Assembly: GCA_951406725.2 (NCBI GenBank)
Contig: OX597819.1
Location: 32,550,001 to 32,614,000, forward strand
Source: Octopus vulgaris
Taxonomy: Eukaryota
Direction of reading: 5' to 3'
DNA length: 64,000 nt
Position numbers and translations under genes: made by a program. A model generated the notes under the pieces. The model was not told the origin of the DNA, did not search any database, and saw only the letters and a program-made list of their open reading frames with translations. Numbering within the stretch: the stretch's first letter is position 1; every line of letters starts with the position of its first letter. Below, one piece after another: positions 1-64,000 of the stretch.

Positions 1-1344
1 CGAACCAAATCAAAGAAAAAGATTAACACATCTATAATACTTTAGTTATAGGTCTCCACATTCTAGGCAAATCTCGAAATTAAACAAACAAAAAAAAAAC
101 ACCAGTGAATTACAGGTATCATTTCCACACAATCTCTTTTAGCATCATATCTATTATGTTAAGTAAGGTAGGTGGGATTAAAAGTCCTGGTCAGAAATAA
201 AAAGACAAACCTTCTTCGGCAAATAGGAGCTCACGAACCCATGGACTCAGTGCTGTAACAGGTTAATAAGTCAGCCATTTTGAATTCTTTGATAGCAAAA
301 TTATAGGCTCGTAATTAGTGTGCAATTAAGAATGTGTAGGGAATAAATGTGTAAATTAGCGACATGTAATTAAAGAATGTGTAGGGAAAACTACGTATTG
401 TGTCATATCTAATTATGGATATATAATTAGAAACATAGAAACATTGATAGTTAAGAACATGTATAATTTCATATGTGTAATTAGGCAATTATAATTACAG
501 ATGTCTAATGAGGGATAAGTATAATTAGAATGTGTAATTAGGACTTCCGAAGCAATAGGTATCTGATAGGCAAAAGGTTATATAATATATTTTCTCGTCC
601 CTCTCCCATCTAAATCTTGATTATGGGGTTAGGTTCTTTGAACCTTAAAATATCATACTTGTTATCATTAGTCTAAAAACAATATTTCTTTAGATCGTAC
701 AATAAATAAAGAATCATTTACAAGAAAGGCTGTGAATATTTTGTGAGGGATACGAGAACAGCTGAAGCATACCTGGTCATACCTCTGGAGCAGCGTACAA
801 GTGTCACGTTCGGGTATTCAGGTATAACATAATTGAATTCATTGAAACAGAGGAACTTCATAACTCTTCCTTTTGCTGTTTCTTTCATCTTTTTATGTTT
901 TTCTTAACAATGGTCGTTATCATGATCATAACCACATGATTATGATTATAATTACGATAGTCGACGATGTCCACGTCATCGTAGCTGTTTGGCAAAAGTA
1001 ATTTATTAAATTCAATATCTGCTAAAAATGCGTTATATATGCAAATTGGTTTATTTGCTTTGCTTACGCCCTAAACATTCTGTCTCTGAAGATGTTGCAT
1101 ATAAAGGCAAGGACTCTATGTCCTGTAGTAAAGAATAGAATTAAACAAAACGCTGTTAACACACCAGTAATTTAACAATGTCTATGCGAATTATCAGGGA
1201 ATACCCTCTGGATAGCTAAGGTGGACAATACCAACCCAGACTACAGCTACGAATATCAATATATTAGTTATTTAGTATGTAAAGTAAATAATTTCCAATT
1301 TAACGTCGAATTTCTTATTTAATGCATAAAATTCTGTGTGGAAC

Positions 1345-2067
1345 TAGATTAACTCTATACAATTGTTTCATCGTTAATAGATTATGTAGTTTTACTTACA
1401 TAAGTATTTGTCCTGCTCGTTTACATTCTTGGCGTGTTAAATTAATTCTTGAGAACAATTCTTTAGTGGTGGATTCCCTTTGTGGATCTATATCTAGCGT
1501 TAGAGTGACCGCATGGTGGACTCGCTCTTATTGTTTTGTATTAATAATTTTTTACTGTATTCCAGTATTTTATACGCTAGGCCACTTGGGGTTTTGAATT
1601 GATGTTATTAATTAATATTCAATTTTTTCACCATTATTGTGACTTTAACTATAAATTAATATGTTCTCAAACCGGCAGTAAATTACTTGGGCAGTATTTA
1701 CATCCGGTGATTTAACGCGCCAGAATGAGGGCATTTGAATGTAACTGCGAATATAATCGGCTGTACCGTTCGTCTCTTTTCAACTTCGTGTGGATTTTGC
1801 CGCTCGGTTCGACAAATTATATTTCTGATGTACACTACTGACGATTCGAAAATACTTATGTAAGTAAAACTACATAATCTATTAACGATGAAACAATTGT
1901 ATAGAGTTAATCTATTTTTTCGTTATTTTTCATTTGTCCTGCTCGTTTACATTCTTGGCGTGTTAAATTAATTCTTGAGAACAATTCTTTAGTGGTGGAT
2001 TGCCTTTGCGGATCTATATCTAACGTTAGAGTGACCACATGGTGGACTCTCTCTTATTGTTTTGTAT
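1345..2067 (+). mobile_element. Penelope-like/retrozyme-like non-autonomous element (family P1) with direct and inverted partial terminal repeats
   Basis: Direct repeats 1406-1541 and 1932-2067. 1345-1409 is the reverse complement of 1850-1914. Hammerhead motif at 1832-1907. Ends in (TA)n. Homologous copy at 33201-33820. Confidence 0.65.
1832..1907 (+). ncRNA. Type I hammerhead ribozyme motif (slightly degenerate)
   Basis: ACACTA-CTGACGA-TTCG...CGAT-GAAAC-AATT-GTA-TAGAGT. One mismatch in stem I and a palindromic loop III. Confidence 0.65.
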
Positions 2068-2484
2068 ATATATATATATACACGACAGGCACCTTTCAGT
2101 TTCCGCCTACCAAATCCACTCATAATGTTTTGGTCAACCCGAGGTTATAGTAGTAGAAGACAATTAGCCAACGTGCCACACAGTGTGATTGAACCCGATC
2201 TGTAATTATTTATACAGTTGGATATATAACTAACTACATTACAACTAATCTTAAGAAACTGAGATTCAGAAAACCAGACATTACAACTTAAGAAATTGCA
2301 ATTACTGGCGATTAATGGAACTGTGAAAATATGTAAAACATTCCAGTTATTTAAATTATAATAAGTGCATTTACGCACAACGAATAATTGTATATACATT
2401 CGTCAAAACATACTAATACACACATATAATGATATCACTGCTGGTACACGTCGCGTACGCGAACAGACACATAAACAAACAAAT

Positions 2485-2850
2485 GCATACATGCGCACAT
2501 ACATACATACATACATACATACATACATGCATACATACATACAGATAAACATACCAACATACATACATACATATATACACACATACATATATACATACAT
2601 ACATATACCAAATGGCGGTGCCCCAGCATGGCCACAGCTAATAAGCTGAAACTAGAATCAATCAATCAATCATATACATACACACATACATACATACATA
2701 CATACATATATACATACAAACATATATACATACATACATATATACATACATACATATATACATACATATATACATACAAACATACATACATATATACATA
2801 CATACATACATACATACATACATACATACATACATACATACGTACATACA
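2485..2850. repeat. (CATA)n compound microsatellite
   Basis: Direct reading of tandem ACAT units, interrupted by a SINE-B fragment near 2611-2655. Confidence 0.95.
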
Positions 2851-3079
2851 GACGGAGAGGTGGACAGATGGAGACAAACAGATCAATAGAGAGAAAGAGA
2901 GATTAAGGGAGTGGGCGAGCGAGAGAGAGAGAGAATGATAAATAGGGAGAGTGAAAGACACCAATAGAGAAGATAGAGACAGACACAACTAAATCGATTG
3001 TTGTCAAAAGGAATCATATACACTCCTCGCTGCACATTTTAAATTACACAGTACAGTTAGAGGTAGTTAGAAACGCTAA

Positions 3080-3420
<341 letters not shown>

Positions 3421-3647
3421 TCATGTATGACCGGCAAGAGAAGCTGAGAAAAAGCAGTGAGTGGTGGAGAGAGGTAGAGACGGCACGGCACGGCGGCCAT
3501 GGTGTCCTATAAATAAGCAATGCAAAGGCATTGTTTACGTCTATTCAGTTTGTTGTCATCTAATGCTTGGTTTACTGAACACAGACATATTGGATCTAGA
3601 TTAAAGAACAGATAAAGGTAGGAAAATAGAAAGAAAGGGAAACAGAC

Positions 3648-3722
<75 letters not shown>
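3648..3722. repeat. (GATA)n microsatellite
   Basis: Direct reading. Confidence 0.95.
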
Positions 3723-3884
3723 AGTGTGCGTTGTGTCCTTGTATATAGGTGTAAATAAACACAGATGGACAGCTATATAAATACATAGAATATTTGGATA
3801 TATGTGTGTGAGCGTGCGTGCGTGCGTGTATCTTTATATGCATGTATGTACATATGTATGTATATATATATATATCATATATAT

Positions 3885-3915
<31 letters not shown>

Positions 3916-4020
3916 TACATACATATAACAACATAAATACACACACACACAAACACACGCATATGCATATATATACATACATATATAAACAGGTATATAT
4001 ATGTTAGGCGAGTGGACATT

Positions 4021-4147
<127 letters not shown>

Positions 4148-4639
4148 TACATATATAATATATATATATACATAGTGAGGAGAGAGACTAACAGACAGGC
4201 AGACAGACTGACAGATAAAGAGATAGACAAATCGAGTTAGACAATGAGTGATAGACAAAAGTTAAAACGAGTGAAAGAGGGGAGAGAGAGAAAGATAGAG
4301 AGACTGAAAAACAGATAGATAGTGAAAGATTGAGAGATATACAAATAAATGGAAAGTCGAAAACAGAAAAAAGTCAAAAAGATAAAGAGAGAGGGAGAGA
4401 GAGATGCAAACAGGAAGAGAGAGAGGGTGGAGAGAGAGAGTGGAGAGAGAGAGTGGAGAGAGAGATAAACGAAAGGAGAGAGAAATAGAAATGGTTAAAA
4501 AGAGGAGGAAATTTGAGTGATACAAATCAATCACGGTCGCATGGGATATATATATCTATCTGTGTACGTGTGTTTGCCACTGTACGTAGTTATGCATATG
4601 TGTTTGTGCGTGTGTATATTTATGTGCGCTTGCACGTGT

Positions 4640-4684
<45 letters not shown>

Positions 4685-4964
4685 CGCGTGTGACTTGTTG
4701 TACTCGTGCAGGTGTGCGTAGTTTTGCGCAGATGTGGGTTCTTGTGCATATGTGGCAGTTGCTGTGCTGCGCTGCATATGCGAGTTTGTGAGATGCTGGA
4801 TCGAGAGTGTACGTGTGTGCGTAGTGTGCATGCACGTGGGTGTATGTATGTATGTATACGTGTGTGTGCGTGTGTATATATATATATATAATATATATAA
4901 TATATATACGTGTGTGTTTACATATATATATATTTATATATATATATATATATATATATACGTT

Positions 4965-5008
<44 letters not shown>

Positions 5009-5432
5009 ATATTATATATACATGTGTGTATATATATGCGTGTGTGTGTGTATGTATATGATGATCAAGTTTGGTATGTGCCAACGTGTGAAACTCTCTG
5101 TCGTTGAGTCACTCTATTGTTTCTGTTAAATATTAATAGCCGAGTATTTAGAATATTACATAAGCGCGCGATATCACGTAGTGTATCGAATCTAAGACTT
5201 CCTGGTTGTGAATCTATGGCCTTCACTTGCAGCCGAGTCAAGTCAGACTCGGTGTTAGCATGAATCATGCCGTTTCCTGAGGATTTTAAGTGGTCCCATG
5301 CGGTCGTTGAGAAGGCATAGACAGCCTCTACATCCACATCAAAGATGTGACTGCCAGAGAGAATAAAGTACCATTGGCTGGTACTTTATGTAATCGATGT
5401 CGGAAGAATGAAAGGCGCTGGTGAAATCTGCG

Positions 5433-5475
<43 letters not shown>

Positions 5476-5934
5476 ATCGTAATTCCATTCGATTTAAAAA
5501 TGTTCCAATCCACCAGTGTCCGCAAAATCCGCGATGTATATCTACATATATTTAAGTCTACACCCATATACACATATAGGCACGCGCGACCACATAGACC
5601 TCCACACACACATACATACACATACGCACACACACACACACACACACACATGCAAACTAAATGGTGTTGCCTAGAGAGCAGGTGATTCAATTGGTGAACG
5701 GTTTCTTGAAACTATATCGTGGTAAACGTTGTAATTGAGGGAATGTAGCCCCGGGTAAACCTGAGATAGCTTTACTATGACGTGTTAGATAGTCGAGCGT
5801 GGAATGTGAACAAATCCACTATTTCAGATATTCTTCGATTTCACGTTATTAAGAATACTACTGTATATGTCAATGGTTTATATTGTGGCAAGTTGGCAAG
5901 GTTGATATTTCCTATCTCACCCTATGCCCTATAT

Positions 5935-6212
5935 TCTTTTATTCTTTTACTTGTTTCGATCATTTGACTGCAGCCATTCTAGAACACCGACTTTTCAAGG
6001 GTGTTTTAGTGTTTCACACACACACTCACATACATACATACATATGACGGGCTTCAATGAGTTTCTATCAGTTCCAAATCCACTCATAAGGCTTTGGTCG
6101 GTCCGAGGCTATAATAGAAGACACTTGCCCAAGGTGCTACGCAAGAGGACTGAACCCCGAACTATGTGGTTGGGAAGTAAGCTTCTTACCACAGAGCCAC
6201 ACCCGCACCTAT
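5935..6212 (-). mobile_element. SINE family B (tRNA-like head, CORE-like block), internally deleted
   Basis: Reverse complement matches the head ggtgcgggtgtggctctgtggtaagaagc, the ccttgggcaagtgtc block and the gtaaaaga tail seen in other copies. Confidence 0.8.
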
Positions 6213-6228
6213 ATTTTTCTGTATACCT

Positions 6229-6458
6229 ATTTCTTTACTACCCACAAGGGGCTAAACACAGAGGGGACAAACAAGGACAGACATAGGTATTAAGTCGATT
6301 ACATCGACCCCAGTGCGTAACTGGTACTTAATTTATCGACCCCGAAAGGATGAAAGGCAAAGTCGACCTCGGCGGAATTTGAACTCACAACGTAGCGGCA
6401 GACGAAATACCGTTAAGCATTTCGCCCGGCGCGCTAACGTTTCTGCCAGCTCGCCGCC
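6229..6458 (-). mobile_element. SINE family A, full length
   Basis: Head GGCGGCGAGCTGGCAGAAACG, box B GAGTTCAAATTCC, central GCCTTTCATCCTTTCGGGGTCGATAAA block. 13-bp TSD TTTCTGTATACCT at 6216-6228 and 6459-6471. Confidence 0.9.
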
Positions 6459-6775
6459 TTTCTGTATACCTGTTGTCGTTGTCATCGTCGCCGTTGCTGT
6501 TTTTAGACCTATGATCGGAAGTGTTCGAAATGCGACCGTCCGGTAATTTTGCAATCTTGGCATCATGTGGAATGTGTCCTTTAAATGCAACAAATAATGT
6601 TGATTAGTAATTTTCCTCTGTTATCTCATTGTATTCCTGTTGATATTGTTGTTCTATCAAGACTAAACCAATTATTTACGAGTAAACAAACAAAAAAAAA
6701 CCAACAACAAAAAAGGTAACAAACCAAAAATAAACAAATGCGCACTTTAATTTTAACTCCCTGCTGTCTATATAA

Positions 6776-6996
6776 GGCGGCGAGCTGGCAGAAACGTTAG
6801 CACGCTGGGCGAAATGCGTAGCTGTATTTCGTCTGCCGTTACGTTCTGAGTTCAAATTCCGCCGAGGTCGACTTTGCCTTTCATCCTTTCGGGGTCGATA
6901 AATTAAGTACCAGTTACGTACTGGGGTCGACGTAATCCGTTTGTCTGTCCTTGTTTGTCCCCTCTGTGTGTAGCCTCTTGTGGATAGTAAAGAAAT
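6776..6996 (+). mobile_element. SINE family A, full length
   Basis: Same head, box B and central block as 6229-6458, in opposite orientation. Confidence 0.9.
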
Positions 6997-7256
6997 CTAT
7001 ATATATAAAAATTCCGAAGACGGAAAGTGTCACAGAAGAGGTCACAGATGTGTGACGAAAGATCGCTGAACAATAGACATGATTTAGCAATAGAACGGTA
7101 ATAAACAAATAAAAAACGAATATATAGTGCGTATGTTTATTTGGCCAAAAAAAATCATAAACATCCCGAAATACAATATATATATATTAGAATTATGTAT
7201 ACGGTTAAGCGTGTATATGTAAATATGTGTGTGTGTGTATAATGGTATAATGTATG

Positions 7257-7384
7257 CATGATTCCGGGTTCAGTCCCACTGCGTGGCATCTTGGGCAAGT
7301 GTCTTCTGCTATAGCCCCGGGCCGACCAATGCCTCGTGAGTGGATTCGGTAGACGGAAACTGAAAGAAGCCTCTCGTATATATG

Positions 7385-7415
<31 letters not shown>

Positions 7416-7631
7416 TTGTGTGTCTGTGTTTGTCCCCCTAGCATTGCCTGACAACCGATGCTGGTGTGTTTACGTCCCCGTCACTTAGCGGTTTGGCAAA
7501 AGAGACCGATAGAATAAGTACTGGGCTTACAAAGAATAAGTTCCGGGGTCGATTTGCTCGACTAAAGGCGATGCTCCAGCATGGCCGCAGTCGAATGACT
7601 GAAACAAGTAAAAGAGAGTAAAAAGAGAGTA
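7257..7631 (+). mobile_element. SINE family B (5'-truncated) with internal (TA)/(TG) microsatellite and (GTAAAAGA)n-like tail
   Basis: ccgggttcagtcccactgcgtggcatcttgggcaagt ... cagcatggccgcagtc ... aagtaaaagag. Confidence 0.85.
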
Positions 7632-7639
7632 TTCAACTA

Positions 7640-8120
7640 CAGTAGTAGTTAAATAATATTAAGGTTGCAATTTACTCACATGCAGTATCTTCCACAACTT
7701 TGTCGTCGCTAATTCAGTTCTTAATGAAATTGAAAATTGTTAACATTTTTGACGAGAACTGGTCCTTAGCTACATTTTAGCATAAAAAAATGGAGATCTG
7801 GCCTAGTAGAAAAAAAGTTTATATCAAAATTTGTAGCAATATTATAGGAGAGTAAGTAACGCCACCAATCAAGTTTAGATCTAAATCACTTTTCTTTTTT
7901 ATTCTAAAAGCAAAATATACTTATCTTAGCTTCAGTGATAGACGAAAGCATGAGGGATGTCATAGTTTTGGTCCCATGCAACACAAATTTATATGAAAAA
8001 AAGTTGTTAGCAAAAATATGAAAAAAAATTTAAGCAAGGCAAAAAATTGGATTTAAGAATAATGAAATTTTTTTAAATTTTAACAACAAACTATATTTTT
8101 TATTCAGCTTAAGTGATAGT
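7640..8120. repeat. Unclassified AT-rich interspersed repeat, homologous to 25181-25640
   Basis: Shared blocks atttactcaca..., tcttccacaactttgtcg, ctaattcagttcttaa, ggtcccatgcaaca and aattggatttaag in the same order. Confidence 0.75.
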
Positions 8121-9031
8121 TCCCAATAAAAATACTTGCTTGTCTCTATAAAGAAGCTGAAGAAATTAAGAGAGTGGGAAGGGATGGATACAAAGAAAGA
8201 CAGAGAGAAAGAGGGAGATTGATAGAGAGGGGGCAGAGACAAGAAGAAGAAAGGGGAAAGATGAGCGAGATTCTACGTGATTGTGACCTACTAAAAATGA
8301 CAATGTGATCTTACAATACAGGCTCTTTAAAAATGACGAAAAATATATTGGAAATTGATTACGCACTGTCAGTAAAAGACGGAATGGCCACTACTGGAAC
8401 GTCTATAGATCTATTAGATCCGGACTGACTTGGGGTTAAATAATAACAATTACCAATATCTTGTATTGGTTAATGCCGAGATGCTTAACTATATGCTAAC
8501 ATTCCTATAGCAACGATATCGTATATTATTTTATTTTGAAGATATCCTCTAGTATTTGATTCTTCTAGTATCTGATGTATTCTGGTCTGATCTTTTGTGT
8601 GATATTTGCTTTGATGGGTGATATTTCCTTTAAGTACTGAACACGTGCAATGTCGGTACCGGCATTGTTTGACTGCCATCGATGGCGAAACTTCGAAGTT
8701 ACATTCGATAAAATTTTGACACTACTACTGTAGTAAGTCCTTTTTCCAGTTAATATTCTGTATCATAGATTATTATATTTTATGATTGTATACTTATCCC
8801 TGAGAGATGTACTCACACATAGATGCATATACACATACATACATGCATTCATACATACATACATGCATGCATACATACATACATACATACATACATACAT
8901 ACATACATACATACATACATACATACATACATACATACATACATACATACATACATACATGCAAGTAAAATTCATGACAGATTAATTTAATTCATTTCAA
9001 TTTGAATTTCTTTTTCTTTACCATGACTAAA

Positions 9032-9195
9032 TCGACTTTGCCTTTCATCCTTTCGGGGTCGATAAATTAAGTACCAGTTACGCACTGGGGTCAATATAAT
9101 CGACTTAATCCGTTTGTCTGTCCTTGTTTGTCCCCTCTGTGTTTAGCCCCTTGTGGGTAGTAAAGAAATAGGTATACAGAAAAATATAGGTGCGG
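9032..9195 (+). mobile_element. SINE family A 3' half carrying the flank of the 6229 copy
   Basis: Central block and tail present. 9161-9195 equals the reverse complement of 6203-6237. Confidence 0.85.
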
Positions 9196-9341
9196 TTGAA
9201 TAATTTAATAGAAATATAAATACAATTCTCTTTAACACGTGATACCGTGCTAAATGCATTTTCTTCTTTTCTCCTTTTGTAAAATAAATTTACTCGTGTA
9301 AAAACCTCCTAATCTTTTCATCATATAGATGAGGCTGTATA

Positions 9342-9669
9342 TATGCGCAGACGTGACTGTGTTGTAAGAAGCTTCCCGATTGTGGGTCCAGTCCCACTGC
9401 GTTGCACCTTGGGCATGTTGCTTCTGCTATAGCTAGGGCCGACTAAAGTCTTGTGAGTGGATTTGGTAGACGGAAACTAACAAAAGTGTTTGTTCCCCAC
9501 TCCCGCATTGACAACCGGTGTTGATTCCTTTATGTCCCCGTAACGTAGCGGTTCGGCAACAGTCCGATGAGATAAGTACCAAGCTTTATAAAAATAAGTT
9601 CTGGGGTGATTCATTCGATTACAGATTCTTCCAGGCGATGTCCCAACATGGTGGTGGTCTAATGACTGC

Positions 9670-9670
<1 letters not shown>
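9342..9670 (+). mobile_element. SINE family B, degenerate
   Basis: agtcccactgcgttgcaccttgggca ... gtgagtggatttggtagacggaaac ... gcggttcggcaa. Confidence 0.75.
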
Positions 9671-9726
<56 letters not shown>

Positions 9727-10064
9727 TGTGTGTGTGTGCATATGTGTGTGTATGTGTGTATGTATGTATGTAAGCGCGCATGTATTTATATTTACATGCA
9801 GGTGATTGTGTTTGCACATGCGTATGAGTGTGCAATTTGGTGAATATGCATATACGTGTGTGTAACAAGGAGAAGACTGAAGGAGACTATGAGAGAGAGA
9901 GCGAGAGAGTGAGTGAGTGAGAGAAAGAGAGAGAAAAGTGCGATATATCAATATACGTCTTGTTGACTAGACGGATGCGTGCATCTAAATACTAGTTTGC
10001 TATCGTTTATTTTTGTCGGCATTTTATTTTAAGCCAGGACAAATATCGAAAACGCGGTTGCTTA

Positions 10065-10119
<55 letters not shown>

Positions 10120-10120
10120 G

Positions 10121-10205
<85 letters not shown>

Positions 10206-11079
10206 GTTTTATTTTATAGATCTCTTGTTATTAGAGACCTGTTTATAGTTAGTTGTCTTGTGAAAGACCTTGGTGAAATGCTGCCGGTTATAGTCTGGCA
10301 TAAAATAGCATCGCTATAGATATAAGTCTGTAGATGTATTCTGTCTGGTTCTCTGATGTCATTTCGTTTAGTTTCACATTCAACAAAACATCACAAACCT
10401 ATTAAATGAAGGTTACTAATACCTGCCAAAGAAATTACCGCTTCTATGTCGTCTGTTAAACGCTTACAATACAATATTTTGCAAAGTTGCCAATAAACCT
10501 CACGTATTTTATTTTTATCGTTCAGTTATTATCTTTTTTATGTAATTATTTATTCTGTTAGTTTTTAACGATTGTATCAATGTATTAGTCAGGAATAGAT
10601 TTTTTTTTTTTATCCATGCACCTTGAATGTTACATCTAACTAAGTATATTTGGTCGTATTCTGTTTGTCCTTTTTCAATTTCCATTTTTTCCTTCTTTTT
10701 TTTTTTTCGTTTTGCTAATTCACTTTAACTATACATATTGGTTACAGTTGAAAGTCCGTAATAGATTTATCAGCATTTTGTAAAAAAAAAAAAAAGAAAA
10801 AAGAAAAAGAAAAGAAAAAAGAAAAGGAAAAGAAGAAAAGAAAAAAAGGTAGGCTCTGAAACGGCGACAGCATAGGAACCGACTTGCTAAATTTGCTATT
10901 TATAAAATAACTGAGTGTGTTTTGGTATTTTTGGAAAAAAAGGAATGCTTCACTCTATGAGGAAGTTGGAAATAAGTTTCGACGAGTGATATGCAGTAAC
11001 GGTGGCTATTGATAGCAATGATATCTGAAAGTTCTACATGTTCATACACCACATACACGGATATATATATGTGCATATA

Positions 11080-11500
11080 TACATACATATATGTGCATTC
11101 TTACATATATATGTATATATATGCATATATGGGTACAGAACGACACAAAAGGTAAACAACATGAAATACGAAGGCAAGCTTGGGTATGCGAACAACGAGA
11201 GAAACAAATGGAAAACAAGGCAAGTAACATAACGAACGACCCTTCAGCAGTTTTCGGCTGCTCATCTACTACAAATTTCGAGCAATTAACGTTAATTGTT
11301 CGAAATATGGACTAGAGGAACAGCCAAAAACTGATGAAGGGCCGTTCGTTATGTTACTTGTCATGTTTTCCATTTGTTTCTCTCGTTGTTCCCATGTCCA
11401 AGCTTGCCTTCGTATTTCATGTTTACGTTTTGTGATGTCCTGTACCCATATATGCATATATGCATGTATATATACATATATATGTAAGTATGTACATATA
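11080..11500. repeat. Long fold-back palindrome embedded in a (TA)/(TATG) tract
   Basis: Arms ~11121-11290 and ~11291-11448 are reverse complements centred on AATTAACGTTAATT. The ORF track shows mirror peptides on both strands. Confidence 0.9.
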
Positions 11501-11516
11501 TGTATAAATGTATATA

Positions 11517-11570
<54 letters not shown>

Positions 11571-11699
11571 TACACATAAATATATGTATATATGTATGTA
11601 ATATATATAGATATTTATATCTATGTACGTATATATGTATGCATTAATGTCTGAATTTATATATGTGTGTGCGCGTACGTGCGTGTATGTGTACGTGCT

Positions 11700-11760
<61 letters not shown>

Positions 11761-11960
11761 CATACCCCCTTACCCACAGTTTACACAGGCAGAGTAGAAT
11801 AGTTAGTGGGCTGTTATATAGATAGATAGATGTATGTTTGTGTGTATGCACATGTATGTAAGCATAAGGATATGAAAATAAACAGATCAACATACAGACG
11901 GATAGGTACATTGGTTATAAGATCAGACAAGCACACATACACAAATGGAAACTGAAACAC

Positions 11961-13190
11961 ATGACCATCCTTAAGAAAAGTATGATGCTCCACCTCCTAA
12001 ACACAGCCTCTATCTCTGATTCCCAACACGGCTTCGTGCCGAAGAGATCATGCTTGACCAACTTACTAGTAATGGAAGAATTGGTGACGCGCATCCTCGA
12101 TGATAGTGATGCTGTTGACATCGTTTTACTGGACTTTGCCAAAGCTTTTGACTCGGTAAACCACCGCCTATTACTTGTCAAGCTTCAAGCATATAGTTTC
12201 CATCCAGATATTGTACGATGGGTTGGTGCCTTCCTCTCAGATCGCTCCTTCCAAGTCCAAGTTAATGGTTCGCGGTCCGACGTCTCCAGTGCGAGCAGTG
12301 GCGTGCCTCAAGGTTCAGTGCTTGGGCCCTTGTTGTTCTTAGTCTTCATAAATGACTTGCCCGACAACCTCACGCAACACACCCTTCTATTTGCCGACGA
12401 TATCAAACTGGTCGCTCCTCGCGGCAATATAGAGGATCTTCGTCGATGCCTCCACCAAATTTGGAAGTGGTCTAACGATTGGGACCTGTGTCTGAACGTG
12501 TCAAAGTGCTGTCATCTGCCTGTCGGCTCTACTCCTGCAACTCAACTTGATTTCGAGCCGGGTAGTCTGCTGCTGGAGAGGACCGATCAGGTAAAGGACC
12601 TAGGTATCTTGGTGGATTCCTCCTTTTCGCCTTCGGCCCAGTGCGTCCATGCTGCCAACAAAGCACGCGGAATTCTGTTCTTGATTCGACGGTCATTCGG
12701 AATGCTCACAGCAGCCATATTCCTACCACTCTATGTCACGCTGGTGAGACCCATATTGGAGTATGGGATTCAAGCCTCTTCTCCTTATCTCCTCAAAGAC
12801 ATACAGCATCTCGAAAGAGTCCAGAAGCTGGCTACCCGCATGGTTCATGGTCTCAAAAATTTGTCCTACGAAGAAAGGCTGAGGACGCTCGACCTTTATT
12901 CTCTTGAAAAACGCCGCCGCCGTGGTGATCTCATTCTCGCCCACAACATCATAAGCGGAAAGTGTAACCTCTCGAAAGAGCTGTTCTTCACTCTTGCTCC
13001 AGAGCGTCGGCTGCGGGGTCATTCCGAAAAGCTCTACCTGCGACGATTTCATCTCAATCGAAGGAGAGGAGCTTTCTCCGTCCGGGTTGCGGATCCGTGG
13101 AACAAGCTGCCAGACGAGATGGTGAAGATGCCGACGACCGCTTTGTTCAAAGCCTCCCTTGACCTCAAGTGGCTTGAACTCTTTACATGA
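11961..13190 (+). CDS. Reverse transcriptase (ORF2 C-terminal part) of a 5'-truncated CR1-group LINE
   Basis: 409-aa open frame with QHGF, LDFAKAFDSV, SGVPQGSVLGPLLF, FADDIK and the CR1-type tail LERVQ..ATR..L.YEERL..L.L.SLE.RR.RGDLI ... RV...WN.LP. Confidence 0.9.
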   Translation: MTILKKSMMLHLLNTASISDSQHGFVPKRSCLTNLLVMEELVTRILDDSDAVDIVLLDFAKAFDSVNHRLLLVKLQAYSFHPDIVRWVGAFLSDRSFQVQVNGSRSDVSSASSGVPQGSVLGPLLFLVFINDLPDNLTQHTLLFADDIKLVAPRGNIEDLRRCLHQIWKWSNDWDLCLNVSKCCHLPVGSTPATQLDFEPGSLLLERTDQVKDLGILVDSSFSPSAQCVHAANKARGILFLIRRSFGMLTAAIFLPLYVTLVRPILEYGIQASSPYLLKDIQHLERVQKLATRMVHGLKNLSYEERLRTLDLYSLEKRRRRGDLILAHNIISGKCNLSKELFFTLAPERRLRGHSEKLYLRRFHLNRRRGAFSVRVADPWNKLPDEMVKMPTTALFKASLDLKWLELFT

Positions 13191-13274
13191 ACACCACCCT
13201 GTACTTAACTCCATGTCCCCCTACATGGCTTTGCTATTTGCTTTTGAGCCAAATTAACTAACTAACTAACTAAC
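11963..13274 (+). mobile_element. 5'-truncated CR1-group LINE with (TAAC)n tail
   Basis: RT ORF, short 3' UTR, (TAAC)n tail ending ~13274. Possible 4-bp ACAT duplication at 11959-11962 and 13273-13276. Confidence 0.9.
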
Positions 13275-13275
13275 A

Positions 13276-14250
13276 TACAACAGTAAATGCTGATTGTAAC
13301 ATATTTTTGTGGAAACATCACACATGTAATTAGCAGCTGTCCAAAAATGTCATCAAGGTACAATCTCCTTATGCGACACACAAAAACAATATATAATGAC
13401 ATTCGGAAAATAGAATCTGTCCTGGACATATTGAGAATCTCCCTGTTATTGAATATCTAGGAAGCCTCCAAACCGAGTCGTCAAATTAGGAATTTTATGT
13501 GACGATATAGCACAAACTTGTTCACACAAGAGGCCAAGTTATTGACCAATCAGAAACCAGATTTCATGTGATTGCTTCTAGATTCTTCTGGAACATTTCG
13601 GTATAAAGATGCTGTAAAGGCTTGTTTTTAGCACCAACTTCCAGAGTGCGTAGTAATAAATAGTAATCCGCGGTCCAGCTCCAGATACTCGCTTTCCGTT
13701 AAAAACAGTTTCTTTTAACGTCTTTCTGCTCAACATGGATTTGTCGATATGAATCTACTGAGTGTATTTTCTCCTGCTTTGACAAACGTCAGTGGATAGC
13801 TTTTGTAATTAGCTATGTATGAACGCGAGTGAATTATTCTCTCAATTGTGTTGACCTTTTATGCAAATTTATAATTCATCACCAACCTCGATATTGTGTG
13901 GTAAAATAAAAGTAACTATTAAATGTTTGCTTGGTTTTGTTATGTCATTCTCATGCAGCCTCACATACAAATCACCCAAGCAGCAAATGCATACACAAAC
14001 GTCAACAGAGGAAATACTGGTGGAACATTCCCATCAAAACATTTGTCAAGTGTAAGCATAACAGGTCGGACATTGTTCTTTGAGATAAACAAGAAAAAGT
14101 GACTGCTCTCATAGAGGTCATGATGATGTGATTATCTCTTCTAAAATCAAAGAGAAAGATGATAACTATGGACAACTGCATAAACGACCATTTACATTTA
14201 TACAATTACAGTCTGTGACATCCATTTAAATGAATACCATTACAGTCTGT
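13276..14250 (+). pseudogene. Relic of an RLE-type (R4/Dong/NeSL-like) non-LTR retrotransposon C-terminus
   Basis: Manual translation across stops and frameshifts gives KC*L*...ITHVISSCPKMSSRY..MRH (CCHC/RH motif, 13285-13380) and YWWNIPIKT..KCKHNRSDIVL*DKQEK...LIEV (PD-(D/E) nuclease motif, 14015-14120). Confidence 0.65.
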
Positions 14251-15196
14251 AAGTAAAGATATGCAAAATTTTTCCCAAAATGTGACTTTGCTTTTGTTAT
14301 CTACATTCCAAAGATGGAGCTTTGTATCTTTGATAGAAATCAGTTCCTTCCTAAGACGAAGAATTTAAATGATTAAAAACAGAAGAGAACAGACACACAC
14401 ACACACAAATAAACAAACACGCACACACAAACACGCACACACACACGTACACACACCCACACACGTACACACACCCACACATATTAATTCTATGTACATA
14501 TGCTCCAAGTTGTGGACCACAGTTTAACATGTTGACACCTGAACAATTTATTGGAGCACTTATACTAAAAGAGATCACAAGCAGTATGACACTCCTGCTT
14601 ATATATATTCTACAAACTTGAATAAGGTCAAATACTTCTCGTATATAAATATATGTGTATGTTTTTTGGGGAGTGTGGATGTGTGAATGGACGCAATTAT
14701 CAACACATCTATATATATGCAGAAACCCCTTGTGGGTAGTAAAGAAATATATATATATGCAGAAACACGTACATATATATAAATATAAATTCATGTATAT
14801 ATCTATAATATAAATTGGACATGGGCGATCGTTGTATTCTTTCTTGTCTTGAGGTTCACAGCCAAACAGCTGGGTGGATTCGCATTAAAAATGGTACACA
14901 TGTAGACACAGGTACATAGATTGGAATGCGATTTGTATTTTTTTCCCTAGCCCCCACACTTACCGAGAAAATCGATTGAATTTCCCTCTTTCTTCAGCCA
15001 TTAAAACAACCAGTTGCTTAGAAGCTGTTTTCCGACGACGGGGTGGGGCCAGGAAATTTTTATACAACCAGAGGCTTCAATCAAAACAGGGGACCCGAAA
15101 TGATAAGGTTGAGAAACGCAGTTAGATTATGCCTAACCAAAAACAATCATAGCCACATCATCCAAACGGACCGGCTGAAACTGAGCTTAGCTGCCA

Positions 15197-15272
<76 letters not shown>

Positions 15273-15286
15273 ATTTATATATGTAT

Positions 15287-15318
<32 letters not shown>

Positions 15319-15677
15319 TTATATATATATATATATACACACATATACAAGTATATATGTATATATGTGTGTATATATGTATAAATAAAGAGAGAGAGAG
15401 AGAGAGAGAAAGACTGAAAAAGAGAAACAGACGGATACACTGACACGCAGAGATCGATCGATAGATGGACAGTTATGTCGATCGATTGATCGATTGATAA
15501 ATAGATAGATAGGAATGTGTACAGACTTCCATATACCTACTAGAGAATAAAGAATCTAATCCAAACATTTGTTAATAAAATTTATATATTCCACACCTAC
15601 ACACACAGCTTCCCTCTCTCTCTCTCTCTTTCTTTCTTTTTCTCTCTCTCTCTTTTTTCTCTATCTCTCTTTTTCTT

Positions 15678-15712
<35 letters not shown>

Positions 15713-16544
15713 CACATATCTATATGCATACCTATTTTCCAAGATACACCTATATATATAAATTCGTAATTTTTTTAATTAAAGACATGTCCCGCGGAAC
15801 TATATAACGCCATCGTATCTATAACTATAATTAACTTTACACCCCCATGAACTTATATAATAAAGCTAAACATTAATTCATATGCTCCCATATCTCACAT
15901 TTATGTAGACACCTTCTCAGACGTGAGTCTATCCGTACCCCACACCCAAGAATGAAATATGAAACATAAATTTGACTTAAAATTCCTGTTATGTATCCAA
16001 TTAGATAACAGTTATTTATTTGCTTTTCTATACCATGAGATTGTGTATATATTTTGAAATGGGTGTCTATGTAGTATGATAAATTAATGTCGTATTTTGC
16101 ATGGAAATATGAAATATACTTATTCGATACCCGCCGCTTGATTGAGGGCAAAGTGGGAACATTCTAAGTTTAAATTAGTTGTTTATTTAAACATGCTAGC
16201 GAATATAATACGGTAATATAACATATGTTCAGTTTAAATGCAGACGAGTCGTTAAAATAATGCTGGTGTTATTAACTTTAGCTATGTTTTCATTTTCATA
16301 AAAATATGTTATATTAGTCGGTTTTTAATTGAGTAAATAATGGAATTTTAGGATGGTTTTCGGAGCGAAGGTTAAATAATTTTTTTTTATATTGCTAAGC
16401 CAAATCCTTCTATCTAAGAAATATTTGTGCACATATGCCCATAAGCATGTATATACACATATACATACATGTATGCACGCTTATATATGTATGCATATGT
16501 GCGTGCGTGTATTAATCTACGAGTATACAATATTTATGTATACT

Positions 16545-16594
<50 letters not shown>

Positions 16595-16821
16595 GAAGAC
16601 ATTAAATATAACTACACACACAAACAAAGAATCACACGCGAAAAGTCTATACTGGGACTATTTAAAAAGAACAGAAAGATATTTCGAAATATATAACAAG
16701 TTACTATTTCTATCTCTGTTCCCGACTTTTCTTTTCTCCACTGGTAGAAGAAGAAAATGAAAAAGGTCGTTTTTAACTTTTAAATGAATTTAAGATAAGT
16801 ATATTGTAATTCACGAGTTAT

Positions 16822-16869
16822 GTCATGCTGAAGAGTCCAGAAAGACAACGAAATAGTACTATCTACGGC
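16822..16869 (+). ncRNA. Candidate type I hammerhead motif in a (TA)n-adjacent island
   Basis: GTCATG-CTGAAGA-GT...AC-GAAA-TAGTACTA (palindrome)-TC-TACGGC. Stem I pairs 5/6 with G-U. Confidence 0.45.
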
Positions 16870-17145
16870 TACCAGAAACTTTAACGACTACATGTCATGA
16901 AAAAAAAAGAACGTTTCGTAGAAATATATGCATGTTCTTTTCAACCATTGATAAGATTTTTCAATATAAGAAAAATAAATACTGATGCGATTTTCTTCCG
17001 TTATGTAGCGCGCCCTCCACTTCAGTAGTAATTCCCAGTAATTCCACTACAAACACACAGACACACGCACACAGACACACGCACACACACACACGCACGC
17101 ACGCTCGCACACACGCACGCACACTCACACTCACACAAATAAATA

Positions 17146-18356
17146 CGAGGGTCGTCTGAAAAGTTTATAGGCTGACCAAGATACTCTCATGGAATGAGAC
17201 CAAATGACGTTTGTTTTTCAACTGTCTCCCTTGCGGTCCACACATTTCTTCCATCGGTGTCGCGGTGCTTGGATCCCATTGTTGAAGCTTTCATCCTGTT
17301 GGTCAAAAAATTCTTCAGCAGTAGATATGACGTTATCATCACTACCATACTGCTTGCCGGCCATGTACTTTTTCATGTTGCGGAACAGATGACAGTTAGA
17401 TGAAGTCGAGGGTGATCAACCCGTTCAAACCTACAGTGACGCACAACAGCCATTAAAAACAAGGACTTGAGTGCTGGAGCATTGTCCTGATGAAACAAAA
17501 CCCATTTTGTCAATTTCCTTGGCGTTTGGTCTTGATAGCTTTTTGTAACTTCCCCAGCAAGTTGACACAGTAATCTCCATTGATGGCGTGGCCCTTTTGA
17601 AGATAGCCAATAAAAACAATGCCTTTTGCATTTCAAAAGACTGAGGCCATTACCTTCCCTACAGGTGAAATTACCTTAGCCTTCTTTAAAATGGGTGAGT
17701 GGGTGGAATGCTTCCTCTGTATGTTTTGCCTCTTTGTCTCTTGTTCCAATTAAGGAATCTAACACTCATCCCGGCTTAGGAAACGTTCAAAGTAACTAAC
17801 TGGTTCTGCTTCAAATAATATCAGGTTCTGCCTCAAACAATATTAAGCCTTTTGCGATCTTGATCAGGAGTCAGACAACGTGGCCCTCACAGAACCGAAA
17901 ACCTTTGTTTCATTGCACAGAGTATTCTCAACTCTCTCACGGGATATACTAATAGAACTGACTATTTCAATTATACCCAATCGCCTGTCATCCACCAGCA
18001 TGTGGTGAATACGATCAATTATTTCCTTGGTGGTGGCAGTTGCACGATATCCAGATCTTAGGTCGTCATCAAGATTCTCCTTTCCTTTTTTAAAGTCAAC
18101 TGCCCACTTTTTTGCACTGTTGATAAAGTTGGAGCGTCATCCTCGAATGTAGCAACCATGGCAGTATGGATGTCATTAGAGGAAAGACCATTTTTTCGCA
18201 GGTACTTGATAACACTCGAACGCAACATTTTGTCAGTTTTCAAGATAAGTTGCCACTAGTTACTTTTGAAGTCTTCTTTGAAATTGGAATGAAACAATAT
18301 AGTTATTTAGTTATTTATAAGAAAAGTCACACTACAAACTTTTCAGCGTACCCTAG
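17146..18356 (-). mobile_element. Decayed mariner-family (Tc1/mariner) DNA transposon
   Basis: TIRs CGAGGGTCGTCTGAAAAGTTT (after TA at 17144-17145) and AAACTTTTCAGCGTACCCTAG (18336-18356). Minus-strand fragments give an HTH-like RSSVIKYL...IH..MVATFEDDAPT.STVQK and catalytic FHQDNAPA...VDHP. Confidence 0.9.
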
Positions 18357-18395
18357 TGTGTGTCTGTGTCTGTATATGAATATATATATATAGAT

Positions 18396-18599
18396 TTCAA
18401 AATGTGACCTCGTGTGTACCGTTGGCGATTTTTTTCCTCTGTCTTCCCTTCTCTGGATCTTTCCTTCTCCTATGTTTCCGACGAAGAGCTCCGCTCGAAA
18501 CGTTAAACCCTCCTTCTTTCCTGAGCGTCCAATAATACTATATTTGTTCCACGTCCTCGCGTTGTTGTGTTTTTTGTGCTTTCTTGTTTGGATTAACTT

Positions 18600-18602
<3 letters not shown>
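18396..18602 (+). mobile_element. (TA)n-embedded repeat family P2 with minimal hammerhead-like motif
   Basis: Homologous to 46597-46797 and 49815-50135. GTTT-CCGACGA-AGAGC TCC GCTC-GAAAC-GTT-AAAC at 18474-18508. Confidence 0.7.
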
Positions 18603-18662
<60 letters not shown>

Positions 18663-19213
18663 AATATATATAACAATAATAAATCTCTGGGCGTCGCTGA
18701 TTTCAAGAAAGAAGAAACAAGCGACAATAGATCTCTGAGCGAGATGTAAACAGTAGCAGCACGACATCGTGAAATGTACCTAAACGTGGCTGACCCATAT
18801 GGGACGAAGCTAGTGTTATTTAAAGCCCCAGGAAGACGTCTCCTCCAGCTGGCTAACGACACACGGTTTCTCCCTTTTCGAGATCAGCGACGGTTTGTCA
18901 CCGGAGAAAGCATACAGTATTTTGCGTTTGGAATCAGTTCTCGTTCCTAGATGATGACAGACATACGCTGATGATGGGTTGTAATTAGAAACCCTGATCC
19001 GTGTGTATCACGTAAGTTTAGAGATGGGAACGATGGCTTCCCTTCGCAAATACTGATCGGACACAGACAGTGCTTCAGCGACATTTAGGTGGCAAATATG
19101 CTTCACGATATATATATATATATATAACGGGAAAGTTTACGAAAATATACAAAAGACGAAGGCAGGTGGAGTACAAACAGACAAATGCATAAGTATAGCG
19201 CTCAGGAATAGAA

Positions 19214-19275
<62 letters not shown>

Positions 19276-19403
19276 GTGTGTGTATATATATGTATGTATA
19301 TATACATATATATATGTGTGAGTGTGTATGTCTATATGTATATATATACATATATCTACGTATATACATGTATATATGTATATATGTATATATGTATATA
19401 TGC

Positions 19404-19611
19404 TTCTTTATTACCCACAAGGGGCTAAACATAGAGGGGTCAAACAAGGACAGACAAACGAATTAAGTCGATTACATCAACCCCAGTGCGTAACTGGTAC
19501 TTAATTTATCGACCCCAAAAGGATGAAAAAGGCAAAGTCGACCTCGGCGGAATTTGAACTCAGAACGTAACGGCAGACGAAATACGGTTACGCATTTCGC
19601 CCGGGGTGCTA
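19404..19611 (-). mobile_element. SINE family A (head clipped)
   Basis: Reverse complement of the family A body and tail. Confidence 0.9.
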
Positions 19612-19642
19612 TACATGTATATGTATATAGCATGTATATATG

Positions 19643-19716
<74 letters not shown>

Positions 19717-19946
19717 GGCGGCGAGCTGGCAGAAACGTTAGCACGCCGGGCGAAATGCGTTGCTGTATTTCGTCTGCCGTTACGTTCCGAGTTCAAATTC
19801 CGCCGAGGTCGACTTTGCCTGTCATCCTTCCGGGGTCGATAAATTAAGTACCAGTTACGCACTGGGGTCGATGTAATCGACTTAATCCGTTTGTCTGTCC
19901 TTGTTTGTCTCCTCTGTGTTTAGCCCCTTGTGGGTAGTAAAGAAAT
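19717..19946 (+). mobile_element. SINE family A, full length
   Basis: GGCGGCGAGCTGGC head to gtagtaaagaaat tail. Confidence 0.9.
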
Positions 19947-20192
19947 ATATATACATATATATATAAATGCATACATACATATATTATATTACACATAAAA
20001 CTATCAGTTATATGCATAACGAGTGTAAAGGAGCATACAGAAAATTCATCTAAAGGTTATAAAAACCATGTTTTCATCCAATACACTTATATATTAAGTA
20101 ATTAATCACAACTATTATGCAATGAACCTACTGATTTATGAATGGTATATAGAAATTATCGCGAAATTGCTATATCAATTGCGTTATACGTA

Positions 20193-20244
<52 letters not shown>

Positions 20245-20377
20245 TGTATGCATGTGAGTGTGTATATAAAGGTATCTATGTATGCATGTATATACCTAGA
20301 TATAATATATGTAATACATATATTATATGTGTGTGTATACGCACGTGCACGCACACACACGCACACAGATACACATG

Positions 20378-20453
<76 letters not shown>

Positions 20454-21181
20454 TATATAATGTACTTGATTAACTATTGGTTTCGTTATAATTAAATTTA
20501 ACAATAACTCTTTGTACGGTAGAGGGAATTTTCTATGAATAAAATATTTGCTTTATATAGATAATAGAACAGATTTATAATTATTATCTATTTGAGTGAT
20601 AATTGGTAGTTTCTAACTTGGCGAGTAAAATAAATGGATTAATACGTTATTGCTAAACTTTAAGCTATTCGTTAGAATGAAATTCTTCAAAATATTTGAT
20701 AGATGTGATTAATTTCCTTTTGACAGACTACAGAGCTGCTAACTGATCACTTTACCTGCTAGAAATAGCAGACAAATCTTATTCAAACCAAACCATTCAT
20801 CTTAAGTAAGGAATAATTTTCTAAAGCTTTATTTAAGTAATGAAGCACAATGCATATCCTCGCTGTCAAATTAGCCGTGACTTATGGGAGCCGAAGGGGA
20901 AAGTTCTGATTAAGCTTACACCTGGTGACATGCTAAGTTTACCACGTCAAAATCGAGCGTCGGATTAAGCCTGGCGCAATGAATAATGTTCAGAGTCGTA
21001 ATATGAAACGGGTTGGTCACGTATGGAACGCTTCTGATCTGTGCTGACCAAATGCTAAACTGCAACACCAGAGTCGTAGCATCACTTCATCTTTTGTAAG
21101 TTATCAATCTAAATTTTCACGATTCCAAACAGCATGGTCTCGCGTTTGATTCTACAGAGCAGCATAGTGCCAAAGTTTACA

Positions 21182-21812
21182 AACTTAGCGGAATACCATG
21201 TTTTATTAACTTAGTGGAGCTCTATTTTTTATTAACTCAGTAGTGCACTGTGGTTTATTAATTCTGCAGAATACCAAAATTCATTCACTCAATTAACAAC
21301 TATGGTTCATTAGCTGATTTGAATGTCATGAACAATTAATTCGGCTGCTTATTATGTTTCATCAAACCAATAGGGTATCATTCTTCAGTAACTCAATAGA
21401 GTACTTATAGCTGATTAATTCAGAACAGTATCATGGCTCATTAACTAAGAGGAGTACTATGAATTATGAATTCGGTAGAGTACCATTTTTCATTCGTTCA
21501 GTAGTTAGTTAGTTAGTTAGTTAATTTGGCTCAAAAGCAAATAGCAAGGCCATGTAGGGGGACATGGAGTTAAGTACAGGGTGGTGTTCATGTAAAGAGT
21601 TCAGGCCACTTGAGGTCAAGGCAGGCTTTGAACAAAGCGGTCGTCGGCATCTTCACCATCTCGTCTGGCAGCTTGTTCCACGGATCCGCAACCCGGACGG
21701 AGAAAGCTCCTCTCCTTCGATTTAGATGAAATCGTCGCAGGTAGAGCTTTTCGGAATGACCCCGCAGTAGAGTATTATGGTTCATTAACCAAGCTGAATA
21801 TCATGCCTGACT
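21182..21812. repeat. Degenerate 26-bp minisatellite (~14 units) interrupted by a LINE
   Basis: Units start at 21182, 21208, 21234, 21260 ... 21495. Consensus approximately AACTCAGTAGAGTACTATGGTTCATT. Phase resumes at 21771. Confidence 0.75.
21505..21767 (-). mobile_element. Short 3' fragment of the same CR1-group LINE
   Basis: Near-identical to 13011-13274 (about 4 substitutions by eye). (TTAG)n tail. CAGTAG duplicated at 21499-21504 and 21765-21770. Confidence 0.95.
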
Positions 21813-21865
21813 AATTGTTGCTACCGTTTTTTACAAGCCCATTGCCATAATACCTGAGTTAATAT

Positions 21866-22079
21866 CGGCTTTAATTTTTGGCACAAGGCCAGCAATTTTG
21901 GGGGAGCGGCTAAGCTGATTACCTCGACCCCAGTATTCAACTGGTACTTATTTTATCGATCCAGAAAGAAGGAAAGGTAAAGTTGACCTCAGCGGAAGTT
22001 AATCTCGTAACATAAAGACGGATTAAAGGCCACTGAGCATTTTGTCCAGCGTGCTAACGATTCTACCAGCTCGTCGCTT
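21866..22079 (-). mobile_element. Older SINE family A variant with alternative 3' tail
   Basis: Family A head and central block with tail ...aaaattgctggccttgtgccaaaa. TSD-like TAATACCTGA(G/A)TTAATAT at 21848-21865 and 22080-22097. Confidence 0.75.
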
Positions 22080-22524
22080 TAATACCTGAATTAATATTGA
22101 CTTCGAAGTTTGGCAAATGCCACATGATTTTAAAAGTCGATTAGAGTCACACCGATACATAACTGGAATTTGTTGCATCGACCAACATCTGAGGAAATAT
22201 TTTAAAATACTGTTAAAAGAAATGTCTATTACAGTATCAATGAAATCATATGGTCGCTTGTTTCATTCATTGACCTGTGTCTATGTTAGGCCACCGCTTT
22301 GAGGGATTCAGTTCATGGAATCAGTCCCACAGCTTTTTTTAAGTCTGGTACTTACTATATCGGGTTCTTTTTGCTAAACTGTTTGGTTGCAGAGTATTAA
22401 AGAATAACACCGTTGATAAACTGTTAGAAAGAATGACGCGCACTAATGTGAATATATACATACTTACACTTAGATGGGTACAAGTTTAAGTATATAAATG
22501 CATACAAATACATATATATACATA

Positions 22525-22576
<52 letters not shown>

Positions 22577-22721
22577 AACATATATGTATACATATATTTG
22601 TGTATATATATTATATCTATACATATACACGTACATACATATACACACATATACACGCGCACACATATGTATGTGTCTCTTTATATATATGCATATATTT
22701 GTATATGTGTGTATGAGTATG

Positions 22722-22766
<45 letters not shown>

Positions 22767-23556
22767 GTATATATATTATATATACATATAGATAAATACA
22801 AACATACATACATGCATGCATGCATACATACATACATACATACATGCATGCATGCATGCATACATACATACATACATACATACATACATACATACATACA
22901 TACATACATACATACATACATACATACATACAACAAATTAAAGTATAAATATAATTTTTTCAGCAAATTATTCAGTAAGTAGTTCAATGCTGGGAAGGGA
23001 GAAATTAACAAATATTTAACGAAAGAAAAATCTATTTGAAATGGGAAATTACAATATTTCTCTATACACAATATTGTAATGTTTCCCCAAAGGAGAAAAT
23101 ACGTAAAGATTAACTGTTCCTATCCTTGGATCACCTTACATGAAGCTTACCGTAAGAAAGCCGGTCTTAATTTAATTGCAGATCAAAGACAATCAGTATT
23201 TTCCTTGCGATTTGTTGGGGGACATGGTAAACATAATCTTGCTGAAAATTGTAAGCGCTTAGCCTGAAATGGTATCTCTGTGTCACGTGATCTATTATAG
23301 AAATAATTGTATCTTCTGCTTGGATTTGTACTTCAAAAACTTGACTTTAAACTGCATCCGGTAGTGGGACTTGATCCGTAATTCGGGTGTTCCAGAATTT
23401 TATGAGGTGTGGAAATACCGCTTAGCCACCACTGTTCCCATGTGAAACGGGGTTATGACAACTCTCAGTCTCCCAGCTATGGGTTAATTAGCATATCAAA
23501 GCTTGCCTACCAATGTATGGGAAGACTGGTTCGGGCAGACACTGCGGGGAAAACAT

Positions 23557-23872
23557 GGAAGCACTCCGTCGGTTACGACGACGAGGGTTCCGGTTGATCC
23601 CAATCAACGGAAAGCCTGCTCGTGAAATTAACGTGTAAGTGGCTGAGCACTCCACAGACACGTGTAACCTTAACGTAGTTCTCGGGGATATTCAGCGTGA
23701 CACAGAGAGTGACAAGGCCGGCCCTTTGAAATACAGGTACAACAGAAACAGGAAGTAAGAGTGAGAGAAAGTTGTGGTGAAAGAGCACAGCAGGGATCAC
23801 CACCATCCCTGCCGGAGCCACCATTCCCAGACCGGGCGTTGTGAGTGTTTATTGAGCGAAAACACCTAAAAA
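23557..23872 (-). mobile_element. SINE family C (tail 2) with inverted 5' segment
   Basis: 23557-23818 is the minus-strand 3' part and 23823-23871 is a plus-strand head segment. TSD GGGAAAACAT at 23547-23556 and 23873-23882. Confidence 0.85.
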
Positions 23873-24780
23873 GGGAAAACATAGTCATCATTGTTCAACG
23901 GAAAGAAGGTGGTTGCAGTAACGCACGGTTGGAGTGCAGAGAGCGACGTGAGGTAAACAAGACAACTTGGCCTTCCACTGCATCCGTTTCCATTCCCAGT
24001 CGCACAACACTTTTTACGTTAAACCAAGTCATCAGACAAGTAATCAATCATCCTCAAGGATGAATATATGATCGTCATCGCTCCCGCGGATGAACATTAC
24101 TAATCCGGTACCACAGCAGAACTTAGGCTTAACTAAATGTTGCTGAAGCATTGTAAGAGCTCAAAGTAAATTTCTAGCTGAAGAAGAGGCGATACTGGCG
24201 GTTTAAAAAATTTAGAAATTCCATTGTATTTTTAGCAGCTTCGTCTTGATCAATAACCGTATCAGTTGGAAGAAAGGCGCTTTGTTGGTGAGAAAGCTAA
24301 AAGTACATTTTTTAAAGAATATATAACAATATTGATTAACCTAGATAATTTTAAAAAATCAAATTGTAATTTTATGTGTCTGAAACAACCTGAATCAGAC
24401 CGCCCTTTTCACATGCATTTTAAAGGAAGTTATGAATTTTGTAGTCAAAGGGAGAAACCTTCAATCCCTTTCTTTTATCATATATATTTTTAAATTGTAA
24501 AGCTTGCTCATCTATGCGCGCGAAGACTGGATCCTGTGGATTCTGCGGAAGAAACCTTTATGCTTCAACGGTGAGGAAGGTGGCTGCAGTAACGCATTGC
24601 GTTGTGCAGAGAGCAAGATGAGCCTTGGTTATCCACTGCATCTATCTCCATCTCCTGTCGTCTTCACCTATACTTGCCACTGGATTGCAGATGGTCTGTG
24701 ACGAGAGAGACGTCGACAATGCGCAACTTTTCGCCATGCAAGACATCAGTCATCTTTCACTCTGGATAACTAGACGGTAC

Positions 24781-25170
24781 AATATTGGTTAAAATTTTGA
24801 CACAAGGTCATCAATTTCAGTGGATGGGTAAGTCGATTACATACACCCCATTGCTCAAATGGTACTTATTTTACCGATCTTGAAAGGGACAAAAAGCAAA
24901 GTCTCACTTCGGCGGAATTATATTTCAGAATAAAAAGACGGACGAAATGTGGCTCAGCATTTTGCCCGATGTGCTAAAGATTCTACCAGCTCGCTGCCTT
25001 GTTATGTAATGAATGGTTGTGTGGTAAGAAGCTTGCTTCACAACCACATGGTTTCGAGTTTAGGCCCACTGCGTGACACCTTGGGCAAACGTCTTCTGCC
25101 ATAGCCTCGGGCCGACCAAAGCCTTGTGAGTAGATTAGGCAAATGGAAACTGAAAGAAGCTCGTTACATA
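24781..25170. mobile_element. Head-to-head degenerate SINE A variant (-) and SINE B 5' half (+)
   Basis: ...ctaccagctcgctgcctt at ~25000, then tggttgtgtggtaagaagcttgcttc...ccttgggcaaa. Confidence 0.75.
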
Positions 25171-25180
25171 TATATATATA

Positions 25181-26587
25181 CGGTAGCAGTTGAATAATAT
25201 TCTTAAGGCCGTAATTTACTCACACGTAGCATCTTCCACAACTTTGTCGCTAATTCAGTTCTTAACTAAATTGAAAATTGTTAATATTTTAGACGGGAAC
25301 TGTTCCCTAGCTACATTTTGCCATAAGAAAATTGAGATTTGGTCCAGAAGAAAAAAAAATCTACATTAAAATTTTTAGCAACGTTATTGGAAAGTAAGTA
25401 AGGCCTCCAGTCAAGTTTATATCTAAATAGCATTTTTATTTTAAAAGCAAAATATATTTATCCTAACTTCAATGATAGAAGAAAGCATGAGGAATTAAAT
25501 AGTTGTGGTCCCATGCAACAAAAATGTGTATTAAAAAAGTTGTGATGTAAAATATGAAATATAAGGCAAGAAATTGGATTTAAGTATCATTAACTTCTTT
25601 ATTTTAAAAACAAGCTTTATTTTAATTAAGCTTAAATGATAGACAATTTTCAATAGGGTAAAATCTTAAATTATTAATTGACACATTATTAATTAGCGGA
25701 ATAGCATAACCTGGAAAAACCATGGATTACATGGAAAAAATGCAAGCAAGAGAAATAATATTCTTAAAATTAAAAACCTGAAACAATACAGTAAAAGTGA
25801 TTACACTTTGGAAAGTTCAGGGCAGGTTATTACATCTGGTAAAACGCAGAACAAGAAAATTTTTACTTAAAGTATTGCAGCTAAGGATAAAATTAGAATA
25901 TTAAAAATTATTTGATTTTAATTTGCAACATAACTTTATAATAAAAAAAAAAGTACCATCATTTTTTTAAAACATTGACACAAAAGAATACTTTAAAAAT
26001 GAGAGCCAGAAGTACCAGCATAGATAAAGTTTTATGCAAAATAGTGTAGTACATATTGTAGGCCAATTCATTATGTAAAAAATAGTCATTGGTCAAGACT
26101 AAAAATCTGAAGACTTGGCAATAACTCAAGCAAATTATACTGTGAATTTTTTGTTATAGGTAGATTTTACTGTAATATATAACTAATTTTTGTATTATTC
26201 TATTTATTGTACTAACAAATTTGTACTACTATTATTTTTATAACCTATTTTCAAATTTCTAATTATTAATTAATAATTAAAAAAATGAATTTTTTAAAGG
26301 GAAAAAATATTTTGAATTTTTTAAAGTGCAAAAATATTTTGAGTTAGTTTTAATTTTTAATAGACTTAACAATTATAGTAATAGAATAACGCATAAAAGT
26401 GATAACTTGTAATAAAATTTCTAGTTTTAATAAAAGCTAATATTTTCTAAATCTCAATATTTTATTTGAAATTTTATCCTTAGCTACAATATTTTAAGTA
26501 ATGTATTTTATCAGATGTAATAACATGCACTGAACTCTTCCAGGTTTATAATCTTAAGAATATTATTACACTTGCTCGCATATTTCC
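25181..26587. repeat. AT-rich fold-back-like element with internal inverted arms
   Basis: 25733-25895 and 26470-26587 are diverged inverted repeats. The left part is homologous to 7640-8120. Confidence 0.6.
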
Positions 26588-26960
26588 GGCGAGCTGGCAG
26601 AAACGTTAGCACGCCGGGCCAAATGCTTAGCGGTATTTCGTCTGCTGTTACGCTGTGAGTTCAAATTCCGCCGAGGTCGACTGTGCCTTTCATCCTTTCG
26701 GGGTCGATAAATAAAGTACCAGTTACGCACTGGGGTCGATATAATCGCCCTAATCCGTTTGTCTGTTCTTGTTTGTCCTCTCTGTATTTAGCCCCTTGTG
26801 GGCAGTAAAGAAATATGTATTTCGTCTGACGTTACGTTCTGAGTTCAAATTCCGCCGAGGCCGACTTTGCCTTTCATCCTTTCGGGGTCGATTAAATAAG
26901 TTCCAGTTACGTACTTGTTTGTCCCCCTCTATGTTTAGCCTCCTGTGGGCAAAAAAGAAA
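26588..26960 (+). mobile_element. SINE family A followed by a tandem partial second unit
   Basis: Full copy 26588-26815, then a restart at tatttcgtctgacgttacg (~26818) through a second tail. Confidence 0.85.
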
Positions 26961-27273
26961 AAAAAATATATGAATGTATGTATTTGTATGTCTGTGTTTA
27001 TTCCCCCATCATCAAATAAACCGATGGAATAAGTACTAGGCTTACAAAGAATAAGACTTGGGGACGATTTCTTTGACTAAAGGCAGTACTCCAGCACGAC
27101 CGCAGTCAAATGACTGAAACAAGTAAAATATAAAAAATGGGTAATAATTAAGTGTCAGTTTCATAATTAAATATTAACCAAGAACAAAAGTAAATAGCAT
27201 CATTATTTTATTTGTTTTCGTTTATATTTTTTAATACAGAAGTGATTATTCTGAGGTTACTTTTATATATTGA

Positions 27274-27666
27274 CTAGCAGTATCGCCCGGCGTTGCTCGG
27301 GTTTGTAAGGGAAATAACTATACGGCATTTTTAGAGAGTTATAGCCCAAAATTAAGCAAAAAAATGCATTAAAAATGGAAAAAATATAATGGTAAATTTT
27401 TTTTTAAATCGTTGACTCATCGTAGACATTTTTAGAGAGTTACTTCCCTTAAAAAAATATGCATGAAAATGGAAGAAATGATGGTAAATTATTTTTAAAA
27501 TCGTAGACTCATCGTAAACAAGCGCTAATACCCAGAAGGGCTCGATATGAATCACGACTATAAGATACCTGGTTTTGGTTAAACTGCACCGCAAAATGTG
27601 GGAGTAGTTAGGAATCTAAATCGAAGGGGACAGACACTCACACAACTACAGTTTTATATATAAAGA
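27274..27666 (-). mobile_element. Non-autonomous Helitron
   Basis: 5' TC, 3' CTAG, subterminal hairpin CCCGAGCAACGCCGGG, inserted between A and T, no TSD. Homologous to 31683-32080 and 40380-40774. Confidence 0.85.
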
Positions 27667-27739
27667 TATTTTCCCTTAAAAACTGCTGGCCTGTTGCTGG
27701 GATATCCCGGAGTATGGGATATTCCGTCATCAGAGATAA

Positions 27740-27783
<44 letters not shown>

Positions 27784-27833
27784 AATATTAAATTTCTAAA
27801 TCTCTCGTAGAGACATGTACGGTGGTGGGGCGA

Positions 27834-28072
27834 TAGAATGGTTGTATACTGTCAATCTAACACGAACCTGACAGTAGGGGGATACACCACCGCTGTATAG
27901 CCCTAGGAAGCATCGACGCCTCCTGATGGCTTTGACACATTTTTCCTGTGTCCTTATATACCTTATATAAATTTATATAAGGACACAGGCGTCGATGCTT
28001 CCTAGGGCTATATAGCGGTGGTGTACCCCCTACTGTCACGTTCGTGTTAGATTGACAGTATACAACCATTCT
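27834..28072. repeat. Inverted-repeat island in a (TA)n tract
   Basis: Arms ~27834-27920 and ~27986-28072 are reverse complements. Nested second hairpin cctgtgtccttatata/tatataaggacacagg. Confidence 0.85.
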
Positions 28073-28192
28073 ATATATATATATATATATATGAGAGATA
28101 GGGACATATATATATATTTATAGTAAATTATAGTAAATTATAGTAAAATATATATATATATATATTATACACACACACACATATATATATAT

Positions 28193-28325
28193 AGGGAGAA
28201 TTCACAAAAAAAAAAACAAAGGACGAAGACAGGTGGTGTAGAAAATATACTGATGTATTAGTATAACGCTCGGGAATTGAAAAAGTCTTTAACGTTTCGA
28301 GCCTACGCTCTTCCACAGAAAGGAG
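28193..28325 (-). mobile_element. (TA)n-embedded repeat family P3 with variant hammerhead motif
   Basis: Related to 19127-19215, 53434-53500 and 57780-57960. Minus strand CTTT-CTGTGGA-AGAGC GTAG GCTC-GAAAC-GTT-AAAG at 28287-28322. Confidence 0.6.
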
Positions 28326-28339
28326 CATATATATATAGT

Positions 28340-28378
<39 letters not shown>

Positions 28379-30034
28379 TTAGAGAGAGATGGGGAGAGAG
28401 AGCGAGAGCGAGAGAGAGGGAGAGAGAAGGAGAGAGAAGGAAATAGAGAAAGATACGATGTGCTTCCGCACAGTTTCTGTCTACCGATTTTGTTCATTAG
28501 GCAAAGACATGCCAGGAGGTATAGAATTTACTTATGTTATATACCGCACAGTGGGCCTGAAACCAGAACTACGTGGTTGTGAAGCAAATACCTTAACCAT
28601 ATATCAATACCTGCACCTACCTGATTTTATTTTGATACATTTAGTCTGTACAACAGAAGATGTTGCGTCCAGCAATATGTTGAAGCTTTTCAAAACTCTA
28701 CTCATATTGTACTTAAAGATTATTTATTCTTTAACTGGATTTAAAACAAGATAAAGAAACTTATTGATTCCTACTTAAATCTTCTATCCAAATGCACCGG
28801 CATTTGGTGCTTAAGACAATCTGAATATTGTGATACTAAAGCTAGCATTTGTCAGAAAACTGTCGCATTAATATCAAATCGGTTTAGGGACTCTCCTACG
28901 ACTTTTCTGGTCTAGCGCTACTATTACAATCTGCTTATTTTTCGACTTTCTTTTAGAAAATCTTTCTAGCTCAATCTGTGTATTATCAAAGTACCAAGAG
29001 GTGAGAGGTTATTAGAAGCACTGAAGAGTCTACCATGGAAATTTAATACAACTGTGTAGTCTTCCGATTATCTATCTAGGTACACGGAAGTGTTTTGAGC
29101 TGTAGCATTACACACCAACAAAACACTTCATAAATCCTATACATAGAAGCTAGAAATAGACGGCATATCTCATTAAAAACCAGACTGTACTATCTAAATT
29201 AGTCTTCAATGTATCTAAAAACGGGACGGGCACGGCCGGAAATCTTTGATCCAATGTCTGCTCGATCGGCATTCACTTTGGGTTAAACAACGACAATCAA
29301 TCCTTATTTATATAGTTTAACCTCATCGTACAAAAAGATGAATTAGGTACCAATTATGTATATTTCTCTAGACACACCGAATTGTTGGTAGGGCACCTTG
29401 ATGATTCCACCGGTTACAACCGCTGCTCTGGTATAAAACAAATTGGAAAGCAATAAATTACAATAAATAAATAATCATTCTTCTGGAAAAAAAAAAAAAA
29501 TGGTTGTTAACAACTCTCAGAGGTGCGTTTTATAGAAATAGACCAGTTAATATCTGTGTAAACAACAAACGATCATTGATGCACGTATTTTTGTTACACT
29601 AACATTAGCGCCTGAAACCGAGACAGATGGAAAGAGGAAAAGAGAAAAGGAAAAGAGAAAAGAAAACATGCAAGAAAAGAGGTGGAAAAAGTAAGAGGAA
29701 ACACTGTCATTTTATCTGGGTTAATTATGATTTACAACTAGCCTTAAATCTATTTACTGCTTCTTTCATCATGCTGCTATATTGTTTTCTTTCTTTCTAA
29801 GGTATATTTTTTCTTTAGATTGATTCAATTCTACAGTCAATATTTTTTTTTTTCACTTTACGCAAATGCAATAAACATTCTCCGTTCTTTGAATTTCCCC
29901 CCAACCAGTTGCATACTTCAATGGACGATTCGCCCTATTGACTTCAGTGGAGTGTTTCTCCAAATTACATCGATTAAATAATTTTGACTCAGTACTGCAA
30001 GACGGCAAATTCGGAAATCATTCGTCAGTTACAT

Positions 30035-30425
30035 AATCCATTCTATTCTAGGCACTAGGCCTGAAATTTTTGTTAGTGTGTGTGTGAGGGTGGGTGGTAT
30101 AGTCTTTTACATCAACGCCAGTCCGCAACTGGTACTTATTTTATCGATCCCAAAAGGATGAAAGGCCAAGTCGACCTCGGTGGAATTTGAACTCATTTTA
30201 CCCGGTGTGCTAAAGATTTTACCAGCTCGCCGCCTTACCAGGGAATAAAATAATCCTTTCTACTGTAGGCATAAGGCCTGGAATTTTGTGCGGAAGACAA
30301 TAATAGTTGATTACATCGACCTCAGTGTTCAACTGCTAATTATTTTATCGACACCGAAAGGATGAAAGACAAAGTTTACATCGGCGAAATTTAAACTCAG
30401 AACGTAAAGACGGACGAAATACCGT
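30035..30425 (-). mobile_element. Two tandem older SINE A variants
   Basis: Two blocks with ttttatcga...aaaggatgaaag and tails aatcc(a/t)ttcta...aggc. Confidence 0.75.
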
Positions 30426-30437
30426 CTTTACGTATTT

Positions 30438-30656
30438 TACTCCTTACTCTTTTACTTGTTTCAGTGACGTGACTGTGGCCATGCTGGAGCACCGCCTTTA
30501 GCCGAGCAAATCGACCCCAGAACTTATTCTTTGTAAGTCTAGTACTTATTCTATCGGTCTCTTTTGCCGAATCGCTAAGTTACGGGGATGTAAACACACC
30601 AGTATCGGTTGTCAAGCGATGTTGGGGGAGGGGGATAAACACAGACACACAAACAT

Positions 30657-30701
<45 letters not shown>

Positions 30702-30865
30702 CAACGGGCTTCTTTCAGTTTCCGTCTACCAAATCCACTCACAAGGCTTTGGTCGGCCCGAGGTTATAGTAGAAGACACTTGCCCAAGGTGCCACGTAGT
30801 GGGACTGAACCCGGAACCATGTGGTTCGTAAACAAGCTACTTACCACACAGCCACTCCTACGCCT
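30438..30865 (-). mobile_element. SINE family B, full length
   Basis: Head ggcgtaggagtggctgtgtggtaag, CORE-like caccttgggcaagt, internal microsatellite, (GTAAAAGA)n tail. Confidence 0.9.
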
Positions 30866-31682
30866 ATTTTGTCCGTTTTTCCAACGATTTTGCCAGTTCG
30901 CCGCCCTACTTTTCAGTTACATAATGCTTTCGCTACTTTCGGCAATGAAGCAATCCATAACACTGAGTTTGCCCGAGTTTGTGATTTTCAGGGTTTTAGA
31001 CGGTCACACACTATGCATTTCAGTGACGGGAAAGATTTGCGTACTTATCCACTGCTAAGCTGATAATCCCCTTTGTTCAACCACTTCGACACCTGAATAA
31101 GTTGAAGAATTTCCTTTTGTTGAAGAAGAGTTATATTATGTTGTGTTACTTTAGGGATGTTCGCGTGTTTTTGTTTTTAAACATGCAACATGTCCTCGTA
31201 TAATGGTAATAGATTCAGTGTTTACTAACATATAAAATATCGAAATTTCTTTCTATGAGCTGGTCAGACAAGCAATGCCCAAGATCACTTAAGGCACTCC
31301 TAGACTAGTGAGAGTTGGTGAAACCGAGGTATCTAATGTCCAGGCAAACGTGTACATATCAATGACTTCAGGGAAATGTGATCGTGAAAGAACTGGGGAT
31401 CTGTTCTGAATGAAAATTATACTTTATATTGTGATAAATTGTAATAAATATACATTATAAGCAAATTGTAATGTTAAAGTAATGGCCATGCTAGCTTTGA
31501 CTGTATGGCATAAGCAAAATGAAATTATATGCCGTTCATACGTTTTCCAACTTCAGTGAAGTAAAATGATATGCCTGAAACCGGATTCAAAACAAGTTCG
31601 TGAACTCAAATTACTAGAAGTTGAACGGGTAAGTTAACGGGTAAACTTACGTATAAATTGAACGTGTTAACTAACGACTATA

Positions 31683-32080
31683 TCTTTATATGTAAAAGTG
31701 AAGTTGTGTGTCTGTCTCCTACGATTTAGATTCCAAACTACTCCCACATTTTGCGATGCAGTGTAACCAAAAGCGGGTATCTTATAGTCGTGATTCATAT
31801 CGAGCCCTTCTGGGTATTAGCGCACGTCTACGATGAGTCTACGATTAAAAAAAAAACATTTAACATAAGTTTTTCCATTTTAATGCATTTTTTCGCTATT
31901 ATATAAGGGAAGTAACTCTCTAAAAATGTCTACGATGAGTCAACTATTTAAAAAAAAATTTACCATAATTTTTTTTCCATTTTTAATGCATTTTTGGCTA
32001 TTTTTTGGCTATAACTCTCTAAAAACGCTTATATAGTTATTTCCCTTACAAACCCGAGCAACGCCGGGCGATACTGCTAG
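31683..32080 (+). mobile_element. Non-autonomous Helitron
   Basis: A|TCTTTATA...hairpin 32053-32068...CTAG|T. Confidence 0.85.
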
Positions 32081-32927
32081 TTACATATAAATTGAACGCG
32101 TAAATTAAGTAATTTTAACGTGTAAAATAACATGTAAACGTGTAAATTGAACGTATAAATCTAGCAGAGTGTGGAGTTTTCAATTGAGACATAAAACCAC
32201 AGGTGTATAAGAGTAAACAACAAGATTATGTGGATTTCATGCCTTTCTGAAGATAGTTACCTGAAGAGATGAAGCAAAACAGATGCAGTTTGGAATTAAA
32301 TCGGTGAGGTATATCGGCACGCTGTGACTTTAACTTTTGTACTGCGCCACACAACGCTTACAAGTTTGTTTGTTTATATATTTTGTATCCTCCATAATCC
32401 CTCAGTGACCTTTATGTGTTTTTAAAAGATGGGAATCCTCAGTGATCTTTATACGCTTCCATAATATTATAGCAATAACGTAACTTCATTGACCTTTATT
32501 CCTTTATGGATATACACATTGTAGCGATTCGTTTCCACGCAACATGGTGGTTGCGAATACATACAACGATATATAGGTAATCGATATATTTATATAAACA
32601 TTTATTTACGAATGAAACATCAAAGTAATAAAATGTTATACAGCTTGATAAAGTGATACACCGGGTGCTTGATTTATCACGCCTGCTTTTAATCAAAATG
32701 TTTCTACGTAGCTTCTTTCATACACGTATATACATAATTATATACAATAATGCAGACATGCAGATACATACTAATACACACATACACACACACACTGTAC
32801 ATACATATACATATATGTGTGTGTATATATATATATATATGTATGTGTTTGCGTGGTTTTTACGTGTGCATGGTGTGTGTGTATCTATCTAATCTATCTA
32901 CTCTATCTGATCAATCTGTCTATCTAT

Positions 32928-32963
<36 letters not shown>

Positions 32964-33129
32964 TGTCATGTCCTCAATACGCTGCTGGGTCAAGACTAGG
33001 AGAATGGCCAGAGATAGTTGCTATCCCTTGCGATTTCATTGTTGTCAAAAACGTTTGGAGTAAGAATGAAACACACAATCATGTCATACTCACTTAGAGC
33101 GACGCGACGGCTCGGATTTATATATATAT

Positions 33130-33200
<71 letters not shown>

Positions 33201-33205
<5 letters not shown>

Positions 33206-33818
33206 AAACTAAGGGTGAAAAAAATTGGATATTAATTTGATAACACCAATTCAAACACCAAGTGGCCTGGCGTATGAAAGACTGGGATTCAGTAAATATT
33301 ATTAATACAAAACTATGAGAGAATCCACTATGTGGACGCTCTTACGCTAGATATAGATCCGCAAAGAGCATCCACCACCAAAGAATTGTTTCACCCTTAT
33401 TTTGACTTCAATTATAAATTAATATGTTCTCAAACCGGCAGTAAATTACTTATGCAGTATTTATATTCGGGAATTTAGCGCGCCAGAACGAGGGCATTTG
33501 AATGTAACTGTGAATATAATCGGCCGAATATAATCTCCAACCTCATGTTGATATTTGCTGTGCAGTTCGACAAATTATATTTTTGACGTACTCTACTGAT
33601 GAATCGAAGATATTATGTAAGTAAAATTACATAATTTATTAACGATGAAACAATTGTATAGAGTTAATCTATATTTTCGTTATTTTTCATTTGTCCTGCT
33701 CGCTTACGTTCTTGGTGTGAACAATTCTTGAGAACAATTCTTTGGTGGTGGATTGCCTTTGCGGATCTATATCTAGCGTAAGAGCGTCCACATAGTGGAT
33801 TCTCTCATAGTTTTGTAT

Positions 33819-33820
<2 letters not shown>
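33201..33820 (+). mobile_element. Penelope-like/retrozyme-like element P1, second copy with inverted 5' arm
   Basis: 33201-33390 is an inverted copy of the element 3' region (arms 33302-33390 and 33733-33820). (TA)n on both sides. Contains a hammerhead. Confidence 0.7.
33590..33664 (+). ncRNA. Type I hammerhead ribozyme motif (canonical core)
   Basis: Stem I ACTCTA/TAGAGT, CTGATGA, stem II ATCG/CGAT enclosing a hairpin, GAAAC, palindromic AATT loop, GTA cleavage triplet (33656-33658). Confidence 0.8.
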
Positions 33821-33880
<60 letters not shown>

Positions 33881-34424
33881 AATATATAAGTTAGATAGAT
33901 AGATAGATAGACAGATAGATAGAGGGAGAGAGATGGGGACACAGGAAATAATCTGTGTATCAATTTAAGCATTTCATTCAAAGCTTAATTTACTGCAGTT
34001 ACCACAGTGAATTAGGCTTTTAAATATATTTTATTTCTTTCGTTTCAGCCAAGTGGCTGTGGTCATGCTGGAGCACCACCATGACTTTCCCACCTTATGC
34101 TGTGCTCTTTGCGCGTTCATTGCATGGCTCTTCTCCACCAGCTGATGTAGCGCTATCAGGACTTTCAATGCCACATTTGTAATTTATATATAAATAGAAT
34201 TTTAATATTTGATATTTACAAATATTTCACATAGTTAAAAAAAATCGTATGGTACACACCTGGTAGTTCACTAGCTTAGTGTTCGTTGGGTGTTTGATTA
34301 ATGAGAGAGGCGAAAGATTAATGGTAGATGGTTCGAAACAATTGCAGTGATGAATAAAGATTCTTATATCTTCCATCTTCCATTTTCCGTTTGTATGTAT
34401 GTATGTATGTATGTATGTATGTAT

Positions 34425-34580
34425 ACTCTTTTACTCTTTTACTCTTTTACTTGTTTCAGTCATTTGACTGCGGCCATGCTGGAGAACCGCCTTTAGTCGA
34501 GCAAATCGACCCCGGGACTTATTCTTTGTAAACCCAGTACTTATTCTATCGGTCTCTTTTGCCGAACCGCTAGGTGACTA
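34425..34580 (-). mobile_element. SINE family B 3' part
   Basis: (TACTCTTT)n tail and ttgactgcggccatgctggag block. Confidence 0.85.
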
Positions 34581-34680
34581 AGTATGTATGTATGAATATA
34601 TGACCAAGTATGTATGTATGAATATATGAAAATATACATATATATGCGCAGGCATGGCTATGTGGTAAGAAGCATGCTTC

Positions 34681-36112
34681 TGCGCATGCCTCGGATTATT
34701 TTCTGCTTGGATTTTGTAAGAGTCGGACGTTGTTTTTTATGTTGTTTAGAAGATGTACTCAGACCTCGAAGGGTCTGAGTTGTCGTCGTCATCGAAGGAG
34801 CTGGTAAGGACGGTCATAAAGATGGACGTAGTGTTGAAGTCGAGTTTTGCTGAAGCTACGGAGGTGAAGCAAAGGGAGCTGGACTTGGCTGGTCTGAAGG
34901 AGTATGAGAAGATGGCTCAGAAGGTGGTCGGCGACATGAAGTTGTCGCTCCTCAAATGGAGAGGATGGAGAAGAAAAAACGATCGCCTATAAGGTGTACT
35001 CGTTGAAAGGAAAAAGGCAGAACAGGTTGTGGCAGAAGTGGAAAAGGTGCTGAGGGAGCGGTCAAAGGAGATAATGTACATAACCAAAGGAAGAAGATAT
35101 GGGACAATGGTGATCCAATTCAGGACAGTAGAGGAGGTGAGGAGGCTAGCGAGTGTGGCGGTGAAAACAGAGGAAGAAAGACTTCCCAGACGAGGGTAGT
35201 AGCAATTCCACCGGATATAGAAGTGGCTTGGGTAGCGGCAGCTGTCCTTCTTGGAAGCGAGAAGTACGCTGTCCTCCAAGCTACATAAACGGAAGAAGGA
35301 GGGTGGAAGGGAAAGACACTTGAACTCATTATTCAGACGGAAGAGGGCAGCTGGAGAACTTGGCAGAGAAGGCGACGCTGGTGGAAATCGTGCTGAGGGT
35401 GTTGGTAGAGGGCAGAGTAGTACCACGTTGTTTTAAATGTGGCCAAAAGGGCCACATTAGAGCATACTCCTCTACAGAGGAGAATGGCTGAGGAAACAGT
35501 TGTGGAGACGGAAGAGAAAAGAGAGGAAGAAAAGACAGACGGGGGGAAAAGAGGAAAAGGAGGAAGAATGGACAGTTACAGAGAGCAGAAGGAGAAAGAG
35601 AAAAAAAAACTGAGTATGATGTTTACTCCAGTCAAACTCCATCCCACCCAAAACCGCTCAGACCCCCCTCCCCATACAGACACCAAGCCCATCCACCACA
35701 TTTCCCCCACAAGAAAGAAAAACAGAAAAAAAAAGAACAAACTCCACAAAATTTAGAAGACCCCCCACCCACCCCGGTGAAAAAGGTTACGAATGCATGG
35801 CGGAGAGAATGATGTCACTGAGTGATAGAGAAAGGGGAAAAAGGATTGGACTGAAGGAGAAAAAAGGACTTGGAACACAGAGGCGGTGACTGGTGTTACT
35901 CAGTGTGGAGTGAGTAGCAAACTCTTCATAATATCGTTTTCAGATATCATTCATGTTATCTTATTTTAATTTGTTTTTCATGCTCATTTTCATGTATCAT
36001 TCATTATATCCCATTTTATTTTTGTATTTTTAATTGTTATATGTCCCCAAATGTGTTGTAAATGTCCCCCTCTTTGTAATGCCTTTATGGCAATTTAAAA
36101 GAAATAAAAAAA
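34681..36112 (+). mobile_element. Poly-A retroelement encoding only a decayed ORF1/gag-like protein
   Basis: TSD AAGC(A/T)TGCTTC at 34670-34680 and 36113-36123. AATAAA plus A-run at 36103-36114. Broken ORF from 34753 with zinc knuckle LVEGRVVPRCFKCGQKGHIRAYS (knuckle at 35429-35470). No EN/RT motifs seen. Confidence 0.7.
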
Positions 36113-37729
36113 AAGCTTGCTTCCCAAGTTCTGGGTTCAGTTTAATGGATCCCGAAATAAAACTTCCAACCGTCTTATTGCTTACAAATTAACTGGAATA
36201 TCTCCAGGCAAAAACTAATAAGGTTTATTTAGGTATTTGATCAGTTTATTTAATTCTAACCTTCCTCAAAATAAGTGACCCAGTGTCATTGCAAAGATAG
36301 TAGATCGCCTGAATCACCTGAGGTACGGACAAAATGCCATGTGGTATATGTTCTAGCTCATTACGTTCTGAGTTCAAATCCATCGAAGTTAATCTTGCTT
36401 AGGATTAATTTAGCACACTAACAACCTCTCCTAAACTTCAAGCCTTGTGACTGTGACAGGAACGATTATTGCTATTATTAAAGAATTTTTGTTAGTTTCG
36501 CCATGCTTTCTCTGTACATTAATAGAGTTAGTTGTATATGACACCTGGTAATTGTGTTGGTCTCGATCACAACGTAGTGCCGATTGTCGGACACAACCGG
36601 TGATCTTTCGGTTCATTCATTATCTGGTACCCTATCCACTTGGTGTACACTTCCTTGGTTAAAAATAGTGAAAATGGTTGCCTGTCATCCACAATAGTAT
36701 GAGAATTGACGAACTTCCAGAAATTTAATGATTTGGTAATCATATTTCCAACAACTGCTTTCTCATTTAAAATTATTTATTAATTCATTGCAAAGCTTGC
36801 AGATGTTGACTTATTTTTATCTACTTTTGATTATTCAAAGGTCTATAAGATAAAATGCAGCTTCCTTGTATCACGAGAGAATTCCTTGCGCTTTCGATGG
36901 ACCTGAAAGCAATCATGCTCCATCTTGCGAAATTTTTTCATGGAGGCTCTAAGGCTGCATAGGGTTTAAATATATTATAAGTTTTCATCGAAATATTATT
37001 ATTCACACGTCCGTTATATCAATGGTGACAGAGGAATACCCATACGTAAAAGATGATTCTAGATATGTTAACGAGAAAATGAATACAGAAAAACTGTAAG
37101 GGAAATAACCCAGGGATATCAATCATATATTCAAAGTGAGTGAAGAATGTCATGAGTAAATAAATTTTTATACAAATGATTATCAAACATATAATACATA
37201 TGAGTTGTTGTGGGGTAGAGTTTAAATTACTAAACTTTTTAATAAGTTATTAAGATAATTGCTTAGTTTCTGTTTGGTTGTTTTTGAATTTTTGTGGAAA
37301 AAAAAACAGAAAGCGAGATTTAGCTCTGCTGAAGATTTTTCTCTACAACAATAAAGTTTAAAGGTTCAAGGTATAAATATTTGGGTTATTTGGTTAACGT
37401 GATGAAGGTAAATTTTCGATTGGATAATATAATAAAAAGAAATTGTGAAACGATTTGGAATAGTGTATGATATAGAAAAAGACAAAGGAACGAATTAAAC
37501 ACCTGAAGAAAAATATGTGCTGAGGGAAGGAATGGGTGAAAAAAGAGAGTGAAAAAAAAGGGGGGGTGAGAAAGAGAAAGAGAGGTGAGGGGAATAGTGA
37601 GTGGATCGAAGGAAGCGAGGAAAGAAAATAGAGTTAATAGAGAGAGGAGGGGGGGGAAAGAATAGGGGAAAGAGAAACACATGACTGGGTAAAATAAAGA
37701 GAAAATTGGTAGACATACGAGTTAGAGAC

Positions 37730-37842
37730 AGAAAAAATGATAGAGAGAGACAGAAAGAGAAAGAGAGAGAGAAAGGGAGAGAGAGAGAAATATATAGAGA
37801 GAGTAATAAAGTGTGTGTGTGTGTGGAGAGAAAGAGAGAGCA

Positions 37843-37877
<35 letters not shown>

Positions 37878-38087
37878 GAAAGAGAGAGAGAAAGAGAAAG
37901 AAAGAGAGAGAGAGAAAGAGAAAGGTGGAGAGAAAGAGAGAGAGAGAGAAAGAGAGAGAAAGAGAGAGAGAAAGCGAGAGATAAAGAGAGAGAGAGAAAG
38001 AGAAAGAGAGAAAGAAAGAGAAAGAGGGAGAGAAAGAGAGAGAGAGTAATAAAATGTGTGTGTGGAGAGAAAGAGATAGCTAGAGAG

Positions 38088-38158
<71 letters not shown>

Positions 38159-38210
38159 AAGAGAGAGCAAGAGAGAGAAAGAGAGAGCAAGAGAAAGAGA
38201 GAGAGAAAGG
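37730..38210. repeat. Polypurine (GA/GAAA)n tract
   Basis: Direct reading. Confidence 0.95.
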
Positions 38211-38567
38211 TGAAAGGCGAAAAAATAAATGAGAAAAGTCTGTTGAAGAGATATGGTGAAAGCGTTGGTGAATAGCTTTACAGACAGAGACGGGAAAGGA
38301 TGAGATATAGAGACACATATAGTGCATAGATAGACTGACAGACAGACACACAGTCAAGCTGACAGACACAGTCAAACAGACAGACAGATAGATAGACAGA
38401 TAGATAAAGAGGGAGGGAGAGTGAGAGAGAGTATAAAGAGAGAGAGAGGAAATACCACCATTGTTCAGAGATTTCAAAATGCAAAAGACAAAAATTCAGT
38501 GAAGGAAAACAAGCGACAATCTAATGAATAAAAATCAATTGAAACGAGTGTTTTTGAGTGTGTGTGA

Positions 38568-38629
<62 letters not shown>

Positions 38630-38639
38630 TATATAGAAG

Positions 38640-38692
38640 GAGCTTCTACAGGACTAGTACTGTTTCATTCAAGAGAAATCTTCAGGAAGCTC
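38640..38692 (-). ncRNA. Compact type I hammerhead ribozyme motif
   Basis: Minus strand GAGCTTC-CTGAAGA-TTTC TCTT GAAT-GAAA-CAGTACTAGTCCTG-TA-GAAGCTC: perfect 7-bp stem I, intact core, GUA site. Confidence 0.8.
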
Positions 38693-38712
38693 ATATATAT
38701 ATATATGAGACC

Positions 38713-38753
<41 letters not shown>

Positions 38754-38971
38754 GCATATATATATATGTATATATATATGTATGTATATATATATATGTA
38801 TGCATATATGTAATTATGCATGTATGTAGGCATGTATATATATATTTATACAAACGTAAGCATGTATATGTGTGTATTTGTATGTATGTATGTATGTATA
38901 TGTGAGTGTAACTGCATGTGTATAAATGTGTATGTGTAAAATGATGCAAAGACAAATTATAGAGAGGCAGG

Positions 38972-39003
<32 letters not shown>

Positions 39004-40379
39004 CAAAGACAGAGAGAGAGAAAAAAAAAGACAGCTGATATTTACTTAGTTGCACGAATTAGCTGCAGGAGGAGAGGGTTTCCTGCAGGCGTCTTTTCAG
39101 ATGGTCGTGATGCTGCTACAATTTGTGCAATACATATAACGGACCACATGAAATAGCAGCACAACTCAGATTGCAGCAACAACATGAAACAAGCAACAAC
39201 AACATCGACACAACATAGTAATATCATCATCATCATCATCATCATCATCGTCATCAAACTGCAACAACATTAACAATAAACGCAATAGCAGCGACGGTGA
39301 CTGCGACGACGATTTAAAGAACAATAGGTTTGGTGTAGCAAAAAACAGTAAAAAGTAAGAAATCACATTTCTGGTCTTTTTTCTTTTAATTTATTTATTT
39401 ATTTATATATATATTTTTTTTTTTTGTAATTTTGTTTGAGAGATTTTGAAGAAATCATCTTCAAAGCCATTTACCAAACAATAGTTGCATCATGGATGAA
39501 ATATAAAAGGTTTCAGTGTTCACCTTCTCTATAATTGACTGCTAAAAGTAGTTTCGTTGATGTTCTTTTGGATTCGAAATGTTATCCTGTTCTTTGTAGT
39601 CGATTATCAATAAATACATAAATACATAAATACATAATAAATATTTCTGAAATTCAGAAGCATTTTAACCGCTACAGTTAAGATATCTTATATCGCATTT
39701 TTTCATAGCTTAATCTTTATAAATTCATCACTGAGTACCGAAGTAATATTTTCTTGTTTCTCTTTAAAGAAATATTCCTATAATTAAATCAGCTTTTAAA
39801 TGGAAATATATACACGAAAGTCCGGTGGCAATTGAAATACACAATGATCGACATTAGAGATCATAAGACTAAAGAGTCATATATTGTCAGTTCGTTTCTC
39901 GCCACTGGCATTAAAATATCAGCTTTGAAATCAAAGCCTCGTCTTGGCAGAACGTTAAAATATTAGTTTATAAGCGTCTAAATCAAAGACAGAAGATATG
40001 AAGAATTATAATTTTATCTAGCATGGTTTAATTATTTCTCTTCTCTCGTAATGATGGCATACAATAAATAAACTAACAAACGAATTAACTGAAATTTCAG
40101 ACTGCTAGCTCATTATCATTTGAATAATAAGATGTTATGATATTCAAATTATAATTAATTACTAAGAAATATGGACATTAAATCTCGAGTTATATCAGTA
40201 ATAAGTTGACTAGGTGTGACTGTGCAAATGAACCAGTCATCTGATGCATGAAGATGGTTGTATAAATGAGAGAGAAAGTGGGATTATATTCATTCTACGA
40301 ATTTAATATATAGTTCGAAGGAGGATTTCATAGGTGTAAATTTAACAGTTTGAATTATTATCTTCCTTCATCGAATACA

Positions 40380-40774
40380 TCTTTATATATAAAAGTCAAG
40401 TTGTGTGTCTGTCTCCTACGATTTAGATTCCTAACAACTCCCACATTTTGCGGTGCAGTTTAACCAAAACCGGGTATCTTATAGTCGCGATTCATATCGA
40501 GCCCTTCTGGGTATTAGCGCGCGTCTACGATGAATCTACGATTTAAAAAAAAAATTGCCATCATTTTTTCCATTTTAATGCATTTTTTCGCTATTATATA
40601 AGGGAAGTAACTCTCTAAAAATGTCTACGATGAGTCAACGATTTAAAAAAAATTACCAACATTTTTTTTCCATTTTTAATGCATTTTTTTGCTATTTTTT
40701 GACTATAACTCTCTAAAAATGCTTATATAGTTATTTCCCTTACAAACCCGAGCAACGCCGGGCGATACTGCTAG
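40380..40774 (+). mobile_element. Non-autonomous Helitron
   Basis: A|TC...CCCGAGCAACGCCGGG...CTAG|T. Highly similar to 31683-32080. Confidence 0.85.
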
Positions 40775-40936
40775 TTCTTAATAAAGGAATCAACGTTGTT
40801 AATTGTGCACGTAGAGAGTAACACGTCGAACGTCTTGTATTAGTTAGTAATTGTAAGACATATTGAATAGGAAGGATTATCTGTAGGTCCAACTCCATTG
40901 ATAATTCGATAATGTGATGTTACAAACCTTCAATTG

Positions 40937-41262
40937 GGGAGGCGCAATAGCCCAGTGGTTAGGGTAGCGGACTCGCGGTCGGAGGATCGCGCTTTCGATT
41001 TCCTGACCGGGAGTTGTGTGTGTTTATTGAGCGAAAACACCTAAAAGCTCCACGAGGCTCCGGCAGAGGGTGATTGTGACTCCTGTTGTACTCTTCCGCC
41101 ACAACTTTCTCTCACTCTCTCTCTCTTCCTGTTTCTTGAGTAACGCTGCGATGGACTGGCGTCCCGTCCAGCTGGGGGGAACACATACGCCACAGAAACC
41201 GGGAAACCGGGCCCATGAGCCTGGCTAGGCTCGAAATGGGCGACGTTTATCGTTTATAATAT
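40937..41262 (+). mobile_element. SINE family C (tail 1)
   Basis: tRNA-like head ggaggcgcaatagcccagtggttagg...ttcgatt. 13-bp TSD AAACCTTCAATTG at 40924-40936 and 41263-41275. Confidence 0.9.
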
Positions 41263-41611
41263 AAACCTTCAATTGCTTTTAGTTACATAACAGCAGTAAC
41301 TTCCTAGTGTTATGTCAGGTCATAGTGATTTTACACTTGTTATTTTCGCTTGGATTGGCGTGAAATATTTTTAAGGCTAATGCACGTTGTGAAAAAAGAC
41401 AAATTTGGTTGTTGTTAACAAACGATATTGTATTAGCTGAAAAAAAATCTTCGCGAACACTAGTTACTTATGATAGAAAACAAATCTAGCAGTTTTCAGC
41501 TTCAGAGTAATACTGCACTCTGGTATGATACAGAGTGTAATTTTTGATAACGACAAAAAAAAAAAAAAAAGAGACCTTTAGTCAGATGAATTTTATCATC
41601 ACTAGGTTGGA

Positions 41612-41920
41612 GTAGGTGGCACTCCGTCGGTTACGACGACAAGGGTTCCAGTTGATCCGATCAACGAAACAGCCTGCTCGTGAAATTAACATGCAATTGG
41701 CAGAGTATTCCACAAACACGTGTACCTTTAACGTAGTTCTCAGGGAGTTTCAGTGTGGCACAGAGTGTGATAAGGCTGTCCCGTTGAAATTCAGATATTG
41801 CCCATTTTTGCCACCTGAGTGAACTGGAGCAACGTGAAATATAGTGATTTGCTGAAGGGCAAAATGTATCGCAGGAATTGAACTTACGATCATGAGCCAA
41901 ATACGTAACCACTAAGCCAA
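41612..41920 (-). mobile_element. SINE family D (different head, tail 2), degenerate
   Basis: Tail shared with 45329-45723. Head tggcttagtggtta as in 58003-58315. Confidence 0.75.
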
Positions 41921-42196
41921 CATATTGGTTAGAATGCTCTACATGTGCCACAGCAGATGCAGAGAATATGTAAGTCGATGATTGCAGGAAAGCAACAGGG
42001 GAGAAAGGAATTCCAGTTAATTGATATTCTCTGAGAAAGGACTAGAATTAGGGTGTTAGGGGCTGTTTGGAAGGACTGAAGCTATGACTGACGAAAGGCT
42101 AAAATAGGAGTATGTCGAGTGGATTTTGAGTATATGATGTATATAACTAGCTATATATGTATATTTATATATATACATATGTGTGTGTGTGTGTGT

Positions 42197-42269
<73 letters not shown>

Positions 42270-42366
42270 CAATATAAGGGTAGCAAAAAATTCAATAGAA
42301 ATTTTTTTCGCCACCAGCAGTCCAGTGAGAAAGAGAAAATAGTCACAGACTATGTATATATATATA

Positions 42367-42599
42367 ATTTCAACAATATTAAGGAATGGCCCTGATAGGC
42401 CATTCGACTCACTAGAAAGAGCAGTCAAACCCAAACCGCTAAATAGTAGTAATTCAGAAATCAAAGGAAAATTAAAGACATTAGGGTAAATGTTTTTAAT
42501 TTTCCTTTGATTTCTGAATTACTACTATTTAGCGGTTTGGGTTTGACTGCTCTTTCTAGTGAGTCGAATGGCCTATTAGGCCATTCCTTAATATTGTTG

Positions 42600-42603
<4 letters not shown>
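42367..42603. repeat. Near-perfect ~115-bp-arm palindrome in a (TA)n tract
   Basis: atttcaacaatattaaggaatggcc...aaagacatt / aatgtttttaattttcc...ggccattccttaatattgttgaaat with a short spacer near 42483-42489. Confidence 0.95.
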
Positions 42604-42637
<34 letters not shown>

Positions 42638-42997
42638 CGGAGGCAGTATATTTGGAAACCAATCATATTAGCATATTACGCTGTACGTGTCTCCGTGAAA
42701 TAATGTCGGCATGTTCAAGTGCTAGAACAGTTGTCGTTGCAACCGACGTAGGATCCATTGTAAATGTCGCGTGACCGACCAGTCTATCATATGTTGTAAC
42801 ACATCGCTGGTTACAATGTGCTTAGCATCGTGTTTTAGCCTCCTTTGACAAACGCCGCCTCACTGGCAAAGCAAGCAGGCCAATATTCCCTTCTGATCGA
42901 AAGTGGGACTAGAGCAACGTGAAACGAAGTGTTTTGCCAACCGAGTCACATGCACTACTTCCATTTGACATCCTTTTCTTATTAATTTTCTCGTTAA

Positions 42998-43210
42998 GGC
43001 GGCGAGTTCTCAGAATCGTTAGCACGCCGGACGAAATACTTAGCGACATTTCGTCAGTTTTAACGTTCTGATTTCAAATTCTGCCGAGGTCAAATTTGCC
43101 TTTTATCGTTTCGGGGTCGATAAAATAAGTACCAGTTGAACACTGGGGTCGATATAATCGACTTACCTCCTTCCATGAAATTGCTGACATTGTGCCAAAT
43201 TTTGAAACGA
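42998..43210 (+). mobile_element. Older SINE A variant
   Basis: ggcggcgag head, tcggggtcgataaaataagtaccag block, gtgccaaattttgaaa tail. Confidence 0.8.
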
Positions 43211-43650
43211 CTATCTAGTTCATTGATTAATCAATTAAGTAAACGATTGCTTGATTAAGTTTTCAATTAATCAGTCAATTAGTTTGCTTGTTAGAGTTTT
43301 TCTCCCATCAATAAGGACATTATCAATGACTTTGCCCCAAACAACAGTTTCGAGATAGGACAGCAAACCGTAAGCAATGAAAGTACGTCATCGATAAACT
43401 TATGAATGATCTCATAGACAATCTGATTTATTGATTGACGAAACAATTAAATCAGCGATTATTCTTTTATTCTTTTATTTGTTTCAGTCATTTGAATTCG
43501 GCTATGCTGGAGCACCGGCTTTACTCGAAAAAATCGCCCCAGGTCTTATTCTTTGTAAGCCTAGTTCCTATTCTATCGCTTTCTGTATTGAACCGCTTAG
43601 TTACGGGACGTAAATACTCCAACATCGGTTGTCAAGCGATGGTGGTACAG

Positions 43651-45300
43651 TAGTTCAAGGACGATGGGTCAGTGCCGCAGGACTTCAAGGATGCCAACAT
43701 CGTGCATCTGTACAAGAACAAGGGGGACAGAGTTTCATGTGTCAACCACAGTGGCATCTCATTGCTGAGCATCGCAGGAAAGATCATGGCCTGTGCCTTT
43801 CTGAACCATATCACACACCACCTGCTGGACGACGTGTTCTCAGAGAGCCAGTGTGGATTTGGAACAACAGGGGGACAACAGACATGGTCTTTGCAGTACG
43901 GCAGATACAAGAGAAGTGCCGAGAATAAAACCAGAACCTCTATATCCTCCTCATGGTCCTGACAAAAGCTTTTGGCACTGTCAGCTGAGAGGGCGCGTGG
44001 GATATCTTGTCCAATCTAGGCTGCCCACCAAAGCTCGTCAGGATCATCCAGTCATGTCATGATGGCATGATAGCTCGCATCATTGAAAATAGAGATGTCT
44101 CTGATCCATTCCCGATCTCCAATGGCGTGAATCAAAACTGCGTGATGGTTCCGACACTCTTCAGCCTCATCTTTGCCACCATGCTCTTCCGCACCCTGTC
44201 AAAGTCTGATGCTGGTGTCAATATTCGCTACAGATGTGAACCCGATTCTTTGACATCAGAGTCTGAAGATAAAAACCAAAGTCCTGGACGCCCTTGTGAG
44301 AGACTTCCTGTTGCAGACGATGGTGCGCTTGCAGCATTGAATGAACCAGACCTACAAGAACTTTCCACTTTTCTCGTAGAAGCAGCAAAATCCTTCGGAC
44401 TGACCATTAGCCTGCGAAAAACTGAAGTGATGCTTTAGCCTGCACCTAGTCTGACACCTCCTGGGGCTCAGATTGAGACTGAGGGCACAACTCTGAGCAA
44501 CGTCGAGAGCTTTACATACCTGGGAAGCTGCCTGTCCTCAAACTGCAGCATGGACAAAGATGTCTCCATGAGGCTTGCAAGAGCAGAAGCTCCGTTTGGC
44601 AGACTTTGGACACGTGAGCCGAACGAGGCATCATACTTTCCACCAAGCTGGCAGTCTATGGAGCAGTCGTCAGCACCTCTCTGCTCTACGGCTGTGGGAC
44701 GTGGACACTGTATAGGAGGCAAATGCGAGTACTTAACCAGTTCCACCTCCGCTGCTTCCGTCGAATCATGGGAATTTCCTGGGAGGACAATGTCTCCAAT
44801 ACTGAGGTGCTTCGCAGAGCCGAAATGCCCGGGATCGAAGCTCTCATCATGAAGGCCTAGCTCCAGTGGGCCGGACATGTAGTCCGAATGGACGATGCGC
44901 GTCTACCAAAGATGATCTTCTTCTTTGAGCTGGTTTGTGGAGCAAGAAACCCTGGAAGGCCACTGAGGCGAAAGAAGGACAGCCTGAAAACTTCCCTTGA
45001 AGCCTGCGGCATTTCAGCCCGTGGTTGGGAATCACTTGCCTCTGACCGCGGCGCCTGGCGTCCAGCTGTCCAAAAGGGTGTTAGGCTGTTCGAGGAAAAG
45101 CGCCTCAAGAGCCTGGACCAGAAGCGACAAGCCCGAAAAGAGAGGATCACCAACCCGACTGCTGCTGTTACGTGCCCAACATGTGGCCGCGTCTGCGCGT
45201 CCGCCTTTGGGTTCCGCTCTCACCTCCGGCGTTACTGACGTTATTGTTGAACCCCGAGAGACTTCCATTATGTATGTATGCATGATGTATGTATGTATAT
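43651..45300 (+). pseudogene. 5'-truncated decayed RTE-clade LINE (RT plus C-terminal zinc finger)
   Basis: Frameshifted fragments PQDFKDANIVHLYKNKGDR...GISLLSIAGK, SESQCGF, DMVFAVRQIQEKCRE, GVNQ, ADD, KTEVM, and CPTCGRVCASAFGFRSH. (TATG)n-like tail at 45268-45300. Confidence 0.9.
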
Positions 45301-45328
45301 GTATATATAACGTTTATTCCTGTTTATC

Positions 45329-45723
45329 GTGGAGGCGCAATGGCCCAGTGGTTAGGGCAGCGGACTCGCGGTCGTAGGATCGTGGTTTCGATTCCCAGAC
45401 GGGGCGTTGTGAGTGTTTATTGAGCGAAAACACCTTAAAGTTCCACGATGCTCCGGCAGGGTATGGTGGTGATCCCTGCTGTACTCTTTCACCACAACTT
45501 TCTCTCACTCTTACTTCCTGTTTCTGTTGTACCTGTATTTCAAGGGGCTGGCCTTGTCATTCTCTGTGTCACGCTGAATATCCCCGAGAACTACGTAAAG
45601 GGTGCACGTGTCTGTGGAGTGCTCAGCCACTTACACGTTAATTTCACGAGCAGGCTGTTCCGTTGATTCGGATCAACCGGAACCCTCATCGTCGTAACCG
45701 ACGGAGTGCTTCCATCCCATCCC
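45329..45723 (+). mobile_element. SINE family C (tail 2), full length
   Basis: tRNA-like head. 13-bp TSD ATTCCTGTTTATC at 45316-45328 and 45724-45736. Confidence 0.9.
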
Positions 45724-46482
45724 ATTCCTGTTTATCAGAGTGTGGGGGAGATTCTTCCCAGGAACAATAGCATTTCGTGAATTCACCCCAGAATTTAAAA
45801 GGTGTCACTCCAAAAATCTAGATAGTAAATGATCATATTTAAACAGCAATAATAAAATCTAGGGTACAAACACGATCACATTAGTACAACAATAACAGAG
45901 GATATCTAAACCAGTGTCGATTTGAAATAAATACAAAATAGCCTACTTGATTAGCGAGTTTATAGAAAAGTACAATAATCTTTGGAATTGCTACGGTTGG
46001 TTACCTTAATGCCTTTTCTAACAGGAAGTGTCGATTAAACCTCACAGATCGTTAAATATATGGGTTAATAATTTTCAATTCATCGTAGAATACACTTGAC
46101 AAACTGGAGCATTTTATCGCGATGTATATGTGTTTGTATTTCTTTGCTTGTTTTGTCTTCGTTTACTTTCTTTCTGAAAAGAAATGCGTATGATGTCACG
46201 TATGAATATTCTATGGTCTGTCTCTCGTTCAACGTTCATCTCTTTCTCCCTACCCCACCTCTCTCTCTCTCTCTTTCTTACATCTTCTTTTTTCTTTTTC
46301 TATATACGCAGACATATAGATAACAAAACAAAACAAAAAAAGATTTGTATAAAAAGCAAAGAAATTTTCTGTAAAACATATTCGAGGAGCTTCCAAGAAT
46401 AAGGCTCAAGCGCTAATGAAGAATTATCCAAAAATCTGACTACCTCCTTTTTCTTAATATATAAAATCTGCATATTACTTCA

Positions 46483-46556
<74 letters not shown>

Positions 46557-46596
46557 ATATATATTCAGTATATATATATATATATATATATATATT

Positions 46597-46797
46597 TCAA
46601 CGTGTGTATCGTTGGTGATTTTCTTTCTCCGTCTTCCCTTCCTTGGACTTCTCCTTTTTTTCTATATTTCTGACGAGGAGCTCCGCTCGAAACGTTAAAT
46701 CCTCCTTCTTTCTTTCCTTTCCTGAGCGTCCAATAACACTATACGTATTCCACGTCCTCACTTTGTTGTGTTTTCTCTTTTTTTATGCTTGAATTAA
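46597..46797 (+). mobile_element. (TA)n-embedded repeat family P2 with minimal hammerhead motif
   Basis: ATTT-CTGACGA-GGAGC TCC GCTC-GAAAC-GTT-AAAT at 46666-46700. Homologous to 18396-18602. Confidence 0.7.
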
Positions 46798-46821
46798 ATC
46801 TCTCTTTCTTTCTTTCTTTCT

Positions 46822-46894
<73 letters not shown>

Positions 46895-46959
46895 ACACAC
46901 ACGCACACACACACAAACACATACATATATATATGACTAAAAGTAAAAAGTAAAGACGC

Positions 46960-47212
46960 ATGACTCTGGCTGGAGCGTCGATCACATAATCGTGTGGCTG
47001 TATGTTGTGTTCTTGAGCAAGCCTCTTTATTTCACGTGGCTCCAGTTGACTCAGCTGTAGAAATGAGTTGCGACGTCACTGGTGCCAAGCTGTATCGGGT
47101 TTTGACTTTCACATGGATAACATCGTTGGCGTAAAGGGAGGCTGGTATGCATGGCTGATTGTTGGTCTTCCATAAACATGTCTTGCCCGGACATGTGCCA
47201 CGGAGGGGGTGG
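46960..47212 (+). mobile_element. CORE-like SINE with a third tail type, degenerate
   Basis: ttgtgttcttgagcaag...tttcacgtggctccagttgactcagctgtagaaatgag shared with 58003-58315, then unrelated 3' sequence. Confidence 0.6.
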
Positions 47213-47228
47213 GGCCTTTACTACACAC

Positions 47229-47288
<60 letters not shown>

Positions 47289-47289
47289 T

Positions 47290-47495
47290 TTCTTTCTACT
47301 TGTTTCAGTCATTTGGCTGGGGCACCGCCTCGAGTCCTTTAGTTGAACAAATCTACCCCAGGATTAATTTCTTAAAGCCTGGTACTTAGTCTATCGCTTT
47401 CTCCTACCGAACCGCTAACTTACGGGGACACAAACACACCAGCACCGGTTGTCAAGTGGTGGTGATGGTGCGGGGGACAAACACAGACACAAAGA
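47290..47495 (-). mobile_element. SINE family B 3' part
   Basis: acttgtttcagtcattt...accgaaccgctaa...acaccagcaccggttgtcaag. Confidence 0.8.
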
Positions 47496-48156
47496 CATAC
47501 TCACATACACACACATATCTAATACATATGTGTGTGTGTGTGTGTGTGTGTATAATACATAAATGGCAGTTTCTGTCTGTCTGTCAGGTACCATCTTGTT
47601 GCCTATACCAGTGAAAAAAATCTTGACGAAATTTTGTATACATGTTAAACTAACATCCAGTTGAATAATAGGCTAATTGGGTGTTAATAAAAATCTATAA
47701 TGACCCCCCCTGGGGAGGGCTGTAGCACATGTTTACAAATCAGTAACACACCTACTGATATGAATGAAGTAAGACTTTTGTAAGGCTCAACCATGCACTC
47801 CTTCATGTAAAGAACGTGAGACCTTTGTGAGAACAACTCAGCTTTCCAATTGGAAAACAATCCTGCATGCAGCGCCTGTACGTCACACTAAGGTCACAAT
47901 AAAGACATGGTCAGCTGCAAGATTCGTGGATAGGACATGGAACAATATTATGACTAATGATCTGGAAATAGGTTTCACCATGGGATTAATTTTATGAATT
48001 AAATCCAAATCACTATAAAATCTTCATCATTTTCATTGCGCAACGCGAGATACGGCAACGCTACGATAGGCTACGACAGGCGACAACGCGGACTATTTGT
48101 CAATGTATTTATAAATCTACCTATCTATCTAATTTGTTTTACTCAGATGTATATTC

Positions 48157-48583
48157 GGATCCCTTTCGGTTTGAACGGCAGTTTTTAACATAATTTCTAG
48201 GTAACTGAAAAATTTTAAACTTCGTATACTGGTAGAATGTGTTTATAAAACATCTTTTTCTCTTGGCTTTATTGAGAAAATTCTATAGTTTGTAAGATAT
48301 TTGTTTTTGTTTCTTCAATTTCTGCAATTTCAACCAATCACTGACGCCTATTGAGGTATAAAAAAAAACATTCTGTGCCGTATGAATATGTCCCTCGTTT
48401 AAGAAACAGATTGGGTTTATTTACATTTGTGAAGAAAAAATGATACCCTTCTCCCCACCCCTAACCCTAACCCTAACCCTAAAACAGATTGAAATATAAT
48501 AGATCGATTCTAGGGTCATAATTATGGGTGACAATTTCATATGACCCCGCTAGAAAAAACTACCGTTCAAACCGAAAAGATCC
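48157..48583. mobile_element. MITE with ~30-bp TIRs, 8-bp TSD and internal (CCCTAA)4
   Basis: TIRs GGATCCCTTTCGGTTTGAACGGCAGTTTTT / AAAAACTACCGTTCAAACCGAAAAGATCC. TSD GTATATTC (48149-48156) / GTAGATTC (48584-48591). Confidence 0.85.
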
Positions 48584-48790
48584 GTAGATTCGTTTGTTAA
48601 AATAATATAGGGGCATTGCTTATTCACCCACTAATCGAATTAATAGCTTGCAATACCTATTTTAGCAATGAATTATTACGATAAACGACCGGCTGGGCAT
48701 AAAGACGGGAACTGAACAGGAAACGGGATATGACATGGAACAGTGTAATGGTAAACGTGGACTGGGAATAACCTCCGCTTTACCGGTCAA

Positions 48791-49026
48791 GGCGGCGAGC
48801 TGGCAGAAACGTTAGCACGCCGGGCGAAATGCGTAGCCGTATTTCGCCTGTCGTTACGTTGTGAGTTCAAATTCCGCCGAGGTCGACTTTGCCTTTCATC
48901 CTTTCGGAGTCGATAAATTAAGTACCAGTTTCGTACTGAGTCGAAGTAATCGACTTAATACCTATGTCTAATCCTTGTTTGTCCCCTCTATGTTTAGCCC
49001 CTTGTGGGCAATAAAAAAAATAGGTA
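48791..49026 (+). mobile_element. SINE family A, full length
   Basis: TSD TTACCGGTCAA at 48780-48790 and 49027-49037. Confidence 0.9.
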
Positions 49027-49122
49027 TTACCGGTCAACTCATTTATTTTACTCTGGTGCATATTCGTTTGTTAAAATAAAATAATCTATTGTTAGCAATA
49101 AACTATTACCATAAATGTTAAT

Positions 49123-49438
49123 GTGGAGGCGCAATGACCCAGTGGTTAAGACAGCGGAATCGCGGTCGGAGGATCGCGCTTTCGATTCCCAGACCGGGCG
49201 TTGTGTGTGTTTATTGAGCGAAAACACCTAAAAGCTCCACGAGGCTCCAGCAGGAGGTGGTGGTGACCCCTGTTGTACTCTTTCGCCACAACTTTCTCTC
49301 ACTCTCTCTTCCTGTTTCTTGAGTAACGCTGCGATGGACTGGCGTCCCGTCCAGCTGGGGGGAACACATACGCCACAGAAACCGGGAAACCGGGCCCATG
49401 AGCGTGGCTAGGCTTGAAAATGGCGACGTTTTATTTTT
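49123..49438 (+). mobile_element. SINE family C (tail 1)
   Basis: Homologous to 40937-41262. TSD ATAAA(T/G)GTTAAT at 49111-49122 and 49439-49450. Confidence 0.9.
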
Positions 49439-49814
49439 ATAAAGGTTAATAAAATATTTAATCGCTTAATTACACCTAACTGATTCTAAAATTTATATAT
49501 TGGCATAGGATTGGTTATAGGAATGGAAGCAAAACTAAAACAGTCACTGAATAGGGAACATAACTCATATGGATATTCTTACGTCACTCGGAAACCGACA
49601 ACTTGATTGGTTGAATGAAATGTACAGCATTTGCCCAGAGTATCCAGAAGAGCACAACTGAAATTAACCTTTTGGCATTTAAACCGGCCAAAATATTCTA
49701 CCTGCTTTATGATCAAATTGACCAGATCCAACCTCTCACAACTAACCTACAGTGTAGTGGTAACGGGAACTGGAAATAACCCCTGCTTTTCCGGGTAGTT
49801 CAGCTAGTATATAT

Positions 49815-50135
49815 ATAAAGTTAATCCTAACATGAAAACACAAAGAGAAAGCACAACAACGCGAGGACGTCGTGGAACAAGTACAGTGTTATTGGACGCT
49901 CAGGAAAGGAAAGAAAGAAGGAGGATTTAACGTTTCGAGCGGAGCTCTTCGCCAGAATCATAGAAAAGGGGAAGATCCAAGGAAGGGAAGACGGAGGAAA
50001 AACAATCGCCAACGATACACACGCGGTCACATATTGATTCTTTCTTTCCTTTCCTGAGCGTTCAATAACACTGTGCTTGTTCCACGTCTTCGCGTTGTTG
50101 TGTTTTCTCTTTGTGTTTTCATGTTTGGATTAACG
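49815..50135 (-). mobile_element. Family P2 copy with inverted partial duplicate
   Basis: Minus copy 49815-50032 with a mutated hammerhead (49925-49959), followed by a plus-strand 3' part at 50040-50133. Confidence 0.75.
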
Positions 50136-51844
50136 TATCTAGAAGGTCGGCAAAAGCGACCGACAGAATAAGTACTAAGCTCTGTGAAAGGGTCAATTCA
50201 TTCGAATAAATATTCATCAAGGCGGTGCCCCAGCATGGCCGCAATCTAACGACTGGAACAAATAAAATGTAAAAGAAGCACTCGCAAACACACGTAAACA
50301 AACTCTCTCTCTCTCACACACACACATACATGTATATGTGTATATGATATTGGTGCTATTGAGAGAAAAAAACAAACAAAGTGCAAAAGGTAGCGACATG
50401 ATTTTAATATGAGTTCTCATACGAAGTTATAGATGAACAATTAACCACTCTAGTTATATTGCGAAATAAAAAAAAAATGTATCGCTGTCTGTTGTTCTCT
50501 AACTCCATGATAAAGACGTAAAACATACAGAAACGTGTCTTACTTATAGATATGGAGCTAATAAATAATACATAATAGTAGGAACAATACCTTGTGTTAC
50601 TTACAATGATATTAGTAAACGGAGAAAATAAGCGATGTATCGAAAGACGTGTATAGATCTGTGCAGGAACATCGCTGAGGGCGATTCGTATTTTCAGCAT
50701 TAGCGCTAGTTAATACGATTGTATACACACACACGCTGTGTGTTTTATGCATTGTATTCTTACTAACTGGCTGGCACCCAATAAAGGAATAAATTCTACA
50801 TCATAATGTATAGTAACAGTAAAAATTGTTTTGGTTCGTGTTATTATAGATGTTGTGTGAGGGTTTTATTTTAATATCAAAAGTGTGGAGTGAAGACCAA
50901 ACTCTCTCGTATTGGCAGTTCTCTCTTTCACATGCAGCATTGAAGGATCCTTCTCACTGCGATTATGGGTGGATTTGTAGTACATTTCAGCTCCACTTAA
51001 ATTTTAATCCTTTTTTTTTCTTACTATGTGCCCTAAAATACAGTGTTTGTGAACATTAGAATTCGATAATCTTCAGTTCATTTAACGAAATATTTACGAA
51101 ATGACAAAGATATGATAGACGTATTATAGTAATATTCTTTGAATGCATAGTTCATATATTATGATATCCTGATAGCTTAAGTGTTACAGGATTGTTGATA
51201 CTGAGACAGGAATACAAACAGAAAGGTTTCGACCGAACAATAAGCGGCGCATTAGCAATTCAACTTCTTGATCGGAGAGTTCATTTGCTTTTAGAACACA
51301 TGTAGTCTACAATGTTCAGTAACATTCCTAGATGTCAGAAGAATAACCTCTGATATTTATTGTAATCACTTTAATCGCCATTTTGTCGGTGCCTTTGTTG
51401 TCTTGGAGCGACATCTGTTTTACAAAAAGTTCATCCTATTCAAAAGAAAATTCTGAATTGCCATTTGAGATCAACGATATAGGAACGGCATTGAACTTTG
51501 GATGTCTTGTCATGTGTCGTCTTACTCTGAAATATGAAGAATTTCTTGGCTAGTATAAACATAATTGGCAGTTCAACTTAACTAAAAGCTTTTGCAAATG
51601 TAGAATTCCAACAGGAGTGCTACTGTAAATGGTTTTCAACCCACACCTTATTAAATTGTTGCTTTCTGTTTGATATATTTTTACCAATTGTATACCTCAC
51701 AATGTATCATGGGCGTGGTTCTTCTCTCTTGAATCTCTTGAATGGGAAGATGGGTGGATTTAGACGAATGTTTTCATGTATAAGTAATTCAGTTTTCAGG
51801 TTTTGTTGATTGGTATACTAATTTTCTTTGTTCAATATTGATAT

Positions 51845-52667
<823 letters not shown>

Positions 52668-52748
52668 TATATATATATATATATTATATTAAATTAGAGA
52701 TAAAACCACTATTAGGCAAATCATACAATGAAAAACTTAAGCCAATAC

Positions 52749-52824
<76 letters not shown>

Positions 52825-53162
52825 TATAGATATATAGATATGTATATATTTAAACATAGTAAATAGGGTAATAAAAATAAATTATATAAATATATATTCG
52901 TATATACATACTTACATATATACATACATTACGCATACATACATACACTGTGCGTACATATGCGCATATATATATGTGAAGGCTTATCAGACAATATATA
53001 TATGTGACCTAGCACAAAAATTTGCTCGTAAATTTTTTACCGGCATCTTCTCTGTCGCCGGGTATGATTTGCGTCTGCGCACTGGTCTGAAAAGTTAGGG
53101 TATACAGATCGTTAGATTTGCACGTGCCTCTATCGGTATGTACATCTTGGATTACAAAGGCT

Positions 53163-53240
53163 TTCTGCTGATGATTCTGGCCTTAGCAGATAAATTCTAT
53201 TCATTTTATTAAAAAAAAAAGATGAAACCGCGGTACAGGA
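53163..53240 (+). ncRNA. Type I hammerhead ribozyme motif
   Basis: TTCTG-CTGATGA-TTCT...AGAT-GAAAC-CGCG (palindrome)-GTA-CAGGA, in island 52975-53345 flanked by (TA)n. Confidence 0.7.
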
Positions 53241-54099
53241 TTAGCTGAGTTGGTAAACGTTTTTGATTTTCATTCCATTTCATGAACTTATCCCCTTTTT
53301 GTGTATCTAGCACTTGCTTCTTTATTTGGAAGCCTTTTAATGTATTTATATATGTATATATGTATATATAAGTATATGTATATATATATATGTATATATA
53401 TATATCATACACACACACACACACACACACATATAGTTGAAAATTACAGAAAAACAAAAGACGAAGACAGGTGTATGAACGACAAGCATGTGTATTAGTA
53501 CATATATGTGTGTGTGTGTCTGAGTGTACAGGTTGTATATGTAACGGCAGAAATGACTATAGTTACTTTTTCTACGCAGCAAAGTGGAATATTTTCCTGT
53601 GTGGATAGGGGTTTGCATAATTCCAAAATTTCTACATGCTGGGCACTGGAGTACAACACACTATTTTTAATCTTAAACAAGACATGAAACTTAAAGTAAC
53701 ACACGCAGCGCATAATCGTCAGTTTGCATTGCTTTATATAAACACACATACAATGTAAGTAGGTATGTATATGTAGGAGTGCTTTATTGATTCTTTATAT
53801 ACCTGACTGCTAAAATGACAAGAAATTCATTTGTTGGAAATCGCATTATTGTGGAAGAATTTGCCATCTACGGGCTCCACGTAAATAACTCTCGTGATAT
53901 TCTATAATTCAAAATTAAAACTTGCCTCGCTGTCATATTTCCCTAGAGATATTTCGACAGCTTTCCTTCATACACATATATTTAATTGTAGCAACGTACG
54001 TTCGGTATGCACATATACGAAGCACATAAAACAAGCCTTCACATATATATATGCGCATATGTACGCACAGTGTATGTATGTATGTATGCGTGATGTATG

Positions 54100-54460
54100 T
54101 ATATATGTAAGTATGTATATACGAATATATATTTATATACATAATATATATATATATATGTAACATATATGTATATACGTGTATATATGTAATACATGTA
54201 TGTATACAAATACATAAACACACATATATACATATATACACACATATATATATATGTATATATATGTATATATATATATATATGTATGAGTATTTATATA
54301 TGCATATATATATATATATGCATGCATATATATGTATGTATATATATATATATATATGTATATGCATGTATATATATATATATGTATGTATATATATATA
54401 TATATGTATATGCATGTATATATACATATGTATATATATATGCATGTATATATATGTATA

Positions 54461-54516
<56 letters not shown>

Positions 54517-54600
54517 CATATATGTATATATATGTATACATACATATATACATATATATATAAATATATATATATGCATATATATATGTATATATATATA
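54100..54600. repeat. (TA)/(TATG) compound microsatellite
   Basis: Direct reading. Confidence 0.95.
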
Positions 54601-54886
54601 TGTTTATGTATTTCCAAAGATTTCATTGAAATGCCATCTCAACAAGCATTCACACACACACACACACTCGCGTTTATATTAAACGCAGAAATTCACACAA
54701 AAGCACACAAACACACATATATACACACACACAGACATCAAACATATAAATAGATTCAATACGGATCTACGTGAAAACCGCGCAGTGAAATACTTAAATA
54801 CACGGAGGAATTAAACCACGCTTGCTCACAATCTTCCCCACCGCTATTACTAAACACACACACACGCACACACAGACACACGCACG

Positions 54887-54918
<32 letters not shown>

Positions 54919-55075
54919 TACACACTTCCATAATATTTGCAGATAAACATGTGCAGCGTTTATGCATCTTTACACATTCATCCGCGAACATACTGGCATT
55001 AACGATTGTGTGTGACTCGTGTGTCTGTGTGTTTGTATGGATGCGTGGGTGCGTGATGGGTGTATGTGTGAGTGT

Positions 55076-55117
<42 letters not shown>

Positions 55118-55216
55118 GTATGTCACACATAAATGTTCAAATGCATGCATGCGTATGTCCTTCGTGTTCATTTTCTCTTTTTTATCTCTCTCTCTCTCAC
55201 CCTATATGCTACTTTG

Positions 55217-55285
<69 letters not shown>

Positions 55286-55380
55286 CACTCATTTGTGCAT
55301 TTGTATATATAATGTATGTGTATAAACACACACACACATATATTATATATGTGTATATTTAAATATCAGTTGTAGATCAA

Positions 55381-55420
<40 letters not shown>

Positions 55421-55554
55421 TACCTGTGCGCATGTGTGTAAGTCGAGTCTTTTTGTTCAATTTTCTTTAGGGATATGTGCACATGCATACACACATATGC
55501 ACTTACAAATGCACACATATAAATATGTGCTGTGTGTGTGTGTGAGAGAGAGAG

Positions 55555-55635
<81 letters not shown>

Positions 55636-56644
55636 ACTTGTCTAGCAGACACTGCTGAATGCCAGCACGCATTGCCAAACCCTCTTCTTTCCTCACTTTC
55701 GCTGTATCGTTCAAAAGACAGCTGAACAGGGCCAATATTAAAACATCCAATTAACTGTAAGATGTGGGCAGATTTTTCAATTTCCCACACAAGGCAATCA
55801 ATAAGTAGATAACAGTGCCTCTGCACCGAAGTGGCGAGGCTGCCGACGGTGTTCGCATCCATTGCGTTGTCGTCTTACATTTTGTTGTTATAATCATTTT
55901 ATAATTTTTGTTGTTGATGTTCACGCTGATGCGCGATTGTAGTTTAGTTCTCTCCTTTCTCGTTCCTCCACCCGTTCGACCCCCTCCACTTCATTCTCTT
56001 CTATCGTTATTTCCCTGTTATTCTATGGCAACACTAAATGAGAGATTGGAGAAAGAATCTGACTAGCGAACAGAGCAAGATTAATTCTGGAAACGATTTA
56101 GTTTAAACTCTAAAACCGGATTGAACATTCTGGATTTATCTCCGTTCGAATATATAAAACTATAACGTTAGAAACTGGTTTCTCTAAGGTGTTGGATGTA
56201 GTTCCATCTCTCTTATGTTGACTCTATATCGGTTGTGAAAAGAAACAAGTAGAATGTTGATCTAATTCAATATGTGAATAAAAATCCAGATGTGATAAGC
56301 TGGATGTGTTATGGACAGAAGTGATTGGACAATGCGTTTAGTAAAGTGTTACAAATTAAAATTTTATTTGATACTCTTCCTCAAAAATGCAAGTCTTGTA
56401 TTTAGGGTGGGGTGGCATGGTCAGTTTTAAGTTGTTGTATGTCTTGAGGAGCGATAATCTCTAAATCGTTTTTGTATTAAGTCTTCGTTGAGCAAAAATG
56501 AGCTTCGTAGACATTCTTAATTCCAGCAACAGTAATACAAAGTTAGCAAGACTACAAATTGAAATTCCACAAGAATAGAAGCGAGAGGGAGAAAAGGAGA
56601 GAGAGGAAAGAAAAGAAAAACAGAGAGAGGAAGAGAGAGTGAGA

Positions 56645-56689
<45 letters not shown>

Positions 56690-56757
56690 AATGCTATGAA
56701 AACTAACCGTTATACAAAGGGAAATTACTGTGTAATTGACAGTTATTAAGACAAAAT

Positions 56758-56816
56758 ATAACTGAAGAGATGGCGGCGTGGATTTCCACTTCGGCATCCG
56801 AAACTCGGAGTTTTAT
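56758..56816 (+). ncRNA. Type I hammerhead ribozyme motif (stem II off by 1 nt)
   Basis: ATAA-CTGAAGA-GATG...CATCC-GAAA-CTCGGAG-TT-TTAT, in island 56690-56930 flanked by (TA)n. Confidence 0.6.
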
Positions 56817-56925
56817 CATGGGGACCGAATAATTGTCACATATTACATTTACAGATAAATTCCTCTATTTAGAAAATATCGAGGTCTCTTTCTTTCTTTT
56901 GTTGTCTTACCGTTTTTATCAATAA

Positions 56926-56970
<45 letters not shown>

Positions 56971-56971
56971 T

Positions 56972-57094
<123 letters not shown>

Positions 57095-58002
57095 AAGCAA
57101 ATTATTTACGTAAAGTACCTCTCTGACTCAATGAGATTCTTCAAAACAAATAAATGACTTTAAGTTGCTTCACAGATCAGTATATAAAACCTGGACATGT
57201 AGAGTATCGTTTTGTTCCCGGGCGACAAATTCTGTATACAAATAATTGCAAAATAAAACTGCTTCAAAGTGATGTAAACCAGAGTTACAAGCTCATATTT
57301 CTTAGTGTTTTATCTTCGTTCAGATAAGATACAAAGCATCTATCTATGTTAATGCCGGTCAGTATTTCTACTGAAAGTTTTATCAGAAGTTTTGGGACTT
57401 TGTGTTTAAAAATGATAAGAGCACCACACAGATAACACGATGCTGCCTTTGAATTTCTCAAGCCAAAAGAAAAACAGAAAGAAAAAAAAATAGGGGAAAA
57501 CAAAGATAAGAAACAAGACGTTGCAAGAATATATTAAGTAAGAGGAATCGTGATTGCTGTTCGAAAGAACAATGTTATAATAACCAGATACCTGTCGCTT
57601 ACGTCCTTATGCAAGCATCAAATCAAAGTGGATAGAGAACTAGGAATTTATCAATTGTCTTTTAGCAACCACGTTTGATAAAAACTCACTCGAGTAAACA
57701 AGCCGACGAAAAGTATACCAGTTACATGACGATTATGACATCGACTATTTAATTATATTTTCTGATACTACTATATTAGCGCATAGTTCAAATTTATAGA
57801 AACAAAAAAAAAACGAAGACAGATGAAGGAACAAAAAGCAGGTATATTAGATTAACGCTCTGGGAGAATGGAAAAGTATTTGGTGTTTCGAGCCTACGCC
57901 CTTCGAGAGAAAGGATTAAGAGTTAAAAAATGGAGAGCGAAGGAAAAAAAACGAGGGAGAATAAATGTTTAGGGATTAACAGTCATGTTTGTCATATAAT
58001 AT

Positions 58003-58315
58003 GGGGCGTGGCTTAGTGGTTAAAGTATTCGGGTCCCAATCGTTAGGTCGTGAGTTCGATTCCCGGCGACGCGTTGTGTCCTTGAGCAAGACACTTTGTT
58101 CCACGTTGCTCCAGTCCACACTGGCAGAAATGAGATGTACCTGTATTTTAAAAGGGCCGGCCTTGTCACATTATGCGTCACGCTAAATTCCCTGGGGACT
58201 ATGTTAAGGGTACGCGTATCTGGTAAGGGTACGCGTAACTTGCATGTTAATTTCATGAGCAGGCTGTGATCGCATCAACTGGAACTCTCATCGTCGTAAT
58301 CGACGGTGCACCAGT
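58003..58315 (+). mobile_element. SINE family D (tRNA-like head, CORE-like block, tail 2)
   Basis: Box A tggcttagtgg, box B gagttcgattcc, tgtgtccttgagcaagacactt, tail shared with family C tail 2. Confidence 0.8.
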
Positions 58316-58673
58316 TATGGCATCACGACCAAGGAGTGTTGGCAGTTGGTGTTTCGAGTAAAAAGTGTTAATAATTCACATAAGAAAACACATTGGAACA
58401 TTAAGAGCTACCATTTGGATTTATATTTATAACTTACTTCTTTTAGCCATAAAGTGAGTGCAAAGTCGATGTTGTCGTATGCGACTTTAGATCGGAATAC
58501 ATCGAAATATATTTATGATAATCCACAAGGGATATCTACACATTTGCATATGCGTACGCTGTAATTTATCAATTTTATCGTCGACTCAGTATTATTTAAA
58601 TGTTATAAAAGTCATTATCAGCGGTCACTGTTTCTATGCCGCTGGATTTAACGGCTGTCTGACATGCCCAAAG

Positions 58674-58775
58674 TGCGTGGCACCTCGGGCAAAGGCAAAT
58701 GTCTTCTATTATAACCTCGGGCCGACCAAAGCCTTGTGAGTGGATTTGGTTGACGGAAACTGAAAGAAGTCCGTC

Positions 58776-58825
<50 letters not shown>

Positions 58826-58843
58826 TAGTGTGTGTGTGTTGTG

Positions 58844-58875
<32 letters not shown>

Positions 58876-59119
58876 CGTATGTGTCTGTATGTTTGTGTGT
58901 CTGTGTGTGTGTCCCCCAGCATCGCTTGACAGCTGATGCTGGTGTGTTTACGTCCCGTAACTTAGCGGTTCGGCGAAAGAGACCGATAAGTACTAGGCTT
59001 ACAAAGAATAAGTCCTGGGGTCGATTTGCTCGACGAAAAGGCGGTGCTCTAGCATGGCCGCAGTCAAGTGACTGAAACAAGTAAAAGAGTAAAAGAGTAA
59101 AGAGTAAAGAGTAAAGAGT
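58674..59119 (+). mobile_element. SINE family B (5'-truncated)
   Basis: Internal (TA)/(TG) microsatellite, (GTAAA(A)GA)n tail. Confidence 0.9.
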
Positions 59120-59182
59120 AATTTTTAGTATACTCAGTTGAAATATCGCGATAAGCTGTTTTGGCAATTAAAAATCAGCATC

Positions 59183-59247
<65 letters not shown>

Positions 59248-59320
59248 TTATTATTATGATGATGATAATGATGATAGTCATGATCATCATCATGATCATC
59301 ATGATCATCATCATCATCTC
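59183..59320. repeat. (TAT)n grading into (GAT)/(CAT)n trinucleotide microsatellite
   Basis: Direct reading. Confidence 0.95.
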
Positions 59321-60104
59321 CTCCTACTTCTTCTTCCTTTCGCCTCTACAGTTTAATAATGATTTTTGACGAACGTTGAAGAATTATCGTCCTTTACCAA
59401 ATTCGTCAAGGATCTGCATTTTTAACACATATACATATACGCACAAACGAGCGCGCGCGTGGAGTCGTATAGTTACCACTCATGTAGCTAATAACACTTA
59501 CACGCCTCCTTACATGTGTATACCCGGTTCATATAGATCGTCAAATAATCTAGCACAGAATAAGAAGCTAGCACAGAATAAGATAAAAATAAAAACATAT
59601 AAATAAAAATCTTGATAGAACGATTGAACAAATGAATGAATGAATGAATGTTGTTGTGGCAAACCTTTAAAATTATTAAAGTGTTTTGCAAGAGAATCCA
59701 CTGTCTGTTTTGATGTTTTGAAAGCATTGTCTGCAGCACTAATTACATGAGAAATCTCACGGAATTTTAACAAGTCTAAATTCTCAAATGACATTGTTGA
59801 ATACAAGAGATATTTGTGTAAATAGCTTCGAGACAAGTTTAAATTTCTTTCTTTCGAGAAAATGAAAATCGATTTCAACCCCACTTTGAGTGCTAATGAA
59901 AAACAACAACAACAACAACAACAATAACAACAACAACAATAATCATCATCATAACAACAATAACAAGCAATCTAAAAAAAAAACTAATGATTATAGCAAT
60001 GGCAAAATAATACAAAACCAAAATATCAGAGTAATAAAAGAAAATTACGACAAAATAAGCGTTCATATAAAGCAGAGGGAAATCCTATGAAGTATTTAGC
60101 TGCA

Positions 60105-61130
<1,026 letters not shown>

Positions 61131-62194
61131 ACAACTGATTGTCTTTGCTTAAATAAAAACACAAGTTTCCAAGCAACTAAATCCGAAACAACGATTCCTA
61201 CTCACAAATAAGGTGATAAAATTTTACTTGTATTTTTCATACTTTTTCAATGTGGTAGGATGTCTCCCAATCTCTATGAATCGGTTATTTTAAGTTATCG
61301 ATTATTTAAGCAAGAAATCAACATCTGATCGAATAGTTAGATTGTCAATAATTAATAATTCAAATTTCTTAACTGGTACATTGCTTCTGCTATACCTACA
61401 TCGACATCTGAGTCCATTTCCATAAGGATTAGCTTACCATTTCAGAGATATTGTACACAAAATTCTAATAAATCCTACCTTATCCAGTTTTTCAGCATGG
61501 TCTAATTTTTGATGTCTAAACTAAACGAAAGCACTAAATAAACATCTGTAGCAAAGTCAATAGGTTCACTAAAACTGGTTAAATAATCGTAATTACAATT
61601 GATTAATTATACACAATACACAATAATTGATGATGTGCTATTCATGCCTTTTCTCACAAATGTTACTGAAACGATGATGATAATGAAGTGTAATTAAATA
61701 AATTTGTTTCAAACAAGACAGAAATATAACAGAAATTGAAGTCGGAAAAGACTTTTGGTCGACATTTTAGAGTGCACGTTATTTCCAAGGGGTAATGTTT
61801 ATCTCCCCTTAAACGTGGGTGTTCTATTAGAGCAAACTGCCCTGTGGTAGATCCCATGAGATAAACTGTCATATTGGCTTTTTGGCGCAAAATGCACTCG
61901 CGTTCATATCGCTAGTGGGGAGATAAATCCCCACTACCGACAGCGCCTAGTCCTCCAGATCTCGTATTATTCTCCTGCTTCTCTCGTGGTATCTAACAGA
62001 ACATTCACATTTAAGTGGGGATAAATATTACCTCTCCATATTAATACTGCGTCTGTCACAAATATATATTTATTTTTTAACAAGCTAAGTGGATAATGGC
62101 GATATAAAATAAGTAGCAGTTGCTACGATTAGAGTCTGACGCTACGCCGTAAGGCGGGAAACCCAGGATGACCCCATAATCTGGCCTCCTTCAT

Positions 62195-62238
<44 letters not shown>

Positions 62239-62477
62239 CAAAATGGGACAAGAACGCAAAACATCCGGACAACTAGGTGATACAAAAAGCGACAACAAAA
62301 CATCCAGATAGACGATACAAAAAAAAAAAAAACAAGGACGGGTAATTCGAAGCTTTCTATCCTCAGTCAAGAACCGGATCATCCTCGTAATTTCGGCTGA
62401 TTAATCTTGAGATTGCTCCAATCTGGCCAGCCCCAAGGAAAAACTAAGCTAAGAGCATTAGATTCCTTGGAAGAAAG

Positions 62478-62518
<41 letters not shown>

Positions 62519-62911
62519 TGGCGAGGAGATGAATTGCTGCTGCCTCTAGCGGTCGAGTGTCCATAATTGATAAGACTAAGCAAGGTCGAAATCCCGTGTT
62601 CTGGTCGTCTCGGTGCAGGAGGATGTGGGGATTTATCCAAAATGTCAATATGAGAGTTTCTTTCATGTTAACTATCACAGTATAGCTTGTTCTAACAGAA
62701 CATCCATGTTTAAGTGGGGATAAATATTACCTGGGGCTAATAAATCTTTTATTTCCTCGTGAAAATCTTTAGAACATCAGACAAAATATCTGGTAGAATT
62801 TTTCCAGCTCTTTACAAATGGATTTCGATTTCTGCCAATGTCAACTTTCTATTTCAAATATTCGAGATGAATAAAATTAAGTATTAGTTAAGTATTAGGA
62901 TTTATGTGATC

Positions 62912-63159
62912 GACTACCACCACCAGCTCAAAATTACTGGACTACCACCGCCAGCTTAAAATTACTGACTACCAGCACCAGCTCAAAATTACTGGACTAC
63001 CACCGCCAGCTCAAAATTACTGACTACCAGCACCAGCTCAAAATTACTGGACTACCACCGCCAGCTCAAAATTACTGACTACCAGCACCAGCTCGAAATT
63101 ATTGGACTACCACCGCCAGCTCAAAATTACTGACTACCCGCACCAGCTCAAAATTATTG
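62912..63159. repeat. Minisatellite of 9 units alternating 28/27 bp (55-bp higher-order repeat)
   Basis: GACTACCA(C/G)CACCAGCTCAAAATTACTG alternating with GACTACCACCGCCAGCTCAAAATTACT. Confidence 0.95.
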
Positions 63160-63184
63160 CGTAGCGGTCACTTTTCCTTTAAAT

Positions 63185-63733
63185 ACCACCGAAGTCGACT
63201 TTACCTTTTATCCTTTCGAGGTCGATAAAATAATATACCTGTCAAGTTCTGATGTATTAAACTTCTCCCTCCTCTCAGAATTGTTGACTTCGTATTTAAA
63301 AATTTGAAACCATAATTATTGAGGCTAAGGCGATGAGCTGGCAGAATTGTTAACACACCGGGCAAAATAACACATTTTGCCCATCTTTACGCTCTGAGTT
63401 CAAATTACACCGAGGTCGACTTCGCCTTTCATCGTGTCAGAGTCGATAAAATAATACCCAGTTGAGCACAGGATCTATGTGATCGATTAACTTCTCCCCA
63501 CAAATTTTCAGGCCTTGTATCTATAGTAGAAAGGATTTCAAAATTTTGGCCCAAGACCAGCAATTTCAGGAACGGGATTAAATCGATTACACCTACCCCA
63601 GCGCTAAACTGGTACTTAGTATATCGACCCCGAAAGGTGGAAAAGCAAAATCAACCTCGGTGGAATCTGAACTCAAGAAGTAAAGACGGACAAAATTGCC
63701 CGGTGTGCTAACGATTCTGCCAGCTCGCTACTT
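63185..63733. mobile_element. Cluster of three older SINE A variants (+,+,-)
   Basis: gtcgataaaataata blocks at ~63221 and ~63443, and a reverse copy ending ctgccagctcgc at ~63728. Confidence 0.75.
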
Positions 63734-63902
63734 TATTATTACTATGACATTACTTTGTTACGCAGATGTCATTCATCTGTCAAATCATTGTCAGATCATT
63801 GACGTCGTATTGCCACGTCAATGATCTGTTCAGTACGACCATATCCAGTCGGTCATACTCAAGTCGGAAATTCGTAATCCCAGAATATCGTTGGTTTCCC
63901 GT

Positions 63903-63941
63903 ATCATCATCATCGTCGTCGTCGTCGTCGTCGTCATCATC

Positions 63942-63973
<32 letters not shown>

Positions 63974-64000
63974 CATCATCGTCGTCGTCGTCGTCATCAT
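63903..64000. repeat. (CAT)n/(CGT)n microsatellite
   Basis: Direct reading. Confidence 0.95.

What the first reader, a model, noticed from the sequence alone, without database searches (positions are those of the whole stretch)
38636..38692. A 57-bp island that is almost nothing but an intact hammerhead, stranded in (TA)n
Seen: between two TA tracts the only non-repetitive sequence is a minus-strand hammerhead with perfect 7-bp stem I (GAGCTTC/GAAGCTC), CUGAAGA, GAAA, stem III CAG/CUG enclosing a loop with palindromic ACUAGU, and a GUA site. The island boundaries nearly coincide with the ribozyme boundaries. Inference: it is either the smallest mobile unit of a retrozyme family or a retained RNA-processing element in an intron or UTR.
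Basis: partly seen in the sequence, partly recalled or inferred. Interest (0 to 1): 0.75.

Follow-up and report, generated by a model that had tools for sequence, protein, structure and literature searches.

The report
Ribozyme stub of Hydra-clade retrotransposon
This tiny island is one of about 8,000 genomic copies of the ribozyme-bearing end of a known kind of jumping gene that inserts into TA repeats; its front edge carries an extra G that likely records the copying enzyme running off the capped start of the element's RNA, a testable clue to how these elements copy themselves.

Summary
The hammerhead motif is real (minus strand, predicted cut 38647/38646), but it is neither a retrozyme unit nor a host element. 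It is a 68-nt dead-end copy (38624-38691) of the pLTR of a Hydra-clade Penelope-like retrotransposon: 7,909 exact 28-mer copies; the 4.8-kb parent has a 713-aa RT + GIY-YIG ORF with the Hydra motifs. A 7-bp piece of the opposite arm lies at 38709-38715. The 'perfect 7-bp stem I' is 6 bp in the parent; the seventh G was added at insertion. That edge looks like a transcription start: a TATA-like box at -29 in 48 of 51 intact copies, and a single non-templated G in 53 of 94 TA-joined copies versus 0 of 38 at neighbouring positions. Likely reading: cDNA ran off the capped RNA 5' end, without ribozyme cleavage. A second family did not reproduce the G excess (3 of 73). Cleavage and start site are untested. 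The scan reported Hydra stubs before in this genome and the cap reading in two other genomes.

The parts
38624..38691 (-). Tail-less (short-end) copy of the pLTR of a Hydra-clade Penelope-like element: +1 (A of AGCTTCC) to +68
   Evidence: Identical to the same stretch of long copies L113, L115-L120; short end TATATAATAAAT|AT is the commonest tail-less end (27 of 100)
38641..38691 (-). Type I hammerhead: stem I 38691-38686/38646-38641, CUGAAGA 38685-38679, stem II 38677-38668, GAA 38666-38664, stem III 38663-38648 with palindromic loop 38659-38652, A17 at 38647
   Evidence: Sequence, descriptor, fold; cleavage not tested
38692..38692 (-). Non-templated G before +1, inferred to be the reverse-transcribed cap; makes the apparent 7th pair of stem I
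   Evidence: Parent has T or C here; G in 53 of 94 TA-joined copies versus 0 of 38 at +5..+7
38632..38650 (-). Predicted competing hairpin UGUAGAAG-CUC-CUUCUAUA that covers the cut site and the 3' strand of stem I
   Evidence: Pair probability 0.88 in the island with 20/12-nt flanks; 0.23-0.99 in native contexts with 5 or more downstream bases
38693..38708 (.). 16-nt junction filler, (AT)7 + GA, palindromic with the adjoining CTC
   Evidence: Sequence; the G-(AT)n junction type is covered by contigs of runs X15 and X16 to about 38706-38709
38709..38715 (+). GACCTAC: last 7 nt of the element's long end (tail), the aborted opposite arm of a head-to-head insertion
   Evidence: Matches the end GGGACCTAC|(AT)n of tailed copies; the 7-mer occurs 4 times in both strands of the window; 5 of 30 AT-G copies show such an arm, all with the short end
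38569..38623 (.). Left (TA)n target tract
   Evidence: TRF
38716..38809 (.). Right (TA)n-rich target tract
   Evidence: TRF

Best explanation
The island is a 68-nt end fragment of a Hydra-clade Penelope-like retrotransposon sitting in a (TA)n tract, likely made when the element's reverse transcriptase copied only the first 68 nt of its capped RNA and ran off the 5' end. Shown: parent element (4.8-kb unit, 713-aa RT + GIY-YIG ORF), two fixed 3' ends 69 nt apart, head-to-head pairs with one short and one long end, 5' ends piling up at +1 with one extra G. Inferred steps: (1) a TATA box in the upstream pLTR starts Pol II at the first base of the hammerhead; (2) the endonuclease nicks both strands of (TA)n; (3) RT primes at the short end (+68) on one strand and the long end (+137) on the other; (4) using the copy of these sites next to the cap, the short-end cDNA reaches +1 and adds C opposite the cap, while here the long-end cDNA stopped after 7 nt; (5) end joining through AT filler seals the insertion. 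The ribozyme was not cut in the template and is predicted to be held off by a competing hairpin. The stub lacks TATA box, tail and ORF and is likely a dead end.
For: 7,909 exact copies of a 28-mer, control 0. Parent L094/L114: HHR-tail-ORF-3'UTR-HHR-tail-(AT)n, unit 4,784 bp. ORF motifs RWR, DKT, YRDD, CxCX5C, CxxC, CxH, one Cys only inside the GIY-YIG core; model pLDDT 89.8, best PDB fold hit TERT, E 4e-9; relatives carry GIY-YIG and RVT_1. Census of the first 100 hits on C1: 45 short ends, 51 long ends, 66 with 5' ends inside or at the base of the ribozyme, 22 exactly at +1; 21 of 22 close head-to-head pairs are short+long. TATAAA/CATAAA at -29 in 48 of 51 intact upstream regions, pyrimidine at -1, while 12 of the 21 bases between box and +1 differ between two subfamilies. 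Base before +1 in 94 TA-joined loci: G 53, T 18, C 15, A 8, GG 0; control G 0 of 38, Fisher p 3e-11. Two copies begin G-AGCTTCC and run on into the ORF leader (2 of 8 seen, chosen through G-containing queries). Untemplated G from the cap is described for L1/SVA (PMC3287187 passages); start site inside the pLTR and internal two-site RT priming on uncleaved RNA are described for other PLEs.
Against: No raw RNA reads, so start site, cap and strand are unobserved. A second Hydra-like family has a 5' pile-up near an initiator-like CCATTCT (29 of 90 copies) but G in only 3 of 73 TA-joined loci, 58 joining directly through AT (first 100 of 150 rows), and no TATA box shared by its subfamilies. +1 begins with the self-complementary AGCT, which alone could make a joining hotspot (557 AAGCTTCC matches; family 2 peaks at a CTAG palindrome). 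Most of the 513 G-class matches are CAGG|AGCTTCC junctions that have other explanations (about half of 30 inspected). The TATA sample was filtered for native upstream sequence and the copies are related. The queried Pfam copy finds no RT or GIY-YIG in the ORF itself.
Confidence: 0.62

Rival explanations
1. Same parent element, but the +1 edge is a structure and microhomology hotspot, not a start site: RT stalls at the base of stem I, the cDNA end folds back on its own stem-I copy, gains a templated C and joins through AGCT or the TA target.
For: The cDNA end GAAGCT can pair with its own AGCTTC and the next template base is G (sequence). AGCT palindrome junctions are frequent; family 2 peaks at CTAG and shows little G. 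Self-priming was proposed for PLE palindromes (PMC3846280 passages).
Against: Fold-back continues on a second G, yet GG is 0 of 53 and the longer product AAGGAGCTTCCTGA was in none of the fetched loci. It does not explain the box at -29.
Confidence: 0.27
2. The island is a self-propagating non-autonomous mini-element (minimal retrozyme) that is transcribed, cut and circularised by its hammerhead, and mobilised by the PLE enzymes.
For: 42 copies share the same 5' edge; subfamily changes fall only in N7, loop II and loop III; helix III can form a stable dimer duplex (-15.2 versus -1.4 kcal/mol); animal retrozymes derive from pLTRs (bioRxiv 10.64898/2026.07.22.740005).
Against: 30 of the 42 inspected fall into 6 parental variants with long or short ends, so they arose repeatedly; no tandem array at this locus; 5' ends at the cut site in at most 1 of 30 tail-anchored loci; the loop-only variation belongs to the parent lineages; the stub has no promoter box or tail.
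Confidence: 0.07
3. The island is a host RNA-processing element kept by selection in an intron or UTR.
For: The catalytic core is intact and the added G strengthens stem I.
Against: Identical to 47 of 167 sampled copies, so intactness reflects youth; with its flanks stem I has probability 0.11-0.31; no host exon was identified in the window (ORF list only).
Confidence: 0.04

Closest known systems
Hydra clade of C-terminal EN+ Penelope-like elements (Craig et al. 2021, PMC8557442; read: passages, section 11, supplement parts 1-2 and search hits)
   Same: RT + C-terminal GIY-YIG, RWK-type, DKT, CxCX5C, CxxC/CxH motifs, no CCHH pair, (TA)n target, type I hammerhead with the CUGAnGA-U...U-GAAAC layout of File S2, tandem and inverted copies with an optional tail
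   Different: A different family from Hydra-1_Obim (N-terminus and hammerhead differ, compared by eye); 4.8-kb unit with a 2.5-kb microsatellite-rich 3' UTR versus <3 kb; tail 69 nt versus 30-40; loop III 8 nt versus 1-3 nt in the listed Hydra motifs
[quoted passage not shown]
   Same: Type I motif in the pLTR, palindromic loop III, thousands of solo copies from truncated elements
   Different: Longer helix III, weak 3-bp helix II without the G10.1-C11.1 pair, competing hairpin over the cut site; their circular-template model is not supported by the 5' ends seen here
PAc (Poseidon, Anolis) in vitro system (Frangieh et al. 2024, PMC11167929; read: parts 1-2 of 4)
   Same: Two internal RT start sites that define the tail, both target strands nicked and extended, uncleaved RNA as substrate
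   Different: Other clade; starts lie inside the ORF there and 46 nt or more upstream of the ATG here; no cap run-off reported in the parts read
Untemplated 5' G of full-length L1/SVA insertions (PMC3287187; read: passages)
   Same: Single extra G at the 5' junction attributed to copying of the m7G cap
   Different: There it marks full-length copies primed at a 3' poly(A); here mostly 70-140-nt copies primed near the 5' end
Non-LTR retrozymes of animals (bioRxiv 10.64898/2026.07.22.740005; read: part 1 of 5)
   Same: Type I hammerhead, pLTR ancestry, no ORF in the unit
   Different: Retrozymes are tandem arrays with a hammerhead per unit; this is a solo, head-to-head stub

Membership tests
Type I hammerhead ribozyme | Core CUGAnGA, GAAA, UH with three helices | tested here: met
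   helix II is weak (pair probability about 0.1)
Type I hammerhead ribozyme | Variation confined to free positions or compensatory | tested here: inconclusive
   Recurrent changes only at N7, loop II, loop III in 24 tail-anchored and 167 total copies; stems invariant, so no compensatory pair
Type I hammerhead ribozyme | Self-cleavage after UH | not testable with these tools
   Needs an assay; competing hairpin predicted
EN+ Penelope-like element (parent) | Single ORF with telomerase-like RT and C-terminal GIY-YIG | tested here: met
   713 aa, YRDD, VY..YIG; top fold hit TERT; relatives hit PF01541 and PF00078; the ORF itself hits neither in Pfam
EN+ Penelope-like element (parent) | Partial tandem pLTRs, inverted truncated copy, optional tail | tested here: met
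   L114 tandem; inverted pairs; two ends 69 nt apart
Hydra clade | RWK and DKT motifs | tested here: met
   RWR at 38-40 (K in 36 of 45 aligned), DKT at 116-118
Hydra clade | CxCX5C linker; CCHH absent; CxxC and CxH around E and N | tested here: met
   C567-C569-C575; C667-C670; E672, N685; C695-H697; one Cys (590) within the GIY-YIG core
Hydra clade | (TA)n insertion and canonical hammerhead | tested here: met
   layout compared by eye with File S2
Hydra clade | Placement in the Hydra RT clade of a tree | not tested
   Reference sequences were seen only as supplement text; no tree built
Non-LTR retrozyme | Tandem units each with a hammerhead | tested here: not met
   One hammerhead at this locus; sampled copies solo, head-to-head or within PLE tandems
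Non-LTR retrozyme | Abundant circular RNA | not testable with these tools
   Only contigs available

The most novel reading that the evidence does not exclude
Hydra-clade Penelope elements start their mRNA at the first base of the hammerhead, prime reverse transcription next to the cap and make a retrovirus-like strong-stop cDNA. Thousands of stubs and head-to-head palindromes are such cDNAs integrated as they are, and a jump of that cDNA from the cap to the downstream pLTR copy would be how tandem pLTRs are regenerated. The ribozyme is kept off by a hairpin over its cut site while the RNA is a template.
Probability: 0.3. Interest if true: 0.7.

Novelty: new member of a known kind. Interest (0 to 1): 0.38.

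Why it matters
The island itself is one of thousands of ordinary stubs. Its value is as a record of mechanism: Penelope transposition is poorly understood (pLTR regeneration has 'no obvious mechanism', PMC2377424 passage), and the copies give a base-exact prediction of the RNA start, two RT start sites 69 nt apart, and an intact young ORF for in vitro work. It also warns that hammerheads found in such stubs can look better than the natural ribozyme, because the junction G adds a base pair.

Tried and rejected
Rfam gave no hammerhead match. Pfam on the parent ORF gave only an irrelevant weak hit. Expression: no RNA holder listed; contigs of three guessed-RNA runs cover the pLTR but cannot show start, strand or level. 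No contig of 4 runs spans the locus-specific junction to GACCTAC, so presence or absence in other individuals stays open. Run-off at the ribozyme cut site as source of the G: rejected, no such junction in the fetched loci and at most 1 of 30 tail-anchored 5' ends near the cut. The DNA search with the tail returned only 36 matches because common words are skipped, so it is a sample, not a count. One search had a faulty pattern and gave nothing; repeated. The C class at -1 was not counted genome-wide. The 5'-end census uses ungapped extension, so a few indels read as ends. Literature searches for the cap/TATA reading in PLEs found no paper stating it; PMC3846280 notes a putative TATA and Inr in a rotifer pLTR. 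Subscription papers and preprint supplements were not seen and may bear on this.

Full report
Observation. Window 38692-38636 read on the minus strand gives GAGCUUC CUGAAGA U UUC UCUU GAA U GAA ACAG UACUAGUC CUGU A GAAGCUC CUUC: a type I hammerhead with the cut predicted between 38647 and 38646. A descriptor requiring core and three helices finds 3 hits in the window and 0 in 100 block shuffles. Folding energy is unremarkable (z -1.12) and Rfam has no hammerhead hit. The host is a 2.8-Gb microsatellite-rich eukaryote genome; the species was not determined.

Copy number and parent. A 28-mer from the core has 7,909 exact matches, reversed control 0. Copies continue 3' with TATATAATAAAT and, in about half, a further 69-nt tail ending GGGACCTAC before (AT)n. 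One copy runs from the tail into an ORF (L013/L031). A search with that RT piece gave 150 scored matches of 8,104 candidates. L094/L114 is a partial tandem: 3' UTR, hammerhead, tail, 46 nt, a 713-aa ORF, a 2.5-kb microsatellite-rich 3' UTR, second hammerhead, tail, (AT)n; unit 4,784 bp. The ORF has 1,117 relatives at E<=0.001 among 7,992 candidates, some with GIY-YIG or RVT_1 hits, though it hits neither itself. Its model (pLDDT 89.8) matches TERT best (E 4e-9). It carries the motif set that Craig et al. give for the Hydra clade: RWR, DKT, CxCX5C, no CCHH pair, CxxC and CxH around E and N, with (TA)n targets. The U..U-flanked stem II matches the Hydra hammerheads of their File S2. It differs from Hydra-1_Obim by eye. 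No tree was built.

True anatomy of the locus. The copy spans 38691 (+1) to 38624 (+68, the short end). After one G and 16 nt of filler, GACCTAC at 38709-38715 (+) is the last 7 nt of the long end in opposite orientation. This is the usual head-to-head insertion with one arm almost absent: 21 of 22 close pairs in the census have one short and one long end, and 5 of 30 copies with the island's 5' edge show an opposite arm, all with a short end. In the first 100 hits on C1, 45 have the short end, 51 the long end and 4 neither; 66 have 5' ends inside or at the base of the ribozyme and 22 exactly at +1 (ungapped extension). Short-read contigs show the same ends and the G-(AT)n junction type, so these are not only assembly features.

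The seventh base pair is made at insertion. Long copies read TAGCTTCC or CAGCTTCC. For one loop variant the genome has 2,009 T, 557 A and 513 G matches at that place; the A class is mostly perfect palindromic joins at AGCT, and about half of 30 G-class loci inspected are the same join short of one A. Where (AT)n joins within 2 nt of +1, the base before +1 is G in 53, T in 18, C in 15 and A in 8 of 94 loci, and never GG (96 rows, 2 duplicates, counted by hand). At +5..+7 G occurs in 0 of 38 loci (43 rows, 5 duplicates); Fisher p 3e-11. Neither parent nor target supplies that G. The 42 ATAT-G copies are of repeated origin: the 30 inspected fall into 6 parental variants, 15 long-ended and 15 short-ended.

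Why +1 looks like a start site. In 48 of 51 intact upstream regions TATAAA or CATAAA begins at -29, one at -30, two have 11-nt deletions; -1 is a pyrimidine and +1 an A; 12 of the 21 bases between differ between two subfamilies without an indel (sample filtered for native upstream sequence). Of 8 distinct copies that run into the ORF leader, 2 begin at G-AGCTTCC (found through G-containing queries, so not a frequency). An untemplated 5' G from the cap is described for L1 and SVA (PMC3287187 passages). PLE start sites lie in the pLTR (PMC8557442, PMC2377424 passages), and a Poseidon RT primes at two internal sites on uncleaved RNA after nicking both strands (PMC11167929). Together this suggests cDNA primed at +68 or +137 near the cap that ran off at +1. 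These steps are inferred.

Against. A second, younger Hydra-like family (4,223 matches, 727-aa ORFs) has 29 of 90 5' ends within 7 nt around an initiator-like CCATTCT and few just beyond, but its peak is a CTAG palindrome and G precedes the presumed +1 in only 3 of 73 loci, with 58 joined directly through AT (first 100 of 150 rows, counted by hand). AT microhomology with the target may hide the G, but this is not a replication. Fold-back of the cDNA on its own stem-I copy also gives a first C; it predicts GG, seen 0 times in 53.

The ribozyme. Recurrent differences between subfamilies lie only at N7, loop II and loop III, in 24 tail-anchored copies with a full ungapped motif (of 30 loci) and in 167 copies overall, most of the latter selected on the 3' half of the core. 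This fits selection in the parent lineages; there are no compensatory changes. Alone, the 57 nt form stems I and III. With the next five bases a hairpin UGUAGAAG/CUUCUAUA covers the cut site (probability 0.88 in the island, 0.23-0.99 in native contexts). Helix III forms a much more stable duplex between two molecules, as for dimeric PLE hammerheads (PMC4209133). At most 1 of 30 tail-anchored copies starts near the cut site versus 8 exactly at +1 (10 with two indel cases read), so templates were mostly uncut.

Verdict. A young dead-end stub of a new family of a known clade. Earlier notes of this scan reached the Hydra reading in this genome and the cap reading in two other genomes (seen after my note); they are not independent proof. 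Six literature searches found no paper stating the cap run-off for PLEs. Interest 0.38.

Noticed in passing
window 46666-46705 (+): A second, unrelated minimal hammerhead (CUGACGA, stem II GAGC/GCUC, GAAACGUU with palindromic AACGUU) in a stretch between TA tracts; likely the stub of another Penelope family.
   Followed up: no
window 56758-56812 (+): A third hammerhead (CUGAAGA, long stem II, GAAACUCGGAGUU) in a 240-bp island flanked by (TA)n on both sides.
   Followed up: no
window 16828-16862 (+): Hammerhead-like core with palindromic helix III (GAAAUAGUACUAUC) about 240 bp after a TA tract; failed the descriptor's stem tests.
   Followed up: no
L221-L226 (e.g. G000:C1:64216500-64225000): A very young second Hydra-like family: many identical 727-aa ORFs, about 3.36-kb unit, 4,223 exact 28-mer matches, same short-end/long-end architecture.
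   Followed up: partly
L114:3900-6370: The parent's 2.5-kb 3' UTR is largely (TA/TG)n microsatellite and contains pieces that look like other repeats, so each long insertion spreads new microsatellite and possible new target sites.
   Followed up: no
window 11868-13190 (+) and 43614-45238 (+): Fragments of other non-LTR retrotransposon ORFs (a 440-aa RT frame with FADD; an RTE-like C-terminus), family labels recalled, not tested.
   Followed up: no
window 62912-63156: Tandem array of a 55-bp unit, 4.5 copies, 96% matches.
   Followed up: no
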